Shown: piece by piece, positions 1 through 64,000 of the stretch
Layout: each line of letters begins with the position of its first letter
How positions within the stretch are numbered: the first letter of the stretch is position 1
Source of the DNA: Candidatus Bathyarchaeota archaeon
GTDB lineage: Archaea > Thermoproteota > Bathyarchaeia > Bathyarchaeales > Bathycorpusculaceae
Assembly: GCA_963777155.1 (NCBI GenBank)
Contig: CAVZPM010000001.1
Location: forward strand, 32,001 to 96,000
Direction: 5' to 3'
Length of the DNA stretch: 64,000 bases
The notes under the pieces: model-generated
Told to the model about the DNA's origin: nothing
Databases searched by the model: none
Seen by the model: the letters and a program-made list of their open reading frames with translations, nothing else
Program-made: the position numbers and the translations under genes

Positions 1-969
1 ATGGCTGGCTCCAAACATGCAATAGCAGTTAACACTGGCACCGCTGCACTCCACGCCGCTGTGATGGCTATTGGTGTGAAGCACGGGGATGAAGTTATTT
101 TGCCTAGTTTCACTTTTGTTGCAACCGCCGAAGCAGTCGCGTTGGCAGGGGCTAAACCAGTTTTTGCCGATATCGATCCAAAAACTTACAATTTGGCGCC
201 TTCAGCGGTGGAGAAGGCATTAACCAAAAAAACCAAAGCCATATTGCCGGTGGATTTGTATGGTTTTTCAGCTGAAATGAAGCCGCTGCGGGAAATTGCT
301 GATAAGCATGGTTTGGGTTTGGTGGAAGATGCTGCTCAAGCTCATGGAACAACATATGTGAGAAAACCTGCAGGTGCCTTTGCGGATGCCGCTTGCTGGA
401 GTATGTATGCAAGCAAAAACATTATGACTGGTGAAGGGGGCGTCGTAACTACAAATAACGACCAAACCGCTGAGACGATTCGCATGATTAGGACACATGG
501 AGAAAAAGCCAAGTACGCCTCGCTTATTCTTGGAACTAACTATCGTATGTCGGAGATCCAAGCTGCTATTGGCAACGTACAGCTTGAAAGATTAGGCGAT
601 TTTGTTTCTAAACGACGCCGAAATGCGCAGCAGCTGACAAAGCTCTTAGAGAAAAGTAGCAAACTCATTTTGCCTCATGAAGCAAAAGACAGGCAGCATA
701 GCTGGTACCTGTACACTGCACGACTAAAAGATGGAACAGAAATCCAGCGCAACGCGCTTTTGCAGGAGTTCAAGAACAAAGGGATCGGCGCAGAAGTATA
801 CTACGTTAATCCAGTGCATCAGATGCCGTTTTACCGAGAAAACTTTGGAAGTTCCAAACTCCCAGAAACGGAGAAAGCTTCAAAACAAGTGTTCTCACTG
901 CCAATTCATCCTGGAGTCTCTGAGGAACAAATAAGGTTCATAGGGGAAACAGTTCTAAGCCTCCTTTAA
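1..969 (+). CDS. DegT/DnrJ/EryC1/StrS family PLP-dependent sugar aminotransferase (5' end probably outside window)
   Basis: Motifs NTGTAALHAA, LVEDAAQAHG, SMYASKNIMTGEGG (PLP Lys), GTNYRMSEIQAAIG, LSLPIHP. Confidence 0.92.
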   Translation: MAGSKHAIAVNTGTAALHAAVMAIGVKHGDEVILPSFTFVATAEAVALAGAKPVFADIDPKTYNLAPSAVEKALTKKTKAILPVDLYGFSAEMKPLREIADKHGLGLVEDAAQAHGTTYVRKPAGAFADAACWSMYASKNIMTGEGGVVTTNNDQTAETIRMIRTHGEKAKYASLILGTNYRMSEIQAAIGNVQLERLGDFVSKRRRNAQQLTKLLEKSSKLILPHEAKDRQHSWYLYTARLKDGTEIQRNALLQEFKNKGIGAEVYYVNPVHQMPFYRENFGSSKLPETEKASKQVFSLPIHPGVSEEQIRFIGETVLSLL

Positions 970-1074
970 ACAATTTTCCGCCAAACTGATGTAGTGTAAG
1001 AGTTAAATTGCTCTTCACGTACTATAACGTCTGATTTGCAGTAATTATTGGGTTTTCTTTAAGAGGTATGAACA

Positions 1075-1462
1075 TTGAGTAATGAAGAAGGCGTTTCCCG
1101 CATAAAGATAAAGTTTCTAATTGAAGGCTTAGGTGAAGCTGAAGGCGAGCTTGTAAGGTTTCTTGCGCCAAGAACGATCGACACAATTGTCCGCAAGCTC
1201 CCACTAGAAGGTCGAGCTGCAATCTGGAAAGAAGAAGTCTACTTTGAAATCCCCATCAAGATGGGGGAAGAAAAAGCCAAACCAACCGTGGAACAGGGAA
1301 CGATTGCTTTCTGGCCCATGGGAGGCGCTTTATGCGTATTCTACGGCAAAGTCTCAGCCCTATAGTCCAGTGAGTATTCTGGGAAAAGTTACGACCAACT
1401 TGGAGATTTTTAAGCAGGTCAAGAGCGGGTTAACAATAAAGGTCCAGTTATTAACTGCTTAA
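1075..1462 (+). CDS. Cyclophilin-like fold protein (DUF369/TM1367-like), split by a 1-nt frameshift near 1350
   Basis: W-EEVYF and GTIAFWPMGGALCVFYGK continue as SQPYSPVSILGK in the other frame across an A-run (ggcaaagtct). Confidence 0.75.
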
Positions 1463-1464
1463 AC

Positions 1465-1944
1465 TTAGAAAGCAAGCGAGCTGTCCTTCCACATTTCAAG
1501 CAGCCGTTGGCATTCTTCTTTTATAGTGTTGTCCTTAGTTTTTTCTTTTAGCGCCTGCAAAAACTCTATGCGTTTTGCAACTGAACGTTTTTCTGCGTTT
1601 CCGCCATAATAGAGCTCGCCACCCAAATACTCCTTCATGTGGTAAGCTTTCTGGATAAACAAGCTGGCTGCGTCCACTGGGTTTTCGACTGCGAACTTGC
1701 TTGCCCAGATGGCGACTTCTGTTTCTCGCAGTTGGGTTATGCCGTCGATTTCCTTGATTTCTCTTATATATGCTGCAAAGAAATCGTTGTACTCTGCTGT
1801 TTTGATTAAGTTGAGGGCTTGATTGACTTTATCCTTGAACTCAGGTGTGCCTTCAATTATCAACTTGTGTTTGTAGCCTTGGTCAACAAGTATCTTAGCA
1901 TTTTTTACTTCTTCTGTAGTATAAACTCTATCTGGAAAACTCAA
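1465..1944 (-). CDS. Hypothetical protein
   Basis: 159-aa ORF with protein-like composition, co-oriented after rps25e. Confidence 0.7.
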   Translation of the reverse strand: MSFPDRVYTTEEVKNAKILVDQGYKHKLIIEGTPEFKDKVNQALNLIKTAEYNDFFAAYIREIKEIDGITQLRETEVAIWASKFAVENPVDAASLFIQKAYHMKEYLGGELYYGGNAEKRSVAKRIEFLQALKEKTKDNTIKEECQRLLEMWKDSSLAF

Positions 1945-1999
1945 TTAGACGACTCCAAAATATTCAAAAAATTAATTGAAATAAGGTTAAGCTTGGCAG

Positions 2000-2329
2000 T
2001 TATGCTGCAGGCTTGTAGATTTTGATGTTGTGGCTGCCGGAGACGAGTTGTACTGCACCATTTGCTTCGAGCTGTTCTAGAAAATCCTTGGCTGCACTTA
2101 TACGTATGCCATAGCGTGTTGCAACTGAGTAAGGTGTTAACACACTCATCTTTTTAATTTCAGCTATGTTTTTGCCATCTTTAGCATCTGGAACCATTAT
2201 TCCAACGGTTGTTTTTCTTTGTGGAGGTCCAGCCTTCTCTTTCTTCTTTGCTTCTTTCGCTTTGTCTTCGTCTGTCTTTACCTGCTGCTTCTCCATCTGC
2301 TTTATGCCGAGCTTCTTTTTTCCACCCAT
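2000..2329 (-). CDS. rps25e: 30S ribosomal protein S25e
   Basis: Basic MGGKKK N-terminus; LTPYSVATRYGIRISAAKDFLEQL winged-helix pattern. Confidence 0.9.
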   Translation of the reverse strand: MGGKKKLGIKQMEKQQVKTDEDKAKEAKKKEKAGPPQRKTTVGIMVPDAKDGKNIAEIKKMSVLTPYSVATRYGIRISAAKDFLEQLEANGAVQLVSGSHNIKIYKPAA

Positions 2330-2361
2330 AACTTTTCACTTTAGTTCTTTTATCTGCATTT

Positions 2362-3852
2362 TTATTGCGGTTGGCTTATTTCAACCTTATGTTGCACTTT
2401 CCAATCTTTGAGTGGAACGCCAAGTTTCTTTTCCACTTCAGTCCGGTGGATGGAGTTCATTGTACAGAAGGGTATTATTCGTCCATCTGGGACAGCGTAG
2501 TGGATGCCGCATCTCTGTACTCTTTCGAGGTCAAAGTTGTAGGGATCCATGAAGTGCATTGATGAAATCATGAGTGCGCTGCGTGCGAAGTCACCTAGTG
2601 ACTGATAATCGCCATCCATTAGGACTTTTAGCACATATTTGCGTAGGAAGCCAAATTTGATGTGGCGAGCAGAACCAACTAATCTGATTTTAGCTTTGCT
2701 CTTGTTTCCTTTTGAGGCATCTTCGTAGACACCTTTTAGGGAAGCAACAAATTTTTCTATGTTGCCATACCGGGTTATCGGGGTAATTTTACCGTTCTCA
2801 ATGAAGACGAAGGTTGCCATTCCGCAATGTTGATGTACTGTGAATTCAACGTAGCGCTTGCCTTTAAGTTCGCCGACTGCTTTGGAGACTGGTACAACGA
2901 CTGGAACTGGGTAGAAGTCTGAGACTTTAATGTCGCCTTGGGTTTGCTCTTCGACTAAATGCATGAAATCAGGGATTGTGATGCGCATTTTTTCTCTTTC
3001 TTGCTGGGGCAGTCTTCCGCAGAGGGAAACTGGTTGAACGTTGACGCAGCGGATGATGTCATTGTTTTTGGCTGCGAACTTTATGATGTCTCCTAGTTGG
3101 CTGTCGTTGACGCCTTTAACCAGGGTAACTACCAGCACCATGCTTGTGAAGCCGGCTTTGCGCAGATTCTCAATTGCCTTCATCTTGGTTTCAAGGAGGT
3201 CTACTCCTCGGATGAAGTTGTAAATGTCAGAGGTTAAGCCGTCAAATTGCAGGTATACAGTACTGAGGCCTGCTTCTTTGAGTTTTTTGGCGTATTCAGG
3301 ATCAGCGGCAATCCTTAAGCCGTTGGTGTTGACTTCGACATGTTTGAAGCCAACCTCTTTGGCTTTGCGTATGAAATCAAATAATTCATTGCGGATGGTT
3401 GGTTCTCCACCTGAGAACTGTAGTGCTGTTGCAGGAACTGGTTTATTGTTATGGAGGTTCTCCAGCATACCTGTGACTTGTTCAGCGGTTGGTTCATAGA
3501 CGTATCCGGCTGCGGATGCGTTTGCAAAGCAGACTGGACATTTCAGGTTACACCGATTTGTGATGTCGATGATTGCAAGAGAAGTGTGAGATTTGTGTTC
3601 TGGGCATATGCCGCAGTCATATGGGCAACCCAGCTTTTTTTCGGTGCGAGGGTTTTCGATGCCGTCGCCTACCCATCGGTATTTTTCAGCACGCATGTAT
3701 TGGTCGTAGTCTGACCAGTAAAGTTCTTGGCATGGTCCGTGGTCTGGACATGTTTTTTTTATGAAAACTTTTCCTTCATCCTCGTAGATGGTTGCATCAA
3801 GAGGCTTAAGGCACTCAGGGCAGATGCTTTTTGTTGATTTGATATCTTTCAT
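2362..3852 (-). CDS. tes: Tetraether lipid synthase (Tes/GDGT-MAS, MJ0619 family radical SAM)
   Basis: N-terminal CPEC...CPDHG, CPYDCGICPEHKSHT, CNLKCPVC radical SAM motif, HCG, C-terminal CGIHYAVPDGRIIPFC. Confidence 0.85.
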   Translation of the reverse strand: MKDIKSTKSICPECLKPLDATIYEDEGKVFIKKTCPDHGPCQELYWSDYDQYMRAEKYRWVGDGIENPRTEKKLGCPYDCGICPEHKSHTSLAIIDITNRCNLKCPVCFANASAAGYVYEPTAEQVTGMLENLHNNKPVPATALQFSGGEPTIRNELFDFIRKAKEVGFKHVEVNTNGLRIAADPEYAKKLKEAGLSTVYLQFDGLTSDIYNFIRGVDLLETKMKAIENLRKAGFTSMVLVVTLVKGVNDSQLGDIIKFAAKNNDIIRCVNVQPVSLCGRLPQQEREKMRITIPDFMHLVEEQTQGDIKVSDFYPVPVVVPVSKAVGELKGKRYVEFTVHQHCGMATFVFIENGKITPITRYGNIEKFVASLKGVYEDASKGNKSKAKIRLVGSARHIKFGFLRKYVLKVLMDGDYQSLGDFARSALMISSMHFMDPYNFDLERVQRCGIHYAVPDGRIIPFCTMNSIHRTEVEKKLGVPLKDWKVQHKVEISQPQ

Positions 3853-3957
3853 TTCATTTTTGCCTTCTTACATGTAAGCGTTAGTTTCGAAGTGCTTAAG
3901 AGGAAAGTTATGATAATAAGGTTTCCAAACGTTTCCTAAGGTGATTGAGGGGAGAAC

Positions 3958-4716
3958 ATGTCAATAAACGAAGATACTCGAGCTGCTCTACGTGAAATGG
4001 GTTTAAATGCTTATGAAATCGACGCTTACATAGTTCTGCTGGAAGGCGGGCAGATGACAGCTATGGAGATCAGTCAACAAGCCACCGTACCTTATAGCAA
4101 AATGTACGAAGTTTTAAACTCCCTCAAAGATAAAGGCTGGATTAAAAGCAGCGAAAGTCGACCATACAAGTATTATCCAGTCCCGCCCTTGGAAGCCACA
4201 CGATTCACTAAGTTGCAGCTAGAAGATAAGTACCTAAACTGGGAAAATACAGTCGCAGAAAACCTCCAACCGCTCTACGAAAAACGGGAACTCATCGAAC
4301 ATCCTGAAATGCTGATTTTACGCGGCCAACAAGCTGTTCTAGCCAAGCTTGAAGAAGTCCTCAAAAAAGCTTCCTTGGAAATTGTGATTGCTGCACCAGA
4401 GTTTGCTAAACCAGTGATTGCTTTGGCTCAACCTTTACTGGGTAGCGGGTTGAAAAAAACGGTCAGTGTTAAGCTTATGGCGGCTGGAAAAAAAGAGGAT
4501 TGGCTTTTCCTAAAAAAATACTCTGGCTTAAACGAACTGCGTTTCCGCGACCATATGTTCGGTGGTGGTGTGATTGCTGACGGTAAAGAAGCAATGCTGT
4601 TTCTTGGAGAAGACAAACCAACCCTTGTCATCTGGAGCAACCACGTCGGCCTAGTTGGGTTCGCACGAGAATACTTCCAATTCCTTTGGGCCTCCTCAGA
4701 AACTGCTATAGCTTAG
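3958..4716 (+). CDS. TrmB family transcriptional regulator
   Basis: GLNAYEIDAY...VPYSKMYEVLNSLKDKGWI...RPYKYYPVPP TrmB wHTH plus C-terminal domain. Confidence 0.9.
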   Translation: MSINEDTRAALREMGLNAYEIDAYIVLLEGGQMTAMEISQQATVPYSKMYEVLNSLKDKGWIKSSESRPYKYYPVPPLEATRFTKLQLEDKYLNWENTVAENLQPLYEKRELIEHPEMLILRGQQAVLAKLEEVLKKASLEIVIAAPEFAKPVIALAQPLLGSGLKKTVSVKLMAAGKKEDWLFLKKYSGLNELRFRDHMFGGGVIADGKEAMLFLGEDKPTLVIWSNHVGLVGFAREYFQFLWASSETAIA

Positions 4717-5053
4717 AAAAAAGGTAAGTTAAGACATCCATTTGTCTTCGAAAGTAGATGTTACGTATTTAGTTTATCGGCTGTTGCCTAAATGGATTTT
4801 TGTTTCCAAATAAACAAGCACGTTAACATTTGCTGCAACTATCCTCTAAAATTCTACAAGCAACATGGAAAAACGTTTCCACAACCACTACTACAGCCAA
4901 ACAAACAATAAAGCTCAAAACACAACCAAAAAAAGAGGTTGTGCCCACAAAAACATTCAACAACAACCATAAAGAAAACCCAAACAAGCCTTGCTATTAT
5001 CGCGAAAATAAACAAAAAAGAAGAAAGGGAGAGTGATTAAGTTGTGAGCTTAC

Positions 5054-5275
5054 TTATTTTCCCATGATTTTTCTAGCGGCGATTTCTATATCTTCCGCTT
5101 TGATGGTTTTTCTTCCAGCATGCATCGCAAAATCGAGTGCTTCTTTGGCGATTTTTACGCCAATTTCTTCTAGTGCCTTTGCGAGTTCTTTTGCTGCTGC
5201 TTCGCTTACTCTGTCAGCGCCTGCTTTCTTACATAATCTGTGCATGGGAGCTACAGCTATTTCTAATTCAGTCAT
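5054..5275 (-). CDS. Archaeal histone (HMf-like)
   Basis: [19 protein letters not shown]...[14 protein letters not shown] histone-fold signature. Confidence 0.95.
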
Positions 5276-5425
5276 ATCGACATCTCTGCAGCTTCTTTTT
5301 CTCTTTAAGGCAATATTTAATCTTTGTTATCGCTTTTTTCCCTAAATCACCCTTAACCATAAAACATCCATTTAAAGAAAGAAAAATTATAAAACCTTCA
5401 AGCATGAATATAGCGCTGAGCAAAA

Positions 5426-6199
5426 ATGAAGCTAATAGACGCCCATGTTCACCTCTCCGACGCAGAATACGGCGGACGCATCGACGAATTAATAGCGGAT
5501 GCAAAAAGCGCAGGTGTAGCCGCTTTAGTTACCAATTCAATGGATCTAGCAACCTGTCAAAACGACGTTAAACTCGCCCAAACCTACCCTGGCCTTGTTT
5601 ATCCTGCGCTAGGTATTCACCCCTGGAACGTAAACGTTCTCAAAGATGATGAAATTCAAGAAACCATTGACTTTATCCAGAAACAAAGAAGTATCGTTAA
5701 GGCAATCGGAGAAATAGGCTTAGACTATAAGTACGAGACTATATGGGAAAAACAAACGATGGTTTTTGACAAAATGCTTCATCTGGCTGAATCTCTTGAG
5801 TTGCCAGTTATTATTCATTCACGTGGAACAACCGACAAAATCGTTGAAATGCTTCCCAGCTACAAACTCAAAAGGGTGTTGCTACATTGGTTTAGTCACC
5901 CCATGAGTGCACTAGCCAAAGCAGTTGATAACGGATATTTTATCACTGAAGGTCCACCAGTAACCTACTCTAACGGCATCCGCGAAGTCGTAGAAAAAAC
6001 CCCGATAACGAACTTGCTCACTGAAACTGATGGTCCAGTAACTTATTGGAAGCAACCTTTCAATGGGCAATTAACTAAGCCATCCTACATACGAAATGTG
6101 ATTGATGCTGTGGCTGAAATCAAAAAGATGCAGACCGAAGAAGTCGCTGATCAGATAATCAAGAACTTTGAGGTCTTCTTTGGCATAAGAGTAAACTAA
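5426..6199 (+). CDS. tatD: TatD family metallo-hydrolase/DNase
   Basis: IDAHVHL, LGIHPW, AIGEIGLDY, IIHSR, LLHWF, LTETDGP. Confidence 0.93.
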   Translation: MKLIDAHVHLSDAEYGGRIDELIADAKSAGVAALVTNSMDLATCQNDVKLAQTYPGLVYPALGIHPWNVNVLKDDEIQETIDFIQKQRSIVKAIGEIGLDYKYETIWEKQTMVFDKMLHLAESLELPVIIHSRGTTDKIVEMLPSYKLKRVLLHWFSHPMSALAKAVDNGYFITEGPPVTYSNGIREVVEKTPITNLLTETDGPVTYWKQPFNGQLTKPSYIRNVIDAVAEIKKMQTEEVADQIIKNFEVFFGIRVN

Positions 6200-6355
6200 C
6201 AGCTTTAATTTTTTTCTATCAGTTTATCTCGGAGCTTATAAGTCAAATAATCGAGTGTTCAAAGGCGTAAACTTAAATTAAGCCTATCATCTATTGAGAG
6301 TTGCTCCTACGCTTTTTAACGTTGGAGAAAAAACGGTAATTCGGAGGAATACTAA

Positions 6356-6595
6356 CTGGGAAAAGTAAAGACTGATCAGGTTAAGAAACTGGGCAAAGAG
6401 TTGATGAGGCAGTTTCCTAGCAAATTCAACACAAGCTTTGACGACAATAAGCACTCAGTAGATGAGTTAACGAAAGGAACGACAACGCGCATAAGAAACC
6501 AGACTGCAGGTTACATAACACGCACCATCGCATTAGCCCAAGCCAACTCAGCCAATGAATCTGAACTCGACGAACAAGAAGAAATGGCAGAGTAA
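6356..6595 (+). CDS. rps17e: 30S ribosomal protein S17e (probable CTG start)
   Basis: Reads (M)GKVKTDQVKKLGKELMRQFPSKFNTSFDDNK...RIRNQTAGYIT; CTG at 6356 follows an in-frame TAA and a GGAGGA SD. Confidence 0.9.
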   Translation: MGKVKTDQVKKLGKELMRQFPSKFNTSFDDNKHSVDELTKGTTTRIRNQTAGYITRTIALAQANSANESELDEQEEMAE

Positions 6596-6612
6596 GTCTG
6601 GAAAGAAACTCT

Positions 6613-6993
6613 ATGATGGATCAGTACAGGAAGGGTTGGGCGTTAAGGTACCTTCGTGAAGCTAAAGCTGAACTGGAAGCAGCACGAAAAATCCCCTACA
6701 TGGCGCCAAGCCTTGTTGTGGAAGCCATCAGAAAAGCCAGAAACGCCATCTATTATAGCCTTGGCGAACCCGCTTTCATAGAAATACTCATCCGCGAAGA
6801 AGTAACCAAAAACCCTGCCACCAACGATTCAGTATTAAAATTTTTGATTGAGATTGAAACTATTGTACAGCAGATTTCACAGCTTGAAGAAGTCAATGGT
6901 GACGCAATGATGAAACAAGCAGACTCAATCGTGGACATCGCAACTGACATAGTTGAGACCTTAACGCAGGAAAAAATAGAACCCTTCAGTTAA
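6613..6993 (+). CDS. Hypothetical all-helical protein, possibly HEPN-like
   Basis: WALRYLREAKAELEAAR pattern recalls the HEPN N-terminal helix; no Rx4-6H motif seen. Confidence 0.55.
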   Translation: MMDQYRKGWALRYLREAKAELEAARKIPYMAPSLVVEAIRKARNAIYYSLGEPAFIEILIREEVTKNPATNDSVLKFLIEIETIVQQISQLEEVNGDAMMKQADSIVDIATDIVETLTQEKIEPFS

Positions 6994-7041
6994 AGCTATT
7001 TTTAATCGTCCGCAATTATTCTATAGGTTGAGTGAAAACCG

Positions 7042-7326
7042 GTGTCTCTAACAATCAAATTCATCGGTGCACTACGTCACCTTTCAGGAAAAACACAATT
7101 CACAGTCAGCTTCCAAAATGGTCTATCTATAAAAGAATTAATTGATACAATCACCCAGCAAATGCCAGCTTTAAAGCACACATTCAGCGACCAAGAACTA
7201 AACGATTCAAGATCAAATTCGCTTATTCTCATTAATGGCAAAGAAATCAGTATTCTAAAAGGCTTAGAAACTAAACTTTGCGATGGCGACGAAATCGTTT
7301 TTGTCCCAGTAGTGCACGGCGGTTAA
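7042..7326 (+). CDS. MoaD/ThiS/SAMP ubiquitin-like sulfur carrier
   Basis: Beta-grasp pattern, ILINGKEI...L.DGDEIVFVPVVHGG with terminal GG. Confidence 0.92.
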   Translation: MSLTIKFIGALRHLSGKTQFTVSFQNGLSIKELIDTITQQMPALKHTFSDQELNDSRSNSLILINGKEISILKGLETKLCDGDEIVFVPVVHGG

Positions 7327-7329
7327 ACT

Positions 7330-8103
7330 ATGATAACGTTGACCAGTGACTTTGGGCTAAAAGACCCATATGTGGCTGAAATGAAAGGCGTAATTTTAAC
7401 CATAAACCCAAACACCACGTTAATCGACATAACACATGACGTTGAGAAATTCGATATTCGCATGGGTGCTTTCATGCTAGCTTCAGCGGTACCTTACTTT
7501 CCCAAAGGCACAGTACATTTGGCGGTTGTGGATCCAGGTGTGGGAACAAAGAGGCGCGCTATTTTGGTGCAGACGAGGCAGGGTTTTTTTGTTGGACCAG
7601 ACAACGGTGTTTTGATGGTAGCTGCCAAAAACCAAGGAATCGAACACACTTACGAACTATCCAATCCCAAGTTTATGTTGCCCAAGGTTTCAGCAACTTT
7701 TCATGGCAGGGATATTTTTTCTTCCGCAGCCGCATATTTGGATACAGGAGTGAAACCTGTAGAGTTTGGCCCAGAAATAGCTAACAAAGTCATGCCCGAG
7801 TTTGTCCACATAAAAAGGAGGGGCGGCTCTTTAATTGGCGAAATTTTGCATGTAGACAGCTTTGGAAACATAATTACTAACATATCTCAGAAAGAAATAG
7901 CCCGAGCAAAAGCAGTTAATGTAAAACTGGGCAACAGCTCTCTAAATATTGTCTTCGGCAAAACATATGCAAAAACCAAACCCCGAGAAGCCATCGCGCT
8001 AATAGGCAGTCACGGTTTTCTGGAAATAGCTCTAAACCAAGATAGCGCAGCAAAAAAGTTCCGTGTCACAACTGGAGAAAAAATCGAGGTTACGCCGGCT
8101 TAA
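7330..8103 (+). CDS. SAM hydroxide adenosyltransferase (DUF62, fluorinase/chlorinase family)
   Basis: ITLTSDFG, VVDPGVGT, VGPDNG, SATFHGRDIF, VDSFGNIITN. Confidence 0.93.
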   Translation: MITLTSDFGLKDPYVAEMKGVILTINPNTTLIDITHDVEKFDIRMGAFMLASAVPYFPKGTVHLAVVDPGVGTKRRAILVQTRQGFFVGPDNGVLMVAAKNQGIEHTYELSNPKFMLPKVSATFHGRDIFSSAAAYLDTGVKPVEFGPEIANKVMPEFVHIKRRGGSLIGEILHVDSFGNIITNISQKEIARAKAVNVKLGNSSLNIVFGKTYAKTKPREAIALIGSHGFLEIALNQDSAAKKFRVTTGEKIEVTPA

Positions 8104-9080
8104 CTTTCATGTTTTCCACAACTTTCTCTATTATATCCACGGGATTTTCTAATTCCGCAAGTTTTTCTTTTACCTCAAATCGTTTGCCCAAATATTTCTT
8201 TGCGTACGCAAGCACTCTTTGTTCAGTTGTAATGAACAATGGAAAACCCTTCTTTGCCAAATAGGTGTTTACGTAAGTCTTTGCCATGTCAGAGATTGCT
8301 ATGCTAGGAACCCCTTGCAACGCTGCTTCTCTAGCGATCGTTCCACCGTAACTAACCACTAAATCAGCGTTCGCAACCAAACTCGCCGAATCCCCAAAGC
8401 CCGATTTTACCCCGAAGACATTGCCTTTGCCATTGTATCGCTCGATAAAATGTACGTTTCCCATGGACGCAAGCTTATCTATCAAAATCTTTGCGTTGTC
8501 TTGTTTTCCGCCTGCATAAGCCGCTTTTTCTTCTATTTGCCTGACAACTATCAAGGGCTTCTTTAACCCTGCAATTTTTGTAGGCTTAAAATCCTTTATC
8601 CATGCGACCTCATCAACTCCTTTGAAGGAGACCACGTTTCGGGCGCAGTAAGTTCTTGTGAAACTCTTGGGCAACGCCTCCGAAACCACCACAGTATGTG
8701 CAAAAGGTATTGTTAGTCTATTGGTGGCTAAGGCATGGGGTGTGTCAGCGGTCAAGATTATTGGGATTCCTAAGCCGAAAGCTGTGCGGCAGAGTTCAAC
8801 GGATTGGTGCGCGATGGCGATGTCTGGGTCGGGTATCTTTGAAGAGTTTTGCGAATTGTATTATGCGTTCGGCGCTCTCTTCAAGCCTTGAGGTAAGCGT
8901 TAACGGGTTATATTTACCTACAACTATTGGCTTTTCTCCGAGGATTTTTGCAAGTGCTACTGTGTCTGGGTGTTCCCTTGTCGTGAAAATAAATTCGTGC
9001 CCAGCTTTTCTAAGTCGCTTTCCAATTGCAGCGCCATATCGAGTGTGCTTGCCTGTGCATGCGTCATACCAAATTCTCAT
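8090..9080 (-). CDS. DUF354 family protein (GT-B/UDP-GlcNAc 2-epimerase-like), frameshifted near 8826
   Basis: MRIWYD...KH N-terminus in 8796-9080; SYGGTIAREAALQGVPSI in 8090-8755; removing one C in gacccagac restores PDIAIAHQSVEL. Confidence 0.8.
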
Positions 9081-9589
9081 TGTTGCACCTTTCTCTGAGC
9101 CTTTATGAAAGCGTTCCGTTTGGATTCGTATGCCTCTAAAGACATTATCTTTCTAGCGGGAGTTCCAGCCACAACCGTTTTAGGCGGAACATCTTTAGCA
9201 ACAACGCTTCCTCCACCAACCACTGATTTTTCTCCAACTGTTACGTTGGGCAATATGGTAACTCCTCCTCCAATTGTTGCGCCATCCTTGATGATTGGGG
9301 GGTTCAAGACGCTACTTTTCGGGTATTTATCGTTTAGAAGACTGCTGTTTGGGGCTATGAACACGTTATCGCCTAGCACGCAGCCGTTGGAGATGGTCAC
9401 GTGTGCTTGAATGTTGCAGTTCTTGCCCAAAACCACGTTTTTGCCAATGTCAACGAAGCTGCCAATCATTGTGCCATCGCCGATTTTGGTTCCGTCTCCA
9501 ATCACAACGTAGTTCCAGATGGACACTTCTTTGCCAATCTCCACGTTGGTGCCTGTTATGATCCCGGTGCCTTTCTTTGGATTCTGCAT
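9077..9589 (-). CDS. Hexapeptide-repeat sugar N-acyltransferase (WbpD/WxcM-like)
   Basis: IG-x4 repeats, NDKYP, VVAGTPAR; likely start MQNPKK at 9589. Confidence 0.88.
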   Translation of the reverse strand: MQNPKKGTGIITGTNVEIGKEVSIWNYVVIGDGTKIGDGTMIGSFVDIGKNVVLGKNCNIQAHVTISNGCVLGDNVFIAPNSSLLNDKYPKSSVLNPPIIKDGATIGGGVTILPNVTVGEKSVVGGGSVVAKDVPPKTVVAGTPARKIMSLEAYESKRNAFIKAQRKVQQ

Positions 9590-9656
9590 GCTTGTCCTTT
9601 CGAGCTCCAACTTTAAATAGTTTAAGATTAACTTGAACTCTCCAATGAATGGTGGC

Positions 9657-10556
9657 ATGTGTTTGGTCAAAGAAACCGTTTTGATTATTGGTTTAGGCGA
9701 GATAGGCCACACCCTCTTTGCGTTATATGGCGAAGCTAAAGAAAAGTTCTCGGTTTTTGGTTTAGATTTAGACTTGGGAAAAATGAAGTTGCTTAATCAG
9801 AGCAAAGATAAGGTTCCAGCAAGAGTTGGCACCCTACAGGTTTGCCTTCCATGTAGTAGCCAAGAAAAATTTACTGACACAATCAAAGGCTACGTTGACC
9901 GCTATAAACCCAAACTTACGATCATCAACAGCACTGTTCCACCCGGAACCACACTCAAAGTTGCGGCAGCTTGTAAGTGCCTTGTTGCTCATTCACCTTC
10001 ACGAGGTGTTCATATAAACGCTGAACACATGATCTGGGAGATGAAACGCTGGACTAAATACGTCGGTGGCGCAGACGCAGCCGCATCCAAAGCAGCTAAG
10101 GAACACTTTAGAAAAATGGGGTTGAGAGTCAAGGTTCTTAAAAGTTGCCGTGAAACTGAACTCGCTAAACTCTTTGAAACAACTTACCGCGCTTGGATGA
10201 TTACATGCTTCCAAGAAATGCATCGCATCTCACGCGCTTTCGATGCAGACTTTGACGAAGCAGTCGACTTCATTGAGGACACCCATAGAGAGCGTTTTGA
10301 CAGGCCAGTTATGTTTCCTGGAGTAATCGGCGGACATTGTCTCATCCCAAACACTGAGCTTCTGCTGAATAGTTACGATTCTGAGTTGCTAAGACTAATT
10401 TTGAAATCAAACGAAAAACGTAAAGAAGAAATCAAGGATCCAATCGTTAAGACTGAAGCTGATAGAGTTGCGGCGAGGGCAATTGCATTGGAGAAGCAGC
10501 TTGCAGGACCAAAAAACGTCATGTTGGGCGAAAAAAACCGTGCAGAATGCTCATAA
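9657..10556 (+). CDS. UDP-glucose/GDP-mannose dehydrogenase family protein (short form)
   Basis: IIGLGEIG, STVPPGTT, HSP, ETELAKLFETTYR, PGVIGGHCLIPN. Confidence 0.85.
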   Translation: MCLVKETVLIIGLGEIGHTLFALYGEAKEKFSVFGLDLDLGKMKLLNQSKDKVPARVGTLQVCLPCSSQEKFTDTIKGYVDRYKPKLTIINSTVPPGTTLKVAAACKCLVAHSPSRGVHINAEHMIWEMKRWTKYVGGADAAASKAAKEHFRKMGLRVKVLKSCRETELAKLFETTYRAWMITCFQEMHRISRAFDADFDEAVDFIEDTHRERFDRPVMFPGVIGGHCLIPNTELLLNSYDSELLRLILKSNEKRKEEIKDPIVKTEADRVAARAIALEKQLAGPKNVMLGEKNRAECS

Positions 10557-10571
10557 TGGAATGGTAAATCT

Positions 10572-11300
10572 CTAGAGTTTTTCGATAATCAGCTCTTTTG
10601 CAAAACCAGCGATAAATTCAATGTTCAACTTCATTAGATACCAAAACGTTCGTGCGCTTACATTGGTGAGAGCTGCAAACGGCGTAAAAATGAACCTTGC
10701 AGCCATCCTTCTCGCCAACTTGTAGAGTCCAAAATGTCCATACCTTCTGTAAGATATGCCGATGGTGACGTAATTCTTGGATGTGCCTAGATGTGTTGCG
10801 CCAAGAAATGGCAGAACTTTCCAGACGTAGCCTGTTTTTTGAACAAAGCGTTTGAAGTATTGGTCTTCTCCGAAAAACAGCTTTGGCGGATTATAGTTTT
10901 CCATAAGTGCGCGGCGGATGATGATGTTATTAATGTGCGGGTTAGTGTCCAATTTGCTTAGGTTGTATACTGTGCCGACGACACGCTCGTATGCGGCAAC
11001 ATGCTTGTTCTTGTGAACTGCAACCGTGCCTATGGCACCAACTTTGGGCGTGATTGCTTTGGTGACTAATTGAAGCCAATTGTCGGGCAGAAGCATGTCG
11101 TCATCAACCATCGCTACCCACTCGGTTTTTGCCTGAAGAACTCCATGTTTGCGTGCAATACTGAGCGGTTTCTCATGGATATTGATGATTTGACCTGCGC
11201 ATGGCATGTGCTTGAGTTGATGCATTAATGTTGGGTTAGCCTCATCTCTTGATGGCACCACAAAATCAACTTTCATGTCGCTGTCGGAGCAGGATGGCAT
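10572..11300 (-). CDS. Glycosyltransferase family 2
   Basis: VDFVVPS, ARKHG, WVAMVDDD (DxD), GEDQYF. Confidence 0.85.
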   Translation of the reverse strand: MPSCSDSDMKVDFVVPSRDEANPTLMHQLKHMPCAGQIINIHEKPLSIARKHGVLQAKTEWVAMVDDDMLLPDNWLQLVTKAITPKVGAIGTVAVHKNKHVAAYERVVGTVYNLSKLDTNPHINNIIIRRALMENYNPPKLFFGEDQYFKRFVQKTGYVWKVLPFLGATHLGTSKNYVTIGISYRRYGHFGLYKLARRMAARFIFTPFAALTNVSARTFWYLMKLNIEFIAGFAKELIIEKL

Positions 11301-11376
11301 AGAGGCATATTGTTCAAGCTTAGGTTAAATAGTTTACCGCAACATACAAAACCCGTAATTTAGACTGAGAAAAAGG

Positions 11377-12768
11377 TTACATGTTCAAGATTTTAACTGC
11401 TTTTTGTGCAGCGCGCTTGTAGCTTTTCTTAGTAATCATGCCTTTCTGGATGCCATTTAATAGTTGCAGAATCATACCCTGCTTCACATGCTCCACCATT
11501 TGCTGTTCACTGATTCCTGGGAGACGCATACAGTTGCCGATTTTGACGTTATAGGTGGCAATGCCGTATTTTTCAGCGATGTGGTAGAGTTTGCTGCCGA
11601 TTATTGGGTTAGTGATTGACCACGAAATGTACTCTATGAGATTGTCTCGGAGGCATTCTTTTGCAAATTTTAGCGTGTTGTTGACTTCTTCGGGGGTCTC
11701 GTATTCTAGTTTCCCGTTAGCTTCCCAAGCGTTGTAGAGCATTAGGAACCCGTAGACTTTGATGTGGTATTTCTTTAGAAGTTCAAGCGTGCGGACGTTG
11801 TCGGTTTGTGTGGCATTTTTGCCAATGCCTTTAAGCACTCGGTCGTTAGCCGATTCAAGCCCAATGTGAACAAGCCAAACGTTGACGTCCTGTAGTTTCT
11901 TTGCTAATTCGTCGTTTAGTTTGTCTGCTCGCAGGTTGCATTGGAAAGTCATGCCTTTAAGTTTGAGCTTTTCAATCTCGTTGAGGGTTTCCAGGCACCA
12001 TTTAATATCAACGTTAAAAGTGTCGGAGCGCAGGTAAATTTCTCGGATGCCTCTGCCATAGAGGTAGTTGACTTCTTCAGCGATGTTTTTGGGAGAGCGC
12101 TGTCTTATCCATGGCTTCTCCAGCTTCCAGACCGGGTTAGAACAGTAAGTGCAGTAGTTGGGGCAACCGCGGATGGGAAGCATGTATGCCATTCGTTTTT
12201 TTCTGCTTACGGCAACATCGTAGTTTTCGAAGTCTATCATGTCCCATGCTGGGAAGAAATCGATGTTCTTAAGCAGAGGTCTCACACCGTTGTTCTTCTG
12301 AGCGTTAACCGTTCCAACGATGTCTGTTATAGACTGTTTCGCCAGAACTCTTTTGATTAACTCAGTTGTGGTCTCTTCGCCCTCTCCGACTATACAGACA
12401 TCAATTGGAGTGTTTTTGAGGACGTCTTGGGGGTCGATGGTTGGATGGGCACCTCCGGATACCATGAGCATTTTGAGACCTAATGCTTTGACTTTATTTA
12501 TGGTCTCAAAAGACAGATCTCTTCTGGGAGTTGTAAATGATATTGCGTAAACGTCCGGTTTGATTTCCTGTACTTTTTGGATATGTTCCTGCATGGAGAG
12601 GAACGGTTCAAGATAATGGAATTCTACTCCTGGCAGGCGCTCCCTTACGTAGCTGATGATGTAGAGGATGCCGAGGTTCGGTGATTCTGTGACTGCTTCT
12701 CCTTTAGCTTCGATGCCGAAGGGTGGGTCAGCAAAAACCACTTTAAGTTTCTTTTGTGTAGTCGCCAT
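11377..12768 (-). CDS. B12-binding radical SAM protein (class B methyltransferase-like)
   Basis: PNLGILYI, GGAHPT, GEGE cobalamin domain; RGCPNYCTYC; IGLESANDRVL. Confidence 0.9.
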   Translation of the reverse strand: MATTQKKLKVVFADPPFGIEAKGEAVTESPNLGILYIISYVRERLPGVEFHYLEPFLSMQEHIQKVQEIKPDVYAISFTTPRRDLSFETINKVKALGLKMLMVSGGAHPTIDPQDVLKNTPIDVCIVGEGEETTTELIKRVLAKQSITDIVGTVNAQKNNGVRPLLKNIDFFPAWDMIDFENYDVAVSRKKRMAYMLPIRGCPNYCTYCSNPVWKLEKPWIRQRSPKNIAEEVNYLYGRGIREIYLRSDTFNVDIKWCLETLNEIEKLKLKGMTFQCNLRADKLNDELAKKLQDVNVWLVHIGLESANDRVLKGIGKNATQTDNVRTLELLKKYHIKVYGFLMLYNAWEANGKLEYETPEEVNNTLKFAKECLRDNLIEYISWSITNPIIGSKLYHIAEKYGIATYNVKIGNCMRLPGISEQQMVEHVKQGMILQLLNGIQKGMITKKSYKRAAQKAVKILNM

Positions 12769-12950
12769 GATTTTTTATCTCACCGAAACGTCAACTACTC
12801 ACTTTTCACGCGCGTGTATATATTTTGCTACTTGGCTCCTCCTAAACCGTCTGCTCCAATTCGAGAGCTTATTTTAAACAAACCGTTGCGCTGCAAAGCT
12901 TCTTAAACCCAAAAACGGAAATGTAAACAACCCAAAGAGGCAAAATCGAC

Positions 12951-14075
12951 ATGGCAACTTTCCTCGTAGTCCACCCATACCTCGACATTTACGGCGGCGG
13001 CGAACGCGTCTGTCACAGTGTAATTAAAACACTTGTTGCTCATGGACAAAAGGTTGAGTTGTTAACCTTTGACTTCGACTCTGGTAGGTACCGTGACATT
13101 GTGGGTGAGGACCTCCCCAAGGATGTTGTCATTCACCCGTTGGGGAAACGCACCCAAGAAGAGCCTCCCTTCACCATTTACAAACGGCACCGCAACTTCG
13201 CCAAACTCCTAAAGAAATACCGCAACCAGTTGAAATACGATTACCTGTTTTCAACACAATCTTCCTCACCCTTTGAGCCTGTCTTTTTAAATAAAGCCAA
13301 AAAGAACCTTGCCTACGTTCACTTCCCAGAAATACATTATGACTACTCGAGAGGAACAATGAAAAGAAAACTCTACCTATGGCTGTTTAAGTACTGGGTG
13401 GAACAGGGCATCGACAAACTGGACATGGTTTTCTGCAATAGCAACTACACCAAAGAAGCTATCCAGCGCTATTGGGGCAGCCACGGCGTGAAAGAGCCCA
13501 TAGTTGTTTATCCCGCTGTCAATCTCGATAAGTTTTGGTGCGACAAACCTTTGGCTGACAGAAAAAAAAGAGTTGTCTATGTCGCGCGCTTTATTCCTGC
13601 AAAGCGGCACGAAATCCTCAAGCAGTTAGCGGTTGACTTGCCAGATTTTGAGTTTGTCAGTATCGGCGGATTGATCGATGCCGAGACAGCATGGTTTGAT
13701 AGGTTTCAAGAGAACCTGCCCAAAAATTACACTCTGAAAACTAACTTGCCAGGACCCGAACTGCTCGGCATCTTGCAGGATTCACGAATCTATGTGCACT
13801 TGATGGAGGGTGAACATTTCGGCATTGCACCAGTTGAAGGCTTAGCAAGCGGTTGCGTCACTATCGTGCATAATAGCGGCGGCATGAGGGAATTCATTCC
13901 AGAAGAGTACCGCTGGGACAACTACCAAGACCTTAAATCCAAAATTGTGAAAAGCATGGATGCATCAGTCAACTGGGAGTTTAAACGCAAGGAGCTCTGG
14001 AGCAGAATAAGAATGCTCACTCCCGAAGCCTTCCAGCAAGGTATCTGGTTGAATTTACAAAAAATCTTGGAATAA
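12951..14075 (+). CDS. Glycosyltransferase family 4 (ALG11-like)
   Basis: GGGERV, YVHFP, NSNYT, EHFGIAPVEGLASG, HNSGG. Confidence 0.9.
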   Translation: MATFLVVHPYLDIYGGGERVCHSVIKTLVAHGQKVELLTFDFDSGRYRDIVGEDLPKDVVIHPLGKRTQEEPPFTIYKRHRNFAKLLKKYRNQLKYDYLFSTQSSSPFEPVFLNKAKKNLAYVHFPEIHYDYSRGTMKRKLYLWLFKYWVEQGIDKLDMVFCNSNYTKEAIQRYWGSHGVKEPIVVYPAVNLDKFWCDKPLADRKKRVVYVARFIPAKRHEILKQLAVDLPDFEFVSIGGLIDAETAWFDRFQENLPKNYTLKTNLPGPELLGILQDSRIYVHLMEGEHFGIAPVEGLASGCVTIVHNSGGMREFIPEEYRWDNYQDLKSKIVKSMDASVNWEFKRKELWSRIRMLTPEAFQQGIWLNLQKILE

Positions 14076-14286
14076 TTGTACTGCAGTGATTACTAAACAA
14101 CTTTAGCCAATTTGAAGGCGTGATTTCAGGAACCGATAGAAGTAATGAGGTAATCGAAAAGTCGTCTTTAACCCTAAAGTCAAAGATCACCATTACCCCT
14201 TGGCCTGACAAAAAACAGGGTCGTACCGACTCCTTATCAGCGAGCATAGATAAGTTTTCATAAAAGAAGCAAGAAATACAATGCAA

Positions 14287-14305
14287 AACGCATCACTAAT
14301 GCGTT
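14287..14305. promoter_or_regulatory. Perfect 7-bp inverted repeat upstream of the 14328 gene (possible operator)
   Basis: AACGCAT-cacta-ATGCGTT, between an AT-rich box and the start codon. Confidence 0.3.
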
Positions 14306-14327
14306 AGATGAAGCGGAGACCTCCTAG

Positions 14328-14957
14328 TTGAGTGATCAACCGGCAATTAAACTTAGAATCGACGTAGATTACCCCTACCCCTCGTCGAGGAAGAAAAGTT
14401 TTCTTTACATAGCGTTAGGCATCAAAAGCAAGAAAAGCTCAAGTTACCTCCAAAACGCCCGCGTCATCGCCGAGATCATAAACAAATCACACAAAAAAGT
14501 CGAAGCTTACTGGTTCTTCACACCATACACCATCCCAGACAAGAAATTGCTTGACTTGTTAAATAATGAACGCCATGAGGTGGGATTGCATATTGCCAAC
14601 AACGCCTTCAAAGAATGGAAAACACTTGAAAACGAAACGCGCCGTACCGTTAAGTACTACACTTTTCATGGTACCTCCAATGCGATTGCACAAATCCTAT
14701 GGAGACGCAAACTGGGTCAAAAGCAAGCTGTTACTCCAGACGATTTCCCACTAAAATCTTTCCACGATTTCACAACAACAAGCCTAGATCGCCGAATCTT
14801 TGAGGCAGGGTTGGAATCCGTAAAGGAAGAAGCAAAAAACTGGATTTCTCAAGGCACAGTCATATCTATTCATCCTGAGTGGCTCTACGTAAGGGGAGAA
14901 AAAAACCGCCGTGGACCATTTTATGAAGCGCTAAAAATAATTTTAGGGGTGGAATGA
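14328..14957 (+). CDS. Polysaccharide deacetylase-like protein
   Basis: LRIDVD, HEVGLH, TFHG, SIHPEW NodB-like motifs. Confidence 0.7.
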   Translation: MSDQPAIKLRIDVDYPYPSSRKKSFLYIALGIKSKKSSSYLQNARVIAEIINKSHKKVEAYWFFTPYTIPDKKLLDLLNNERHEVGLHIANNAFKEWKTLENETRRTVKYYTFHGTSNAIAQILWRRKLGQKQAVTPDDFPLKSFHDFTTTSLDRRIFEAGLESVKEEAKNWISQGTVISIHPEWLYVRGEKNRRGPFYEALKIILGVE

Positions 14958-15831
14958 ACGTCAGAAACCATCCGAATAAGAAAAAAGCTGATTGTACGTA
15001 TAGCGCAAGACAATCAGGAATACGAAAAAAATACGCTCCCAACTGAGGAGCTAATAAAAAAACTTAGAGAACAAGGAGTGGACATCTACACTTTTCTTGA
15101 GCGCTCATGGTGCTGTCCGCTTTCTAATCCACCAAGAAACTGGATTCGAACCGATGATAATGTTGGTCTATTGGAGATAACTACATTCGACACCTGGTTT
15201 AACGCTGTCGGCAAGAAAACCCGCAATATGGTTCGCAGGGCAGAGAAAAGCGGCGTTAAAGTCAACATCCTCGAGTTGACGCCCCAGTTGGTTGAAGGCA
15301 TATGGAAAATCTACAATGAAACCCCCATTCGTCAAGGACGAGCTTTCCACCATTATGGCGAATCGCTAAAATCTGTTGGCGACAACATGACGATGGCGAA
15401 GAAAGCCACATTCATCGGCGCTTACCTAGAATCCGAACTAGTTGGCTTCATCCAAATAATCTACGGCGACCAAATAGCAATTATCTCACAGATTCTTTCT
15501 CTGCAGAAGCACTGGGATAAATCCCTAAATAACGCTCTTCTCGCCAAAGCTGTTGAGGTCTGTGCCGCCAACGGCAACCGATGGCTATTATACGGACGCA
15601 TCGGTAACCACCCCTCGCTGGATAAGTTCAAGGAAAATAACGGTTTCAAGAAATATCCTGATAGCACGTTACTACGTGCCCATTACTGGGAAGGGTAGGT
15701 TTGCTATGCGTTTGGGTTTGCACAAGGAGTTTAAAGATGCGTTGCCAGAACCGCTTAAAAGACCGCTTATCCCTGTTTTTAACTGGATAAGCCGCAAAAA
15801 AGCACAACTAAAGCTCCGCCGAAAACGTTAG
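14954..15831 (+). CDS. GNAT/FemAB-like acyltransferase, with apparent indels near 14960 and 15660
   Basis: KKTRNMVRRAEKSGV, LVGF, SLDKFKENNGF; frame is open from 14958; C-terminus IARYYVP lies in a shifted frame. Confidence 0.7.
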
Positions 15832-15894
15832 CCCTAATTACTTAGCAAAGAGGTTAAATCAACAAGAACAACTATAGTTGAAATAAATCAACTG

Positions 15895-16887
15895 TTGCTG
15901 GGGAAGTGCTTGTTGGATTATCCGCTCACCTATGTCATCATTGTTAATTGGAATGGTAAAGAGATACTGCGCAAGTGCCTCACTACATTTTTCGCCAACA
16001 CAAAAAGCCAAAACTGCACTGTAGTCGTCGTAGACAACGCAAGTACCGATGGCTCCATAGAGATGTTGCAGCAAAACTTCCCTCAGGTTCAACTTATAAA
16101 GAATCGTATGAACATGGGTTATTCGGTCGCAAACAATCAAGGCATCCAACTTGCACTCGATAAAGATGCAAAACAGGTTCTTTTACTAAACAATGATGTC
16201 GAAATTACTGATGACAAATGGCTCGAGAAGTTAACTGCAGTTTTGGAGTCTGAGAATGAAATCGGCGTTGTAGGATGCAAACTCCTTTTTCCTGACGGCA
16301 AAATCCAGTATGCTGGCGGATTGATCAAGCTACGCGGCGCTTTCCATAGAGGAGAACGGGAAGAAGACAGAGGTCAATACGATAAAGTTGAGTTTGTTGA
16401 CTATGTTACCGGCGCCATGTTGCTCATAAAATCTGATGTGATACGGGAAATCGGGCTCTTAGACGAAGGATTTACACCTCTTTACTGTGAAGACAGCGAC
16501 TGGTGCGTTAGAGCTACCCTCTACAGATACAAAGTTGCTTACACACCTGAGCCTACACTTATCCATCATTGCGGTTCTTCAGCGAAAAAACTCAGCAACA
16601 ACAAAAACGCCTTCTTTTTTCGGAGAAGCTCAATTCGTTTTTTCCTCTTGAACTATCAAATAAAAGACATCATAAAACGCATTCTACGATACGAAGTCCC
16701 GGCGTTTGCAGCGTGTTTTGTTGGGCGTAACCGCAGTGGCAAACTGCCTTTTAATCTCAGGTTAGATGTTTCAGTGAGGTTTTCGTTTTTTATTCGGGCT
16801 TGGACTCCCAGCCTCCGCGATCTTAAAGGCATAATGGCTAAGCGAAGGCAGCGGTTCATTTTTAACACAAAATTGCACCTTTCCTAA
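15895..16887 (+). CDS. Glycosyltransferase family 2 (rhamnosyltransferase-like)
   Basis: IIVNWNG, VDNASTDGS, NMGYSVANNQG, LLNND, YCEDSDWC. Confidence 0.92.
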   Translation: MLGKCLLDYPLTYVIIVNWNGKEILRKCLTTFFANTKSQNCTVVVVDNASTDGSIEMLQQNFPQVQLIKNRMNMGYSVANNQGIQLALDKDAKQVLLLNNDVEITDDKWLEKLTAVLESENEIGVVGCKLLFPDGKIQYAGGLIKLRGAFHRGEREEDRGQYDKVEFVDYVTGAMLLIKSDVIREIGLLDEGFTPLYCEDSDWCVRATLYRYKVAYTPEPTLIHHCGSSAKKLSNNKNAFFFRRSSIRFFLLNYQIKDIIKRILRYEVPAFAACFVGRNRSGKLPFNLRLDVSVRFSFFIRAWTPSLRDLKGIMAKRRQRFIFNTKLHLS

Positions 16888-18039
16888 ATAAATTGCGTAT
16901 AGAGTACTGAGAGCTGCTTTGCTACTTTGTTGGCTTCAAAAGCCTCCAACACCCATTTCCGCCCATTCTTGCCAAAGTGCTCTCTCTTTTTCTTGTCAAC
17001 CAATAGCTCTTCGAGAGCAGCCTTAAGGGCAATAGGGTTTTTTTGCTCAACCAAGATGCCTGTGACTCTGTCCTTCACGATTTCAGGAATCGACCCAGTA
17101 ACGGTGGAGACGATTGGTTTTTCGCATGCCATCGCCTCAACAATTGAGTAGCCAAACTGTTCAGCCCAAAAGTTGGTTTCGACACTTGGCAAACAGAAAA
17201 TATCGGCTAAATTGTGCACTTGTGCCATTTCGGAATAGCTGATGCTACCAAGGAATTTGACTTTGTTTTGGATTTTCAGGTTTTCTGATAGAAGGGTGAT
17301 TTTTGCTTGCATCTCCATTGTTCCGGTGCCGACAACTAAGAGCTCAATATTTTGGTAGTTTTTTACTAGTAGTTCGAATGCTTTGAGCAGGTCAAATATG
17401 CCTTTCTCGGGCGTGAGACGACCGACAAAGAGGATTCTTGTTGCCTCGTTTGAAACTCCAAACCTGTTAGTAAGCAGCTTTTGCTGTTGGTTTAAATCTG
17501 TCGCAGTCTAGACCCACTGGAATCACAGAAATCTTCTCAGGGTTGACTCCTTCGGTGATAAGTGCCGCTTTGGCTTTCTCAGTTATAGCGATGAAGTGGG
17601 TTACGTGTTTACGGTTATATTCTTGGATTTTTGTATAGGGGTTGCCTTTGACGTTAAACGGTATGTTTTCCCATTGCGATGCCAGTGTGGGTTTGCCCGT
17701 TTTTACAGCTTGGTATGTGAAGGGGTACCAGATGTCAGCGGAGTTTATTATGTCGAGGTCTTTGATTAGCTTGTTCAAACCGATAATGCGGAGATTCCAA
17801 GATTGAAAGTTATATTTCGTGGCTTTGCCAATGAGGGAAAGAAATGGCTTAAGTTTGCCTTTGGTTAAGGTTTGTAGGTTGTGTCCTGCTCTTATGGGGA
17901 ACGTTATTTCGGGTAGGTGCCTTTCTTTGTCATGTGTGGTTATGCCTATTGGCTCAAACCCATATTTGACTAGCTTCTCAAAGTATTGCCCTTCGTATGG
18001 GTTTAGGTTAGGTCCCCTCAATATGCCGACTTTATGCAA
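16884..18039 (-). CDS. Glycosyltransferase family 4, frameshifted near 17480
   Basis: N-half 17467-18039; shifted frame gives RILFVGRLTPEKG and EQFGYSIVEAMAC. Confidence 0.85.
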
Positions 18040-18165
18040 AGTTTACCCCTGACATAGCTGCTGATAAGTATACTCAATAGTGCTGCAGTTTTTCATATAA
18101 AGGCAGTTGTTTTGCAACACAGTTATGTTTTGCAGATAAAACTTTAGTCTTAAGGATACTTGAAG

Positions 18166-18435
18166 TTATAGAAGTAGTTCCGATAGAATTTTGTTTAATA
18201 TTTCCCGGTTTTTGATGCTTCGGAAAATGGCTTTGCCACTCGAGTAAAGTCGAAAAGACTGGTCCTGAAAACTTAGCTCAAAAATTATACCTGCAATCTT
18301 GTTCTTAATTGTGGCTTTCTTTAGAATGTTAGCAATTGCCTCCTCCTTTTTTTCATACTTGAAGATCACAATGACGTCTTTTTCTGCTCCGCAGGTTCCT
18401 TCGACCCGTGCCACGTAATCGTCGATGGTTGCCAT
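18166..18435 (-). CDS. Small hypothetical protein translationally coupled to sufS
   Basis: TAATG overlap with the sufS stop; EGTCG motif; FRLYSSGKAIF strand-turn motif. Confidence 0.7.
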   Translation of the reverse strand: MATIDDYVARVEGTCGAEKDVIVIFKYEKKEEAIANILKKATIKNKIAGIIFELSFQDQSFRLYSSGKAIFRSIKNREILNKILSELLL

Positions 18436-19667
18436 TAGAGTTGATCAAGCTCCTTTAGGATTTCCATGAAGCGGTCAACTTCCTCTTTAGTGTTGTAGAC
18501 ATAAAAGCTTGCTCGCGCTGAAGATTCCAGTTTGAAGACTTGATGCAGGGGCTGAGCACAATGATATCCGCTGCGCATCATTACACCGTAATTATCGAAG
18601 AATAATGCTACATCATGGGAGGATAAGCCTTTGACGTTAAAGGGTATTATCCCCAGTTTACTTGTGGAGTTGATTGGTCCGTATATTGTGACTTTGCTGC
18701 TTTCCCTCATCCGCTCAATAGCATGCTGAGTCAATTCTTTTTCATGGCTCAGCACATTCTCCATTCCTAAACCCTCCAGATACTTTATCGCAGCACCTAA
18801 GCCAACTGCGCCCGCGATGTTAGGTGTTCCTGCCTCAAACTTCCAGGGCAACTCATTCCAAGAAACGTTGCATCGCTCCTGACCTTGGTTGAACTCTACT
18901 TCTCTTATCATTTCTCCTCCACCCTGGAATGGACTCATATTCTCGAGCACCTCTTTTTTGCCGTATAAAACTCCAATACCTGTTGGTCCAAGCATTTTAT
19001 GCCCAGAGAACGCCAGAAAATCCATATCCAAATCCTGAACATCCACTGGCATGTGGGGCACGGATTGGGCGCCGTCAACCAGCATCAAAGCGCCATTATC
19101 GTGTGCTACTTTAGCTACTCGTTTTACGTCATTGATTACGCCTGTAAGGTTGGACACGTGGCTTAAGCAGGCAATTTTTGTTTTGCCGCAGAGTTTGCCT
19201 TCAAAATCATCATAGTCAAGTGTGCCGTCAGGGTTAACTTTGGCGTATTTTAGTGTGAAACCCTTCAGTTTAGAGACGATTTCCCATGGAACAATGTTGC
19301 TGTGATGCTCCATTAGCGAGACTAGAACTTCATCGCCCTTGCCAAGGTTATTCAAGCCCCAGGAATAAGCAACCAAGTTAATGGCTTCAGTTGTGCCTCT
19401 AACAAAGATAACTTCGCTAGAATTTTTGGCGTTGATGAATTTAGCAATTTTCTCTCTTGATTTTTCATATAAATCTGTTGCTTCAAGCGAGAGCGTGTGG
19501 ACCGCGCGGTGGACGTTGCCGTTGTGGTTTTCATAAAAATCTGTGACGGCGTCGATGACTTGGCGAGGTTTCTGGGTGGTTGCGGCATTGTCAAAGTAGA
19601 TTAGGGGGTTGCCGTTTATTTTCCGATTTAAAATTGGAAAGTCTTGTCGTATCGCTTGGGAATCTAT
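18435..19667 (-). CDS. sufS: SufS-type cysteine desulfurase (probable ATA start)
   Basis: Continuous frame from IDSQAIRQDFPIL through YFDNAATTQKP, EHHSN, FSGHKMLGPTGIG and RSGYHCAQP; the track ORF is truncated because no ATG/GTG/TTG occurs upstream of 19376. Confidence 0.92.
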   Translation of the reverse strand: MDSQAIRQDFPILNRKINGNPLIYFDNAATTQKPRQVIDAVTDFYENHNGNVHRAVHTLSLEATDLYEKSREKIAKFINAKNSSEVIFVRGTTEAINLVAYSWGLNNLGKGDEVLVSLMEHHSNIVPWEIVSKLKGFTLKYAKVNPDGTLDYDDFEGKLCGKTKIACLSHVSNLTGVINDVKRVAKVAHDNGALMLVDGAQSVPHMPVDVQDLDMDFLAFSGHKMLGPTGIGVLYGKKEVLENMSPFQGGGEMIREVEFNQGQERCNVSWNELPWKFEAGTPNIAGAVGLGAAIKYLEGLGMENVLSHEKELTQHAIERMRESSKVTIYGPINSTSKLGIIPFNVKGLSSHDVALFFDNYGVMMRSGYHCAQPLHQVFKLESSARASFYVYNTKEEVDRFMEILKELDQL

Positions 19668-20176
19668 GATTTTTTTTCTGCCTCAGGCTTTAGCCTCTTA
19701 GATAGTGTCTTTGCCAGTTCTTCTTCTTCTAACGCTTGCTTTTCCTCGAAAGTGTGCTCTTTAGGCAACCAGCTTGGTGCTTCAACATTCCTCTGTGTGA
19801 AGTACTGTCGTATTGCCCGTTTCAAGGCGCCAACTGCTAGGACTCCGCAGTGAAATTTGACGTCTGGTAAACCGCCGATTTCTTCCACAACGCGCTTCCA
19901 CGTTATGTCTTTCCATGCGGCTTCCAGGCTCATGCACTTTATCATTTCTGTAACGATGCTGGATGTAGCGATGTTGGCGGCGCATCCGTAGCTTTCGAAC
20001 TGTGCTCTCTCGATGATTTCTTTGTCGCTGATTTTCAGATAGAAAGTTATCATGTCTCCGCAGGCAGGGTTTCCTGCAACGGCGACGACTGTGGCATCTT
20101 CCATTTTGCCAAGGTTCTTTGGGTTACGGAATAAATCCATGATTTTTGGGTTATACGGTAATGGCATACGTGACAT
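19664..20176 (-). CDS. iscU: IscU/NifU Fe-S scaffold protein
   Basis: NPKNLG, GNPACGD, FESYGCAANIA, KFHCGVLA (three Cys ligands). Confidence 0.93.
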   Translation of the reverse strand: MSRMPLPYNPKIMDLFRNPKNLGKMEDATVVAVAGNPACGDMITFYLKISDKEIIERAQFESYGCAANIATSSIVTEMIKCMSLEAAWKDITWKRVVEEIGGLPDVKFHCGVLAVGALKRAIRQYFTQRNVEAPSWLPKEHTFEEKQALEEEELAKTLSKRLKPEAEKKS

Positions 20177-20178
20177 TT

Positions 20179-21402
20179 TTAATCTACTCCTGTTGAGCCG
20201 ACTATCCCTCTTATACGATTGACAGCTGTAGGTAGAACTTTCAGAACGTAGGCTATATCTTCTTCTGTGTGTGCGCGGGTGACTTTCATTAATATGCTGC
20301 CGTGAGCTTCGCTATAGTGACGTCCGATGGCGACTAATACGTGGCTGGGTTGAAGCAGCCTTCGACTACATGCGCTTCCGCTTGAAACATAGACACCATT
20401 AAGGCTCAGTTCGATTGTTAATGCTTCGCCTTCTGCACGAAGTATGCTTACGTTGGCGTTGTCTGGGGAGCGTTTTTCACCTTTTGGACCGTTAAAGCGC
20501 AAATCATCAAGTTCAGCGAATATGCCGTCGACAAGTTTGTCGCGCAGTGTCCGCATTTTTTTGGTGTTCGCTTCAAAGTTCTCAAAAGCAAGCTCCGAAG
20601 CTCTCGTGAAGCCGACGATTAACGGGGTGTTTTCGACACCTGGCCAGAGTTTTTGTGTGCCGATTTGCCCTTCGAGGATACGCTCCATGTTTAAGCCGCT
20701 TTTTAGGTACATTGCGCCTATGCCTCTTGGACCCTGAATCTTGTAGCTGCTCAATGTGGCTAAGTCAACGTTTAGGCTTTGCACGTTTAATGGTATTCTG
20801 CCATATGCGTCTGAGGCGTCAGTGTGAAAGAGAGCGTGGGGGTTTTTGGCTTTCACGATGTCCACGGCTTCCTTGATGGGCTGGATTGTTCCAATCTCGT
20901 TGTTTACAGCTGAGATACTGACAAGTATTGTCTCGCTGTCGACTGCTTCTTTGAGTTTCTCAAGGTTGACAAAGCCTTCGTTGTTAACGGGGATTTTCTG
21001 TGTTGTGAAGCCGAATTTCTGCATCATCTCGGCTACTTGGAGCACGTTGATGGGTTCGATTTCTGAGATTACGATTTTTTTGCCCTTGCTTTTCTGTGCA
21101 AACGCGGATCCCATGATGGCGAGGTTGTTGGCTTCGGTTTCGCTTGGGGTGAAGGTGATTTCTTCAAGGTTCTTGGCACCTATGTAGTTGCTGATTTTTT
21201 TGAAGCTGTTCATTATGACTTCGAATGCTTCCCAGCCGGGTTTGTGTGTTAGCGTTGGGTTTCCATAGGCTGTCTTATTGAAGTATGGCAACATAGCATC
21301 TACAACTTCTTGGGGAACGATGCAGGAATTTTCATTGTCAAAGTAAACTTCATGTGTGATGCCCTCATGCAGTTTGAGGAGCTCTTTCACGTTTTCAACC
21401 AT
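20179..21402 (-). CDS. IscS/NifS-like cysteine desulfurase family protein with a divergent PLP site
   Basis: YGNP, TEANNLAI, NNEIGTIQP, KIQGPRGIG, VSSGSACS catalytic loop. Confidence 0.85.
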   Translation of the reverse strand: MVENVKELLKLHEGITHEVYFDNENSCIVPQEVVDAMLPYFNKTAYGNPTLTHKPGWEAFEVIMNSFKKISNYIGAKNLEEITFTPSETEANNLAIMGSAFAQKSKGKKIVISEIEPINVLQVAEMMQKFGFTTQKIPVNNEGFVNLEKLKEAVDSETILVSISAVNNEIGTIQPIKEAVDIVKAKNPHALFHTDASDAYGRIPLNVQSLNVDLATLSSYKIQGPRGIGAMYLKSGLNMERILEGQIGTQKLWPGVENTPLIVGFTRASELAFENFEANTKKMRTLRDKLVDGIFAELDDLRFNGPKGEKRSPDNANVSILRAEGEALTIELSLNGVYVSSGSACSRRLLQPSHVLVAIGRHYSEAHGSILMKVTRAHTEEDIAYVLKVLPTAVNRIRGIVGSTGVD

Positions 21403-21562
21403 ACAGTATCCTACCTGAATTTCTTGGGACAGATAAACTCGTTACTTGCTAATATCTAGTTCAGATAGAAAAATGTAGCTGAAAAAACTGTTTCCGCTAA
21501 GGCTAACACTATTAATCAGCATACTCCATATTGATAAAATATCAACTGACGGCGAGACTATA

Positions 21563-23842
21563 GTGAAGATTGTAGACTTATCTGTTCCAGAATCAGTTAA
21601 AGAAGTCCTATGTGGTCTGGGAATTGCAGAGTTGTTTCCACCCCAAGAAGATACCATACGGGCAGGAGTGCTTGAGGGAAGAAACATCGTTTTGGCAAGT
21701 CCCACTGCGTCTGGAAAAACTTTGATTGCTGAACTCTGCGGTCTTAAACACGTGCTTGAGAAGGGTGGCAAAGTCATCTACCTATCCCCTCTCAGAGCGT
21801 TGGCAAGTGAAAAGTTCGAGGAATTCCAAAAGTACACTTCAATCCGTAAGGTTGATGGTAGAAAAGTCTCTGTTGGCATGAGCACGGGGGATTTTGACAG
21901 CGCCGACAACTGGCTGGAACGCTATGACATCATAGTTACGACCAACGAGAAAGCTGATTCGTTGCTTCGTCACCGTGCCAAATGGATGGACAGCATATCT
22001 TTGGTTATTGCCGACGAAATTCATCTCTTAAACGAGGCAGAACGCGGACCTACATTGGAGATTGTGCTGGCAAGGCTCCTGCAGGTAAACCCCCATATCC
22101 AAATTCTGGCCCTCAGCGCAACCATAAACAATGTCGATGAAATTGCTGGGTGGCTAAATGCAAAGTACGTTGTTACCGAGTGGCGTCCCATAAACCTCAA
22201 AGAAGGTATCATGCTAAAAGAAGAAATCCAATACAAAGACGGTGAGGCAAGGAAAATCGAGCCCGAAACCCATCTACCAGTCGTGAACCTAGTTTTAAAC
22301 ACGTTGCGAAATGGTGGGCAAGCCTTAATTTTTGCTTCGACACGCAGGAACGCTGTTTCGGCGGCAAAAACGGTTGCTAGCCACATGGACAAGGTGCTGG
22401 TGCCTAAAAGTGGCTCCAAACTAGTTAAGCGTTCATTGGAGGAACAGACAAGGGGCGTTTTGGAGAAGGAGGCAAAGAAGATTTTGGATGCTGGCGAACA
22501 TACTCAACTTAGTGAGGAACTTGCCGATTTAGTTCGCTGTGGTACAGCTTATCATCATGCAGGGTTGTCAGGTGCACACCGCAAAGTCATAGAGGACGCG
22601 TTCAAGGAGCGGAAAATCAAAGTTTTAACTGCCACACCAACCTTGGCTTGGGGTGTTAACTTGCCTGCCAGAACAGTCATAATTCAAGACTACCGCCGTT
22701 TCGAAGCTGGCTTGGGTAACTACCCCATAAGCGTACTCGACTATAAGCAGATGGCCGGACGCGCAGGTCGACCAAAATACGACAAATTCGGCGAATCTGT
22801 CCTGATTGCCAAAACTGCCGACGAAGCCGACTACCTGATGGAAAGCTACGTGCTGGCTAAACCCGAGCGGATTTGGTCTAGATTGGCAGTGGAGAAAGTC
22901 ATCCGTGCCCACGTTTTAGCGACGATTGCCTCGGATTTTGCACACACAGAACAGGGTATTTACGAGTTTTTCGGCAAAACCTTCTACGCTTACCAGTACG
23001 ACGTAAAAGCTATCCAAAACGTCATCAACAGAATTCTACGTTTTCTGCACGATGAAGAGATGATTTACGTTGCTGGGGATAATATATTGGCTACCAAGTT
23101 TGGCAAACGGATAAGCGAACTCTACATCGATCCTTTATCTGGTGTAATAATCAGAGATGCACTGCAGAGGAAACTACCCCTATTAACCGAGTTCAGCCTG
23201 CTGCACTTAGTTGCTCATACACCAGACATGGGACCAATCATGCGTCCTTACCAGCGGGAAATGGACAACCTCGTAGTGCAAACTGAAGACCACAAACAAG
23301 AACTCTTCGTTGAAGTCCCCGACCAATGGAGCGACCATATAGGCTACGCTGACTTTCTGGGTGAAGTTAAAACTGCGATGGTGATGAATAATTGGATTGA
23401 GGAGTTGCCGGAGGAAAAGGTCATTGAACGGTTCAACGTGCAGCCGGGAGACCTTTATCGAACCATCGAGACCGCCAAGTGGCTTCTGCACGCCATAGAC
23501 GAGCTTTCGCCAGCCGTGGGGACAAAAAACAAAGAAGTCTCAGCACTTAGTCACGAGTTGGTTGAGCGGGTTTCAAAAGGCATAAAACGTGAACTGTTAC
23601 CCATCGTGGCATTGGAGGGTGTGGGTAGAGTCAGAGGACGTATAATCTTTAACGCAGGATACCAAACCATCGAAGACCTCAAACACGCTCCCGTCGAAGA
23701 ACTCACTAACCTGCCGTCTGTGGGTCCAAGGTTAGCTAAGAAAATCAAAGAGCAAGTCGGCGGTTTCGTAAAAAAAGAAACATGGGAAAATCTGGGAAAA
23801 GCACCAGATGAAGCTGCCCAGAAAGGCTTGTTTGACTTCTAA
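21563..23842 (+). CDS. hel308: Ski2-like DNA helicase Hel308/Hjm
   Basis: PTASGKT, DEIH, LSAT, YHHAGL, QMAGRAGRP, C-terminal HhH. Confidence 0.95.
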   Translation: MKIVDLSVPESVKEVLCGLGIAELFPPQEDTIRAGVLEGRNIVLASPTASGKTLIAELCGLKHVLEKGGKVIYLSPLRALASEKFEEFQKYTSIRKVDGRKVSVGMSTGDFDSADNWLERYDIIVTTNEKADSLLRHRAKWMDSISLVIADEIHLLNEAERGPTLEIVLARLLQVNPHIQILALSATINNVDEIAGWLNAKYVVTEWRPINLKEGIMLKEEIQYKDGEARKIEPETHLPVVNLVLNTLRNGGQALIFASTRRNAVSAAKTVASHMDKVLVPKSGSKLVKRSLEEQTRGVLEKEAKKILDAGEHTQLSEELADLVRCGTAYHHAGLSGAHRKVIEDAFKERKIKVLTATPTLAWGVNLPARTVIIQDYRRFEAGLGNYPISVLDYKQMAGRAGRPKYDKFGESVLIAKTADEADYLMESYVLAKPERIWSRLAVEKVIRAHVLATIASDFAHTEQGIYEFFGKTFYAYQYDVKAIQNVINRILRFLHDEEMIYVAGDNILATKFGKRISELYIDPLSGVIIRDALQRKLPLLTEFSLLHLVAHTPDMGPIMRPYQREMDNLVVQTEDHKQELFVEVPDQWSDHIGYADFLGEVKTAMVMNNWIEELPEEKVIERFNVQPGDLYRTIETAKWLLHAIDELSPAVGTKNKEVSALSHELVERVSKGIKRELLPIVALEGVGRVRGRIIFNAGYQTIEDLKHAPVEELTNLPSVGPRLAKKIKEQVGGFVKKETWENLGKAPDEAAQKGLFDF

Positions 23843-25191
23843 GCGCCCTTCGCGAATTTTTCCGCTTGCTTAACTGCTGTTCCCAAATAGTTTTTGGGGT
23901 TTAGGGCTTTGTCAATTTCTTTCTCTGAGAGTTTGTTACTGACGAGTTTGTCTTCTTGGAGAATCTGCTTGAATGGTTTCTTTTCAACTGCGCTTTTTAT
24001 GGTGAGTTGTCTTAGTAGTTCGTGTGCTTCCTGTCGGTTTACACCCTTCTTTGCGAGTGTCATCATTACGGATTCCGACATGGCGCGTCCCTGCGTTAAC
24101 GAGAGGTTCTGTAGCATGCGTTCGCTGTCTATGCGCAGGTTTATGACAATATTGCACATGAGGTTCAAGATGTAGTCGAGCAGTATTGACGATTCTGGGA
24201 GAATGAACCGTTCCGCAGAGGACTGGGTTAGGTCGCGTTCATGCCAAGTAACCATATCCTCTAGCGCTGGAGTGCTGAGGCTTCGGACGATTCGGGCTAA
24301 ACCACAGACGCGCTCGCATGTTTCTGGATTCTGCTTGTGTGGCATAGTGGAGCTGCCAACCTGTTTTTTAGCTTCAAAGGATTCGAATAATTCGCCAATT
24401 TCGGGTCGCTGAAGCTCACGGATTTCAGTTGCGAAATTTTCAAGCGAAGAAGCAATCATACCATAGATGCAAACGAGTTCTGCGTAGCGGTCGCGTTGGA
24501 CAATTTGCGTTGAAATCTCGGCTGCGTTCAAACCTAAGCGTTTCATAACGAGCTCTTGGATTTGCTCAGCGTGTTCACCTAAGCCTGCTTGGGTTCCGAC
24601 GGCGCCGCTGACTTTTCCCGTTAAAACACGCTTTTTACAATCTTCTAACCGTTCGAGATGCCTGTTTACCTCATAGCCCCAGACTGCGAACTTGAAGCCC
24701 AAAGTAATTGGCAAAGCGTGTTGCCCGTGGGTCCGTCCTATCATGACGGTGTCTTTGTGTTTGGCAGCTTGTTTCTGCAAAATTTCCTTATACTCTGTTA
24801 GCCTTTTCTCAAGAACCTCTATGGCATCTTTAAGCTGAAGAGCATTAGCTGTGTCGACGATGTCGTAGCTCGTTGCGCCTAAATGTACGTAGGCACCGCT
24901 TTCCCCACATACTTCCGAGAGCGCACGTACCAGCGAGGCAATGTCATGCTTAATCTCCTTCTCAATCGCTTTAACACGTTCAACCTTGACGTATTTGGTG
25001 GATGCCATTGAAGCGATTTTTTCCGCATCTTTCTTTGGGATGTTTCCGACTTCAGCGTGAGCTAAAGCCAAAGCCGCTTCAACATCGAGCAGTTTCTGTG
25101 TGCGCGTTTCTTCGTCAAAGATTTTAAGCATTTCAGGCGTTCCATAACGCCCAGTATCTATGGGTAAGATTGGCAAGTTAGCTTTCCTCAA
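23839..25191 (-). CDS. purB: Adenylosuccinate lyase
   Basis: HLGATS, GRTHGQHA, GSSTMPHKQNP, WHERDL. Confidence 0.96.
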   Translation of the reverse strand: MRKANLPILPIDTGRYGTPEMLKIFDEETRTQKLLDVEAALALAHAEVGNIPKKDAEKIASMASTKYVKVERVKAIEKEIKHDIASLVRALSEVCGESGAYVHLGATSYDIVDTANALQLKDAIEVLEKRLTEYKEILQKQAAKHKDTVMIGRTHGQHALPITLGFKFAVWGYEVNRHLERLEDCKKRVLTGKVSGAVGTQAGLGEHAEQIQELVMKRLGLNAAEISTQIVQRDRYAELVCIYGMIASSLENFATEIRELQRPEIGELFESFEAKKQVGSSTMPHKQNPETCERVCGLARIVRSLSTPALEDMVTWHERDLTQSSAERFILPESSILLDYILNLMCNIVINLRIDSERMLQNLSLTQGRAMSESVMMTLAKKGVNRQEAHELLRQLTIKSAVEKKPFKQILQEDKLVSNKLSEKEIDKALNPKNYLGTAVKQAEKFAKGA

Positions 25192-25343
25192 CGTCTAAGG
25201 TATGCGGATTAAAGATTAATGTTTTGTGAAAAAAAATGATTTACAGAAATTATTTGACCTAAATGACTCTTGTATTGTAAGAAAATTAATGTTTAACCAC
25301 ACACATTAGTAGAGTATTAAGAGTATTTTGGTGGGTAGAAGAA

Positions 25344-26796
25344 ATGAAAGTTACAGTTGCAGTGTTAGATAAAAACGGCGATGGTGCTGTTGAAACAGTT
25401 CTTGACGTATTGAATTCGTTTGATGTTGGTTCGCCCTCGCATTTTGGGTTAGTTACTCCTAAGAAAAGTCTTTTCGAAAAGAACGTTGAAATCATAAAAA
25501 AACAGGGCTTAAAATCATCAACCGCTGCAGGGTATGTGACTTCAAAGCCAAAATCAAACAGTGATTATGAACATCTTACAGTTGGATGAGGCTGCGTTGC
25601 TCTTTGAAGGCAGAGTTGTACTCGACTGTACCGAAAACAGCTGTTATGGAACAGTTTGTAAAATGCCTCGGTTCACTGCGAAGCCATCACTTCAAACACT
25701 AATAGAGCAAGCAGACGGAGACTATTCATTCCTGATGGTGAAGGACGGCTGGGTTGCTGGTGCAAGAGATCCTATTGGAGTTCAACCTCTATACTTCGGT
25801 GAAAACAGAGACATCGCCGCCTTTGCCACAAACCGCAAAGCCCTCTGGAAACTCGGAATAGAAACACCCACCTCTTTTCCACCAGGGAACCTTGCGTTCG
25901 TTAACAAAGAAGGCTTCAAATTTAAACCCGTAAAAACCCTGACTTTCAAAGAACCCAAACCCATAACAATTGATGATGCCGCCAAAACGATCCAATCTCT
26001 CCTTGAACAATCCATCCAGCGTCGGGTGCACGGATTAAAGGAAGTTTCAGTCGCGTTTTCGGGAGGTTTGGATAGCAGCTTAGTGGCTTTCTTGGCAAAC
26101 AAAAGCGGGGTTAAAGTTAATCTGTTCCACGTAAGCTTGGAGAATCAATCAGAATCCGAAGACGCCATCGAAGCTGCGGAAGCGTTGAATTTGCCTTTGC
26201 AGGTGGATTTGTTTAAGGACTCTGACGTAGAAACGGTTTTACCAAAAGTTGTCGAGCTAATCGAGGAACCTGACCCAGTAAAAGCAAGCATTGGTGTGCC
26301 GTTCTATTGGGTGGCAGAGAAAGCGGCAGAAGCAGGTTTTAAAGTCATGTTGGCTGGACAAGGTGCGGATGAATTGTTTGGAGGTTACCAACGCTACGTT
26401 AAAGAGTACTGTAGCAAGGGAGAAAAAGTTTCGAAAACCATGTTTAGCGATGTGCTTGGGCTTTATGAGAGTAATCTTGAACGGGACTTGAAGATCACTG
26501 GGTTTTTTGATGTCGAGTTGCGTTTGCCTTTCGGCGCCTTTGACCTCGCCGAGTACGCATTGACTTTGCCTTTAGACTGCAAATTTGAGCAGAAACCTGA
26601 CACCTTGAGAAAGCTGGTTTTGCGGAGAGTAGCCCTGAATGCCGGAGTGCCCAAATCGATATCGGACAAACCGAAAAAAGCAGTACAATACTCCACAGGA
26701 ATCAACGATGCAGTAAAGCGCATAGCCAAGAGACAACAAAAAACAGTCAATCAATACATAACTGAGCTGTTCCAAGGATCCAAAAACAGCCCCTAA
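25344..26796 (+). CDS. Asparagine synthase-related protein, several apparent indels at 25580-25690
   Basis: ARDPIGVQPLY, AFSGGLDSS, GQGADELFGGY, PKKAVQYSTG. Confidence 0.85.
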
Positions 26797-26919
26797 CCCT
26801 CAAACCTGCAATTACTTCTAGGCAATTCTTGATATTTGTAGTATAGCTCTAAAAAGAAGAAGGAATTGTTCGTACAAACAGCTGTCTTTTTCTAGTCGTA
26901 GTTGAAGTACTTAATAATC

Positions 26920-27230
26920 CAGCGTACTCAAGAACGCGATTGATTGGGCTTCAAGACCAAAAGCAGAGACGCCTCTTGAAGGCAAACCCGTAGCAATCAT
27001 GAGCGCCTCCACGGGAAGATTAGGGGGTGCAAGAGCCCAATATCATTTGCGCTCCTTCATTTTCCTTAACATGCTCCTTGTTAACCGTCCCGAAGTCATG
27101 TTGTCAGATGCAGCACACAACGTAGATGCAGACGGAAAAAGTAACCAATGAACAAACACGTCACCTCATTAAGCAGGTGTTGGATTCGTTGTCAACGTGG
27201 ACAAATAGGCTCAAAGATAAGACGCAGTAA
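26920..27230 (+). pseudogene. C-terminal remnant of an NADPH-dependent FMN reductase (ChrR/SsuE-like)
   Basis: Hand translation: VLKNAIDWASRP..LEGKPVAIMSASTGRLGGARAQYHLR..FLNM..VNRPEV; no N-terminal half, frameshift near 27138. Confidence 0.8.
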
Positions 27231-27307
27231 AATAGCCTAACTGTTTTTGTGTTGACTCAGCAAAGCCTTAAAATGTTTAATCTCTACGTTAGAGTTTGGG
27301 TGCCTAC

Positions 27308-28606
27308 ATGAGAGTCATAGCTGACCTGCACATCCACGGTAGATACAGCCGAGCAACAAGCGAACAAATGAGCATACCCCAAATCGCAAAGTACGCAAAA
27401 ATCAAAGGATTAAACCTTGTCGGCACCGGGGATTTCACCCATCCTCAATGGCTAAAAGAAATTAAAGAAACACTCACACCCGAAGCTGACTCAGGTCTTT
27501 TCAAATTAACCAACGCAGATTCTCTCGTTCGGTTTATGCTGCAAACTGAAGTCTGCACAATCTTTGACTATAAAGGTGAATCCAAGAAGGTACACCATGT
27601 CATACTCACTCCGTGGCTTGAAACCGCTGAACAAATCAATGAGCGCCTCCAAAGCTTTGGTAGCTTGAGTTCAGACGGTAGACCGATCTTAAATGTTTCA
27701 GCATCCCAACTAGTCGAGCAGGTGATGGAGGTTTGCGGCGACAACATGGTTTTTCCAGCACATGCCTGGACGCCCTGGTTTAGCATTTTTGGAGCGTTTA
27801 GTGGTTTTGACACTGTTGAGGACTGCTACCAAGACATGACCAAACATATTCATGCGTTGGAAACTGGTTTGTCGTCTGATCCGGCCATGAATTGGCGCCT
27901 CAGCAAACTCGACAGATACGCGCTTGTTTCGAACAGTGACTGCCACAGTTTTTGGCCCTGGCGAATAGGTCGAGAAGCTAACGTGTTTGAGCTGGAAAAA
28001 TTAACTTACAATGGGATAACCGACGCCATTGTCTCCAATGATTCTTCCCACTTCAAGTTCACCATAGAAACAGACCCCGCCTACGGCAAATACCACTGGA
28101 CGGGGCACCGAAACTGCAAAGTGTCGCTGTCACCTAAAGAAGCCATAAAATTCGGAAATATCTGCCCAGTTTGCCGTGGAAAACTTACCAAGGGTGTTGA
28201 ACAACGTGTCGAAGAACTAGCGGATAGACCAGTTGAGTTTAAGCGCGAGGGTGCCCCAGGGTTTTTGCGTTTGCTTCCACTCTCCGAAATCATTGCTACG
28301 GTGCTTGGGACTGATTCACCTTCTACACAAGCGGTTTGGAAAAAATACAATTTGCTGGTTGAAAAGTTCGGAGACGAGTATTCGGTATTGACGTCTGCAC
28401 CTCTGGATGCGTTGATTCAGGTTGTTGATGCACCCACTGCGCAAGCAATCATTAAGGTAAGGGATGGTTCCGCCAAAGTTACTCCTGGATATGACGGTGT
28501 TTATGGGCAGCTGGTTTTGGGTGTCGATGCACTGCTGCCAGTCAAGCTTAAACCCAAGCTGGTTCAGCCAGTTGTTAAACAGAAAAGTATGAGCGACTTC
28601 TGGTAA
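27308..28606 (+). CDS. Endonuclease Q family protein (PHP domain plus zinc finger)
   Basis: ADLHIHGRYSRATS, GTGDFTHP, PAHAWTPW, ETGLSSD, SNSDCHS, GKYHWTGHRNC, PGYDGVYG. Confidence 0.92.
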   Translation: MRVIADLHIHGRYSRATSEQMSIPQIAKYAKIKGLNLVGTGDFTHPQWLKEIKETLTPEADSGLFKLTNADSLVRFMLQTEVCTIFDYKGESKKVHHVILTPWLETAEQINERLQSFGSLSSDGRPILNVSASQLVEQVMEVCGDNMVFPAHAWTPWFSIFGAFSGFDTVEDCYQDMTKHIHALETGLSSDPAMNWRLSKLDRYALVSNSDCHSFWPWRIGREANVFELEKLTYNGITDAIVSNDSSHFKFTIETDPAYGKYHWTGHRNCKVSLSPKEAIKFGNICPVCRGKLTKGVEQRVEELADRPVEFKREGAPGFLRLLPLSEIIATVLGTDSPSTQAVWKKYNLLVEKFGDEYSVLTSAPLDALIQVVDAPTAQAIIKVRDGSAKVTPGYDGVYGQLVLGVDALLPVKLKPKLVQPVVKQKSMSDFW

Positions 28607-28654
28607 CCCAAAACGGTTTAATTCAACACAATTCTAGATGATTCTTAAGGACCG

Positions 28655-30046
28655 ATGACTTTGAAGGACCTTCTCACTAAAATCAACAATGTAGCCACCC
28701 AGAAGTTTGGGGCAGAATACGCCGAGGCGCGAGCCCAAAAAATCGTCAAAACCTCACTGACTCTAAAGGAGGAACGTGTGGAAGCCGCTAAGCAAGGCAT
28801 CGAAAACGGTGTTGCCATCCGCGTATTAGTGAACGGCGCATGGGGCTTTGCTTCTGTAGGTTCATTTAACGGTGATATTTTGGATGATGCAGTTTCAGAT
28901 GCCTGCAGGATGGCGAAGCTTGCAAGCGAGAGATTAAAGACGCCCATTAAGCTTGCAGCCGCCAAAGTAATTGAAGACCGCGTGGTAGCTAAGCCTAAGA
29001 AGAACCCAGCGAACGTAATTATGGAGGACAAAATAAGAACGGCTGCTGAAGTGAACAAAGCAATTTTGGGTTTCGATGGGCGCATTAAGAGTTGTTCAGT
29101 GGATTACGTGGATTTGATGGGAAGCAGCTTTTTTGTAAACAGCGAAGGCACAAACGTTGAACAAGATAAACTATATGTTTGGGCAAGAATCACCGCTTCT
29201 GCCCAGAGCGGAGGCGTCTTCACTTCTAGCCGAGAGGAGATTGGCTCCACCGCAGGCTACGAACTCTTCGATGAACAAGCCCCCGAGGTTTTAGGCGTGA
29301 AGGTTGCCAAACTAGCAATTGAGCAGTTAAATGCTAAATCTCCAAGGGGCGGAAAGTTCCCGGTTGTTCTGGGTCCTAACGTTGTGGGGGCTTTTGTGCA
29401 TGAAGCGTTTGGGCATTTAGCTGAGGCAGATTTGGCGCTTTCAGGTGGAATTCTAGCAGACAACTTCGGTAAGAAAATCGGTTCAAATTTGGTTACTTTC
29501 TATGATGATGGTACAGTGGAGGGAGCTTTTGGTGCATTCAAGTATGACGACGAAGGTATTCCATCCCATAAAACATTGCTCATAAAAGATGGAGTTGTGA
29601 CTGGTCTGATGCATAACCGTGAAACTGCGCAAAAATTCAACTCTCAGCCCACAGGAAACGCGCGAGCTGAGGATTTTCGCGTTGAGCCAATTATTCGAAT
29701 GCGTTGTACATACATGGCGCCTAGAGACCGAACTTTTGAAGAACTGATCGAAAATGTCAAATCGGGCTATTATTTTAAGAGTTTTAGGGGTGGGCAAGCA
29801 AACCTTGATGGAACCTTCCAAGTTGGTATCCAAGAAGGCTACGAGATAACAAACGGCGAATTGGGTGCACCCGTCCGTAATGCCTCAATAAGCGGAAACA
29901 CCCTTGAAACCTTGCATAAGGTCAATGCGGTCGGCAAGGATTTCCTGTTGGATCCTGGGCGATGTGGGAAGGGGCAAATAGCTTTTATCAGTGATGGCGG
30001 TCCACACATTAAAATTAGCGAGGTTGTAGTCGGTGGCAGTGCTTGA
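28655..30046 (+). CDS. tldD: TldD metalloprotease subunit
   Basis: HEAFGH (HExxGH), YDDEG, GNAR, CGKGQ. Confidence 0.93.
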
Positions 30047-31397
30047 AAAAAACACCATGATAAACGTCGCAGAACGTGCGGTGGAGGCAGCCTTAAAGAT
30101 GGGTGCTCAAGAGGCGGAAGCCTATTCCTACGAGGGGCAAGCCACAAACATCGGTATCGAACTTGGACAAATCAGCAAGACAAACCGGATAATCGACCGA
30201 GGCTTGGGCTTAAGAGTAGCAGCCAATAAGGCAATCGGTTTTGCCTACACAAACATCCTCGATGACCAGAAGGCTATGGAGAACGTTGTTATTGGCGCGC
30301 TTAGTGCTGCGAGGGCAAGCAAACCCGACCCAGACTGGAAGGGACTGCCGCAAAAGAAACCATACTTCCAGACGGCGAAAACCTTTGATAAAAAAATTCT
30401 AGCCCTCACTCCTGAAGAATTGGTTAATGTTGCTACAGAGATGTTGGAGGCTGCTGGTCAAGTGGATAAACGAGTGCTTGCCATAGAAGGAGGTGTAGGC
30501 GCAGGATATGTTTCAGTTGCCATCGTTAACTCAAACGATGTAACAGGCTTTGATCGAGGAACGGTAGTAGAGTGCAGTTTGGCGACGTTGGCTAAGGAAG
30601 GTTCAACTGTGGCGCCTATGTGTTTTGAATTTAACGCTGCAAGAAACTTTAGCCTTGATCCCAGTTGGGTCGGCAGAGAAGCAGCAAAGATGTCGATTTC
30701 AGCATTAAAAACTAAGTCTGTTGAAACAAAATCGGGGAAAGTCATCCTGACCCAGTTTGCGCTCCAAGAACTCTTAACTCACACAGTAATCAACGCTATA
30801 AGAGCTGACAGTATGCAGAGAGGGCAATCGCCTTTTAAGGGGAAAATCGGGGAAAAAGTCGCTTCAGAGAACCTCACCATCTTTGACGATGGACTACTTG
30901 CTGGCGGGTTACGCACGGCAGTCTTTGACGGTGAAGGAGTGCCACATCAAAAAACATCTGTCATAGAGAAGGGTGTTCTGCGTAGTTTCCTCTACGACAA
31001 CTATTCAGCTAAAAAAGAGGGTGCTGAGAGCACTGGTAACGCATCAAGAGCAGGATACCTCTCTACACCCAGCATAGATACCACAAACTTTCACATAATC
31101 CCCGGAAACAAAACCCAAGATGAAATGCTAAGCGAAGTTGACGATGGCTTAATAGTCTATTATTTGCAGGGTGCCCATAGTAGCAATCCTGTAAGCGGCG
31201 AATTCTCGGTGGTAGCAACTCCAGCTTGGAAGATAAAGGATGGGGAAATCACTCATTGTTCACGGGGTGTAATGTTGGCAGGCAACATATTTGAGCTGCT
31301 TAAAAACATCAGCGTAGTCGGCGGTAACGAGAGGCAGATGGGTTCTTTGATTGCTCCATGGATCGAGGTTGAGAATGTCCGTGTGATTGGACAGTAA
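30039..31397 (+). CDS. pmbA: PmbA/TldE subunit
   Basis: [20 protein letters not shown], no HExxH; adjacent to tldD. Confidence 0.92.
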
Positions 31398-31439
31398 ACC
31401 TTCAATCTCATGGCTATAGTTCTTTTTGTTTTAGCAGTA

Positions 31440-32642
31440 TTAAGCCCAGAAACTCTTTGAGTATTCGCCTAAAACGCCCTCGTATATGCGTTTAGTCTGT
31501 TGAGCGATTTTTTCCCAATCATACTTCTCTTGTACACGTTTGTATGCGTTTTCGCGGAGTTGTTTAGCGTAGTACCCGTCAAGCAAGACCTTTGTTATGC
31601 CCCAAGCCAGTGAATCAGGGTTGTTCGGGTAAACCTTTACTCCCGTAATGTCGTGTTCGATGATTTCTGATAAGCCGCCGGTGTCAGAAGCAACCACTGG
31701 ACTTTGCGCGGCCATAGCTTCCAAAGCGACGATTCCGAAGGGTTCAAAAAGCGAAGGCACAACTGACACGTCAGAGCATCTCTGCAGCTTAAGAAGAGAC
31801 GGCTCATCTAGAAAACCTTGGAACAGTACTTTATGCTCAAGACCCATGCTGCGTACGATGTTTAGCAATTGCTCTTTCATGTAGCCACTGCCGACGATTA
31901 TGAATTTGGCGTTGACTTTGCTCAGGATTTTTGGGACAGCATTAATCAGCACATGGATGCCTTTCTCGTAGACCAAGCGCCCGACGAAGAGAACGATTTT
32001 TTCTTCAGGTAAAGCAAACTTGCTCCTGTACTCCTTTAGGTCTTCATTGCCATCGTAGTTATGGGTGTTTACTCCGTTTGGAACCATAACTAACTTGTCG
32101 CTTGGCAGTCCAAAAACGTATTTTACGTGTGAAATCATGTAGTTGCTGCAACAGATTACCTTCCACGCCTCGTAGGTTAACCAAGCTTCAGTCTCATGAA
32201 TCATTCTTTCAGTCGTGGTGTGCAATCCGTCTCTCCTGCCCATTTCAGTGGAGTGCATTGTTGCCAGAAGGGGTTTTCTGAAGACATGCTTGAGTCCGAT
32301 GCCTGCGTTTGCGACGAGCCAGTCGTGGGCATGGAAAACATCGATTTTGTCAGATATTTTCCGTGTTAAGGCGGCGGTTTCTTTTTGCATGTTCATGTTC
32401 ATTAAGTAAACCCATGTTGCAAAGTCGGGGGCTGGGTTTTTGTATGAGTCAACTCGGTAGACTTCCACGCCGTCTATTACTTCATGGGCGGGTGTGCCTG
32501 GGAAGTCACAAGTTATCACGTATACTTTGACGTCTTGTTTTGCTAAATGCTTGGATAAAAAGTAGATGTGGGGTGAGATGCCACCGATTACTCTTGGCGG
32601 GTATTCCCAACTGAGCATCATAACGGTTAGGTCATGTTTCAT
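31440..32642 (-). CDS. GT4 glycosyltransferase (glycogen synthase-like)
   Basis: SWEYPPRVIGG, HAHDW, FVGRLVYEKG, SLFEPFGIVALEAMA. Confidence 0.92.
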   Translation of the reverse strand: MKHDLTVMMLSWEYPPRVIGGISPHIYFLSKHLAKQDVKVYVITCDFPGTPAHEVIDGVEVYRVDSYKNPAPDFATWVYLMNMNMQKETAALTRKISDKIDVFHAHDWLVANAGIGLKHVFRKPLLATMHSTEMGRRDGLHTTTERMIHETEAWLTYEAWKVICCSNYMISHVKYVFGLPSDKLVMVPNGVNTHNYDGNEDLKEYRSKFALPEEKIVLFVGRLVYEKGIHVLINAVPKILSKVNAKFIIVGSGYMKEQLLNIVRSMGLEHKVLFQGFLDEPSLLKLQRCSDVSVVPSLFEPFGIVALEAMAAQSPVVASDTGGLSEIIEHDITGVKVYPNNPDSLAWGITKVLLDGYYAKQLRENAYKRVQEKYDWEKIAQQTKRIYEGVLGEYSKSFWA

Positions 32643-33261
32643 TCTTTTTTGCCTCCGTCACTTTGCCGTACAATTTTTGGAATTCTTTGCCTAAAGAATC
32701 AGAATCCGACGAAATAACAGTTATTTTTTCTTTGGGCACATCGTATATTCTAACTATCTCATCTTTCATCCACTCGGATTTTACGCTTATCCTTGAAGCC
32801 TCATAGAATCCGAGCCATTCGATGCTTTTTATCGCCATGTTGTACGAAGCGTTCGCGTTGGGGGAACGCTGGTCCTCTATGCTTTCAATCGAGAAGACAA
32901 ACGGGAGATCCAGAGCGTTCTTTAGGGTAACGGCTGCCGGAATAAAGTGCCAATCAAAAACGTCTATGAGGTCAATGTGTTTGTGGGCTTCATAGTAAAT
33001 GTTCGTTGCCGCCCGTTCAACTTCCTGGTTTAAAGTTAAAACCCAGGTTAAAACACCTATATGGTTACGCACTGGATTGGCTACTCTGAAGGTTTTTACG
33101 CCGCTGGATTCGTGGGTTTGACCAGTTGCAGAGTCATCATAGGTTACAACGTTAACCTCAACTTTGCTGCTGGCAAGTTGACCCGAGAGGTCGCTAACGT
33201 AACCAGAGAGTTGACCTACCACCCTTGGCGGATACTCCCAGGAAAAAATGACGATACGCAT
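32632..33261 (-). CDS. GT4 N-terminal-domain-only protein
   Basis: SWEYPPRVVG, VFDW; ends before the nucleotide-sugar-binding domain. Confidence 0.8.
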   Translation of the reverse strand: MRIVIFSWEYPPRVVGQLSGYVSDLSGQLASSKVEVNVVTYDDSATGQTHESSGVKTFRVANPVRNHIGVLTWVLTLNQEVERAATNIYYEAHKHIDLIDVFDWHFIPAAVTLKNALDLPFVFSIESIEDQRSPNANASYNMAIKSIEWLGFYEASRISVKSEWMKDEIVRIYDVPKEKITVISSDSDSLGKEFQKLYGKVTEAKKNET

Positions 33262-33268
33262 ATTTCCA

Positions 33269-33520
33269 CTACGTAAAAAGCGAACAGACTTTAATTATGC
33301 CTCTTCCATTAAGATAATACCGTTTCTTGCCTTCGTTGTCATAGAAGCTTTCAGCAAAGCCTTCAGACTTGTATTGGTCTAGTATGCTTTCGATTTCGCT
33401 TGGGTCTTTCTGCAGAAGCCGTGCCACTTCTTCGCCTCGACGTGCTAAATCGGCGGCGGTAGCGCACAAGTTGTGCAGTGTTTGCAGAACCTTATCTGGA
33501 AACGGAAGCTCTTCTCTCAT
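33269..33520 (-). CDS. Small winged-helix protein
   Basis: EEVARLLQ..SEIESIL...EG...KKRYYLNGRG pattern. Confidence 0.65.
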   Translation of the reverse strand: MREELPFPDKVLQTLHNLCATAADLARRGEEVARLLQKDPSEIESILDQYKSEGFAESFYDNEGKKRYYLNGRGIIKVCSLFT

Positions 33521-33588
33521 GTTTGATGCACCGTGCCATCAAAGAGTACGGCGACTTATCTTATAAACGCATGTGAGATGGGTTTTTC

Positions 33589-35136
33589 TTAGAAAAGCTG
33601 GGTTGCATCCTGCACTTCCTTGCTTTCTGCTGTGTACCTTTTCTTTGTGACGTCAACCATTGCTTTTCTAAGTTTCTCGCCTTTTTCCCCTGAAGCACCG
33701 ATGGTTTTGAATTGCGATGCCAATTTTTTGTCTTTAAGTGAGCTTTGCGCCCAACTTTCAAAGTCGCCGTTGCCTACATGGAACTCTATAGCTTTAGAGT
33801 CTACTTCTGTTAGTGCTTTGATGAAGCCTTTGAGACTCCAAGCCATTGTGCCCGTGTAGCGATCTTTGCCGGCGCCTGTGTAAAACAGAAAAGGCTCATT
33901 TGCAGTTAGGAGAGCAATTCTCAATCGAGCTTCAAAATCGTTAAGCAATGTTTGTGCAGCCACGAAAGCATCCATTGGAGACTCGTATGGGCTAAAGTAG
34001 GAATGTACTTCTCCTGGACCGCCTCCTGCAGTGAACATGTAGTAGAGGTGGTCGCTTGTTTGGAAGTCACGCCACAACCTTAGAAACTCTTTGTCGTCTG
34101 CTTCTTTAATCAAAGGCTCCAACCTGCGTAGAGTAGTGTAATATGCCCACTGCATAACGTTGCCTAGCCACCCTGACTGGTCACGTTTGATATCTGCCCA
34201 CGAAACTGTGCCTTCGGCTTCTGGAACATCAATCTCTCCTGCTGAAGCATGTTTATCCACCACCTCGGATGGAGTAGCCATTTGTAAATGTTCAAACTTT
34301 AGTATCTCGTCTGGAAGGTGTTGCAGGAAGCTGTGGATTCCTGTTTCAGGCCAATGATGCTCCCCAAAAGTTTCATAGTCTGGGAAGATGCTGATGCATT
34401 CACCCTTGGTTTCTGAAAGCCACCGCGCATATTTATCGGCAGTTAGCGGCCACTCTGGCCACCATCGTGCTGAAAACCTGAACCCGATGTCATCAGTCAA
34501 CTTGTAATTCCTTAGAAGCACCCGGATTTTCTTAGTGCTTTTTGGTGTGTAGATGTAGTTTGGGGATTTTTCACCAAGAATCTTTTCCACCCCCTCAGTG
34601 TAGATGCCCTTATAACCCATGTTTTCAACGGTTTTTGCGATGGTATTGTTGTAAAGTAACTCTGTGTTTTCGAAGACTTGAGGCATGTAGCCCAGAAGGT
34701 CTTTCATGGTTTGTTTGTGCAACGCAACTTGCTCGATAAATTCCTCTTTTTCAGGGTAGAGACTGGCGATAGAGTGATAGTAGGTTTGATCAAGAAACTC
34801 CACACGCCCCGAAGCAGCTAGTTGACGAAAGCTCTCTAGCAAGTCCTTCTCGAACATTTCACATTGCTCAAGGAAAACGCCTGAAACACTAAAGGAAAAC
34901 TTGGCTTGTCTGCGGTTATGCTTGTGTCGGTCCACTACATCGAGGATAATCTGGTTTGAAGGATAGTAGCATTTGCGTGCGGCTCGCCTAAAAATTTCTG
35001 AGTCAACTTCGTTGTCAAAGTAGTAGTTGAAAAGTTCGTTTTTGGGTAGACGCCTAAACACTTTGCCTTCCCAAAACAGGTTTCTCCTCAGTCTGTGTGG
35101 CTGGTGAACTTCAAACACGAACACAACATCAGTCAT
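33589..35136 (-). CDS. GH57 alpha-amylase with C-terminal DUF5752-like extension
   Basis: FEVHQP, QTYYHS, ENTEL, DYETFGEHH, TSDHLYYM; tail FHVGNGDFESW. Confidence 0.92.
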   Translation of the reverse strand: MTDVVFVFEVHQPHRLRRNLFWEGKVFRRLPKNELFNYYFDNEVDSEIFRRAARKCYYPSNQIILDVVDRHKHNRRQAKFSFSVSGVFLEQCEMFEKDLLESFRQLAASGRVEFLDQTYYHSIASLYPEKEEFIEQVALHKQTMKDLLGYMPQVFENTELLYNNTIAKTVENMGYKGIYTEGVEKILGEKSPNYIYTPKSTKKIRVLLRNYKLTDDIGFRFSARWWPEWPLTADKYARWLSETKGECISIFPDYETFGEHHWPETGIHSFLQHLPDEILKFEHLQMATPSEVVDKHASAGEIDVPEAEGTVSWADIKRDQSGWLGNVMQWAYYTTLRRLEPLIKEADDKEFLRLWRDFQTSDHLYYMFTAGGGPGEVHSYFSPYESPMDAFVAAQTLLNDFEARLRIALLTANEPFLFYTGAGKDRYTGTMAWSLKGFIKALTEVDSKAIEFHVGNGDFESWAQSSLKDKKLASQFKTIGASGEKGEKLRKAMVDVTKKRYTAESKEVQDATQLF

Positions 35137-35309
35137 GACTCATAAGCCTCTAACAATCATATCAGACCTTACAGGTATTTCTAACTTATCTTTGGGATTT
35201 CTAAGATGTGTAGGCTAAAGAAAAAAAGCCAGGTTGCTCAGCACCTAAGGTATCTTTGCAAGTCAGATTATGGAAAAATTTTATATTAAAAGCCGTTGAC
35301 TACCAAGGT

Positions 35310-36026
35310 ATGACACCCAATAAAAACAGTAGGGCACCATACAAGCGAAAATCCAACAAGACACTGTTTCTTGCAATAGGCATAATTGCTATAATTCTAA
35401 TCGGCGTCGGGGCATACATTATGTTCGGGCAATCAGCAAACCAACCAGCTAACGCGACGCCAACTCCTACGCCTACTCCAGCACCGACTTCGTCAACATC
35501 GCCTTCGGCTACACCTGCCGATCCCCATTATGTCAACCCAACAAAAGTTCGGCTTCAAACCTCCGTCGGAAACATAACCCTTGAGTTGCGAAGCGATAAG
35601 CCCATCACAACTGCTAACTTCATAAACCTCGTACAACAAGGAAAGTACGATGGAACAGTTTTCCACAGAGTAATTGCAGGCTTCATGATACAGGGCGGCT
35701 CAATCAGTGGCTCCACCCCCACTATAGCTGACGAAATTGGGAGCAACAATCGTAATGTTGCGTACACAATAGCTATGGCGAAAACCAGCGACCCCAATTC
35801 AGCAACAAGCCAATTCTTCATAAACGTTGCCGATAACGGAAACAACCCCATAGACCAGGCAGGAACCAAATTCGACGCAGTTTACGCAGTCTTTGGAAAA
35901 GTAGTCGAGGGTCAAAGTGTCGTTGATGCAATAGCTAACGCCCAAGTTACCGCAAATCCATACACACATGAAAACAGTTCACCTGTTAACCCTGTCACAC
36001 TAACAAAAGCTACAATATTACCTTAA
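35310..36026 (+). CDS. Membrane-anchored cyclophilin-type PPIase
   Basis: N-terminal TM helix, PT-rich linker, FHRVIAGFMIQGG, SATSQFFIN, AVFGKV. Confidence 0.92.
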   Translation: MTPNKNSRAPYKRKSNKTLFLAIGIIAIILIGVGAYIMFGQSANQPANATPTPTPTPAPTSSTSPSATPADPHYVNPTKVRLQTSVGNITLELRSDKPITTANFINLVQQGKYDGTVFHRVIAGFMIQGGSISGSTPTIADEIGSNNRNVAYTIAMAKTSDPNSATSQFFINVADNGNNPIDQAGTKFDAVYAVFGKVVEGQSVVDAIANAQVTANPYTHENSSPVNPVTLTKATILP

Positions 36027-36114
36027 ATAGATCCAAAATATCATCCTTCAACTTTTCTTTTTTATTTAATTTAATAAATCTGTGGCATTAAGCACAATCA
36101 AGACAGCCTATCTT

Positions 36115-36141
36115 TTGCAATAGGCATAATAGCTATAATTC
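36115..36141 (+). repeat. Decayed copy of the 35371-35397 signal-anchor coding sequence
   Basis: TTGCAATAGGCATAAT(T/A)GCTATAATTC, 26/27 identical. Confidence 0.85.
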
Positions 36142-36163
36142 AAATTGATCTCTTTGATAAATT

Positions 36164-36649
36164 ATGTCAGGACAAACATCAAATCAACCTGAAACTAAAA
36201 TTCTACTTCACACAAGCATGGGCGATATAACAATCGCTTTGCGCAACGATATGCCGATAACCACAGGAAACTTCAAGAACCTTGTACAAAAGGGGACTTA
36301 CAACGGTACAATTTTTCACCGTGTCATCCCAGGTTTCATGATTCAAGGCGGGGACCCAACAGGCACCGGTTATGGCGACCCATCAATACCTGAAATCCGA
36401 GATGAATTTACAAAAACCAACCGCAACGACAGAGGCACAATATCAATGGCAAACGCGGGTCCAAACACAGGAAGCAGCCAATTCTTCATCAACCAAGTAA
36501 ACAACAACTTTTTAGATGGCAAGCACCCTGCCTTTGGCAAAGTCATCGCTGGAATGGATGTCGTCGATAAGATCGTTAAAGTGCCAACCAACCGGAACGA
36601 TAAACCTTTAACCAATGTCACAATTGTTAGCGCGACAATCTTGCTTTAA
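36164..36649 (+). CDS. Cytoplasmic cyclophilin-type PPIase
   Basis: FHRVIPGFMIQGGDPTGTG, SMANAGPNTGSSQFFI, LDGKHPAFG. Confidence 0.95.
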   Translation: MSGQTSNQPETKILLHTSMGDITIALRNDMPITTGNFKNLVQKGTYNGTIFHRVIPGFMIQGGDPTGTGYGDPSIPEIRDEFTKTNRNDRGTISMANAGPNTGSSQFFINQVNNNFLDGKHPAFGKVIAGMDVVDKIVKVPTNRNDKPLTNVTIVSATILL

Positions 36650-36675
36650 ACAAAAAATAAAAAGTTAAAAATTAA

Positions 36676-36879
36676 CTATTTTTTCTTTTCTTCTTCAGGT
36701 TTAGGCTTAGAACCGATTTCTACAGCTTGGATGCTTATTTGGTATTTCTTGCCGCCTGCAACCATCTTTCCCGTTCCGTAGTAGCCTCTGCTGCCTGTTT
36801 TGAAGTTTTTTTTGTCGAGGATGAAGTTTTGTTTTTCGCCACATAGCTGGATAGTTGACATGTTTACATCGTTACTCAT
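36676..36879 (-). CDS. Small basic hypothetical protein
   Basis: GGTGAG SD; FKTGSRGYYGTGK...KYQISIQAVEIGSKP. Confidence 0.7.
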   Translation of the reverse strand: MSNDVNMSTIQLCGEKQNFILDKKNFKTGSRGYYGTGKMVAGGKKYQISIQAVEIGSKPKPEEEKKK

Positions 36880-37088
36880 TTTAGGTCTCACCTATCTTTA
36901 CTTCTTATCATTGTTCTGTTGCTTTTCACCTTTTCGCTTTGAGTTCTGGACATTTTGTTTTTAGGTTACTTTTTTATTTTCATTAAATCCAAATCTACCA
37001 ATGGCACTGGACTATTTTTTGTAAAGCGTCTTTCAGCAAAGTTTTTAAGTGTTATATTAACTCTTATGAGTTAATATAGTGAATCCGT

Positions 37089-37448
37089 ATGCCAAAACTC
37101 CCAAAAAATGAAAAAATCATCGGTTACGCCCTACTGATCTTAGGTGTCATTTTGTTGCTTTTTTCAATCGTTGAAATGGTGACAGTCTATTACGGTTATG
37201 CTCCTCCACCAAAACTCTTCAACCTCCAAGACATTTCCCTGCCCGGAGATAACGGATCGAACATATCGTTAATTCAAGGCGCCCAAGCAAGCCAATTGCC
37301 TAACCTTTTCTTCTGGTTTTTACTTATGGGGTTTGTCCTGCTTGCAGGAGGAAAAATCGCGTCATTGGGTATTAGCATGATTAAAGATATTAAAGTTGAA
37401 ATAAGCGAGCCAATGACAACGCCTGCCAATGTACAAAGCGCCAAATAA
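37089..37448 (+). CDS. Hypothetical two-TM membrane protein
   Basis: Two hydrophobic helices; similar to the next gene. Confidence 0.75.
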   Translation: MPKLPKNEKIIGYALLILGVILLLFSIVEMVTVYYGYAPPPKLFNLQDISLPGDNGSNISLIQGAQASQLPNLFFWFLLMGFVLLAGGKIASLGISMIKDIKVEISEPMTTPANVQSAK

Positions 37449-37464
37449 ACAAACGTGACTGCCC

Positions 37465-37911
37465 ATGGATTCTTCAGCAACCGAATACATCAAAATTCTT
37501 CTAGATGTTTTGGTAGCTGCCATAATAACTGTGGTCTTATTCTTTATTGTTCGACGATCAAGAAAGGAACAAACATTCGTCGGATACACAGCGCGATCAG
37601 TTGAGGAAAAGTACATAGGATATGTTTTGCTTGTAACAGGGATAGTTGTAATAGTTGTTTCAATCTTCGAGCTAATTGTTCTCTTAGAAGGCAATTACTA
37701 CTCGCCTATACCGTTTGGCTTGACTGATCTCCAAATGACCACAGGCAACCAAACTACAGCTGTTGCTTCAGGACAGCTTTTAGGGCTAGGCTTCGGCATA
37801 TCCTTTTGGCTGTTAATCTTCGGTGCTGGCGGAAGAAAGCTGGTATCCATTGGATTGGATATGCTGAGGGGCAGAGCAATAAAGATTCGGAGAACCGTCA
37901 AAACCCGATAA
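37465..37911 (+). CDS. Hypothetical membrane protein, paralogue of 37089-37448
   Basis: IGYVLLVTG vs IGYALLILG; GGRKLVSIGLDML vs GGKIASLGISMI. Confidence 0.75.
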   Translation: MDSSATEYIKILLDVLVAAIITVVLFFIVRRSRKEQTFVGYTARSVEEKYIGYVLLVTGIVVIVVSIFELIVLLEGNYYSPIPFGLTDLQMTTGNQTTAVASGQLLGLGFGISFWLLIFGAGGRKLVSIGLDMLRGRAIKIRRTVKTR

Positions 37912-38308
37912 TTGAAAAGAGAAAATGGTGCGGTCGCCGGGATTTGAACCCGGGATCATTAGCTTGGAAGGCTAAAGTCCTAAACCAGACTAGACGACAA
38001 CCGCTCATGTTTTGCTGTTTAAGGCTGTTTTTGGGCTTATTTAGGTCATGGGCTTCTTTGTTTTGGCTTTGACCTATTTGACCACTTGTTGCCTTTTCAG
38101 TTGTCAGAGAAATGCCTTGTGTTTTTAATAAAGTTTTCAGAGATTCCATGCTTTGAGGATGATATTCAAACTGGGGTTTGCCCTTTAGTTGTCCTGTGTA
38201 GTGTCTTGCTCTGCCATAAGCTAGTTGTCCATTGTTTCTGATGAATAGTTGTATCAGAGAAACTTTGCCACAAACTCCACATTCAGATTTCACACACTTA
38301 AACTTCAT
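37898..38308 (-). CDS. CxxC-containing ORF reading through tRNA-Gly; candidate N-terminal integrase-like fragment or array-associated protein
   Basis: GGGGAG SD, ATG, CGVCGK and ARHY; last ~30 codons are tRNA sequence; no tyrosine-recombinase catalytic domain. Confidence 0.55.
   Translation of the reverse strand: MKFKCVKSECGVCGKVSLIQLFIRNNGQLAYGRARHYTGQLKGKPQFEYHPQSMESLKTLLKTQGISLTTEKATSGQIGQSQNKEAHDLNKPKNSLKQQNMSGCRLVWFRTLAFQANDPGFKSRRPHHFLFSIIGF
37926..38004 (-). tRNA. tRNA-Gly (TCC), CCA encoded
   Basis: GCGGTTG/CGACCGC acceptor stem, TTAGC-CTTCCAA-GCTAA anticodon arm, CCGGG-TTCAAAT-CCCGG T-arm, ACCA end. Confidence 0.97.
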
Positions 38309-38360
38309 ACAGATACTCCCCTTAGACTTGGAGCTGGAGTGCCATAGAGCTATTTTAAGA

Positions 38361-38383
38361 CCATTAAGAACTAGTTTTGGAGC
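38361..38383 (+). repeat. Cassette repeat, 3' half-copy (left edge of array)
   Basis: CCATTAAGAACTAGTTTTGGAGC matches the 3' part of copy 3 (CATTAAGAGCTAGTTTTGAAG). Confidence 0.75.
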
Positions 38384-38877
38384 GTAGGCTGTGTGAGTGA
38401 TTGTTGCTTTTTGTTCCTTAACTCAACTAGCAGTTGAGCAGTCAAAGAAGGAAAAAAATACAGAATAAAGCTACTAGTTATGAAACTTACATAAACTGAT
38501 GCTGGGAATAATGGAGACCCCGTCCAAAACAGGAAAACTGAAACAAAACCACCTATTGTTATTCCTAAAAGTATCGCTAAGGTTGTTGATTTGCTAGCCA
38601 CTAAGTTTGTTGTGTTTGCTAAGAGGTAGAAGACGCCAAAGAAAATTCCCATCACTAAAAGGGTAACAGTTATTGTTGAAAGATTGGTAAATGTGAGCAA
38701 GAAAAATGAAAGTGCAGAGGTTGTGCTTACTATTAGTTTTAAAACTGTGCATGCAATTGTTAATCCAAAAGCAACAAGGAACGTTATTAGGGCTTTTTTC
38801 ACTTGCTTTGCCTCAAATGGCAATACATTTGTCTGTGGATAAAAGGTTTCACTTACTCTAATTTTGGAGTGTAACAT
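38371..38877 (-). CDS. Cassette ORF 1: multi-TM membrane protein
   Basis: About four hydrophobic segments; stop lies in the left half-repeat; start uncertain (track start 38916 falls within the repeat). Confidence 0.65.
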   Translation of the reverse strand: MLHSKIRVSETFYPQTNVLPFEAKQVKKALITFLVAFGLTIACTVLKLIVSTTSALSFFLLTFTNLSTITVTLLVMGIFFGVFYLLANTTNLVASKSTTLAILLGITIGGFVSVFLFWTGSPLFPASVYVSFITSSFILYFFPSLTAQLLVELRNKKQQSLTQPTLQN

Positions 38878-38884
38878 CAGGTAT

Positions 38885-38944
38885 GCTCTAAATCTGCTAA
38901 TCAGATTAGACAGCATCCAATCTTTAAGACCTATTCTTTAGAGC
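38885..38944 (+). repeat. Cassette repeat, full copy 1
   Basis: GCTCTAAATCTGCTAATCAGATTAGACAGCATCCAATCTTTAAGACCTATTCTTTAGAGC; perfect 8-bp terminal inverted repeat. Confidence 0.85.
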
Positions 38945-38999
38945 TAAAATCATCAATGTAAACAAACCTTAAATCATAAAAGAATGCAAAGGAGCTTCT

Positions 39000-39425
39000 A
39001 TGCGGTTAGATAGAAAATCCCTGTTTGCATTGGCAGTTGTTGTAATGTCTCTTATTTTTATAGTTACTATACTCTATTTTGCAATAGGCACAAAGGGCAA
39101 TCTTGTCAGCACTCATTCTCCTTATACTGGAGAGAGCAGTTATGGTCATGGCTGGAACTCAACTATTAAACTATACCTTGAAAATGTTGGAGGTGGACCA
39201 GCAACAATCTGTGACTTTGTGATTAATGGCAAGTCCTATAGCAGTTATGTTCCTGTTCCTTCAGTTAATCCATCTATAGAGAATGGGTACACCTTGTCTC
39301 TTTTTCAAAGTATTACCTTTACAATTAAACTCATTAACCAACCATCTGCGTTGTACCAAGGTGGAAATGAATTATATGTTTTAACAACAGATGGTCAGAG
39401 TCTAAGAATATACCTTGGCAGTTAA
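39000..39425 (+). CDS. Cassette ORF 2: N-anchored exported beta-rich protein (pilin/archaellin C-domain-like)
   Basis: N-terminal TM; LYLENVGGGPATI..FVING and VLTTDG motifs; GGAG SD. Confidence 0.7.
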   Translation: MRLDRKSLFALAVVVMSLIFIVTILYFAIGTKGNLVSTHSPYTGESSYGHGWNSTIKLYLENVGGGPATICDFVINGKSYSSYVPVPSVNPSIENGYTLSLFQSITFTIKLINQPSALYQGGNELYVLTTDGQSLRIYLGS

Positions 39426-39444
39426 GTACTGATGATTCAAACCT

Positions 39445-39501
39445 ACTTCTAAATCCGCTAGTCAGCAATGACGCTTCCAACCATAAAAAATAGTTTGGAG
39501 T
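39445..39501 (+). repeat. Cassette repeat, full copy 2
   Basis: ACTTCTAAATCCGCTAGTCAGCAATGACGCTTCCAACCATAAAAAATAGTTTGGAGT. Confidence 0.8.
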
Positions 39502-39546
39502 GATTGAGTGTAAAATTATTTATACCTCTTGCAATAAGTGGGGGTC

Positions 39547-39825
39547 ATGATTAAAGAAGCGTGTATAATTGTTTTAGCTTCATGCTGTATCTTTTCAGTT
39601 ATTCCCCTAGTTTCAGTATTCTTTAATGCTTTGAGTTTATTCTTACCTGTCAGTTTCCTTTTACTTGTTCTATCTTACGCTGTCTATGATGCTAAAAAAT
39701 TGATTGATAATAGAGAATACAATTTGTTGAAGGGGTTTATTCTGTTCCTAGTTATTGCTATTGTGCTATCTATGATTGCAGTCTATTTTATTCTGCCTTA
39801 TACTCTTCCTAAATTTGTACTTTAA
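39547..39825 (+). CDS. Cassette ORF 3: small three-TM membrane protein
   Basis: Hydrophobic ORF filling the space between repeats; TTTATA box and GGGG SD upstream. Confidence 0.7.
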   Translation: MIKEACIIVLASCCIFSVIPLVSVFFNALSLFLPVSFLLLVLSYAVYDAKKLIDNREYNLLKGFILFLVIAIVLSMIAVYFILPYTLPKFVL

Positions 39826-39862
39826 GTTATAAAGCATAACTAATTCATTTTTACATTTTACA

Positions 39863-39921
39863 CTCTAAATATGCTAATCAGCTTTGATAGCCTACAATCA
39901 TTAAGAGCTAGTTTTGAAGAG
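39863..39921 (+). repeat. Cassette repeat, full copy 3
   Basis: CTCTAAATATGCTAATCAGCTTTGATAGCCTACAATCATTAAGAGCTAGTTTTGAAGAG; 40/48 ungapped identity to copy 1. Confidence 0.85.
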
Positions 39922-39964
39922 CATATGTAAAAATAGCAAATCTATTATACTTCAAATAGTTGAA

Positions 39965-40276
39965 ATGAGGAATATGCACAAATTAGGTAAGATTGCAGTA
40001 GTGACTAACATTCTTCTTGCTTTATTATTTGTTTATTCCAATTTTTCACTTTGGAGTTTAGTGAATGCTGAGTATCCTTATCTAATTGCTAGTCATTGGA
40101 GTCCATTAGGAATTAGTGCTCCACACTATGTAATAACTGATGGGAGTTTTGCAATGGTCCAAACTGTCTTTTTGTATTTTAATTTCCCATTCTGGCTATT
40201 CTTTATTTCAATTGCTGTGAACTTATACTTTATACTAAAACTGAGTAAAGAAGCTAAAAGAGATAATATACGCTAA
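39965..40276 (+). CDS. Cassette ORF 4: two-TM membrane protein
   Basis: Two hydrophobic helices; its TAA is the CTAAAT of the next repeat; start 39965 or 39974. Confidence 0.7.
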   Translation: MRNMHKLGKIAVVTNILLALLFVYSNFSLWSLVNAEYPYLIASHWSPLGISAPHYVITDGSFAMVQTVFLYFNFPFWLFFISIAVNLYFILKLSKEAKRDNIR

Positions 40277-40304
40277 ATATGCAATTCAACTTAGGCAGAT
40301 TCCA
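40271..40304 (+). repeat. Cassette repeat, 5' half-copy (right edge of array)
   Basis: CGCTAAATATGCAATTCAACTTAGGCAGATTCCA, 25/34 identity to copy 1, after which similarity ends. Confidence 0.7.
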
Positions 40305-40597
40305 CATATCCATCCTATAAACAAAGGAGATTGCCTGAAGGTATGATGCTTTCCAATACCCAAGTTTCTTCAGCCCCCTTTCTTATGAGGACAAAAAACT
40401 TATCCAAAGAAGTTATCCTAAAAACTGAAGACTTGTGGGTTCTAACCATATCCCATTTGAAGTTTTCTACCTTCAGCATACTGGCGAACATGGTTTTGTT
40501 CAAAATAAATTTCAAGACCGTCCTCTTAAGCTAAGGTTCAGGATCAACATTGCTCAGAGGATAGTAGTTAAATGATTTTTTCATTTGAGAATAAATA

Positions 40598-40620
40598 AAG
40601 GCTTTTTTAAAAAAAGCCTT
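40598..40620. terminator. Palindromic T/A-tract, probable terminator of the ferritin-like gene
   Basis: AAGGCTTTTTT-A-AAAAAAGCCTT directly at the stop codon. Confidence 0.5.
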
Positions 40621-41077
40621 AAGGGAAGCCTGTTATCAGGTCATACAAGTAGGCGTCCCATTCGGTTGATTCTTTATTAAGAATCTCTAAAACTTCTTTT
40701 AGAACCCTGTGATGTTTCTTCTCATCTTCCAATATATTAAGAATAAGTTGTTTAATCTTCTTGTCCTTTACAACTTCACTAATGTCTTTTGTTTGCTTTA
40801 GCATTTGGGCTTCTTCTTTAATGTGGACTGCAAGTTCTTTTTGTCCAATATCTTTACTTTCGGTGCCAATTAGTGCACTTGAGTTCAGGTCTATGAGCAT
40901 TTGATAAGTATCTGAGTGTTTCTTGGTGTCAAGAATTAGACTATGTATAAACAGTTTTATGATTGGGTTTTTTGATGATTCATACAATGGGGTTAGTTTT
41001 TTAGCGGTTTGGTCTTCAAACTCTTTTTGTTTCTTGATTTTTAAAAGTGCGTCTTCTTCCAATATTTTCCAGGACAA
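40619..41077 (-). CDS. Ferritin-like (rubrerythrin-type) protein
   Basis: Duplicated helices with DTKKH and DEKKHH motifs. Confidence 0.8.
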   Translation of the reverse strand: MSWKILEEDALLKIKKQKEFEDQTAKKLTPLYESSKNPIIKLFIHSLILDTKKHSDTYQMLIDLNSSALIGTESKDIGQKELAVHIKEEAQMLKQTKDISEVVKDKKIKQLILNILEDEKKHHRVLKEVLEILNKESTEWDAYLYDLITGFP

Positions 41078-41515
41078 AGAGATTCCTCATGAATGTTCAA
41101 GAACAATTTACTATTTAACTTTTTTAATAACCTCAATTCCCAATTTGGGCAAGAAGATTGTTAATTAGTATTTGTTGTCTTTTTATTTGCTCTGCAGATC
41201 TTATGTCTTAGCACCTTCGTATGGTACTTTTTCATAATTGTACTTGGCTAAATATTGTATGGCATTTTTGCTGTGTGAAAATGGGGTAAAGTAATGCTTG
41301 CACCCAGATAGGAGAAAAGTGAAGGTGGAGATAGATGCAAGCATCACACCATTTTTTCCCTAAACAATAACCAAACGCTTTCTCCACTTAACATTTTTTG
41401 AGAAGACAACTTCACTGTTTTGCAAAGAAGAAAGGGAAAAAGTTAGAGGAAAATTTTCTTTAGTTGCCTTATATAGAAATCAGATCTTACGCCTCAATCT
41501 CGTCTTGGAAACTCG

Positions 41516-41905
41516 TTAGTGGTTTGAGTTAAACAAGGGACTGGAGATTATCATGTCTGCTGTGGCTCTATTGCAGGCAGTCGGAATATTATACAAGACT
41601 GCCAATCTAAGAACTGCTTTAACATCAACGTCGTGAGGCTGAGACTCCAATGGGTCCCAAAAGAATATCAATATATCTAGTTTCTCATTGGCAATCATAG
41701 CTCCCAGCTCCATGTCTCCACCAAAAGGTCCGCTCTTTAACAGGTTTATCTTCAAATTTGTATTCTCAATTATCTTCTTGCCTGTTGTTCCTGTTGCGTA
41801 AAGGCAATAGTGGGATAGAGTTCCTTTGTTGAAATCACACCACTCAACCAAATCCTTTTTCTTGTTATCATGAGCTACAAGCGCAATGGTTTTCATAATT
41901 TTCAA
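41516..41905 (-). CDS. mgsA: Methylglyoxal synthase
   Basis: IALVAHDNKK, ATGTTG, SGPFGGD, FFWDP, PHDVDVKAVLRLA, ACNRATAD. Confidence 0.95.
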   Translation of the reverse strand: MKIMKTIALVAHDNKKKDLVEWCDFNKGTLSHYCLYATGTTGKKIIENTNLKINLLKSGPFGGDMELGAMIANEKLDILIFFWDPLESQPHDVDVKAVLRLAVLYNIPTACNRATADMIISSPLFNSNH

Positions 41906-42241
41906 TTCCAGTGTGTTTTAAACCAACACAAATCTTAATGACGCGTCGAATAAAAACATGTATTGAATTTGTTTTCAAGGTTATTCCAAGAACTGAAAAT
42001 ATGCCTTAAAATTCTCTGAACACTTGAGTTCACTAAATTATTTGGAGCTAGAAAAGCATTGAATACAGTTAAGACATGGTTGAGAATGATTAGAATTAGT
42101 GCTGTTTTCTTAGTTACTTCTTACCTTTGCTACCTTTTCTTTGTTCACTGAATCAAGCGATTTCCCGGAATTACCTATCTCATGATGCAAAAACTTAAAA
42201 CTCATAATATATAGCATATTGAGTAAGGGAATCAAAAAGAA

Positions 42242-42418
42242 ATGATGAAGCAAATAGTCACCATAAGTTATTTTGTTTTGGCCGTTCTATTAGCCGCAAT
42301 TGCATTTAGAGGCTTTATGAGTGACCTTCTTGTTGCATTGACAATAGGGGTTATCGTTTTCATAGTTGTTATAATTGTTGGTTATTACTTTACTAAAAAA
42401 TTATTAGATTCAGATTAG
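42242..42418 (+). CDS. Small two-TM protein (58 aa, not in track)
   Basis: MMKQIVTISYFVLAVLLAAIAFRGFMSDLLVALTIGVIVFIVVIIVGYYFTKKLLDSD. Confidence 0.6.
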   Translation: MMKQIVTISYFVLAVLLAAIAFRGFMSDLLVALTIGVIVFIVVIIVGYYFTKKLLDSD

Positions 42419-42535
42419 TTCCTATAACCTTTAATTTGCACTAACTTGAAAAATTATCCGTGAGTTTCTTGTTTATAAGATGGAAGAGTATATCTTGCTG
42501 AAGGTTTACGCTTATTGAATAGTTAGGTTAGAAAG

Positions 42536-42817
42536 ATGAGTTCAGGAAAAGAGAGAAAAAAAATTCCCGGTAGCAGAATGAAAATCCTAACTAAAGACGC
42601 CAAACAGATGGTAAACGGGCCATATTATTGTCCAAAATGCAGAAAGGAACTGCTTCAGATTTGTGCTGACCTAAAAAAGAAAGAGGTTTATGCAATCTGC
42701 AAATGTGGACTTGAGTGGCCTCTGACTTATGCGCCTGTTTTTCAACCTATCGATTACTACAACAAATTCCGTGATGCATGGAAAAAACAGAGTTACGGTA
42801 TAATCAAGCAAAAATAA
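42536..42817 (+). CDS. Elf1-like zinc-ribbon protein
   Basis: Basic N-terminus, YCPKC...CKCGL, then PIDYYNKFRD resembling the Elf1 C-terminal helix. Confidence 0.65.
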   Translation: MSSGKERKKIPGSRMKILTKDAKQMVNGPYYCPKCRKELLQICADLKKKEVYAICKCGLEWPLTYAPVFQPIDYYNKFRDAWKKQSYGIIKQK

Positions 42818-43412
42818 ACCCGTCACTTCAACTTTCCCATTCTGATTGGACAAAACAAATTATCTATACGCATGAACTTATCCGTTTTACCAAATGGAGA
42901 AAACGCTTTGATGAGGAGAAACTTGACTTTAGTCGTAGACTACTGATTTGGGGAACCCTTGCGCTTCTCGGATGGGTTTTTTAGCATTCTTTACTTGTGT
43001 TGTTCTACACTTTCCTTTATAGTTGGTTTTATCTGGTTTTCTTAGCCTTCGAAATCTGCGTTATCCTGCGGGGGGCTTGGCTGCAACAGTTGTTATCAAT
43101 GCAAAGGTGCACGAGTGGTTTTGGCAGGTTGGCAGGGGTATTTTTCGGGAGAGAATATGTGAAAAAGGAAAGTGTGAGTAACAGGATTGGATTGGTCCTT
43201 TGTCTATGTGTTGCTATTTGTGCTTCCAACTGTGTTGATGCCTGTTTCACTTGTAACCTCGGTTTCTTACATCAAAGTGTTGGGTTTTACTTGTCTTTTC
43301 GCTATAACGGTTTATAGCTTAGCCAATTGGTCTAAGTGTTCAACAGTAACCAAGAAATCCTGATTTGGGACAAGTTTTAAACCATAGACTGCAAATTATT
43401 TCCAACATCAAA

Positions 43413-44552
43413 ATGGTTAAGTTGGGTAGACTTTTGCTGAAACAAAAACCATATGGACTAACAGTTATCGTAATTTTAATGCTATTAGTGTCTGCCTCTG
43501 TAACTTTTCCTCTTAAAACGTCTGCGCAGACCAATAGTTATTATGATAAATCGTTCGCCTGGGATTATAAGGGTCAACATTGGACATGGAACCTTAGCAT
43601 TCCAATAGACCTATACAACGCCTACAAATCGGTTCCCATTTCCACTCGAACAAGAGATGGACCAGCAGGTTACGGTTTCTGCACAACAACCAAAGATTCC
43701 TATGTGTTAAGTTTAGCTAAAGAGTTGAATGACACTGCAAACGAACTTGGATACAATTCTTTCGATACAATTAGTTTTGCATTGTCTTTTGTCCAAAGTT
43801 TACCCTATACATCTGATTCAGTGACGACAGGGCATGATGAATACCCACGGTTCCCCATTGAGACTTTGGTGGACGACGGCGGGGACTGCGAGGACACATC
43901 CATACTATTTGCGACTTTAACTCTTATTATGGGCTATGGCACAGTGTACATTAATCCTCCAGACCATTATGCCGTAGGCATCTTGGGAAACAACCTTCAT
44001 GGCACCTACTGGACCTACCCCGAAGGCTCCAACAAAACATACTATTACTGCGAAACCACTGGGGATGGTTTTATGATTGGGCAGTTGCCAGATGAATTCC
44101 AGGGAAAAAGCGCCTACATCTACCCAATTGATGAAACCAGACAGTATATAACCACTGTAACGGTCCTTCCTCCAATTACGCCAAGCCCAACAGATTCGCC
44201 TGTTACTACTCTGCCGAACCAGACAACTCAACCAACCCCCAACGATTCGACGTCTCCTTCAATCCCGGGACCAAGTGTTGAGCCAGTTCTGCCGTTATCT
44301 TTCAACTTAATCTCAGACAACCCGCTGTTATTTATTCTAATAATGTTTGCAATCGTTATTTCGATTGGAATCGCGGTCTGGTCGGTGAGAAAACCAAAGC
44401 TGTTGCCGGTGGAAGCTCCTTTGGTTATTGAACCGAGCAATCCGCCAGTAGCATCCGCTGAATTGGGGAATAACAAGTTCTGTATCTATTGCGGTTCAAA
44501 CAACAAAACATATGCTGCATTCTGCGAGAAATGCGGAAAACAAATAGGCTAA
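43413..44552 (+). CDS. Exported transglutaminase-like (papain-fold) protein with TM anchor and C-terminal zinc ribbon
   Basis: Signal peptide, FVQSLPY, GDCEDTSIL, HYAVG, YYCETT, PT linker, TM, CIYCG...CEKCG. Confidence 0.8.
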   Translation: MVKLGRLLLKQKPYGLTVIVILMLLVSASVTFPLKTSAQTNSYYDKSFAWDYKGQHWTWNLSIPIDLYNAYKSVPISTRTRDGPAGYGFCTTTKDSYVLSLAKELNDTANELGYNSFDTISFALSFVQSLPYTSDSVTTGHDEYPRFPIETLVDDGGDCEDTSILFATLTLIMGYGTVYINPPDHYAVGILGNNLHGTYWTYPEGSNKTYYYCETTGDGFMIGQLPDEFQGKSAYIYPIDETRQYITTVTVLPPITPSPTDSPVTTLPNQTTQPTPNDSTSPSIPGPSVEPVLPLSFNLISDNPLLFILIMFAIVISIGIAVWSVRKPKLLPVEAPLVIEPSNPPVASAELGNNKFCIYCGSNNKTYAAFCEKCGKQIG

Positions 44553-44556
44553 CTCT

Positions 44557-45084
44557 TTAGCCTAATTGATTCAAAACATCTCTTGTGAACATATCTATCT
44601 TATAATGCACATAAATTACAATAGCAGCTTCAAGAAATATTATAGCCGAAAGGAAAACTGCAAGAGCCCACGTTAAACTTATGAATGCTTGAGCAACAGC
44701 TGAATCCACGTTACTGCCAACCATTACTAGCCAGCTCCAAAAACTGGACTGATGTGTAGCTAACACCGTATTTAGGTCGGTAGCCATCCACACACATAGA
44801 CCCACAAGGATAAAGGCGAATGCACAACCGACTAAAGTTATATTTTTCCAGTCAGGAGCGAGCCGCGAAGAACAACGCACCATTGCTCCATCATTATTTG
44901 GTTGCAAATTTATTTTAACAATTTTTTTTGCTGTCTTGGGTGTTACTCCCCAAAGCGAACCCTGCCTGAGACAGATTTGCTTGGGCGGCTCCTCAGATAG
45001 CACTCTGTAACCCTTCTCAACCAGGGTAGCTTTCAATTTTGGAAACGCTTCTTCAATTTTCAAATTGACCGTTCGCTCAAGCAA
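44557..45084 (-). CDS. Hypothetical membrane protein
   Basis: Soluble N-domain (QGSLWG) plus two TM helices. Confidence 0.7.
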   Translation of the reverse strand: MLERTVNLKIEEAFPKLKATLVEKGYRVLSEEPPKQICLRQGSLWGVTPKTAKKIVKINLQPNNDGAMVRCSSRLAPDWKNITLVGCAFAFILVGLCVWMATDLNTVLATHQSSFWSWLVMVGSNVDSAVAQAFISLTWALAVFLSAIIFLEAAIVIYVHYKIDMFTRDVLNQLG

Positions 45085-45116
45085 AAGAACACCGCAATTC
45101 CATAAGCAAACGGTTG

Positions 45117-45776
45117 CTATTTTGGCTTTTCATCGTTTTTGTAGAGTCGCTTCTGATATTGAGTCGACTTAAACTTAAGACCCCTGACAGGTTGGCGTGG
45201 TAGGGTTCGTTGTCGTTCAAGGTTCTTGATTCTTGCGTAGAGTTTTGATACTTTGGTTTTTGATGGAATCTTTGACTTAGGTCTATGGACCGGTACTGGC
45301 GTGAAGGGTTGGGTTATTTCAAGTTTTTTCTGCTTCGATTTTTTGAATGCGACATTACGCACTTTCTTGAATACAACATAGCCCTCTTTGAGGTTAACCT
45401 CCTGTACATCCCAGCCTGCATCTAGCCAAGCCTTCGCGTGAATACTTGAGGATGTGTTGCTCCACCAGGAAACATCTCGGTACGCGGCCATAGGAAGGTT
45501 ACTGCCGATTAACCCATCAATACGCGCGAATGTAAGCTTAACAGTATTAGTGAATGCAGATCTAAACTTTAAGTGACCCTCAAGTCCAGCCCACTTCGAG
45601 ACTATCCTTGGCGAAACTATTCGTCTAGCGCAATGAAGACAAAGCATTGCGTTTGTATCGCCAGTTGCAACGTCAGGCGTCATGCAATCTCGGCAGAACA
45701 GTTTTTTGCAGCGTTGACACTGCCGCATGTACGTTGTGCGCATAACTCTGCCGCATATTCCACATTCATCCTTCAT
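45117..45776 (-). CDS. Zinc-finger plus DUF7662-like domain protein with basic tail
   Basis: Four CxxC pairs; LTFARIDGLIG..LP..A...WWSN...AWLDAGW.V. Confidence 0.75.
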   Translation of the reverse strand: MKDECGICGRVMRTTYMRQCQRCKKLFCRDCMTPDVATGDTNAMLCLHCARRIVSPRIVSKWAGLEGHLKFRSAFTNTVKLTFARIDGLIGSNLPMAAYRDVSWWSNTSSSIHAKAWLDAGWDVQEVNLKEGYVVFKKVRNVAFKKSKQKKLEITQPFTPVPVHRPKSKIPSKTKVSKLYARIKNLERQRTLPRQPVRGLKFKSTQYQKRLYKNDEKPK

Positions 45777-45917
45777 AACGTCTAACCCTCAAGTGAGAGC
45801 GAAAATCATTATACTAACTGTTTTTTAGGGATATTAATTTTCATTGGGTTAAACGCGTTTTGCGGTCAGAGTAGATATTTTGTGAAAAATGCCTCTTCCG
45901 ACAGCCCGAAAAGGCGT

Positions 45918-47396
45918 TTAGCCTTTTACGACTGCCAGCGGGACCAGCCTTGCAACTTTGGTGGCAATTCCCACTTTGTCGCTGACGTCCGCCACGATGT
46001 CAACGTTCTTGTATGCTGGGTCAGCTTCTTCAGCCAACACCGAAGCACTTGCCGCGCGAACCACAATGCCCCGTTTCTCTAAACCCGTCTTTATGTCGCC
46101 GCCCCAATACTGTCGCTTTGCTGCTGAACGACTCATCATTCTGCCTGCACCATGCGCTGTAGACCCAAATGTCAGATCCATAGCTTTCTGAGAACCAACC
46201 AAAATCCAGGAACTTGTGCCCATGCTGCCTGGAATAAGCACAGGTTGCCCTTCGCTGCGATAATCATCTGGAACGTCGGCGTGACCAGCTGGGAAAGCCC
46301 GTGTTGCACCTTTACGGTGAACCCAAACTTTCTTTTGGACGCCGTCGATGTTGTGGGTTTCAACCTTTGCGATATTATGAGCAACATCGTAAACGAGTTT
46401 TAAGCCGAATTTCTCTGCATTTTGCCCATAAACTTGCTGGAAACTTTGTCGAACCCAGTGCATAATCGCCTGGCGATTTGCGAATGCATAGTTGACGGCG
46501 CACGCCATCGCCTCGATATAGTCGCGTGCTTCAGGGCTGTTTCCGGGAGCACAGGCTAATTCGCGGTCAGGCAGGGCTATTTTGTATTTCTGAACTGCAT
46601 GCTCCATGACTCTTAGATAGTCTGAGCAGACTTGGTGGCCATATCCTCTAGATCCACAGTGGATCATAACGGTAACTTGACCTTCACCCGTAATTCCGAA
46701 GGCTTTTGCTGTTTTTTGGTTGAAGATTTTGTCAACTTTCTGGATTTCTAGGAAGTGATTGCCTGAACCCAGAGTGCCGATTTGGGTTAAGCCGCGGTTT
46801 TTAGCAGTGTTTGAAACCTTGTCGGGGTTGGCGTTTTTCATGTGTCCATTTTCTTCGCAGTGCTCTGCGTCTCCTTCCCAGCCTAATCCTCGGTCGATAA
46901 GCCACTGTACACCTTCAGCTGCTAATGTTTCTAAGTCTCGTGGGGATATGGTGAAGTCTTTTCTGCGGCTACCCAGCCCTGAAGGGACGTTGCGGAAAAT
47001 TGTTTCTGCTAAGAGTGCTAGCTTTGGACGTACATCTTTTTCCGTGAGTGTTGTTGATAGCAGGCGTACTCCGCAGTTAATGTCGTAGCCGACTCCGCCT
47101 GGACTAATTACTCCGTTTTCGTAGTCTGTTGCTGCCACGCCACCTATGGGAAAACCGTATCCCTCATGACCGTCAGGAAGCGTAATTGCATGCTTGTAGA
47201 TGCCTGGCAACTGCGCTACGTTTGAGCATTGCCAAAGTGTGCGGTCAGTCTGCATCTTCTCAAGTAGCACTTGGTTAGCAAAAATCATGCCTGGAACCTT
47301 CATCTCAGGCTTGTACTTGGGAATCTGCCACATGTAATCGTTAACTTTCTCTAACGGAATCCGCTCAGGAGCGGCTCTGCTTTCACTTTCACCCAA
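45918..47396 (-). CDS. rtcB: tRNA-splicing ligase RtcB
   Basis: PDGHEGYGFPIG, GYDINCG, LGSGNHFLE, HCGSRG, HRKGAT, HGAGR. Confidence 0.97.
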   Translation of the reverse strand: MGESESRAAPERIPLEKVNDYMWQIPKYKPEMKVPGMIFANQVLLEKMQTDRTLWQCSNVAQLPGIYKHAITLPDGHEGYGFPIGGVAATDYENGVISPGGVGYDINCGVRLLSTTLTEKDVRPKLALLAETIFRNVPSGLGSRRKDFTISPRDLETLAAEGVQWLIDRGLGWEGDAEHCEENGHMKNANPDKVSNTAKNRGLTQIGTLGSGNHFLEIQKVDKIFNQKTAKAFGITGEGQVTVMIHCGSRGYGHQVCSDYLRVMEHAVQKYKIALPDRELACAPGNSPEARDYIEAMACAVNYAFANRQAIMHWVRQSFQQVYGQNAEKFGLKLVYDVAHNIAKVETHNIDGVQKKVWVHRKGATRAFPAGHADVPDDYRSEGQPVLIPGSMGTSSWILVGSQKAMDLTFGSTAHGAGRMMSRSAAKRQYWGGDIKTGLEKRGIVVRAASASVLAEEADPAYKNVDIVADVSDKVGIATKVARLVPLAVVKG

Positions 47397-47442
47397 AACT
47401 CTTCACCGTTGGAACAAAAAGTTTAGCGAGGTTATAAAACAT

Positions 47443-48363
47443 TTATGATTTAGTTATCGCAAGTTTTTGTTTGCTGTAATCAATGAATCCTCGAACACAG
47501 TTTTCCAGCATCGTTTTTGAATAAATCCTATGAGCTTTCACATATCCAATTATCTGATTCATTACTTTGTCCTCTTGAACTATTCTGTTACGAATTTCCT
47601 CTAGACTCTGATTCTTCTTAACACCATCCTCCGCTATGTCTGCCCAAAGCTGCAGCTGAACCTTATAGTCTTTGAGGCGATTTACCGCATCAGTGGCTTT
47701 TCCGAAATGACTAAAGTAAAGAACTGTTGGGTTTAAGCTGATTAGTTTATCCAAAGAAGCCAATGCGGCGTCAAGATGGAAAGGCGGAGGCGTAGTGGGC
47801 ACAATGACATCGAATAATGGAAGGTAGGTGCCGGCGGCGTCTCCTGGAAAAACTCCTCCGTTAAACGATTCTTGGAAACCCAAATTATGGGAAGCGTGAC
47901 CAAGCGTTTCTATGACAGTCAATTTGCCGCCGTATCCCAAATCGAAAGTGCCCTCTGTTATCGGGATTAGCCGTTCTATCGGGACAGGTTCAGGTTTGCC
48001 GAAAATATCGCTTATGAACCCGAGGACTGACTGGGAAGAGGGCCAGAGGCGTTCTGGGTCCACAATATGTGTTGCCCCACGTGGGTGAACGATAAGTTTG
48101 GCGTTTGGTAGTGACTTTAGAAGTGTCCCTGCACCGCCTCCATGGTCAAGATGGACATGGGTGACAGCTACATACTGGATGTCATCAAAGTTGATGTTTA
48201 GTTCCTTTAAGCCAGAGAGCAGATTTGGAACCGAAGATGTTGGTCCAGACTCGACCAGAAAGGGTTTTTCGCCAGTAATGATATAGCTACAGATTAAATG
48301 TTCAAAGCCGCCGGTCTTCAACTCCACCATATACAGGTTTTTTCCAACTTGTTTAGTATGCAA
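47443..48363 (-). CDS. MBL-fold metallo-hydrolase
   Basis: THVHLDHGGG, GHASH, GDAAG, SHFG. Confidence 0.92.
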   Translation of the reverse strand: MHTKQVGKNLYMVELKTGGFEHLICSYIITGEKPFLVESGPTSSVPNLLSGLKELNINFDDIQYVAVTHVHLDHGGGAGTLLKSLPNAKLIVHPRGATHIVDPERLWPSSQSVLGFISDIFGKPEPVPIERLIPITEGTFDLGYGGKLTVIETLGHASHNLGFQESFNGGVFPGDAAGTYLPLFDVIVPTTPPPFHLDAALASLDKLISLNPTVLYFSHFGKATDAVNRLKDYKVQLQLWADIAEDGVKKNQSLEEIRNRIVQEDKVMNQIIGYVKAHRIYSKTMLENCVRGFIDYSKQKLAITKS

Positions 48364-48479
48364 CCGTTACACCTTTGTGTAGTTGTTTAGTGTCTTGTAA
48401 TAATCATAAATATTACCCAACAATAAAACTTAATTATGTATCTCTAATGTAAGAAAGAGACTAAACAGGAGAAAATAAC

Positions 48480-49136
48480 ATGTTGAAAGCCATTATCTTC
48501 GGAGCGCCAGGTGCAGGTAAAGGAACCTATGCTTCACGTCTTCAAACCAAACTAGGTGTTGACGTTATTTCAATGGGAGATATTTTCCGCGAACTCATTA
48601 AAGAAAAGTCGGAACTCAGCAGTAAAGTTAAAAGTTACATGGAAAAAGGAGCTCTGGTACCAGACGACGTTGTCGTTGAAGTGTTAAAGGCTCACTTGGC
48701 TAAGATCTCTAAAGGAAAAGGTTTCATACTCGACGGGTACCCACGCACACTTGACCAAGCCAAAAAACTTGACGGCATAACAAAAATCGACGTCATCATG
48801 CAGCTAAACGTCCCCGACTGGATAATCATTGAACGCTTATCCACACGAAGAATCTGCAAAAACTGTGGCACAGTCTACAACGTAAAATTCCTAAAGCCCA
48901 AAGTTGAAGGCGTATGTGACAAATGCGGTGGACCCTTATACCAGCGTTCAGACGACAACCCAGAAACCATTAAGAACCGACTCAAAGTCTACCAAGACCA
49001 AACAACTCCACTGATTGCATTCTATAAAGAGATGAAGGTTCCATTTATAGAGCTTGAAACAAAAACCTTGGATCAGCCGCCTGAACCCATGGTTGAAAAA
49101 CTGTTCACGGAACTGAAGAAGTTAAAATTCGTTTAG
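48480..49136 (+). CDS. adk: Adenylate kinase (bacterial type, Zn-lid)
   Basis: GAPGAGKGT, ILDGYPR, CKNC...CDKC lid, QRSDD. Confidence 0.93.
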   Translation: MLKAIIFGAPGAGKGTYASRLQTKLGVDVISMGDIFRELIKEKSELSSKVKSYMEKGALVPDDVVVEVLKAHLAKISKGKGFILDGYPRTLDQAKKLDGITKIDVIMQLNVPDWIIIERLSTRRICKNCGTVYNVKFLKPKVEGVCDKCGGPLYQRSDDNPETIKNRLKVYQDQTTPLIAFYKEMKVPFIELETKTLDQPPEPMVEKLFTELKKLKFV

Positions 49137-49582
49137 ATGTCAAGGATAAACTCCAAAATCACCCGGTCCACCTCACGGATAACCACCATGCGATGGTAGG
49201 TTACTGCTTTAACAGCGACCTTCTGCGGGTGCTTTTCGGGGTTAAATTTTTCTCCCCAAATTTTTGCTTTGAATTTAAAGCTCTCAGCTGTCTCTTTCCA
49301 ATCGGTAATTTGGAATTTTGAGTACAACATGTTTTCTGTTTCAAATTTGACCAAAAGCGCCTCAAGCCAGTTATAGAGGAGCGCGTATTGGTCTTCAGCT
49401 TCTACTTCAACAGTATCTGCTTGGGACTGGGCGATTTTGGTTGAGTCGGTCATGGTTTCAAACATGGAAAGCGCCGCATTTTCATAGGCTTCTTCCATTG
49501 TTTTTCCGTGTGCCTGAACATAGACGTCTGCTGTGTGCTCTAGAAACTCGAATTTTCCAACGAATTTGTCAGGTTTACTCAT
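49133..49582 (-). CDS. Archease
   Basis: EHTAD N-terminus, VKAVTYH, terminal LDI. Confidence 0.95.
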   Translation of the reverse strand: MSKPDKFVGKFEFLEHTADVYVQAHGKTMEEAYENAALSMFETMTDSTKIAQSQADTVEVEAEDQYALLYNWLEALLVKFETENMLYSKFQITDWKETAESFKFKAKIWGEKFNPEKHPQKVAVKAVTYHRMVVIREVDRVILEFILDI

Positions 49583-49644
49583 GCCCTAAGACCAACTCTA
49601 GATTAGAAGGAAAGGAGAATAAAAAACAATTGCTAAGAAAGATG

Positions 49645-50688
49645 CTAGAAGTACTGTGTTGCTTTTTGGATTGCTGCCGCGGTTAGTTTTGCGCTATTCT
49701 CTATATCTTTTAGGCTGAGCATACCCACAGGACTATGGATGTATCTTGTTGCAATGGAGATATTCCCACTCGGGATGCCTTGACGTGTGATTGAGATTCT
49801 TGCTGCATCCGTGCTTCCCAGCAAACCTGATTCGATCTGATAGGGGATTTTCTCTTCTTCTGCAGTTTCCTTTAGCCACCGCAAAACCTTTGGATGGGTG
49901 ATTAATCCCGAATCGGAAATAGTGAGCGCAGGGCCTTTACCCATCTTTACGCTTGTGTCAAATTCTCTTACACCTGGGACATCACCGGCGATGGTGACAT
50001 CTAATGCTATTGCGAGGTCGGGGTCAACACCAAAGGCTGCTGTTGCAGCTCCGCGCAAGCCGACTTCTTCTTGTACAGTACCGACAGCGCAAACAGTACA
50101 ATCAGTTTTCCCTAGCAGTTTTAGGGTTTCAACCATCGTTATGCATCCAGCACGGTTATCAAATGCTTTGCCCATCGCTACATCGTTTCCCAGTTTGACA
50201 TATTTAATGTCAAAGGCTATTGGGTCGCCGATTGTAACGCCAAGATTGGCTGCTTCCTCTTTGCTTTCTGCGCCAACGTCGATGAAGAGGTCGTCGTAGG
50301 TTATGATTTTTTTGCGTTCTTCTTCTTTTTGGATATGCGGCGGTTTGGAGCCGATTATGCCTGGAAACTGTCCTTTTTTGGTGAAGACAGTAACTTTTTG
50401 AGCTGGAAGAATTCGGTCGTCGATACCCCCCATCTTGGAGAATTGCAGAAAGCCATCTTTCGTGATTGTTTTCACCATTAAGCCAACTTCATCCATGTGG
50501 GCTGCCAACATAATTTTTGGTGCTTTGGGTTTGCCCTTTTTTATTGCTATTACGTTTTCCATTTTATCTACTTGGATTTCGTCAGCATACGGGGTCATCA
50601 ATTGAACCATCAAGTTTCTAACTTGTTCTTCTCTGCCTGTTACTCCACAAGCATTGGAAAGTTTTTCTAGGTTCTGATTTATGGACAA
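49645..50688 (-). CDS. M42 family (TET) aminopeptidase
   Basis: AHMDEVG, KAFDNR, QEEVGLRGA, ALDVT, RYIHSP. Confidence 0.95.
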   Translation of the reverse strand: MSINQNLEKLSNACGVTGREEQVRNLMVQLMTPYADEIQVDKMENVIAIKKGKPKAPKIMLAAHMDEVGLMVKTITKDGFLQFSKMGGIDDRILPAQKVTVFTKKGQFPGIIGSKPPHIQKEEERKKIITYDDLFIDVGAESKEEAANLGVTIGDPIAFDIKYVKLGNDVAMGKAFDNRAGCITMVETLKLLGKTDCTVCAVGTVQEEVGLRGAATAAFGVDPDLAIALDVTIAGDVPGVREFDTSVKMGKGPALTISDSGLITHPKVLRWLKETAEEEKIPYQIESGLLGSTDAARISITRQGIPSGNISIATRYIHSPVGMLSLKDIENSAKLTAAAIQKATQYF

Positions 50689-50818
50689 GGTTGGTGTGCC
50701 TTCTTGGGTTTTATGGTTAGAACTCTGAGGGCTTGATTATTAAATGGTTGCGGTGTAGAAGGATTGGATAATTCTTAAATCGTTAAACCGCATTCACAAA
50801 CAGAGTAAGGTGTAAAAA

Positions 50819-51757
50819 TTGACACAACAACCACCAAGTTACAAAACAGTTTTCGTTTTCCTAGACACAGACAAATATTGCAGTCCATTCGACATGCTCG
50901 TCGCTATCGACGCATTCCCAGACTCAATGATATTCAAGTATGAAAATGTTACAAGCGAAGATGCCCCAAAAATTGTCTTTGACCTGCTCTTCCCACGTGG
51001 ACCCGAAGGTGCAAAACATACCAAAGTTTTCATCAACGGAAGCAACTTTGAAATGGTAGAAAAAGTCGTTGAAGCAACTCAAAAAGCCATGAAGTCAGCC
51101 CCCTGGGGGAACAGCATTATTGTCGACCCACGCGGAGGATACTCAACAGCCGCAGCAGCAGTCGCTAAAACCTTCGGTGCATCCATGGAGAAAGGCTTCG
51201 GAAGCTTGGAAGGCAAAAACGTCACCGTTTTAGCAGGAACAGGTCCAGTCGGGCAAACCGCCGCCAGAATCTATGCAGCAGAAAAAGCCAACGTAACCAT
51301 CACCAGCCGAGCACTGGCAAAGGGTCAAGTTGTCGCTTACAAGATCAACCAAGAATGCGGCGCCCAAAGAGTCAAAGTCGTTGAAGTCACAAAACCAGAA
51401 CAGACAGCTGAAGCTATCAAAGATGCAGAAATCATCCTCTCAGCAGGCGCAGGCGGAATCCAACTTCTCTCAGCAGCAGATCTAAACAAAAGTTCACTGT
51501 GCAAAATCGTTGCAGACATCAATGCCATCAAGCCACTGGGTGTAGAAGGCTTAGCTCCAAACGACGACGGCAAAGAACTCAAGCCAGGTGTTTACGGCAT
51601 AGGTGCGTTAGCCATAGGCAAACTCAAAATCAAGACTGAAACAGAAATGATTAAACGTGCAACCGCTGAGCCATCGGGACTCTTCGACTACGCAATCGCC
51701 TACACAATCGCTAAAGACCAAATCCTAAAGAAACTAGCAAAAGCAGCTGCCAAATAA
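50819..51757 (+). CDS. MtdA/MtdB-family NAD(P)-dependent methylene-H4MPT/H4F dehydrogenase
   Basis: SPFD..VAID, FPRGP, DPRGGYSTAAAAV, AGTGPVG, DINAIKPLGVEG, GALAIGKLK. Confidence 0.85.
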   Translation: MTQQPPSYKTVFVFLDTDKYCSPFDMLVAIDAFPDSMIFKYENVTSEDAPKIVFDLLFPRGPEGAKHTKVFINGSNFEMVEKVVEATQKAMKSAPWGNSIIVDPRGGYSTAAAAVAKTFGASMEKGFGSLEGKNVTVLAGTGPVGQTAARIYAAEKANVTITSRALAKGQVVAYKINQECGAQRVKVVEVTKPEQTAEAIKDAEIILSAGAGGIQLLSAADLNKSSLCKIVADINAIKPLGVEGLAPNDDGKELKPGVYGIGALAIGKLKIKTETEMIKRATAEPSGLFDYAIAYTIAKDQILKKLAKAAAK

Positions 51758-51826
51758 AGCAGCTAACTTTCTTATCTTTTCTTTCAATATCTTTAGATTT
51801 GTCGCTAATTTTTCTGTTTATACTTG

Positions 51827-52990
51827 TTACTTGAATGCACAGGCGATGCGTTCGCAGGCTTCGATAATGAGTTCTTTAGGCTGGGTAAACGTTATGCGTG
51901 CGTATCCTTCACCATACTTCCCAAAGCCGTTACCTGGAGTTACAGCCACGCCGACATCAAGCAGTTTTGCAACGAATTTCATGGAGTCGCATTTACAGTT
52001 AACCCAAACGTAAAAGGTTGCCTTGGGCTTTTCAACTTCATAGCCAAGTTTACAGAGCGTATCGACAAGTAAATCACGCCGGTCCTGCAACGTCTGGTTG
52101 TTTTGCTTAAGGAAATCTGGAGCTTCGCGGCTCTTATAAGATGAAAGTGCTTTTACTGCCACTTTTTGTGTGTACACAGGTGGTCCGCTATCGATTTGGG
52201 TTTTTATTTTAGTTAAGCCTGTGACAAGTTGCTTGTTTCCGACGGCAAATGCAATCCGATCCCCCGTCATGTTAAAGGTTTTAGAAAGCGAATGAAACTC
52301 GACAGCAACATCCATGCCACCATCAACTTCCAGAATGCTTGGAGCGCGATAACCATCATAGGTGACTTCTGAATAAGCATTATCATAACATAGCATCAGA
52401 TTATTATCTTTGGCAAAATCAACAGCTTCTTTGAGGAATTTCTTGTCGACTGTTGCTGCAGTGGGGTTGTTTGGGTAATTGAGAAAAATCATCTTTGCTT
52501 TGTTTGTGTCGACTGCGTCAAAGTCGGGTATGAAACCGTTCTCTTCCAACAATGGCATGGACACGGGTATGCCGTCGCAAAGGATTGTGCTTCCCTGAGC
52601 ATAAACTGGGTAAGCGGGGTCAGGTACCAAAACTCGGTCACCTGGATTAATGAATGCTCGGGCAATGTTTGCTATTCCCTCCTTTGAGCCCAAAAGCGCA
52701 ACGACTTGGTCCTGATTCAAATCAACATTGAACCGTTTCTTGCACCACGCCGTCACTGCTTCTCTAAAGTCTGGCTCACCTTGACTAAACGAATAGTTAT
52801 GATTCTTCAAGTTGCCTGCTTCTTCTTTGAACGATTCAATGATGAAGGGTGGCGGCGGAAGGTCAGGGTCACCAATACTCAGAGATATTATATCAATGCC
52901 GCAGTGTTTTTTTTCTCTGGTAAGTCTTTCAAGTTCAGCAAAGATGTATGGTGGCAATCGCTTAATTCGGTCTGCATATTCAAACGTCAT
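51827..52990 (-). CDS. dapL: LL-diaminopimelate aminotransferase
   Basis: LPPYIFA, GSKEGI, NYPNNPT, DNAYSE, SLSKTFNMTGDRI; within the dap cluster. Confidence 0.85.
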   Translation of the reverse strand: MTFEYADRIKRLPPYIFAELERLTREKKHCGIDIISLSIGDPDLPPPPFIIESFKEEAGNLKNHNYSFSQGEPDFREAVTAWCKKRFNVDLNQDQVVALLGSKEGIANIARAFINPGDRVLVPDPAYPVYAQGSTILCDGIPVSMPLLEENGFIPDFDAVDTNKAKMIFLNYPNNPTAATVDKKFLKEAVDFAKDNNLMLCYDNAYSEVTYDGYRAPSILEVDGGMDVAVEFHSLSKTFNMTGDRIAFAVGNKQLVTGLTKIKTQIDSGPPVYTQKVAVKALSSYKSREAPDFLKQNNQTLQDRRDLLVDTLCKLGYEVEKPKATFYVWVNCKCDSMKFVAKLLDVGVAVTPGNGFGKYGEGYARITFTQPKELIIEACERIACAFK

Positions 52991-52993
52991 TTC

Positions 52994-53827
52994 TTATGGC
53001 TCCTTGAATAATGTTCCTTCGTAGACTTTCTCAGCTGCCCCAATTAGAAAGATGGTTTTGTCGACTTCTACTTGGAGGTCGCCGCCGAGTACATGAACTG
53101 TAACTTTGCTACCAACTTTTCCCAGTTTGTTTGCGGCAGCCACGGCTGCGCAGGTTCCAGTGCCACAGGCCAAGGTTTCTCCACAACCGCGTTCCCAAAC
53201 TCGAACATTCAATTCCTTCTCGTTGAGGACTTCGACAAACCCCACGTTGGTTCGTTGAGGGAAAGCCTTGTGATTTTCAATTTTTGAGCCGATTTCTTCG
53301 ACTGGGAAGCAGTCGATGCAGTCCACGAAGATTACGCAGTGTGGGTTACCCATTGAAAGGCAAGTTACCTTGAATTGTTCTCCGTCAACATCTAGGTCGG
53401 CATCTATGCATGTGCCCTTTCCTTTCATGGGCAAGCTTCTTCTTTCCCAGTTCGGTGCACCCATATCTACCTTGACGGCGACTACTTCTTTTCCTTTAAC
53501 CGTCAACCAGACTTGCTTAACACCTGACAGCGTCTCAACCGAAAACTCATCTTTCTTAGTAATTCCGTTTTCGTAGCAATACTTGCTGAAGCACCGGATG
53601 CCGTTGCCACACATTTCTGCTTCGCTGCCGTCAGCATTAAAAATCCGCATCTTGACATCGGCAACTGTTGAATTAAAGACAAAAAGAAGCCCGTCGGCAC
53701 CGACTGAGAAACGCCTCTCACAAAGCTTCTTTGCCAACTCAGCAGCCTTTGCATCGCTGATTTTTTGTTCTCGATTATCGATTATAATGTAGTCGTTGCC
53801 TAAACCATGCATCTTCCAGAAACGCAT
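52994..53827 (-). CDS. dapF: Diaminopimelate epimerase
   Basis: KMHGLGND, EMCGNG, GNPH, ERGCGETLACGTG. Confidence 0.96.
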   Translation of the reverse strand: MRFWKMHGLGNDYIIIDNREQKISDAKAAELAKKLCERRFSVGADGLLFVFNSTVADVKMRIFNADGSEAEMCGNGIRCFSKYCYENGITKKDEFSVETLSGVKQVWLTVKGKEVVAVKVDMGAPNWERRSLPMKGKGTCIDADLDVDGEQFKVTCLSMGNPHCVIFVDCIDCFPVEEIGSKIENHKAFPQRTNVGFVEVLNEKELNVRVWERGCGETLACGTGTCAAVAAANKLGKVGSKVTVHVLGGDLQVEVDKTIFLIGAAEKVYEGTLFKEP

Positions 53828-53831
53828 ACGC

Positions 53832-55115
53832 TCACTCTGCCATCCTCTGACTAGAAGTTAAATCGTTAAGTTGCTCCCGTTGCCTAACCACGACCGCTTT
53901 GCCCTGACGAATCATGACTTCAGCTGCCCGTGGTCGCGAATTGTACTGTGAACTCATGCTAAAGCCGTATGCTCCAGAGTTCAAGATAGCTAATAAGTCA
54001 CCCTCTTCGATTTTGGGGAGTTGTCGATCTTTGGCAAGAGCATCGCCTGACTCACAGATTGGACCCACGACATCGTAGGTTTCTTTGTCAGCCTGTGCAA
54101 CCTTGTTTGCCACTATGATGGGATGGTACGAGCCGTACATTGTTGGTCGAACAAGAGTGTTGAAGCCTGCGTCAACACCGACAAACTTCTTGGAAGGCGT
54201 TTCTTTGACTGTATTCACAGCGGTTAATAGGATACTTGCATCACTAACAAGATATCTGCCCGGCTCAACACATAAGAATGGCTTACCCAGCCCATACTCT
54301 TTCACCTTGGCTTTGAACATCGAAACAACTTTTGTCGAGAACTCGGACAAGTCAAGATCTTTGTCTTCAGGTTTGTACGGGACACCTAACCCGCCGCCGA
54401 TATCGATAAACTCGAAGTCGATTCCTACTTCTTCGTGGACTCGTTTGGCAATGTTCAGGAGCTTCTCGACTGCAGCAACGTATGGTTCCAGCTCTAGTAT
54501 TCCTGAGCCAATATGCATATGGATTCCAAAGCGTTCTACACGGGCTCGCTTGGCGATTGCGTAAGCTTGAATTGTTTCTTCTTCCCAGAGACCAAACTTT
54601 GATTCTGGACCAGCAGTGATGCAGTGGCTGTGGTGTCCTGCACCGACTTCAGGGTTAACCCGCACCGAGACGACGGGGGGAACAGCTATTTTTAGGAGCC
54701 TATCCAGCTCTGACTGTGAATCAACGTTAATAGTGATATTTGTTCCAACTAGAAATTTCAATTCGTCGTTTCGTACGCTGGTTCCAGTGAATAGGATACG
54801 ATCAGGTGTGAATCCGCTGCTTAAGCCCAAGAACACTTCACCTGGACTTACGGTGTCTAGGTAAGCGCCTTCTGATTGAAGAATCCTTAGAACTGTTAGG
54901 TTCGTGTTTGCTTTTGCGGCGTAGTAGACTCGGAGATGCTTGTAGTTGCTGATTAAGGCGTTGTGGAGACGATTGTAATTATCTCTTATGCGTTTCTCGC
55001 TTAGCACATACAGTGGAGTATCATATTTTTCTGCTAATTCCTTAACTGAGAAACCATCAAAGAAGAGGCTGCCTTTTCGGTCCTCTAAAGGTTCACGAAG
55101 CTTTCTCTTTACCAT
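53832..55115 (-). CDS. lysA: Diaminopimelate decarboxylase
   Basis: YAAKAN, SKFG, HIGS, EPGR, GPICESGD, GAYG..MSSQYN. Confidence 0.96.
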   Translation of the reverse strand: MVKRKLREPLEDRKGSLFFDGFSVKELAEKYDTPLYVLSEKRIRDNYNRLHNALISNYKHLRVYYAAKANTNLTVLRILQSEGAYLDTVSPGEVFLGLSSGFTPDRILFTGTSVRNDELKFLVGTNITINVDSQSELDRLLKIAVPPVVSVRVNPEVGAGHHSHCITAGPESKFGLWEEETIQAYAIAKRARVERFGIHMHIGSGILELEPYVAAVEKLLNIAKRVHEEVGIDFEFIDIGGGLGVPYKPEDKDLDLSEFSTKVVSMFKAKVKEYGLGKPFLCVEPGRYLVSDASILLTAVNTVKETPSKKFVGVDAGFNTLVRPTMYGSYHPIIVANKVAQADKETYDVVGPICESGDALAKDRQLPKIEEGDLLAILNSGAYGFSMSSQYNSRPRAAEVMIRQGKAVVVRQREQLNDLTSSQRMAE

Positions 55116-55156
55116 CCACCTTGCACCAGACTCTACTGTTACTAACTGAGCAGCAT

Positions 55157-56215
55157 TTAAGCTAAACCATTAGCCACATACAGCTCTGCGCTCAGAATTC
55201 CTCCGCCTGCAGCACCCCGAACAGTATTGTGCCCAAGACACATGTACTTGAAAGTCATGATTGGATCTTTGCGAATTCTGCCAACTACAACACTCATGCC
55301 TCGACCTGTGTCTCGGTCATAGCGCGGTTGTGGTCGGTTCTTTTCATATCGGACGACGATTGGGTTCGCTGGGGCAGATGGCAACTTTAGTAACTGTGGA
55401 GCACCCTTGAAATCTTCGAAGGCTGCTTCGATTTGCTTAATCGATGGGTCTTGATCTAGCTTTACGAATATAGATTCTAAGTGGCCGTCTTTGACGTTAA
55501 CTCGGTTACAGCTTGCACTAAGCTTGAAATCAGCGTTTTGTATGATGCCTTTGTTGAATGTTCCAAGTATCTTTAGGGCTTCCGTCTCCATCTTGTCCTC
55601 TTCACCTGAGATGAAGGGAACGACGTTGTCGATTATGTCAAGGGAAGACACTCCTGGATATCCTGCGCCACTGAGAGCCTGCATCGTAGTTACTATTACC
55701 TGCCTTAGGCCAAACTGCATAAGAGGCTTTAGAGTAATTGCCATTTGGATTGTACTGCAGTTTGGGTCCGTCGAGATAAAGCCTTTCCAACCCCGAAGCC
55801 TCTGCTGAACCTTCACTATCTCAGCATGGTCTGGATTGATTTCCGGGATAATAAGCGGCACGTCTTTTTCCATTCGGTGAGCACTTGCCTTGCTAAACAC
55901 CGGATACATAGCAGCAAATTCAGCTTCAACTGGACCAGCCAAATCACCAGGCATCGAAGAAAAAACCAGGTCTACATTGCCTGCCTTTTCAACAGAAACT
56001 ATATCAGCGTTGACTACGGGCATTTCAGCGATTTCTTTAGGCAAGTCGGATTCCATCAGCCAGTTGCAGGCATCTTTGTATTTTTTCCCCGCTGACCGCT
56101 CAGAAGCGGCAAGCACCTCAATTTTAAACCAAGGGTGATCTTGCAATAGTTGAATGTACCGTTGTCCAACGGCTCCAGTTGCGCCCAATATGGCGACTTT
56201 GCGCTTATTTGGCAT
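55157..56215 (-). CDS. asd: Aspartate-semialdehyde dehydrogenase
   Basis: GATGAVGQR, PNCST, QALSGAGYPG, HNTVRGAAG. Confidence 0.96.
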   Translation of the reverse strand: MPNKRKVAILGATGAVGQRYIQLLQDHPWFKIEVLAASERSAGKKYKDACNWLMESDLPKEIAEMPVVNADIVSVEKAGNVDLVFSSMPGDLAGPVEAEFAAMYPVFSKASAHRMEKDVPLIIPEINPDHAEIVKVQQRLRGWKGFISTDPNCSTIQMAITLKPLMQFGLRQVIVTTMQALSGAGYPGVSSLDIIDNVVPFISGEEDKMETEALKILGTFNKGIIQNADFKLSASCNRVNVKDGHLESIFVKLDQDPSIKQIEAAFEDFKGAPQLLKLPSAPANPIVVRYEKNRPQPRYDRDTGRGMSVVVGRIRKDPIMTFKYMCLGHNTVRGAAGGGILSAELYVANGLA

Positions 56216-56284
56216 GTTTATTTTTCTTCCTTTGCTCTTTTCACTCTGTCAATTCTTGATAAAAAAGTTAATGGTTTTGGCTCT

Positions 56285-57076
56285 TTAAGTCAAGCCCAAA
56301 ACATCAGCCATACTGTACACTTTCGGCTCGTTTTGTTTGCTTAACCATTCAGCGGCGTAAACGGCTCCCTGTGCAAACACGTTCCGTGAGAAGGCTGTAT
56401 GTTCAATTCGTAGCATTTCATAGGGTCCCGCAACGATTACATCGTGAATTCCAGGCACTCCACCAGCACGGATTGCCACCGATTCGAGTTCTGAAGGTTG
56501 CCGTGGACTAATGCCCTCCCTGCCGTAAACCGTCTTTGAGTAACTGCGGACTTGAGATAATATTTGCTCAAGCTTCTTTGATGTGCCAGATGGTGCATCC
56601 TTCTTGCCTGTGTGGTGGATTTCGCTTAGGCTGAAATCGTAGCCTTGTGGAAACGCTTTGAGCGCTTCTGCTAGTTTGAAGAGTATGTTGACGCCTACGC
56701 TGTAGTTTGGAGAGAACACTGCGGGAACTTTGCCAGACATTGCAGATACTACTTGTCGGTTTTGATCGGGTGTGAAGCCTGTAGTGCCAAGGATTATGCG
56801 TTTGCCGAGGGTTGCAACTATCGGGATGTTTGTGAGTTCAGCGTCTGGGAATGTGAAACTAATGTAAACGTCGGCGTTCTGTATAGTTTGGGAAAGTTTG
56901 TCTGAACTTTGGATTTTTGTGTCAGAATTCATGCCTAATTCACGAAGGCTTTTGCCGACTGCGGGGTTACTTGGCGCTTCAATGGCACCCACAATTTGGT
57001 GTCCTTTAGCGGTGGCTTCGTTGATGATTGCGTTACCCATTCGTCCAGCTGCGCCTGAAATGCAGAGCTTAAGCAT
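56285..57076 (-). CDS. dapB: 4-hydroxy-tetrahydrodipicolinate reductase
   Basis: GAAGRMG, GTTG, EIHHTGKKDAPSGT, FAQGA. Confidence 0.96.
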   Translation of the reverse strand: MLKLCISGAAGRMGNAIINEATAKGHQIVGAIEAPSNPAVGKSLRELGMNSDTKIQSSDKLSQTIQNADVYISFTFPDAELTNIPIVATLGKRIILGTTGFTPDQNRQVVSAMSGKVPAVFSPNYSVGVNILFKLAEALKAFPQGYDFSLSEIHHTGKKDAPSGTSKKLEQILSQVRSYSKTVYGREGISPRQPSELESVAIRAGGVPGIHDVIVAGPYEMLRIEHTAFSRNVFAQGAVYAAEWLSKQNEPKVYSMADVLGLT

Positions 57077-58106
57077 AGTATAGTCCCTCTAGGTACTTCT
57101 CGTTGTACAGTCGGTCTTTGAGGTCTACGTCAAAGTAGTCGGCGATGGGCTTTAGAATCTGAGGGTTGCTCTCGTAGACTTTTCGTGTGTTTGCTAGGAC
57201 TACTTCTAGACCGCTACGGGTCATTTTTCCCAGCGGTTGTCTGCATGGACCCGAAGGCATGCCCAGTACGTTCATTAGTGTCTTATAGGCGAGAGGGTTG
57301 CGAGCTTTGCATGGTACTGGTCCGTAGGGTGTTTGTTCTTGTGTTTTTACGGTTACTATGCTGAAGAGAGGTTGAAGTGCTTGGGAAATTACGCTAGACG
57401 CTTCTTCGTTTCCGTCTAAAGCGTAGTGTACCATGTCAACTATTGCGCTTGGTGCAATGTTGGAAACAACTGATATTACACCGCTTGCGCCAATGTCGGG
57501 TGAAATCATCATCGTGTAAGTTTTGTCATCGTCGCCAGAGAGAATGTCAAAATCTTCTCCACACAACTGCCTTGTTAATTCCATGTTCTTAAGATCGCCA
57601 GTAGCTTCCTTTACACACCGAACGTTAGGATACTGCTGGTGAAGCATAGCTAGATCTTGTGGGTAGAGTTGTGTTCCTGTTCTGCCTGGAATGATGTAGG
57701 GAATTACTTGTACTTCGGGGAATTGCTTGGCAATGGGTTCAATGTATTCTCTTCGGATCTCCATGGAACTTGGTCCGTTATAGTATGGATCCACCAATAG
57801 GACGCAGTCTACGCCGAAGTCATAGGCGTGCTGGGTTCCGTCTATGGCTTCTTGGGTTGAGTTGCTTCCAGTGCCGGCTATGGTTCGGCTCCTGCTATTT
57901 GAGTATTCATGTACTTTTTCTATTGTTTTGGTGTGTTCGTTCCAGTCTAAGGTTGGGCTCTCTCCAGTTGTGCCAACTGCTAATATGCCTTTTACGCCAT
58001 TTTCTATTTGGAAATCTACTAGTTGCTGTAATCCTTCGTAATCGACTTGGCGACTACGATTCATGGGAGTTATTAGAGCTGTGTAACAACCGCTAAATGA
58101 TACCAT
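57069..58106 (-). CDS. dapA: 4-hydroxy-tetrahydrodipicolinate synthase
   Basis: TALITP, GTTGESPTL, GTGSNST, PYYN, KEATG, LSGDD. Confidence 0.95.
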   Translation of the reverse strand: MVSFSGCYTALITPMNRSRQVDYEGLQQLVDFQIENGVKGILAVGTTGESPTLDWNEHTKTIEKVHEYSNSRSRTIAGTGSNSTQEAIDGTQHAYDFGVDCVLLVDPYYNGPSSMEIRREYIEPIAKQFPEVQVIPYIIPGRTGTQLYPQDLAMLHQQYPNVRCVKEATGDLKNMELTRQLCGEDFDILSGDDDKTYTMMISPDIGASGVISVVSNIAPSAIVDMVHYALDGNEEASSVISQALQPLFSIVTVKTQEQTPYGPVPCKARNPLAYKTLMNVLGMPSGPCRQPLGKMTRSGLEVVLANTRKVYESNPQILKPIADYFDVDLKDRLYNEKYLEGLYYA

Positions 58107-58164
58107 TCTGTTTTCCTCTTTGTATGGGGAACATTGGTTCGCTCATTATTTAAGTCTTACGTTT

Positions 58165-58201
58165 TCAATATTATTTTTGCTAATATCGCAATAAATATTG
58201 A
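58165..58201. promoter_or_regulatory. Imperfect palindrome just upstream of the dapA promoter
   Basis: TCAATATTATTTTTGC-taatatc-GCAATAAATATTGA; TATA-like CTTAAATAA on the minus strand at 58146-58154. Confidence 0.35.
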
Positions 58202-58227
58202 GTTAATCGATTGATTTGATTGTTAGC

Positions 58228-58560
58228 TTAACCTTTTTCGGAATTATTCAGTGGCACTATATAGTAAGCTGTAAAAACACCGTCACAAACACCATAAATC
58301 AACCGCAAATAATCAACTGCGTCACCAAGCACCACGGCGGAAGGAATAGCTTGTTTGTAATTGTCTAAACGTAAAATCTCATCAAGTTGTCCAGACTCCC
58401 TCTTTGCTATTTTAAATCGCAAGATATTCGGCCCTGACTGGAAAACAATGTTTTCTCCACTTCGGGGATTACCTTTTCTTATATCGACTGTTTTTTTACC
58501 CTGTTTTATCCAGTTGAATACTTCTTTTCTTGTGTACAGAAGCGGCAAATCCGGAACCAC
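58228..58560 (-). CDS. ASCH domain protein
   Basis: FNWIKQGKKTVDIRK (GxKxxExR-like) followed by G..IVF. Confidence 0.75.
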   Translation of the reverse strand: MVPDLPLLYTRKEVFNWIKQGKKTVDIRKGNPRSGENIVFQSGPNILRFKIAKRESGQLDEILRLDNYKQAIPSAVVLGDAVDYLRLIYGVCDGVFTAYYIVPLNNSEKG

Positions 58561-58672
58561 AATTTTAGAGCTTAACCGCTAGAACATAAGCTTTCAGCCA
58601 AAAAACGAATACGAAATTTTAATCTAAAATAGGAAAAAATGGGTTGAAAACGTAGAAGATAATTTGCTCGCT

Positions 58673-58870
58673 TTACCCTTTGCCTTTCTCTTCTTTGCCG
58701 AAGTACTGAGTCCATTTGAGCTTGCGTGCATCGCGTTTAAATGATAAGCTGCTTTTTTTGCATTTGCTAGAATCGAACCAGAGGATTGAGCCATCGTTTT
58801 TAACGCACATCATGCCTGTGCCAGCTGGGAAATCAGCACCACAGAACGAACATTTTCTCGGTTTTGGCAT
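58673..58870 (-). CDS. rpl24e: 50S ribosomal protein L24e
   Basis: CSFCG..PAGTGMM.V.NDG...SSKC...RKLKWT. Confidence 0.96.
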   Translation of the reverse strand: MPKPRKCSFCGADFPAGTGMMCVKNDGSILWFDSSKCKKSSLSFKRDARKLKWTQYFGKEEKGKG

Positions 58871-58890
58871 GACAAATTCTCCAAGCTATT

Positions 58891-59109
58891 TTATCTCGTA
58901 ATTTTCTTTGCTTCTCTTTCTGTTTCTCGCAGCATCAGAATGTCTTGTGCTCTGACTGGTCCTTTAACGTTGCGTGTGATGATTCTGCCTTTATCTTTGC
59001 CTTCCATTATGCGGACGCGAACCTGTGTGATTTCTCCTGTTACGCCTGTGCGACCTATTACTTGTATGACTTCTGACGGAATAAGTTCTTCAGCTGCTTC
59101 TTTACTCAT
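58891..59109 (-). CDS. rps28e: 30S ribosomal protein S28e
   Basis: [12 protein letters not shown]...RNVKGPVR...ETEREA. Confidence 0.97.
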
Positions 59110-59489
59110 TACTGAGTTCCTCGTTTGACCTGGTCAATTCGTGTAACGATTTCTTTGAGTAATCCTGCTGCTTCTCCTTCTCTGATGATGCATGCTGCTG
59201 CACATGGGACGTCAATGCCGATGGATTTGCCGAGTTGTTCTTTGCTTGGAACAAAGACATATGGAATTTTCCTTTCGTCGCAGAGTAGCGGTAAATGTGC
59301 TATAACTTCTGGGGGGTCAACGTCTTCAGCAATAACTACGAGTTTGGCTTGTGACCGTTCTACCGCTTTGGTAGCTTCGTTTGTTCCTTTCCTAACTGAT
59401 CCTGATTTTGAAGCAATCGTTAGGGCTTCATAGGCTGCATCTACGATTTCTTTTGGGACTTCATATTTTACATAGAATGGTTTTGACAT
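59109..59489 (-). CDS. rpl7ae: 50S ribosomal protein L7Ae
   Basis: [30 protein letters not shown]. Confidence 0.97.
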
Positions 59490-59642
59490 ATTAGCCTCAC
59501 CCTTTTAAGGCACAGTCTTATCCACACTTCCTGTTTAATAATCTTTCGACTACAAATCGGATACTTGTTCTTTCGACTAATTGACCATCCAGAAACGTTT
59601 AAATCCCCAGTCACGGCTACCTACATGTTTTCGAGAGGGGAA

Positions 59643-59900
59643 TTGCGTTTGCAAAGATTGGGCAAGGTTTCAAATGTAACTCCATCGCGAAACATGGTTA
59701 TAAAAGTGGAAAATCCCCCGAAACTTGGTTTTGAAGTTGTAGATGAAAACTTGGACGTTGTAGGGAAAGTCTTTGACATTATAGGTCCAGTTTCAGCCCC
59801 CTATGCAGTGATTAAAACAACCCTTAGGGAACCTGAGAAATTAGTGAATAAACCGGTGTACTTGCTTCTCTCGAAAACCAAACGGAGCAAAAATAGATGA
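59643..59900 (+). CDS. gar1: H/ACA RNP protein Gar1/Naf1
   Basis: [20 protein letters not shown]; typical position before tfb; probable TTG start after GAGGGG. Confidence 0.88.
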
Positions 59901-60871
59901 TTAGAGACAGCAAGTTACAACATGAAATAAATCCAGACCAAACCGCATCTCCTGCAGAGTCTCCCAAAGCTCGAACTTGTCCTGAATGCGGAAGCACCCG
60001 AATAATGCATGATTCTGAAGCTGCAGAAATAGTATGTATGGACTGCGGTTTTGTTGTTCAACAGAAAATTGCTGATCGTGGACCAGAATGGCGCGCTTTC
60101 GATGATGAACAACGATCTAAGAGAACCCGTGTTGGGGCACCCCTAACATACACTATTCACGATAAAGGCTTGTCAACCACAATTGATTGGCATGACCGAG
60201 ACATATACGGCAAAAGCCTCTCGCCAGGCCAGAAAGCACAGGTTTATCGCCTCAGGAAGTGGCAGCGTCGCATAAGAGTTTCAGACGCAACTGAACGAAA
60301 TTTGGCTTTTGCACTCTCTGAAATAACAAAGATTTCCAATAACCTAAACCTTCCAAAGAATATTCTTGAAACAGCCTCAGTTATTTACCGCAAAGCAGTA
60401 AAAGAACGTCTTATTCGCGGCAGATCAATTCAAGGTGTTACCTCGGCAGCTATCTATTTGGCATGCAGGCAATGCGGTTTGCCTCGAACCTTGGATGAAA
60501 TCTCTCAGGCTTCAACAGTTAATAAGAAAGAAGTTGGGCGAAGCTACCGCTTCCTAATCAGAGAACTAAACTATTCAATCCCTCCACTACGTCCAAGCCA
60601 ATACATAACAAAGTTTTCCAACCAACTCACAATGCAGGGAAAAGTGGAGGAAATCGCTCACAAAATCCTAGCTTCAGCCAAGGAACTCAAACTTACTTCA
60701 GGCAGAGGCCCAACAGGTATTGCAGCCGCAGCAAGTTACGTAGCATCCGTGTTGACTGGTGAACGTAAGACGCAAAGAGAAATCGCCGAGATTGCACAGG
60801 TAACTGAGGTTACTATCCGCAACAGGTACAAAGAACTTGTTGAGCGTATGATGTTCCAAATAAGCATCTAA
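59897..60871 (+). CDS. tfb: Transcription initiation factor IIB
   Basis: CPECG..CMDCG zinc ribbon, GPEWRAF, two cyclin repeats, TIRNRYKEL. Confidence 0.97.
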
Positions 60872-60907
60872 ACCTCACCTTCTTTTTCACTTTTTAGGGC
60901 TCTAAAA

Positions 60908-61195
60908 ATGAATAATTCTGACACACTTTTTGAAAAGCCAAAGTTGCAGGAGTTAGTTGATAAACTTGAAGAAATCCAGTTGGGTTTTAGACAAAACCTT
61001 AGTAATCTACATCAGAAGCTTGAGCTACTTGATTCTAGGACTGATCTCCAGAATAACCTTGATATTTTGAGGAAAGATGCTCTGACAAGAGTCAGCGACC
61101 TTGAGGTTGAAGTTAAACGGCTTCGTGAAGATCTTGAGTCCGTTCGTGAGCTTTTAGGTTTAAATCTGGATAAATGCAATTCGGTAAAAAGTTGA
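60908..61195 (+). CDS. Small coiled-coil protein
   Basis: Leu heptad periodicity over most of 95 aa. Confidence 0.65.
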   Translation: MNNSDTLFEKPKLQELVDKLEEIQLGFRQNLSNLHQKLELLDSRTDLQNNLDILRKDALTRVSDLEVEVKRLREDLESVRELLGLNLDKCNSVKS

Positions 61196-61243
61196 CTGTG
61201 GATAAGCAATTTTTTTAAGTGCGCACGTTGCTAATGCTAAGTT

Positions 61244-61858
61244 ATGCCCTATAAATTCACATTCGATCTATCCAAGGTCCCGCGGTTTTTCTTCACAGAA
61301 ATCGCCTTGATTAGTTACCAGAAGGGCATGCACAAAGGCTTCCTGAACACACTCAACGAACTGATCCTAAAGTTTAAAATTCAAGAAGCAACTGGACTCA
61401 ACCTCTCAGACGCCGTTGCTTTGCTTCAGGACCTAATCGATTTACAAGCCATTAACTGTACGCAGAGAGGTAAATTTTTGCAGACCAAGAAGAGAGCAAT
61501 CTTCCTGCCGCATTGTTCCCGAAAATATATGGATAACCGTTGCAAAGCATCATTTGACTCGGATATTCCTAGCTATATATGCGCGCATTGTTCGGATGAT
61601 TGCATGGTGAACAAGGCAGACCAGTTTGCCAAAAAGAAGGGGTATGATGTTTACTTATTGCCTGGGGGCTCGTGCATTCCGAAGATCCTTAAAAGTCGTC
61701 ACTATGAAGGCATCGTGGGGGTTGCATGTGGTGAAGAAATGAAAATTATGGCGCCACTTCTCAACGGCATGAGCGTTAGTGGACAAGGCATACCTTTGAT
61801 TAAGAACGGTTGCGCCAGCACTGTTTTTAACATGGAAACGCTCCGAAAGGTTCTCTGA
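61244..61858 (+). CDS. DUF116 domain protein
   Basis: FLPHCSR, CAHCSDDC, PGGS, GVAC, GC motifs. Confidence 0.88.
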   Translation: MPYKFTFDLSKVPRFFFTEIALISYQKGMHKGFLNTLNELILKFKIQEATGLNLSDAVALLQDLIDLQAINCTQRGKFLQTKKRAIFLPHCSRKYMDNRCKASFDSDIPSYICAHCSDDCMVNKADQFAKKKGYDVYLLPGGSCIPKILKSRHYEGIVGVACGEEMKIMAPLLNGMSVSGQGIPLIKNGCASTVFNMETLRKVL

Positions 61859-62044
61859 GTAATCACTAATTGCTTGATCCGTAAGTTTAGCTACTTTCGA
61901 AGCGCATAATTCCAACCCAATAAATTGAATGCTTGTAAGGTGTTCAATCCTGTTAATCGATGGATTTTCTTCAGGATGATAGGTTAAAAATAGAACCTGA
62001 TATGATCTGCTTTTTCTGCAAATAAATAAAAGAAAAGTAAATTA

Positions 62045-62206
62045 TTACTTTACTATTTCCCGTTTCTTCCAGCGCAGGTTTTTGCCCTTGCACTTTCTGC
62101 ATTTTAGCGCTGTTGCAGCGTTGCGTGAGCCACAGTCTCGGCAGATTTTCATGTACAACCGGTGCTGCTGCGCGATGGCTTTCTTTACTGGGTCTAATAT
62201 TGGCAT
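62045..62206 (-). CDS. rpl40e: 50S ribosomal protein L40e (not in track)
   Basis: MPILDPVKKAIAQQHRLYMKICRDCGSRNAATALKCRKCKGKNLRWKKREIVK. Confidence 0.95.
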   Translation of the reverse strand: MPILDPVKKAIAQQHRLYMKICRDCGSRNAATALKCRKCKGKNLRWKKREIVK

Positions 62207-62273
62207 TTTAATTGAACCTTCCGTTTAGGCTTACTCTTTGATGTTTAAGTATCAAATATACCTTTTGTCTAAC

Positions 62274-62741
62274 CTATTTGATTACTTCAATGGTAACATA
62301 AGAGCGAGTATCCTCAATGCCATCAATGCTGTAGAGTTTCTTTAAGATTTCATCGAGGTTTTCACGTTCGACAATAATCAAAGCATCCACTTCGCCTGCA
62401 ATGCGAAATGCCCGGGAGACTGCCAGTTCATGGATTTGCTCGTAAACATGGATGCGTTTGATGGGTGAAATTTTGAGGAGGATGAAAGCTGGTGTAGTAG
62501 ATACTCCCAGAGCACTCAACCCTTTCTCGGTGACATCGATGAAGCCTCGTCCAGTGCGTATGTAACCGCGGTTCTTTAATTTTCGTAAATGTACGTTTAA
62601 TGCTTGTCTACTTACTCCAAGTTGGTTTGACAACTCATCTTGTTTAACCCTCAATGTGTAGGTGTTTGTAGATTTACCTTTTTCGTAGAGGGTTTTTAGC
62701 AGTTGAATTGAACGTTTAGTTAATGGTTCCAATTTGGTCAC
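62274..62741 (-). CDS. Lrp/AsnC family transcriptional regulator
   Basis: HTH QDELSNQLGVSRQAL..LRKL plus RAM domain IAGEVDAL...IDGIEDTRS. Confidence 0.85.
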   Translation of the reverse strand: MTKLEPLTKRSIQLLKTLYEKGKSTNTYTLRVKQDELSNQLGVSRQALNVHLRKLKNRGYIRTGRGFIDVTEKGLSALGVSTTPAFILLKISPIKRIHVYEQIHELAVSRAFRIAGEVDALIIVERENLDEILKKLYSIDGIEDTRSYVTIEVIK

Positions 62742-62963
62742 TTTTGTGTTGTTTTGTTAAGTTAAACCTTTACAATAGTTGCATACTTCCTTAATAAATT
62801 GTCTGTTAAAAAAAGAGCCTGATTTTTCCTCAGTACATAGAATTGACTAAAAATAAACCAATTTTCAAAAACAAAAACGCAAACCGACACACCACAATGT
62901 ATTTATTTTGAAAAAAAGCTTAAGTCAAGCCACTTAAAAGTAAACTAGGAGTGAAGCGGAACC

Positions 62964-63260
62964 GTGACAGAAAGCGCCAGTGCGGTCTTAATCGGCAAGA
63001 AACCGATAATGAACTATGTCCTCGCTTGTATCACCTTCTTCCACGGCGGAGCAAAAGAAGTCAGCATAAAAGCACGCGGCAGGTCCATCAGCCGAGCCAT
63101 CGACGTCGCTGAAGTTGTTAGGCACAGATTCCTGCCAGATGCTAAAATAAAAAGCATAAGCATCGGAACGGATCAGTTCTTACCTCAAGATCAAGAAGAC
63201 GGCAACACGGCAACCAATGTTAGCACGATAGAAATAACGCTGATAAGACAGTCACGATAA
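62964..63260 (+). CDS. albA: DNA/RNA-binding protein Alba
   Basis: [35 protein letters not shown]. Confidence 0.96.
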
Positions 63261-63295
63261 GCTAAACTCCTTCTTTGCAGGAAAAAAGACACCAA

Positions 63296-63805
63296 ATGAA
63301 AACAGAACTATGCAGTTTCTGCCTAAAAAGTGGCATACTATGCCAAAAATGTTCAGCCAAAGTCAAAGCTGGCGAAATCAGCGATATCGACCTGAAAGTA
63401 GCTCGCATACTGCTCTCGATGGAAGAAAAGTACCCTTCCCTGCAAAACGTCTGCTTCTACAAGGCAGTTGAGGTTGAAAAGACCTTAGCCATCCTCGTTG
63501 GACATGGAGATGTCCCTAAACTTTTAGGTTACGGCGGCAAAATCGTCAAAACCCTCGGCGACGAAACAGGCAAAAACGTCCGAGTCTTAGAGCACGGTGT
63601 TGACGACCGCAAATTCCTCGAAGACCTCTTTGTACCCTTCAGCATCTTAACCATCAACACCATCTGGATTCCAGACGGAACCACCGAGACACGGGTAATT
63701 CTTAAGAGGAAACGTGGCGCGCAGCTACCCTTTGACCTTAAAGCTTTGAAGGAAATTGCCAGTAAAGTACGTAAAATGTCCTTACGCGTTGAGATTGCAG
63801 ATTAA
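63296..63805 (+). CDS. Archaeal NusA-like KH protein with N-terminal zinc finger
   Basis: CSFCLKSGILCQKC; LLGYGGKIVK KH loop; upstream of aspS. Confidence 0.85.
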   Translation: MKTELCSFCLKSGILCQKCSAKVKAGEISDIDLKVARILLSMEEKYPSLQNVCFYKAVEVEKTLAILVGHGDVPKLLGYGGKIVKTLGDETGKNVRVLEHGVDDRKFLEDLFVPFSILTINTIWIPDGTTETRVILKRKRGAQLPFDLKALKEIASKVRKMSLRVEIAD

Positions 63806-63819
63806 GGTTGACAAGCAGC

Positions 63820-64000
63820 ATGAACTTGGACTCTATCGGCGACTGGGTTAGAACGCACTATACTAGCCAAATATCACCAGAAATAGATGGTCAAGAGGTT
63901 ACTCTTTTTGGGTGGGTCCAAGATATCCGTGACCTTGGCGGGATTCGCTTTATTATTCTACAGGATCACGAAGGAACAATCCAACTCACAATTCCTAAAA
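63820..64000 (+). CDS. aspS: Aspartyl-tRNA synthetase (5' part, runs off window)
   Basis: RTHY...EVTLFGWVQDIRDLGGIRFIILQDHEGTIQ OB-fold. Confidence 0.9.
   Translation, partial: MNLDSIGDWVRTHYTSQISPEIDGQEVTLFGWVQDIRDLGGIRFIILQDHEGTIQLTIPK

Follow-up and report, generated by a model that had tools for sequence, protein, structure and literature searches.

Complementary half-repeats at the borders of a cassette array beside a split integrase remnant in a Bathyarchaeia genome

In a Bathyarchaeia genome (assembly GCA_963777155.1, of which a stretch of 64,000 nt, here called the window, was analysed as a whole), four unrelated small genes are spaced by three full copies of a ~58-nt repeat (R1 to R3), and the array stops on each side in only a part of that repeat. 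The left edge consists of the final 23 nt alone (CATTAAGAACTAGTTTTGGAGCG, 38362–38384), and the right edge of the first 37 nt alone (CGCTAAATATGC...TTCCACAT, 40271–40307), which are followed by the unrelated ATCCATCCTATAAAC; a CAT is common to both half-sites. What, then, do these half-sites represent? The initial annotation took them for the two halves of a site at which circular cassettes are inserted by crossover. Our results support that interpretation in part, and they somewhat favour the explanation that a cassette slot, in the remnant of a suicidal-integrase element, is bounded on both sides by the half-sites as its fixed ends, with cassette exchange taking place at a universal motif. 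The features on which the following sections draw are:

37926..38004, minus strand: tRNA-Gly(TCC), its 5' half being the integration core (attR side); ARAGORN, and Rfam tRNA at 64.4 bits
38020..38308, minus strand: Int(N), zinc-ribbon N-terminus left from an SSV-type ('suicidal') integrase whose gene was split; frame open through the tRNA to 37898
38341..38361, minus strand: upstream/TATA region of the integrase fragment, of the GAGCTATTTAATGACC or GATATAAAGACC type in related loci; putative promoter, judged from sequence
38362..38384, plus strand: left border, universal 3' motif alone (CATTAAGAACTAGTTTTGGAGCG), from profile matches
38371..38877, minus strand: cassette 1, 168-aa protein with four predicted membrane segments, in reverse orientation; stop codon within the left motif
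38856..38874, plus strand: partial 3' motif CTCTAATTTTGGAGTGTAA; left side of a contig joint in run X2
38885..38944, plus strand: full repeat R1 (5' part and 3' motif)
39000..39425, plus strand: cassette 2, protein of 141 aa with a membrane anchor at its N-terminus
39447..39502, plus strand: full repeat R2
39547..39825, plus strand: cassette 3, 92-aa hydrophobic protein, probably membrane-embedded
39863..39921, plus strand: full repeat R3
39974..40276, plus strand: cassette 4, 100-aa hydrophobic protein, probably membrane-embedded; stop codon in the opening bases of R4
40271..40307, plus strand: right border R4, 5' part of the repeat alone, ending ...TTCCACAT
40314..40322, plus strand: conserved backbone motif CCTATAAAC after the terminal 5' part; possibly the TATA box of a rightward backbone gene
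40343..40534, plus strand: short ORF or decayed backbone sequence right of the array; first ~45 nt 82% identical to the right flank of locus L015

The array adjoins the remnant of a split integrase at tRNA-Gly

The array locus is the remnant of a small integrative element in the 5' half of tRNA-Gly(TCC), whose integrase gene was split by integration. Across all of its 96 aa, Int(N) shares 76% identity with the N-terminus of a full-length relative of 395 aa (P0001), which scores 29.1 bits for PF16795 (cut-off 27) and carries a tRNA-encoded peptide, CGRRLVWFRTLAFQA, in the middle of the protein. The reading frame of Int(N) in the window correspondingly extends into the 5' end of the tRNA gene. 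The window lacks Int(C) and a second core copy, and no further copy or fragment of tRNA-Gly was found in it. The syntenic locus L061 keeps an attL core copy (partial tRNA) with an Int(C) pseudogene, then a body of ~1.7 kb, and finally Int(N) with the full tRNA. The frame running into the tRNA, the P0001 peptide and the L061 layout together identify the integrase gene split within a tRNA gene that marks suicidal SSV-type elements.

No match to PF00589, PF16795, PF01797 or PF00239 was found in this genome, which is 90.6% complete, and the PF00589 search recovered its family in 14 of 14 reference genomes used as a control. Because no recombinase was found there, the array in this genome is probably a fossil by now. 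When metagenomes were scanned with P0001, a single distant integrase (37% identity) came back, and it had no array; a scan of a genome contig collection returned only two loci, and no viral contig matched the motif. The four cassette proteins are mutually unrelated; neither they nor Int(N) had an above-cut-off Pfam match, and the tRNA was the sole Rfam match over 37800–42600. By reading of the sequences, each plus-strand cassette has a TATA-like box 3' of the motif.

A composite repeat and a conserved slot beside Int(N)

A profile of the full copies (n=3), searched against the whole 2.29-Mb genome, aligned the right edge to model positions 3–36 and the left edge to positions 37–56, so that the complementarity pointed out in the initial annotation is exact. 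The window contains two occurrences of the 21-nt 3' pattern, where 0.06 would be expected, and refined profiles gave E-values of 2.8e-7 for the left motif and 8e-7 for the right part, with only the fetched loci as the search space. An extra partial 3' motif, overlooked before, lies inside the array 10 nt 5' of R1 (38856–38874). What was formerly seen as a 'weaker echo' of the repeat at 38341–38360 is no copy of it but the region upstream of Int(N), with a TATA sequence, and it is conserved as GAGCTATTTAATGACC in many related loci. Elsewhere in this genome, repeat copies occur only on contig C11, where a further Int(N) remnant has a small array of its own, and confinement to two arrays differs from the many dispersed copies, usually with terminal inverted repeats, of MITE/REP-type elements.

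Alignment of 12 full repeats from seven genomes gave a mean column identity of 75%, with the 5' part and the 3' motif at a distance that is constant within 1 nt. On these repeats RNAalifold predicted 0 pairs, and an outer inverted repeat was 67.7% paired, a score reached by 422 of 500 shuffles; single-strand fold z-scores of the repeats ranged from -2.1 to +0.8, and clear dyad symmetry was not seen in the motif. An attC-like fold was therefore rejected, given the absence of conserved pairs and the equally good pairing of shuffles. A tRNA-derived repeat, suspected from matches to CTTCCAA and TAATGAT, was rejected as well, since the likeness of the repeat consensus to tRNA-Gly in local alignment was not significant against shuffles (p 0.23 forward, 0.25 reverse). 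Identity between repeats was 0.66 within an array versus 0.65 for repeats of different genomes, and with the cassette proteins unrelated, tandem duplication or concerted evolution was likewise rejected; repeats no more alike within an array and four mutually unrelated proteins argue for independent acquisition of the cassettes.

The slot beside Int(N) is conserved in its architecture across this Bathyarchaeia genus. The Int(N) profile matched in 66 of 120 genomes, none at full length, and among the fetched loci Int(N) adjoins tRNA-Gly, -Pro, -Arg or -Ser, with the same slot layout in many of them. By profile, 23 of 46 loci with Int(N) have the 3' motif alone at the int-proximal edge, its CAT-equivalent lying 47–64 nt upstream of the int ATG, and 8 of 46 have the 5' part alone, followed by yTATAAAC, at the far edge. 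This recurrence agrees with the initial annotation that the edges are not products of random decay; the numerous concordant edges are not independent events, because related platforms share ancestry. The motif is co-oriented relative to int in 86 of 87 matches. A 20-nt version had 101 matches in 52 of the 120 genomes versus about 18 for the reversed control, and hand comparison placed 55 of the 101 directly upstream of a listed Int(N). A recognisable 5' part accompanies 12 of 34 internal 3' motifs.

The left edge had also been likened to attI. The term is fair for its position, because this edge adjoins the integrase gene; no insertion event or empty site was seen.

Cassette reshuffling and the meaning of the half-sites

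Cassettes are modularly reshuffled among genomes and platforms, in line with the earlier suggestion that they could move between arrays. The same cassettes recur with different neighbours and on different platforms: c3, c4, a cassette 'k' and a segment X were each found in varied positions with different neighbours. Homologues of cassette 3 (79–83% identity) occupy the second position in L011 and L023, and those of cassette 4 occur in L024 and L037, each beside different neighbours, while in cassette 1 the ~130 nt adjoining the left motif are ~77% identical to the same position in L047 and L061. Loci L044 and L049 share flanks of 94–95% identity on both sides of unrelated arrays (2.2 and 1.55 kb), with switch points at the left motif and CTCTATAAAC, and their homology resumes exactly at the CCTATAAAC backbone motif. 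In L043 and L057 the int promoters are unrelated, yet 833 nt are 90.6% identical from TTTGGAGCGTAAG on. For cassette k in L022 versus L023, identity by zone was 7/35, 4/15, 10/13 and 50/57. A test of whether HSP ends coincide with motifs gave weak evidence: both ends lay at motifs in six HSPs versus 0.04 expected, but 102 of 118 HSPs represented flank or backbone.

Where the same cassette lies on different platforms, cassette-specific identity begins at the distal TTTTGGAGCG, ~15 nt right of the CAT, in two junction mappings, which comprise few pairs and in which the exact switch is blurred because the motif is itself conserved. Exchange thus appears to take place in the distal part of the repeat. 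The initial annotation had placed the crossover at the CAT, two-thirds into the repeat, and had set it against the distal crossover of attC; the mapped switch, together with a 5' part in only 12 of the 34 internal motifs, speaks against the former and brings the exchange point closer to that of attC than had been supposed. In run X2, which covered contigs at a 90% likeness threshold, one contig joins 38867 to 39507, representing a relative without R1 and cassette 2; its junction falls just past the motif and gives a weak hint in the same matter. Two other joints of that run (38383 to 38881 and 39899 to 40274) have a short side of 21 letters and are probably the repeats themselves or a relative. 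In runs X1, X3 and X5 the stretch was covered incompletely, from which nothing follows.

The explanation that we somewhat favour would place the slot between the integrase promoter (38341–38361) and the backbone motif CCTATAAAC (40314–40322). The 58-nt repeat would be a composite of a universal ~24-nt motif (..TAAGAACTAnTTTTGGAGCG), standing before every cassette including the first, and an optional ~38-nt part (GCTCTAAAT...TCCAAyCAT), standing after many cassettes. A full repeat would then result where the two parts meet as cassettes abut, and at the borders only one part would be possible. Cassettes could be gained or exchanged by recombination at the universal motif, most likely within or beside the invariant distal TTTTGGAGCG rather than at the CAT, and the enzyme may act in trans, being either an intact integrase of the family with relaxed specificity or the host recombination machinery. 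We know of no recombinase that acts on the 24-nt motif. Against exchange by the integrase stands its canonical target, the tRNA core, which the repeat does not resemble. The terminal site with the 5' part only is not predicted by a distal crossover and must be assumed to be native to the platform, an assumption that fits L025, where the motif and the 5' part are merely 35 nt apart. A regulatory function of the motif is equally conceivable, because it lies directly upstream of the int TATA.

An alternative close to the initial annotation would have circular cassettes, each with one full repeat, insert by site-specific crossover at CCAAyCAT into an attI-like site by the integrase promoter, leaving the 3' half on the left and the 5' part on the right. 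The exact complementarity of the edges with the CAT in both, and the spacing constant to 1 nt in 12 repeats, speak for such a crossover; terminal 5' parts also stop at profile positions 36–40 in the window, L015, L020 and L025, those of L022 and L011 end ...TTCCACAT and ...TTCCAATCAT, and after the CAT of cassette k the backbone follows in L022 versus the motif of the next cassette in L023. Nevertheless, a search of 120 genomes for the predicted empty junction, in the form GACCAT-N1-9-CTATAAAC, gave 13 matches versus 15 with the control pattern, and no Int(N) locus was among them; 22 of 34 internal motifs are without a recognisable 5' part. The left half of the motif (CAT..GAAC) is not carried with the cassette in L022/L023 or L043/L057, the 5' part behind the cassette shared by L043 and L057 differs too, and a mere 3 nt are in common at the proposed point, so that we consider this crossover unlikely. 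We regard as improbable to the same degree that no dedicated cassette recombination exists, with the motif and the 38-nt part being regulatory or termination signals (for example an operator by the int TATA and a T-tract terminator), the arrays being successive whole-element integrations at one tRNA followed by deletion of integrase and backbone, and homologous recombination between the signals shuffling the rest. Such a history would accommodate the tandem and hybrid integrase remnants at G021 and G085, the right-flank motif of L064 fused directly to a second int leader copy without an int gene, and the int leader copies inside L059 (at 574) and L011 (at 4010–4058), as well as the TATA-like box of each plus-strand cassette, the T4-5 tract in the motif and switch points that do not fall on one fixed base. 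It is at odds with the precise and reproducible join of 5' part and motif in 12 repeats from seven genomes, which random deletion would hardly produce, with repeat copies of ~65% identity that are poor substrates for homologous recombination, with unrelated genes having the same flanks in the same orientation, and with a left motif placed where plus-strand genes need no terminator.

Random decay of full repeats into the terminal copies, with complementarity by coincidence, is very improbable. A faint likeness to the 3' part right of R4 (CCTAT...GGAG), aligned as such by MAFFT, speaks for decay, but related arrays show both partial forms again, broken off at the same points, the sequence to the right is a member of its own conserved family (yCTATAAAC), and on the left the array is flanked by the conserved integrase promoter. 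An origin of the loci as recent copies of a single locus is disfavoured by their differing tRNA targets and by an Int(N) identity of roughly 33–52% among related loci.

Relation to integrons and to tRNA-targeted elements

The overall layout appears integron-like with a different enzyme and a different site, a cassette array standing beside a leftover Int(N). With integrons, including archaeal ones as presented in the available part of Ghaly et al. 2022 (PMC9668308), it has in common a recombination-type site directly beside the promoter of an integrase gene, cassettes of mostly one gene each that are arrayed in one orientation with ~60-nt sites between them, site diversity within an array equal to that between genomes, cassettes occurring in several arrays at varied positions, and an exchange point apparently near the distal site end. 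IntI is, according to the same part of that source, a PF00589 tyrosine recombinase with an IntI-specific additional domain, whereas this genome lacks PF00589 matches at 90.6% completeness and the enzyme here is, to judge from the full-length relative P0001, of the SSV-type PF16795 family, known for inserting a whole element into a tRNA gene. The sites here are conserved in sequence and without a conserved single-strand fold, unlike the conserved R''/L''/L'/R' hairpin with little sequence conservation of attC; the array terminates in a conserved site with the 5' part only instead of a full site, the cassettes seem to have their own promoters, and the platform is itself a ~3-kb mobile element.

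With the suicidal SSV-type elements SSV1, pTN3, pT26-2 and TKV, as covered in the available part of Badel et al. 2021 (PMC8371274), the locus shares an attP within int that equals part of a tRNA gene, an int split into Int(N) and Int(C), and remnants that pile up at tRNA genes. The same part of that source states that excision of such elements requires an intact integrase in trans and that some members of the SSV-type integrases carry out low-specificity recombination resembling homologous recombination; for the known families treated in it, a repeat-bounded cassette array by the int promoter is not described. The elements here differ in their host, a mesophilic Bathyarchaeia genus, in the N-terminal zinc ribbon of Int, and in their size, which may be tiny (~1.7-kb body plus int).

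It is a doubtful but conceivable extension of these comparisons that the locus represents a second kind of integron, in which single-gene cassettes would be captured and exchanged through the suicidal SSV-type integrase of ~3-kb archaeal elements, whether these elements use it or are parasitised by way of it, at a double-stranded site of 24 nt by the int promoter, with a specificity separate from that for the tRNA target and with the borders as permanent ends of the slot. If cassette capture at the motif is true, integron-style shuffling arose independently on an archaeal-specific integrase family with a sequence-defined double-stranded site, suicidal integrases would gain a second activity, and it would help to explain the spread of variable small membrane-protein genes by very small elements in abundant, uncultured Bathyarchaeia of sediments and soils. 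Read conservatively, the results still define a family of elements, the tRNA genes it targets and a conserved slot for cassettes, for which no description was found in the searchable literature.

Tandem islands anchored at tRNA genes (tycheposon-type or 'additive') have in common with this locus a stack of small units of accessory genes by a tRNA gene, a repeated site that bounds them and the absence of a recombinase from the units. Their repeat is the tRNA end (att core), whereas the repeats here are unrelated to the tRNA, and the array begins at the integrase promoter, not at the tRNA. The L015 array, with a right flank like that of the window, sits at a different tRNA.

The repeat array and its edges

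The four-small-gene array of the window (38341-40322) carries three full copies of a ~58-nt repeat between its genes, together with partial copies:

38362-38384: left edge, last 23 nt of the repeat only, CATTAAGAACTAGTTTTGGAGCG
38856-38874: extra partial 3' motif, 10 nt ahead of R1
38885-38944: R1, full repeat copy, between genes
39447-39502: R2, full repeat copy, between genes
39863-39921: R3, full repeat copy, between genes
40271-40307: right edge, first 37 nt of the repeat only, CGCTAAATATGC...TTCCACAT; then ATCCATCCTATAAAC

The initial annotation had described the edges as complementary half-repeats, and this is borne out. When a profile of the three full copies was run against the whole 2.29-Mb genome, model positions 3-36 fell on the right edge and 37-56 on the left, and a 21-nt 3' pattern occurred twice in the window vs 0.06 expected, so that the half-sites are correctly observed and not due to chance. 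The repeat itself is composite, a universal 3' motif with an optional 5' part, since of 34 internal 3' motifs no more than 12 have a recognisable 5' part ahead of them.

Several other readings of the repeat were ruled out. Dispersed repeats are excluded because copies in the genome are confined to the window array and a second small array on contig C11, both linked to Int(N), the N-terminal fragment of an integrase gene split by integration into a tRNA gene. A conserved fold is excluded by RNAalifold, which predicted 0 pairs, and by the terminal inverted repeat, whose 67.7% pairing was reached in 422 of 500 shuffles. A tRNA origin is excluded because the likeness to the tRNA is not significant (p 0.23 and 0.25). 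The smaller C11 array (L069:2173-3330) opens with tRNA-Arg(TCT), followed by a remnant of Int(N), a variant of the left motif (CCATTAGAAAAAGTTCTTTAGTG) and a cassette; next come a 3' motif (2878-2899), a cassette in reverse orientation and, near 3255-3315, a variant of the full repeat. In the window, a low-GC islet within 36000-43500 (33-38% vs about 44-47% around it) spans the tRNA, the array and the right flank.

The split integrase and its element family

Two features adjoin the left edge of the array:

37926-38004, minus strand: tRNA-Gly(TCC)
38308 to 38020, minus strand: Int(N), a 96-aa zinc-ribbon ORF whose frame runs directly into the tRNA 5' end

Searching for longer relatives brought up P0001, a full-length protein (395 aa) that is 76% identical to the window Int(N) across all 96 residues, scores 29.1 bits against PF16795 (archaeal SSV-type integrase family; cut-off 27) and contains in its middle a peptide, CGRRLVWFRTLAFQA, that corresponds in the window to the translated tRNA gene. 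According to the available text of Badel et al. 2021 (PMC8371274), a suicidal integrase carries its attachment site within the gene that encodes it, and this gene is consequently cut by integration into Int(N) and a C-terminal fragment, Int(C); the window ORF and the tRNA-encoded peptide of P0001 together are, at the level of sequence, the signature of such a putative "suicidal" integrase. The window contains Int(N) alone, without Int(C). Searches of its own genome (90.6% complete) found no match to PF16795 or PF00589 anywhere, and no Y1 transposases or serine recombinases; not even a XerA-type PF00589 tyrosine recombinase turned up, the same search being positive in 14 of 14 control genomes. 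The segment 38341-38360, previously taken for a weaker echo of the repeat, is instead the conserved upstream region of Int(N); a TATA-like element lies in it, and many relatives show the region as GAGCTATTTAATGACC before Int(N). Contigs of other metagenomes diverge exactly at the tRNA-Gly ends (38004 and 37926 in run X3, 38004 in run X2), leaving loose ends as expected if relatives have other insertions, or none, there.

Among 120 genomes of the genus, the Int(N) profile had matches in 66, never as a full-length frame, and P0001 in 80, and the tRNAs adjoining Int(N) among the fetched loci were -Gly, -Pro, -Arg and -Ser. The syntenic tRNA-Gly locus of G097 (L061) has kept a whole integrated element, comprising a partial copy of the tRNA, Int(C) as a pseudogene, a ~1.7-kb body, Int(N) and the tRNA, and bodies of comparable size occur in G110, G054 and G116 (L067, L047 and L057), the Int(C)-Int(N) body being only about 1.7 kb in all four. 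Such an element would measure about 3 kb in total and have no conserved gene besides the integrase, a size that seems very small for an integrative element. An Elf1-like gene forms the chromosomal flank in G097 and lies at 42536 in the window, and therefore the inserted DNA in the window extends from 38005 to somewhere before about 42200. A methylglyoxal-synthase-like gene (41516-41905) lies in a 738-nt stretch for which the syntenic G092 locus has only 112 nt. A conserved non-coding motif, CTTGACCCTCCAAGCAG, is found near the Int(C) 3' end or its former place (L061:9470-9500, L067:4280-4305, L011:4846-4880). Seemingly contiguous full-length integrase genes of the family (L064:4855-5989, L066:4609-5746, L065:4799-5910) lie within long chromosomal contigs, where no tRNA gene immediately adjoins them, and may be either hybrids rebuilt by tandem integration or non-split integrations.

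Conserved borders across loci

Of 46 Int(N) loci, 23 had a match to the 3'-motif profile ahead of the start codon, with the equivalent of CAT 47-64 nt from the ATG (median 56), and most of the remaining loci have, by eye, a diverged left-motif variant. Full repeats are also present in arrays of six other genomes. At the opposite border, a 5' part followed by yTATAAAC within 75 nt closes the array in 8/46 loci and, by eye, likewise in L057, L061 and L064. Motif orientation relative to the integrase gene is the same in all but one of 87 matches (one locus listed twice). A 20-nt motif (<=2 mismatches) occurs 101 times in 52/120 genomes vs about 18 for the reversed control, and comparison by hand places 55 of the 101 immediately ahead of an Int(N) match from the profile search. 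The edges are not products of random decay: other arrays did not show full-length terminal copies or variable breakpoints, and the terminal 5' copy ends at profile positions 36-40 in the window, L015, L020 and L025. Because the platforms are related by descent, this concordance shows conservation and not many independent events. At L064:6330-6420, a second copy of the integrase leader and left motif, lacking an integrase gene, comes within about 20 nt after the right-border motif ACATCCTATAAAC, an arrangement that looks like a scar of tandem elements after loss of the integrase gene and backbone.

Cassette mobility and the probable point of exchange

Cassettes are modular and mobile, individual ones recurring in different contexts. 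Cassette 3 takes second position in G012 and G090 (79-83% identity) with other neighbours there, cassette 4 is found again in G119 and G110, cassette k occupies the first position in G090 and the last in G092 and is present too in G114, and segment X occurs in at least 8 loci in first, middle or last position. The clearest case is L044 vs L049, in which identity is 94% across Int(N), promoter and left motif and 94-95% across the right flank from CTCTATAAAC on, and the arrays between these matching flanks (2.2 kb and 1.55 kb) are unrelated. Mean repeat identity is 0.66 within one array vs 0.65 between genomes, a pattern that favours independent acquisition over local duplication or homogenisation.

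The initial annotation placed the crossover at CCAAyCAT, unlike attC; same-cassette comparisons weaken this placement. The integrase promoters of L043 and L057 are unrelated, as are the left halves of their motifs, yet the two loci share 833 nt at 90.6% identity from TTTGGAGCGTAAG, and their 5' parts after the common cassette differ. For cassette k, L022 and L023 agree at 7/35 positions ahead of the motif, 4/15 in the motif's left half, 10/13 across TTTTGGAGCG and 50/57 within the cassette itself. These junctions indicate that cassette-specific homology starts not at CCAAyCAT but where the repeat has its invariant distal end, a position, if anything, closer to attC than had been supposed. A run X2 contig joining 38867 to 39507, as in a relative without R1 and cassette 2, has its junction in the common GAGTGTAA just after the motif, which we grade as weak evidence (contigs only, 90% likeness threshold). 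The empty junction predicted earlier was not found (13 matches, compared with 15 in the control, and no match at an Int(N) locus); nearest to an empty platform is L025, with the motif and terminal 5' part 35 nt apart.

On balance, we lean towards the half-sites being permanent borders of a cassette slot, bounded by the integrase promoter on one side and the backbone motif on the other, in which recombination at the universal motif would swap cassettes, probably within the distal TTTTGGAGCG of that motif. The integrase is the sole recombinase encoded by these elements, and a review (available text of PMC8371274) ascribes to some suicidal integrases a recombination activity of low specificity that resembles homologous recombination, which would agree with switch points spread over more than one base. 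Exchange by host homologous recombination is a live rival to this slot model, as is a purely regulatory role of the motifs.

Such arrays were not found in the available main texts on Bathyarchaeota, suicidal or SSV-type integrases and archaeal integrons, including PMC11697101, PMC10848311, PMC8371274 and PMC9668308. The four cassette proteins are mutually unrelated (best E 0.35), and no Pfam family exceeded the cut-off for any of them. Cassette 1 encodes a protein with four predicted membrane segments and cassette 2 one with a predicted N-terminal anchor, and the proteins of cassettes 3 and 4 are hydrophobic as judged by eye.

Follow-up and report, generated by a model that had tools for sequence, protein, structure and literature searches.

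What kind of genetic system places a short repeat between unrelated genes beside an archaeal tRNA gene? The question is raised by a 64,000-nt stretch of DNA from an uncultured archaeon (here termed the window), in which an array adjoining a tRNA-Gly gene consists of four unrelated small membrane-protein genes with a conserved repeat of ~65 nt between them. A preliminary description had likened this array to the cassette arrays of integrons and its repeats to attC sites. We read the array, tentatively and at somewhat short of even confidence, as the hypervariable cargo of a decayed integrative element, with the repeats as recombination joints.

The array (Table 1) starts at the remnant front half of a virus-type integrase gene, Int(N), and carries five repeat sites, three full and two half copies, all in direct orientation on the + strand, with a single unrelated small ORF (A to D) per interval. 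It divides into four units that each run from a left-hand 3′ box to a right-hand 5′ box; the 3′ half stands first at the array edge and the 5′ half, which stops at model position 43, stands last. The direct copies and lone unrelated ORFs of the preliminary description were confirmed, as all five sites were significant and ORFs A-D unrelated, and so was its picture of a polar array at tRNA-Gly in which a direct repeat delimits single-gene units, with an enrichment in small membrane proteins. Overlooked had been the integrase-fragment ORF and the 17-nt remnant of a 3′ box before the first full repeat. The low-GC stretch to the right of the array encodes a rubrerythrin-like ORF (40619-41077, - strand) and an MGS-like ORF (41516-41905, - strand), both by Pfam, and is not common to the tRNA-Gly loci of the related genomes G060 or G096, except for one 149-nt match.

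Table 1. Features of the tRNA-Gly locus and its array, in window coordinates.
Feature	Position	Strand	Basis or remark
tRNA-Gly(TCC)	37926-38004	-	ARAGORN; Rfam tRNA, 64 bits
Int(N), N-terminal fragment of split SSV-type ('suicidal') integrase	38040-38308	-	homology to P0001
int upstream region with TATA-like box on - strand (inferred)	38309-38359	-	by eye
First site, 3′ box only (R box)	38360-38387	+	nhmmer model positions 44-71, E 2e-4; CM E 5.5e-5
Cassette ORF A, membrane protein	38371-38916	-	4 hydrophobic segments
3′ box remnant immediately before full repeat 1	38857-38873	+	17 nt, 82-88% to 38370-38386
Full repeat 1	38880-38945	+	nhmmer E 1.5e-13; CM E 1.1e-14
Cassette ORF B	39000-39425	+	N-terminal hydrophobic segment, then probably extracellular domain
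Full repeat 2, most diverged copy	39446-39509	+	nhmmer E 3.6e-9
Cassette ORF C, small membrane protein	39538-39825	+	homologous cassettes in G012, G096
Full repeat 3	39858-39927	+	nhmmer E 4e-16; CM E 1.6e-17
Cassette ORF D, small membrane protein	39914-40276	+	homolog in G113
Last site, 5′ box only	40264-40304	+	nhmmer model positions 3-43, E 1e-3; CM E 2.5e-5
Rest of low-GC stretch	40305-42174	.	GC 0.34-0.36 vs ~0.44 elsewhere

By repeat search, 38886-38938 was found to pair with 39863-39915 (81% over 53 nt), 38362-38382 with 39899-39919 (90% over 21 nt) and 40267-40292 with 39859-39884 (81%), and a 5′ 24-mer was detected in three copies at 38887, 39448 and 39864 (75-79%). Across the 2.29 Mb assembly, an HMM built from three copies recovered the three full copies and nothing else (E 2e-14 to 7e-13); with a second HMM of 19 copies, 16 of them from other genomes, all five sites of the window became significant. 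A covariance model (CM) scan of the assembly returned seven matches, at two loci. In the model scan proposed in the preliminary description, the repeat was present in 57 of 120 genomes of this Bathyarchaeia genus and at two loci of the genome itself; what the copies had in common proved to be sequence and not a fold. Beyond the genus, the repeat was detected in four of 110 genomes of the order, every match being weak.

Column identity averaged 69% over 21 copies of the repeat, with a nearly invariant 20-nt core. The R box, which comprises the 3′ 20-30 nt of the repeat (TAAGAACTAGTTTTGGAGCG), was retained at ~90% identity across elements whose Int(N) sequences are only 33-48% identical. Such conservation is unusual for a mere patch of homology and suggests that a protein or RNA reads the box. 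An R box 19-mer was found in 39 stretches among 185,579 species genomes; 28 of these were in Bathyarchaeota or unnamed archaeal records, and the remaining 11 are consistent with the ~13 chance matches calculated. An exact 18-mer of the R box was absent from IMG/VR viral contigs. An origin of the full repeats as local duplicates was rejected, as copies within an array were no more alike (63%, 12 pairs) than copies between genomes (64%, 198 pairs) and ORFs A-D are unrelated. Derivation from a tRNA or pseudo-att site was likewise rejected, as no local alignment of the repeat consensus to any of the 37 tRNAs in the assembly scored above 18, compared to a shuffled mean of 17.9, with 112 of 200 shuffles reaching 18 or more. 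By eye, the centre of the repeat resembled the anticodon loop or D arm of tRNA-Gly. One locus of a relative (L070) carries a pair of oppositely oriented full repeats separated by 12 kb, with genes for Ig-like surface proteins and no recombinase between them.

The open frame of Int(N) continues across the tRNA gene to 37898, and the fragment is 78% identical to residues 1 to ~115 of P0001 (395 aa), which matches PF16795 at 29.1 bits (cut-off 27) and a PHROG integrase at E 5e-10. The P0001 ORF includes a peptide translated from the 5′ half of tRNA-Gly and then departs from the frame of the window; the att site lies within the int ORF and equals part of the tRNA gene. The att core of this integrase family is the 5′ 42 nt of tRNA-Gly, a 42-nt copy of which bounds the intact elements L057, L059 and L060, and an att copy of 31-42 nt was present in all five of the relatives' elements that retain Int(C). 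By contrast, P0001 is matched in this genome over residues 1-129 only, and the window holds the N-terminal integrase fragment alone, without the catalytic domain. Neither Int(C) nor a second copy of the tRNA part (att) was detected in the window or the rest of the assembly, and thus the window holds a relic. Searches with PF00589 and PF16795 gave zero matches over the whole assembly (90.6% complete), in which no tyrosine recombinase was detected. PF12942 (archaeal AmoA) matched neither this genome nor the control genomes and so carries no information on the placement of the organism. The preliminary description was right that the window contains no IntI but missed that a tyrosine-recombinase remnant, Int(N), lies beside the tRNA, where it points away from the array at the place where intI would sit.

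Homologs of Int(N) were found beside tRNA-Gly and tRNA-Arg at eight loci. With a dN/dS of 0.17-0.39 compared to 0.14-0.26 for host neighbours, Int(N) is under purifying selection like those neighbours. The context of TATA-like box and 3′ box recurs at R-only sites adjoining Int(N) in other genomes, and in the intact elements, which are 2.9 kb long, the R box is immediately adjacent to the int promoter, just ahead of its TATA-like box. A search of the intact elements at E up to 20 found only noise, and no 5′ box, beside the int stop codon; creation of the full repeats by deletion of int was rejected on this ground. When metagenomes were scanned with P0001, one distant locus was returned (37% identity), without the repeat and without a tRNA.

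The order of tRNA, Int(N) relic, 3′ half-repeat and cassettes recurs in relatives at tRNA-Gly, tRNA-Arg(TCT), tRNA-Arg(CCT) and tRNA-Pro loci, as well as at the second locus of this genome. When 20 Int(N)-bearing loci were read by hand, an R-only site stood first and was directed away from int in 15, a full repeat was first in two, a 5′ box was first in one, and no site was present in two. Ten repeat-bearing loci had no Int(N) in the stretch examined. The integrase was split at every array, and the full repeat was absent from all five att-bounded elements, none of which has an array. By hand reading, the arrays end with a 3′ box, a full repeat or a 5′ box in about a third of cases each.

Comparison of cassette content across relatives, which the preliminary description had suggested, revealed that content differs while the flank is conserved. 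Homology with G060 (88%) stopped at 38385 and that with G096 (81%) at 38387, in both cases at the end of the first half-repeat; it resumed from 41289 or 42175, with G060 at 41289-41437 and from 42175. Homologs of cassette C were found at the tRNA-Gly loci of G012 (79% DNA identity) and G096 (83%). A homolog of cassette D was found in the tRNA-Arg(TCT) array of G113 (L040, 5914-6213), in an alignment that spans the repeat and a common TATA-like box and extends to the stop codon. Five further cassette families were common to other loci, and families reappear in arrays at different tRNAs. Unusual 3′ box variants were found to travel with the downstream cassette, AGAGCATA preceding cassette D in two genomes and GCGGT preceding cassette C in two genomes. 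Relics of the int-upstream region were present inside the arrays of G012 and of contig C2 of G113.

ORFs A-D gave no blastp match to one another under E 1 and no DNA match under E 0.07, and Pfam and PHROGs assigned no family to any of the four. A crude hydropathy scan revealed 4, 1, 3 and 2 hydrophobic segments in A, B, C and D, respectively. The nearest Atlas clusters to ORF B were Bathyarchaeota hypothetical proteins (0.92); a relationship to archaeal pilin N-terminal domains, which scored only 0.86, is a lead at most. The true start of ORF A is probably downstream of 38877, and ORF D likely starts at the ATG at 39965 or 39974. The stop codon of ORF A lies inside the CTAG of the R box and, in agreement with the preliminary description, the TAA of ORF D (40274-40276) lies inside the first box of the last half copy. 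TATA-like boxes were identified by eye after the repeats, two of them conserved in homologous cassettes of other genomes. Exactly one ORF of at least 45 aa was contained in 24 of 36 intervals; 12 of these single ORFs were on the + strand and 12 on the - strand, while the repeats kept one polarity. Thus, polarity is a property of the array and not of the gene, and the ORFs, being in both orientations and seemingly with promoters of their own, are not expressed in the manner of a Pc promoter.

Population variants were sought in Logan contigs (runs X1, X2 and X5). The X1 contigs covered 38321-40193 in five pieces with 0-3 differences, and X1 may be the sample of origin. One X2 contig (depth 6) connects 38867 with 39507, its shorter side being 48 letters long; from this single contig, the joint hints at a variant that lacks cassette B and whose junction lies at the end of a 3′ box. 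Joints of 38383 to 38881 and of 39899 to 40274 had only 21 letters on one side and were not used. Contig depths in X2 and X5 were ~35-100 in the flanks and ~1-7 over 38206-40617, a measure that cannot rank the parts of a stretch.

Observation establishes how the array is built, that an integrase relic is present, that the repeat is conserved and polar, that content varies and cassettes are shared among arrays, and that a conserved fold is lacking. In the reading of the array as cargo, a mobile element would have integrated into tRNA-Gly by means of an SSV-type 'suicidal' integrase, thereby splitting the int gene, of which only Int(N) would remain. The ~65-nt repeat would be a sequence-specific DNA element of this element family in one Bathyarchaeia genus, the R box or full repeat recurring with one polarity between small self-promoted genes, mostly for membrane proteins. 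Incoming related elements would exchange DNA with the resident relic at these boundaries, for the most part through homologous or short-homology recombination followed by decay, and single-gene modules would thereby be gained, lost and replaced. That the repeat is the place of exchange we infer, as we do the kind of recombination. With the repeats as exchange joints, the locus would behave like a cassette array without being an integron; the ragged junctions, with R-only copies that do not adjoin int starting at positions 41-51 and 5′-only copies ending at positions 31, 33, 43, 48 and 51, and the int-upstream relics in arrays favor homology-driven exchange and decay over one precise crossover. 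Against this reading, recombination was not observed directly, the one contig joint being weak, and the full repeats and 5′ box have no source in the five att-bounded elements. Furthermore, a 3′ half at the start and a 5′ half at the end form the pattern of site-specific insertion at a central core, and the ~90% identity of the R box, the failure to detect a tyrosine recombinase in the assembly and the ten loci without Int(N) also weigh against it.

This pattern of ends is what true integron-like cassette capture would leave, an explanation we consider unlikely, in which the int-upstream region and R box beside the integrase gene serve as the docking site. Circular single-gene cassettes with a full repeat would undergo site-specific recombination at a mid-repeat core (around CAATCAT), catalyzed in trans by a full-length SSV-type integrase or another enzyme, perhaps aided by Int(N). 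It is equally doubtful that Int(N), with its zinc-ribbon-like domain and purifying selection, forms with the R box a docking platform for a sequence-specific, hairpin-free exchange of cassettes that diversifies surface and membrane proteins. The layout does parallel that of intI, attI and cassettes, with a half-site at the promoter of an outward recombinase gene in 15 of the 20 loci, and the four units lie between a first site of model positions 44-71 and a last site of positions 3-43. Many 3′ partial copies begin at position 44, 3′ box variants move with the downstream cassette, copies are as similar to those of other genomes as to their own neighbours, as in attC sites, and the omega of Int(N) is comparable to that of host genes. 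However, the starts at position 44 stem largely from homologous copies of the int promoter and R box, and the 5′-only copies number only five, with ends scattered over positions 31-51. The mixed array ends also misfit a clean attL...attR pattern, and the break in homology with both G060 and G096 falls where the R box ends and not at its centre. The integrase is split at every array, none of the five intact elements has an array, and no recombinase was detected in this genome. Moreover, the known att of the integrase family is a tRNA fragment, whereas the repeat is unlike any tRNA.

An improbable alternative gives the repeat, and its R box in particular, a regulatory or insulating role, e.g., as an operator for an element or host regulator of int and accessory genes, and has the array arise by serial tRNA integrations and later deletions. 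The position of the R box, just ahead of the TATA-like box of int in intact elements and 34-81 nt upstream of the start codons of + strand ORFs, agrees with an operator, as does its near-invariance over 20 nt, which is typical of protein-binding sites. The repeat was also found beside other mobile elements, namely terminase-bearing regions and a PF00589 integrase with a PolB-like gene, and the int-upstream relics inside two arrays point to earlier integrations. By contrast, a gene-linked operator would turn with its gene, and reversal of half of the single ORFs (12 of 24) places the R box at their 3′ end; the spacing to start codons also varies. Serial integration leaves att copies and int fragments according to the tycheposon study (Hackl et al., bioRxiv 10.1101/2020.12.28.424599), whereas the interiors of the arrays examined were free of att copies and of Int(N) and Int(C) fragments.

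A role of the repeat in encoding or marking a structured small RNA (sRNA, processing signal or terminator) is very improbable. An 8-bp terminal stem with one G-T pair is possible in several copies on the + strand, and by eye the repeat shows a T4 run and stop codons in every frame. However, a search of 36000-44000 with Rfam 15 at E up to 1 gave nothing on the repeats, only the tRNA model passing; a mascRNA-menRNA match over the same tRNA gene reached 23.4 bits compared to a gathering score of 42.5. RNAalifold found no consensus structure on either strand (consensus energy 0), covariation was absent from the repeat, with substitutions that break pairs and none that compensate, and single copies folded weakly and inconsistently (-4 to -8 kcal/mol). 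Half copies, moreover, are common. A C/D-box sRNA was rejected by eye only, with one C-like and one D-like box on the - strand and no C′ or D box. The attC likeness drawn in the preliminary description failed with the fold. The core pair RYYYAAC/GTTRRRY was absent from 38000-40600 on both strands, the lone core-type motif in the five sites being one RYYYAAC at 40284, and the named stems were 72.9% paired compared to 73.6% in shuffled columns, with 383 of 500 shuffles as high. The complementary ends it had ascribed to the full copies are present in copy 1 (GCTCTAAA...TTTAGAGC), and their pairing is lost in the others. Thus, the repeat is conserved in sequence and not in fold, the reverse of attC.

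Least credible, and refuted within the limits of this assembly, are two readings that the preliminary description had itself raised, a dispersed element of MITE/REP type or intervals that derive from a single gene by tandem duplication and divergence: the short complementary ends (GCTCTAAA and TTTGGAGC) and direct repeats at regular spacing would suit them, whereas the repeat is confined to two loci of the 2.29 Mb assembly, each with a tRNA and an Int(N) relic, ORFs A-D and the interval DNA are unrelated, and copies within an array are no closer than copies elsewhere.

Bathyarchaeia are abundant and uncultured, and their gene gain and loss are little known. The locus type described here recurs at at least four tRNA genes, is carried by about half the genomes of a single genus, and concentrates strain-specific small membrane proteins. 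The 20-nt box beside an Int(N) relic provides a simple sequence handle for locating such islands and measuring their turnover. A repeat that proves to be a recombination site would mean a cassette system that originated independently of integrons, in another branch of tyrosine-recombinase elements, and the 'dead' half of a suicidal integrase would then have a function. Were the repeat only a regulatory box, the locus would still provide a clean example of gene capture at tRNA genes in archaea other than the hyperthermophiles in which the process has been described.

Among known systems, in the promoter-stem-loop (PeSL) cassettes of T4-type phages, the 'boundary sequences' of lambdoid phages and phage morons, small self-expressed accessory genes in hyperplastic regions are flanked by short conserved intergenic sequences, which may provide joints for modular shuffling by recombination. 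The flanking sequences in those systems are promoters or terminators that follow the orientation of their genes; in the array, by contrast, polarity belongs to the array and there is no conserved stem. Integrated elements are reportedly captured at archaeal tRNA genes, as She et al. are said to have described in 2001 under the title 'Gene capture in archaeal chromosomes'. The locus agrees with the SSV-type suicidal integrases of archaeal tRNA genes, as presented by Badel et al. 2020 (PMC7253208), in that the att site inside the int ORF is part of the tRNA and int is split into Int(N) and Int(C); an element unable to excise is trapped beside the tRNA, and the window, with Int(N) alone, fits this outcome. 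As far as searched, the suicidal-integrase literature contains no conserved polar repeat bounding single-gene units, no arrays extending from an int promoter and no Int(N) relic under purifying selection.

In integrons, IntI consists of PF00589 with an IntI-specific domain, attC is a hairpin with extrahelical bases that is conserved in structure and variable in sequence, and cassettes are mostly promoterless, co-oriented and expressed from Pc. The array has single-gene units with direct repeats and variable content, and it has no IntI, attC cores, conserved hairpin or promoterless co-oriented cassettes. Compared to the integrons and CALINs covered in the study of archaeal integrons by Ghaly et al. 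2022 (PMC9668308), it is alike in its polar arrangement of mostly single-gene units with a direct repeat between them, in an outward tyrosine-recombinase gene (here a remnant) adjoined by a simpler site, in content that varies among relatives, and in stop codons sometimes located in the first box of the repeat. It differs in having neither IntI nor RYYYAAC/GTTRRRY cores, in conserving sequence rather than fold, in ORFs that face both ways with TATA-like boxes of their own, and in a relic that is of SSV type and tRNA-anchored. According to Hackl et al. (10.1101/2020.12.28.424599), the tycheposon units of Prochlorococcus have partial tRNA flanks and scattered integrase fragments, whereas the array has neither and its boundary repeat is unrelated to any tRNA. 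The two are nonetheless alike in forming hypervariable islands at a few tRNA genes, with small cargo elements, tyrosine recombinases and degraded remnants.

A repeat search of the window revealed 81% identity over 53 nt between positions 38886-38938 and 39863-39915 and also linked the remaining copies of a direct repeat of about 65 nt. An HMM built from the three full copies (those with both the 5′ box and the 3′ or R box, the latter being the 3′ 20-30 nt) had these three as its sole significant matches in the 2.29 Mb assembly. When a second HMM was built on 19 repeat copies, 16 of which were from other genomes, all five sites given in the preliminary description were significant, every one on the + strand (see table). 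Every repeat interval in the window was found to contain a single ORF; only ORF A is on the - strand, and the remaining three (B to D) are on the + strand. No two of these ORFs are related at the protein or DNA level, as had been noticed at the outset, and the intervals are thus not diverged tandem duplicates of one gene. None of the four matched a Pfam or PHROGs family; by a crude scan, A, B, C and D have 4, 1, 3 and 2 hydrophobic segments, respectively. GC content is 0.34-0.38 in the stretch to the right of tRNA-Gly(TCC), which reaches about position 43000, compared to about 0.44 elsewhere. Past the last repeat this low-GC stretch includes rubrerythrin-like and MGS-like ORFs that are missing at the same locus in two relatives (G060 and G096), and the conserved right flank has an Elf1-like zinc-ribbon ORF (PF05129, E 8e-9), which fits an archaeon of the TACK group.

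Features of the tRNA-Gly locus in window coordinates; repeat sites are matches to the second HMM.
Feature	Position	Strand	Remark
tRNA-Gly(TCC)	37926-38004	-	
Int(N) ORF	38040-38308	-	between tRNA-Gly and first repeat site
First repeat site	38360-38387	+	3′ part only, model positions 44-71
ORF A	38371-38916	-	
Full repeat	38880-38945	+	
ORF B	39000-39425	+	
Full repeat	39446-39509	+	
ORF C	39538-39825	+	
Full repeat	39858-39927	+	
ORF D	39914-40276	+	
Last repeat site	40264-40304	+	5′ part only, model positions 3-43
Rubrerythrin-like ORF	40619-41077		
MGS-like ORF	41516-41905		
Elf1-like ORF	42536-42817		

The repeat had been likened to the attC sites of integrons, a likeness that did not survive analysis. 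No RYYYAAC/GTTRRRY pair was found in the array, RNAalifold detected no consensus fold on either strand, and the stems that the repeat could form, terminal and inner, were 72.9% paired over 21 copies compared to 73.6% for shuffled columns, with changes at stem positions disrupting pairs rather than compensating. The repeat is thus not attC-like. Of five integron features tested, the locus shows only one, and it should therefore be classed neither as an integron nor as an attC cluster. The 3′ box includes about 20 nt with almost no variation between copies. The repeat matches no known RNA family, and a tRNA-derived origin was rejected. A dispersed MITE or REP, the scattered element named as a counter-reading in the preliminary description, was ruled out within this assembly by the presence of the repeat at only two loci, and local duplication by a similarity of copies no higher within one array (63%) than between genomes (64%).

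An integrase fragment overlooked in the preliminary description lies beside the tRNA gene. This ORF, Int(N), corresponds to the N-terminal part of an SSV-type 'suicidal' integrase and is 78% identical across residues 1 to ~115 to P0001, a full-length metagenomic homolog of 395 aa with the archaeal phage integrase domain PF16795. Its reading frame continues into the tRNA-Gly gene, and the peptide encoded by the 5′ half of this gene is also present in P0001, with the sequences diverging beyond. Such a tRNA-derived peptide is the mark of SSV-type suicidal integrases, which, according to Badel et al. 2020 (PMC7253208), have the att site inside their own gene, so that integration splits the gene. 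The assembly (completeness 90.6%) encodes integrase residues 1-129 only and contains the tRNA part just once; searches with PF16795 and PF00589 gave zero matches. Because Int(N) is present without the C-terminal part, Int(C), and without attR, the window holds a relic. An XerA-type recombinase was likewise not found in this assembly, which has no PF00589 match; this is unusual for an archaeon and may reflect an assembly gap, completeness being 90.6%.

Comparison of the tRNA-Gly locus across relatives, proposed earlier as a check, revealed that cassette content differs beyond the first 3′ box. Homology to G060 (88%) covers a pair of host genes, the tRNA, Int(N) and the region upstream of the integrase gene (int) and ends at 38385; with G096 (81%) it ends at 38387. 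Both points coincide with the end of the first 3′ box, and only from 41289 or 42175 are the sequences homologous again, with ORFs in between that differ by species. Both G012 and G096 have ORF C at their tRNA-Gly loci, preceded in each case by a different repeat version. The ORF D family occurs in the tRNA-Arg(TCT) array of G113, where the alignment runs from the repeat through a common TATA-like box to the stop codon, and five further cassette families are common to arrays at different tRNAs. With flank homology ending at the first 3′ box and families recurring in other arrays, the locus behaves like a cassette array. The observations of the preliminary description stood, and its integron-like interpretation only in part. 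A variant without cassette B, in which 38867 is joined to 39507 at the end of a 3′ box, was found on a low-depth soil-metagenome contig and is weak evidence, being a single contig with 48 letters on the shorter side.

Two further observations concern this locus. In G012 (L002, C3:1547-1830) the ORF C homolog apparently carries a frameshift, having lost 1 nt compared to the window, Int(N) is truncated, and the 3′ box is only ~200 nt from the tRNA. The stretch 36164-38387 (two small membrane ORFs, tRNA, Int(N) and R box) shows less divergence than its immediate left neighbor, a cyclophilin-like gene, with DNA identity to G060 of 88% vs 75% and, by comparison with the orthologous loci L039 and L052, dS of ~0.3-0.6 vs 0.9-1.2, which hints that the island flank was recently exchanged.

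Scanning the genome and its relatives by profile, as had been suggested, extended the layout beyond the window. A sequence-only covariance model of the repeat matched 57 of 120 genus genomes; in other genera of the order, only weak matches were obtained, in 4 of 110 genomes. A search of 185,579 species genomes for a 19-mer of the 3′ box gave 39 stretches, 28 of them from records of Bathyarchaeota or unnamed archaea; the other 11 agree with the ~13 chance matches calculated for that amount of DNA. Integrase pieces were detected in 71 of 101 genus genomes. When 20 loci with Int(N) beside a tRNA (Gly-TCC, Arg-TCT, Arg-CCT or Pro-TGG) were inspected, the first site at 15 was a lone 3′ box directed away from int, 50-950 nt from its start codon; the others had a full repeat first (two), a 5′ box first (one) or no site (two). 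Counted among the 15 is a second locus of the own genome (C11:64172-65319), where tRNA-Arg(TCT) is accompanied by an Int(N) relic (62% identity to Int(N) of G103), a 3′ box, a single ORF and a full repeat in degenerate form. In relatives, five elements keep Int(C), and in each of them a 31-42 nt part of the tRNA is present as a direct copy; three are only ~2.9 kb, and none has a full repeat or more than a single 3′ box.

Ten more repeat-bearing loci have no Int(N) within the stretch fetched, and some adjoin mobile genes of other kinds: terminase genes, Int(C), or a PF00589 integrase accompanied by a PolB-like gene. At L061 (G107:C4), one 5′ box and three full repeats border a region with a PF00589 integrase and a protein-primed PolB-like gene, with host purine and nickel-insertion genes on the opposite side of the array. 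L051 (G080:C18, 744-3947) has three 24-26 nt copies of the tRNA-Arg(CCT) 3′ end on the side of the tRNA opposite the array, a trace of serial integrations by a different element type.

Exactly one ORF was present in 24 of 36 repeat-to-repeat intervals, 12 on each strand. Those on the + strand begin 34-81 nt past the 3′ box, except ORF D, whose longest open frame opens 7 nt before the end of the box (the likely start is ATG 39965 or 39974). Those on the - strand stop within ~25 nt of the 3′ box, with one exception at 94 nt. Polarity is therefore a property of the array and not of the genes. A hydrophobic segment was found in 34 of 55 ORFs within arrays vs 119 of 349 outside.

Taken together, these results may be explained by a family of elements whose backbone would carry the 3′ box at the int promoter and whose accessory genes would be swapped at this conserved boundary sequence. 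Exchange driven by homology, or by short homology, with later decay is favored over a single precise crossover, given the ragged junctions: the ends of the five 5′-only copies fall at model positions 31-51 and the starts of 3′ copies away from int at 41-51, two arrays contain relics of the int-upstream region, and the 3′ box, the full repeat and the 5′ box each account for about a third of array ends. Against this reading, no recombination event was directly seen, the 3′ box is more conserved than expected for a passive homology patch, and the form of the window array (3′ half, three full repeats, 5′ half) is exactly what insertion at a central core would leave. Nor does this reading explain where the full repeats came from, since intact elements have none.

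The form of the window array would suit a real cassette-capture system by site-specific recombination, independent of known ones, which we consider rather unlikely. The Int(N) relic speaks for such a system: among the three orthologous loci (window, L039 and L052) its dN/dS is 0.17-0.39 (dS 0.18-0.36), like the 0.14-0.26 of the two adjoining host genes, and the 'dead' integrase half thus seems maintained, but the same signal could arise if related elements had integrated again and again. That the repeat is a regulatory box is unlikely; this would explain its position at promoters but neither the polarity independent of the gene nor the absence of att and int debris from the arrays.

According to the tycheposon preprint (Hackl et al., bioRxiv 10.1101/2020.12.28.424599), serial integration leaves att and int debris in the islands, whereas the arrays here lack both. 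The full-text literature searched, which includes PMC11697101, PMC9668308, PMC3293823, PMC7253208 and the tycheposon preprint, gave no description of a polar boundary repeat, of arrays starting at the int promoter or of a conserved Int(N). The locus itself is probably the relic of an SSV-type integrative element, with which it shares the att site within the ORF but from which it differs by its missing Int(C) and attR. The known kinds behind it are gene capture by suicidal integrases and cassette-like hypervariable islands, of which this locus is a variant.
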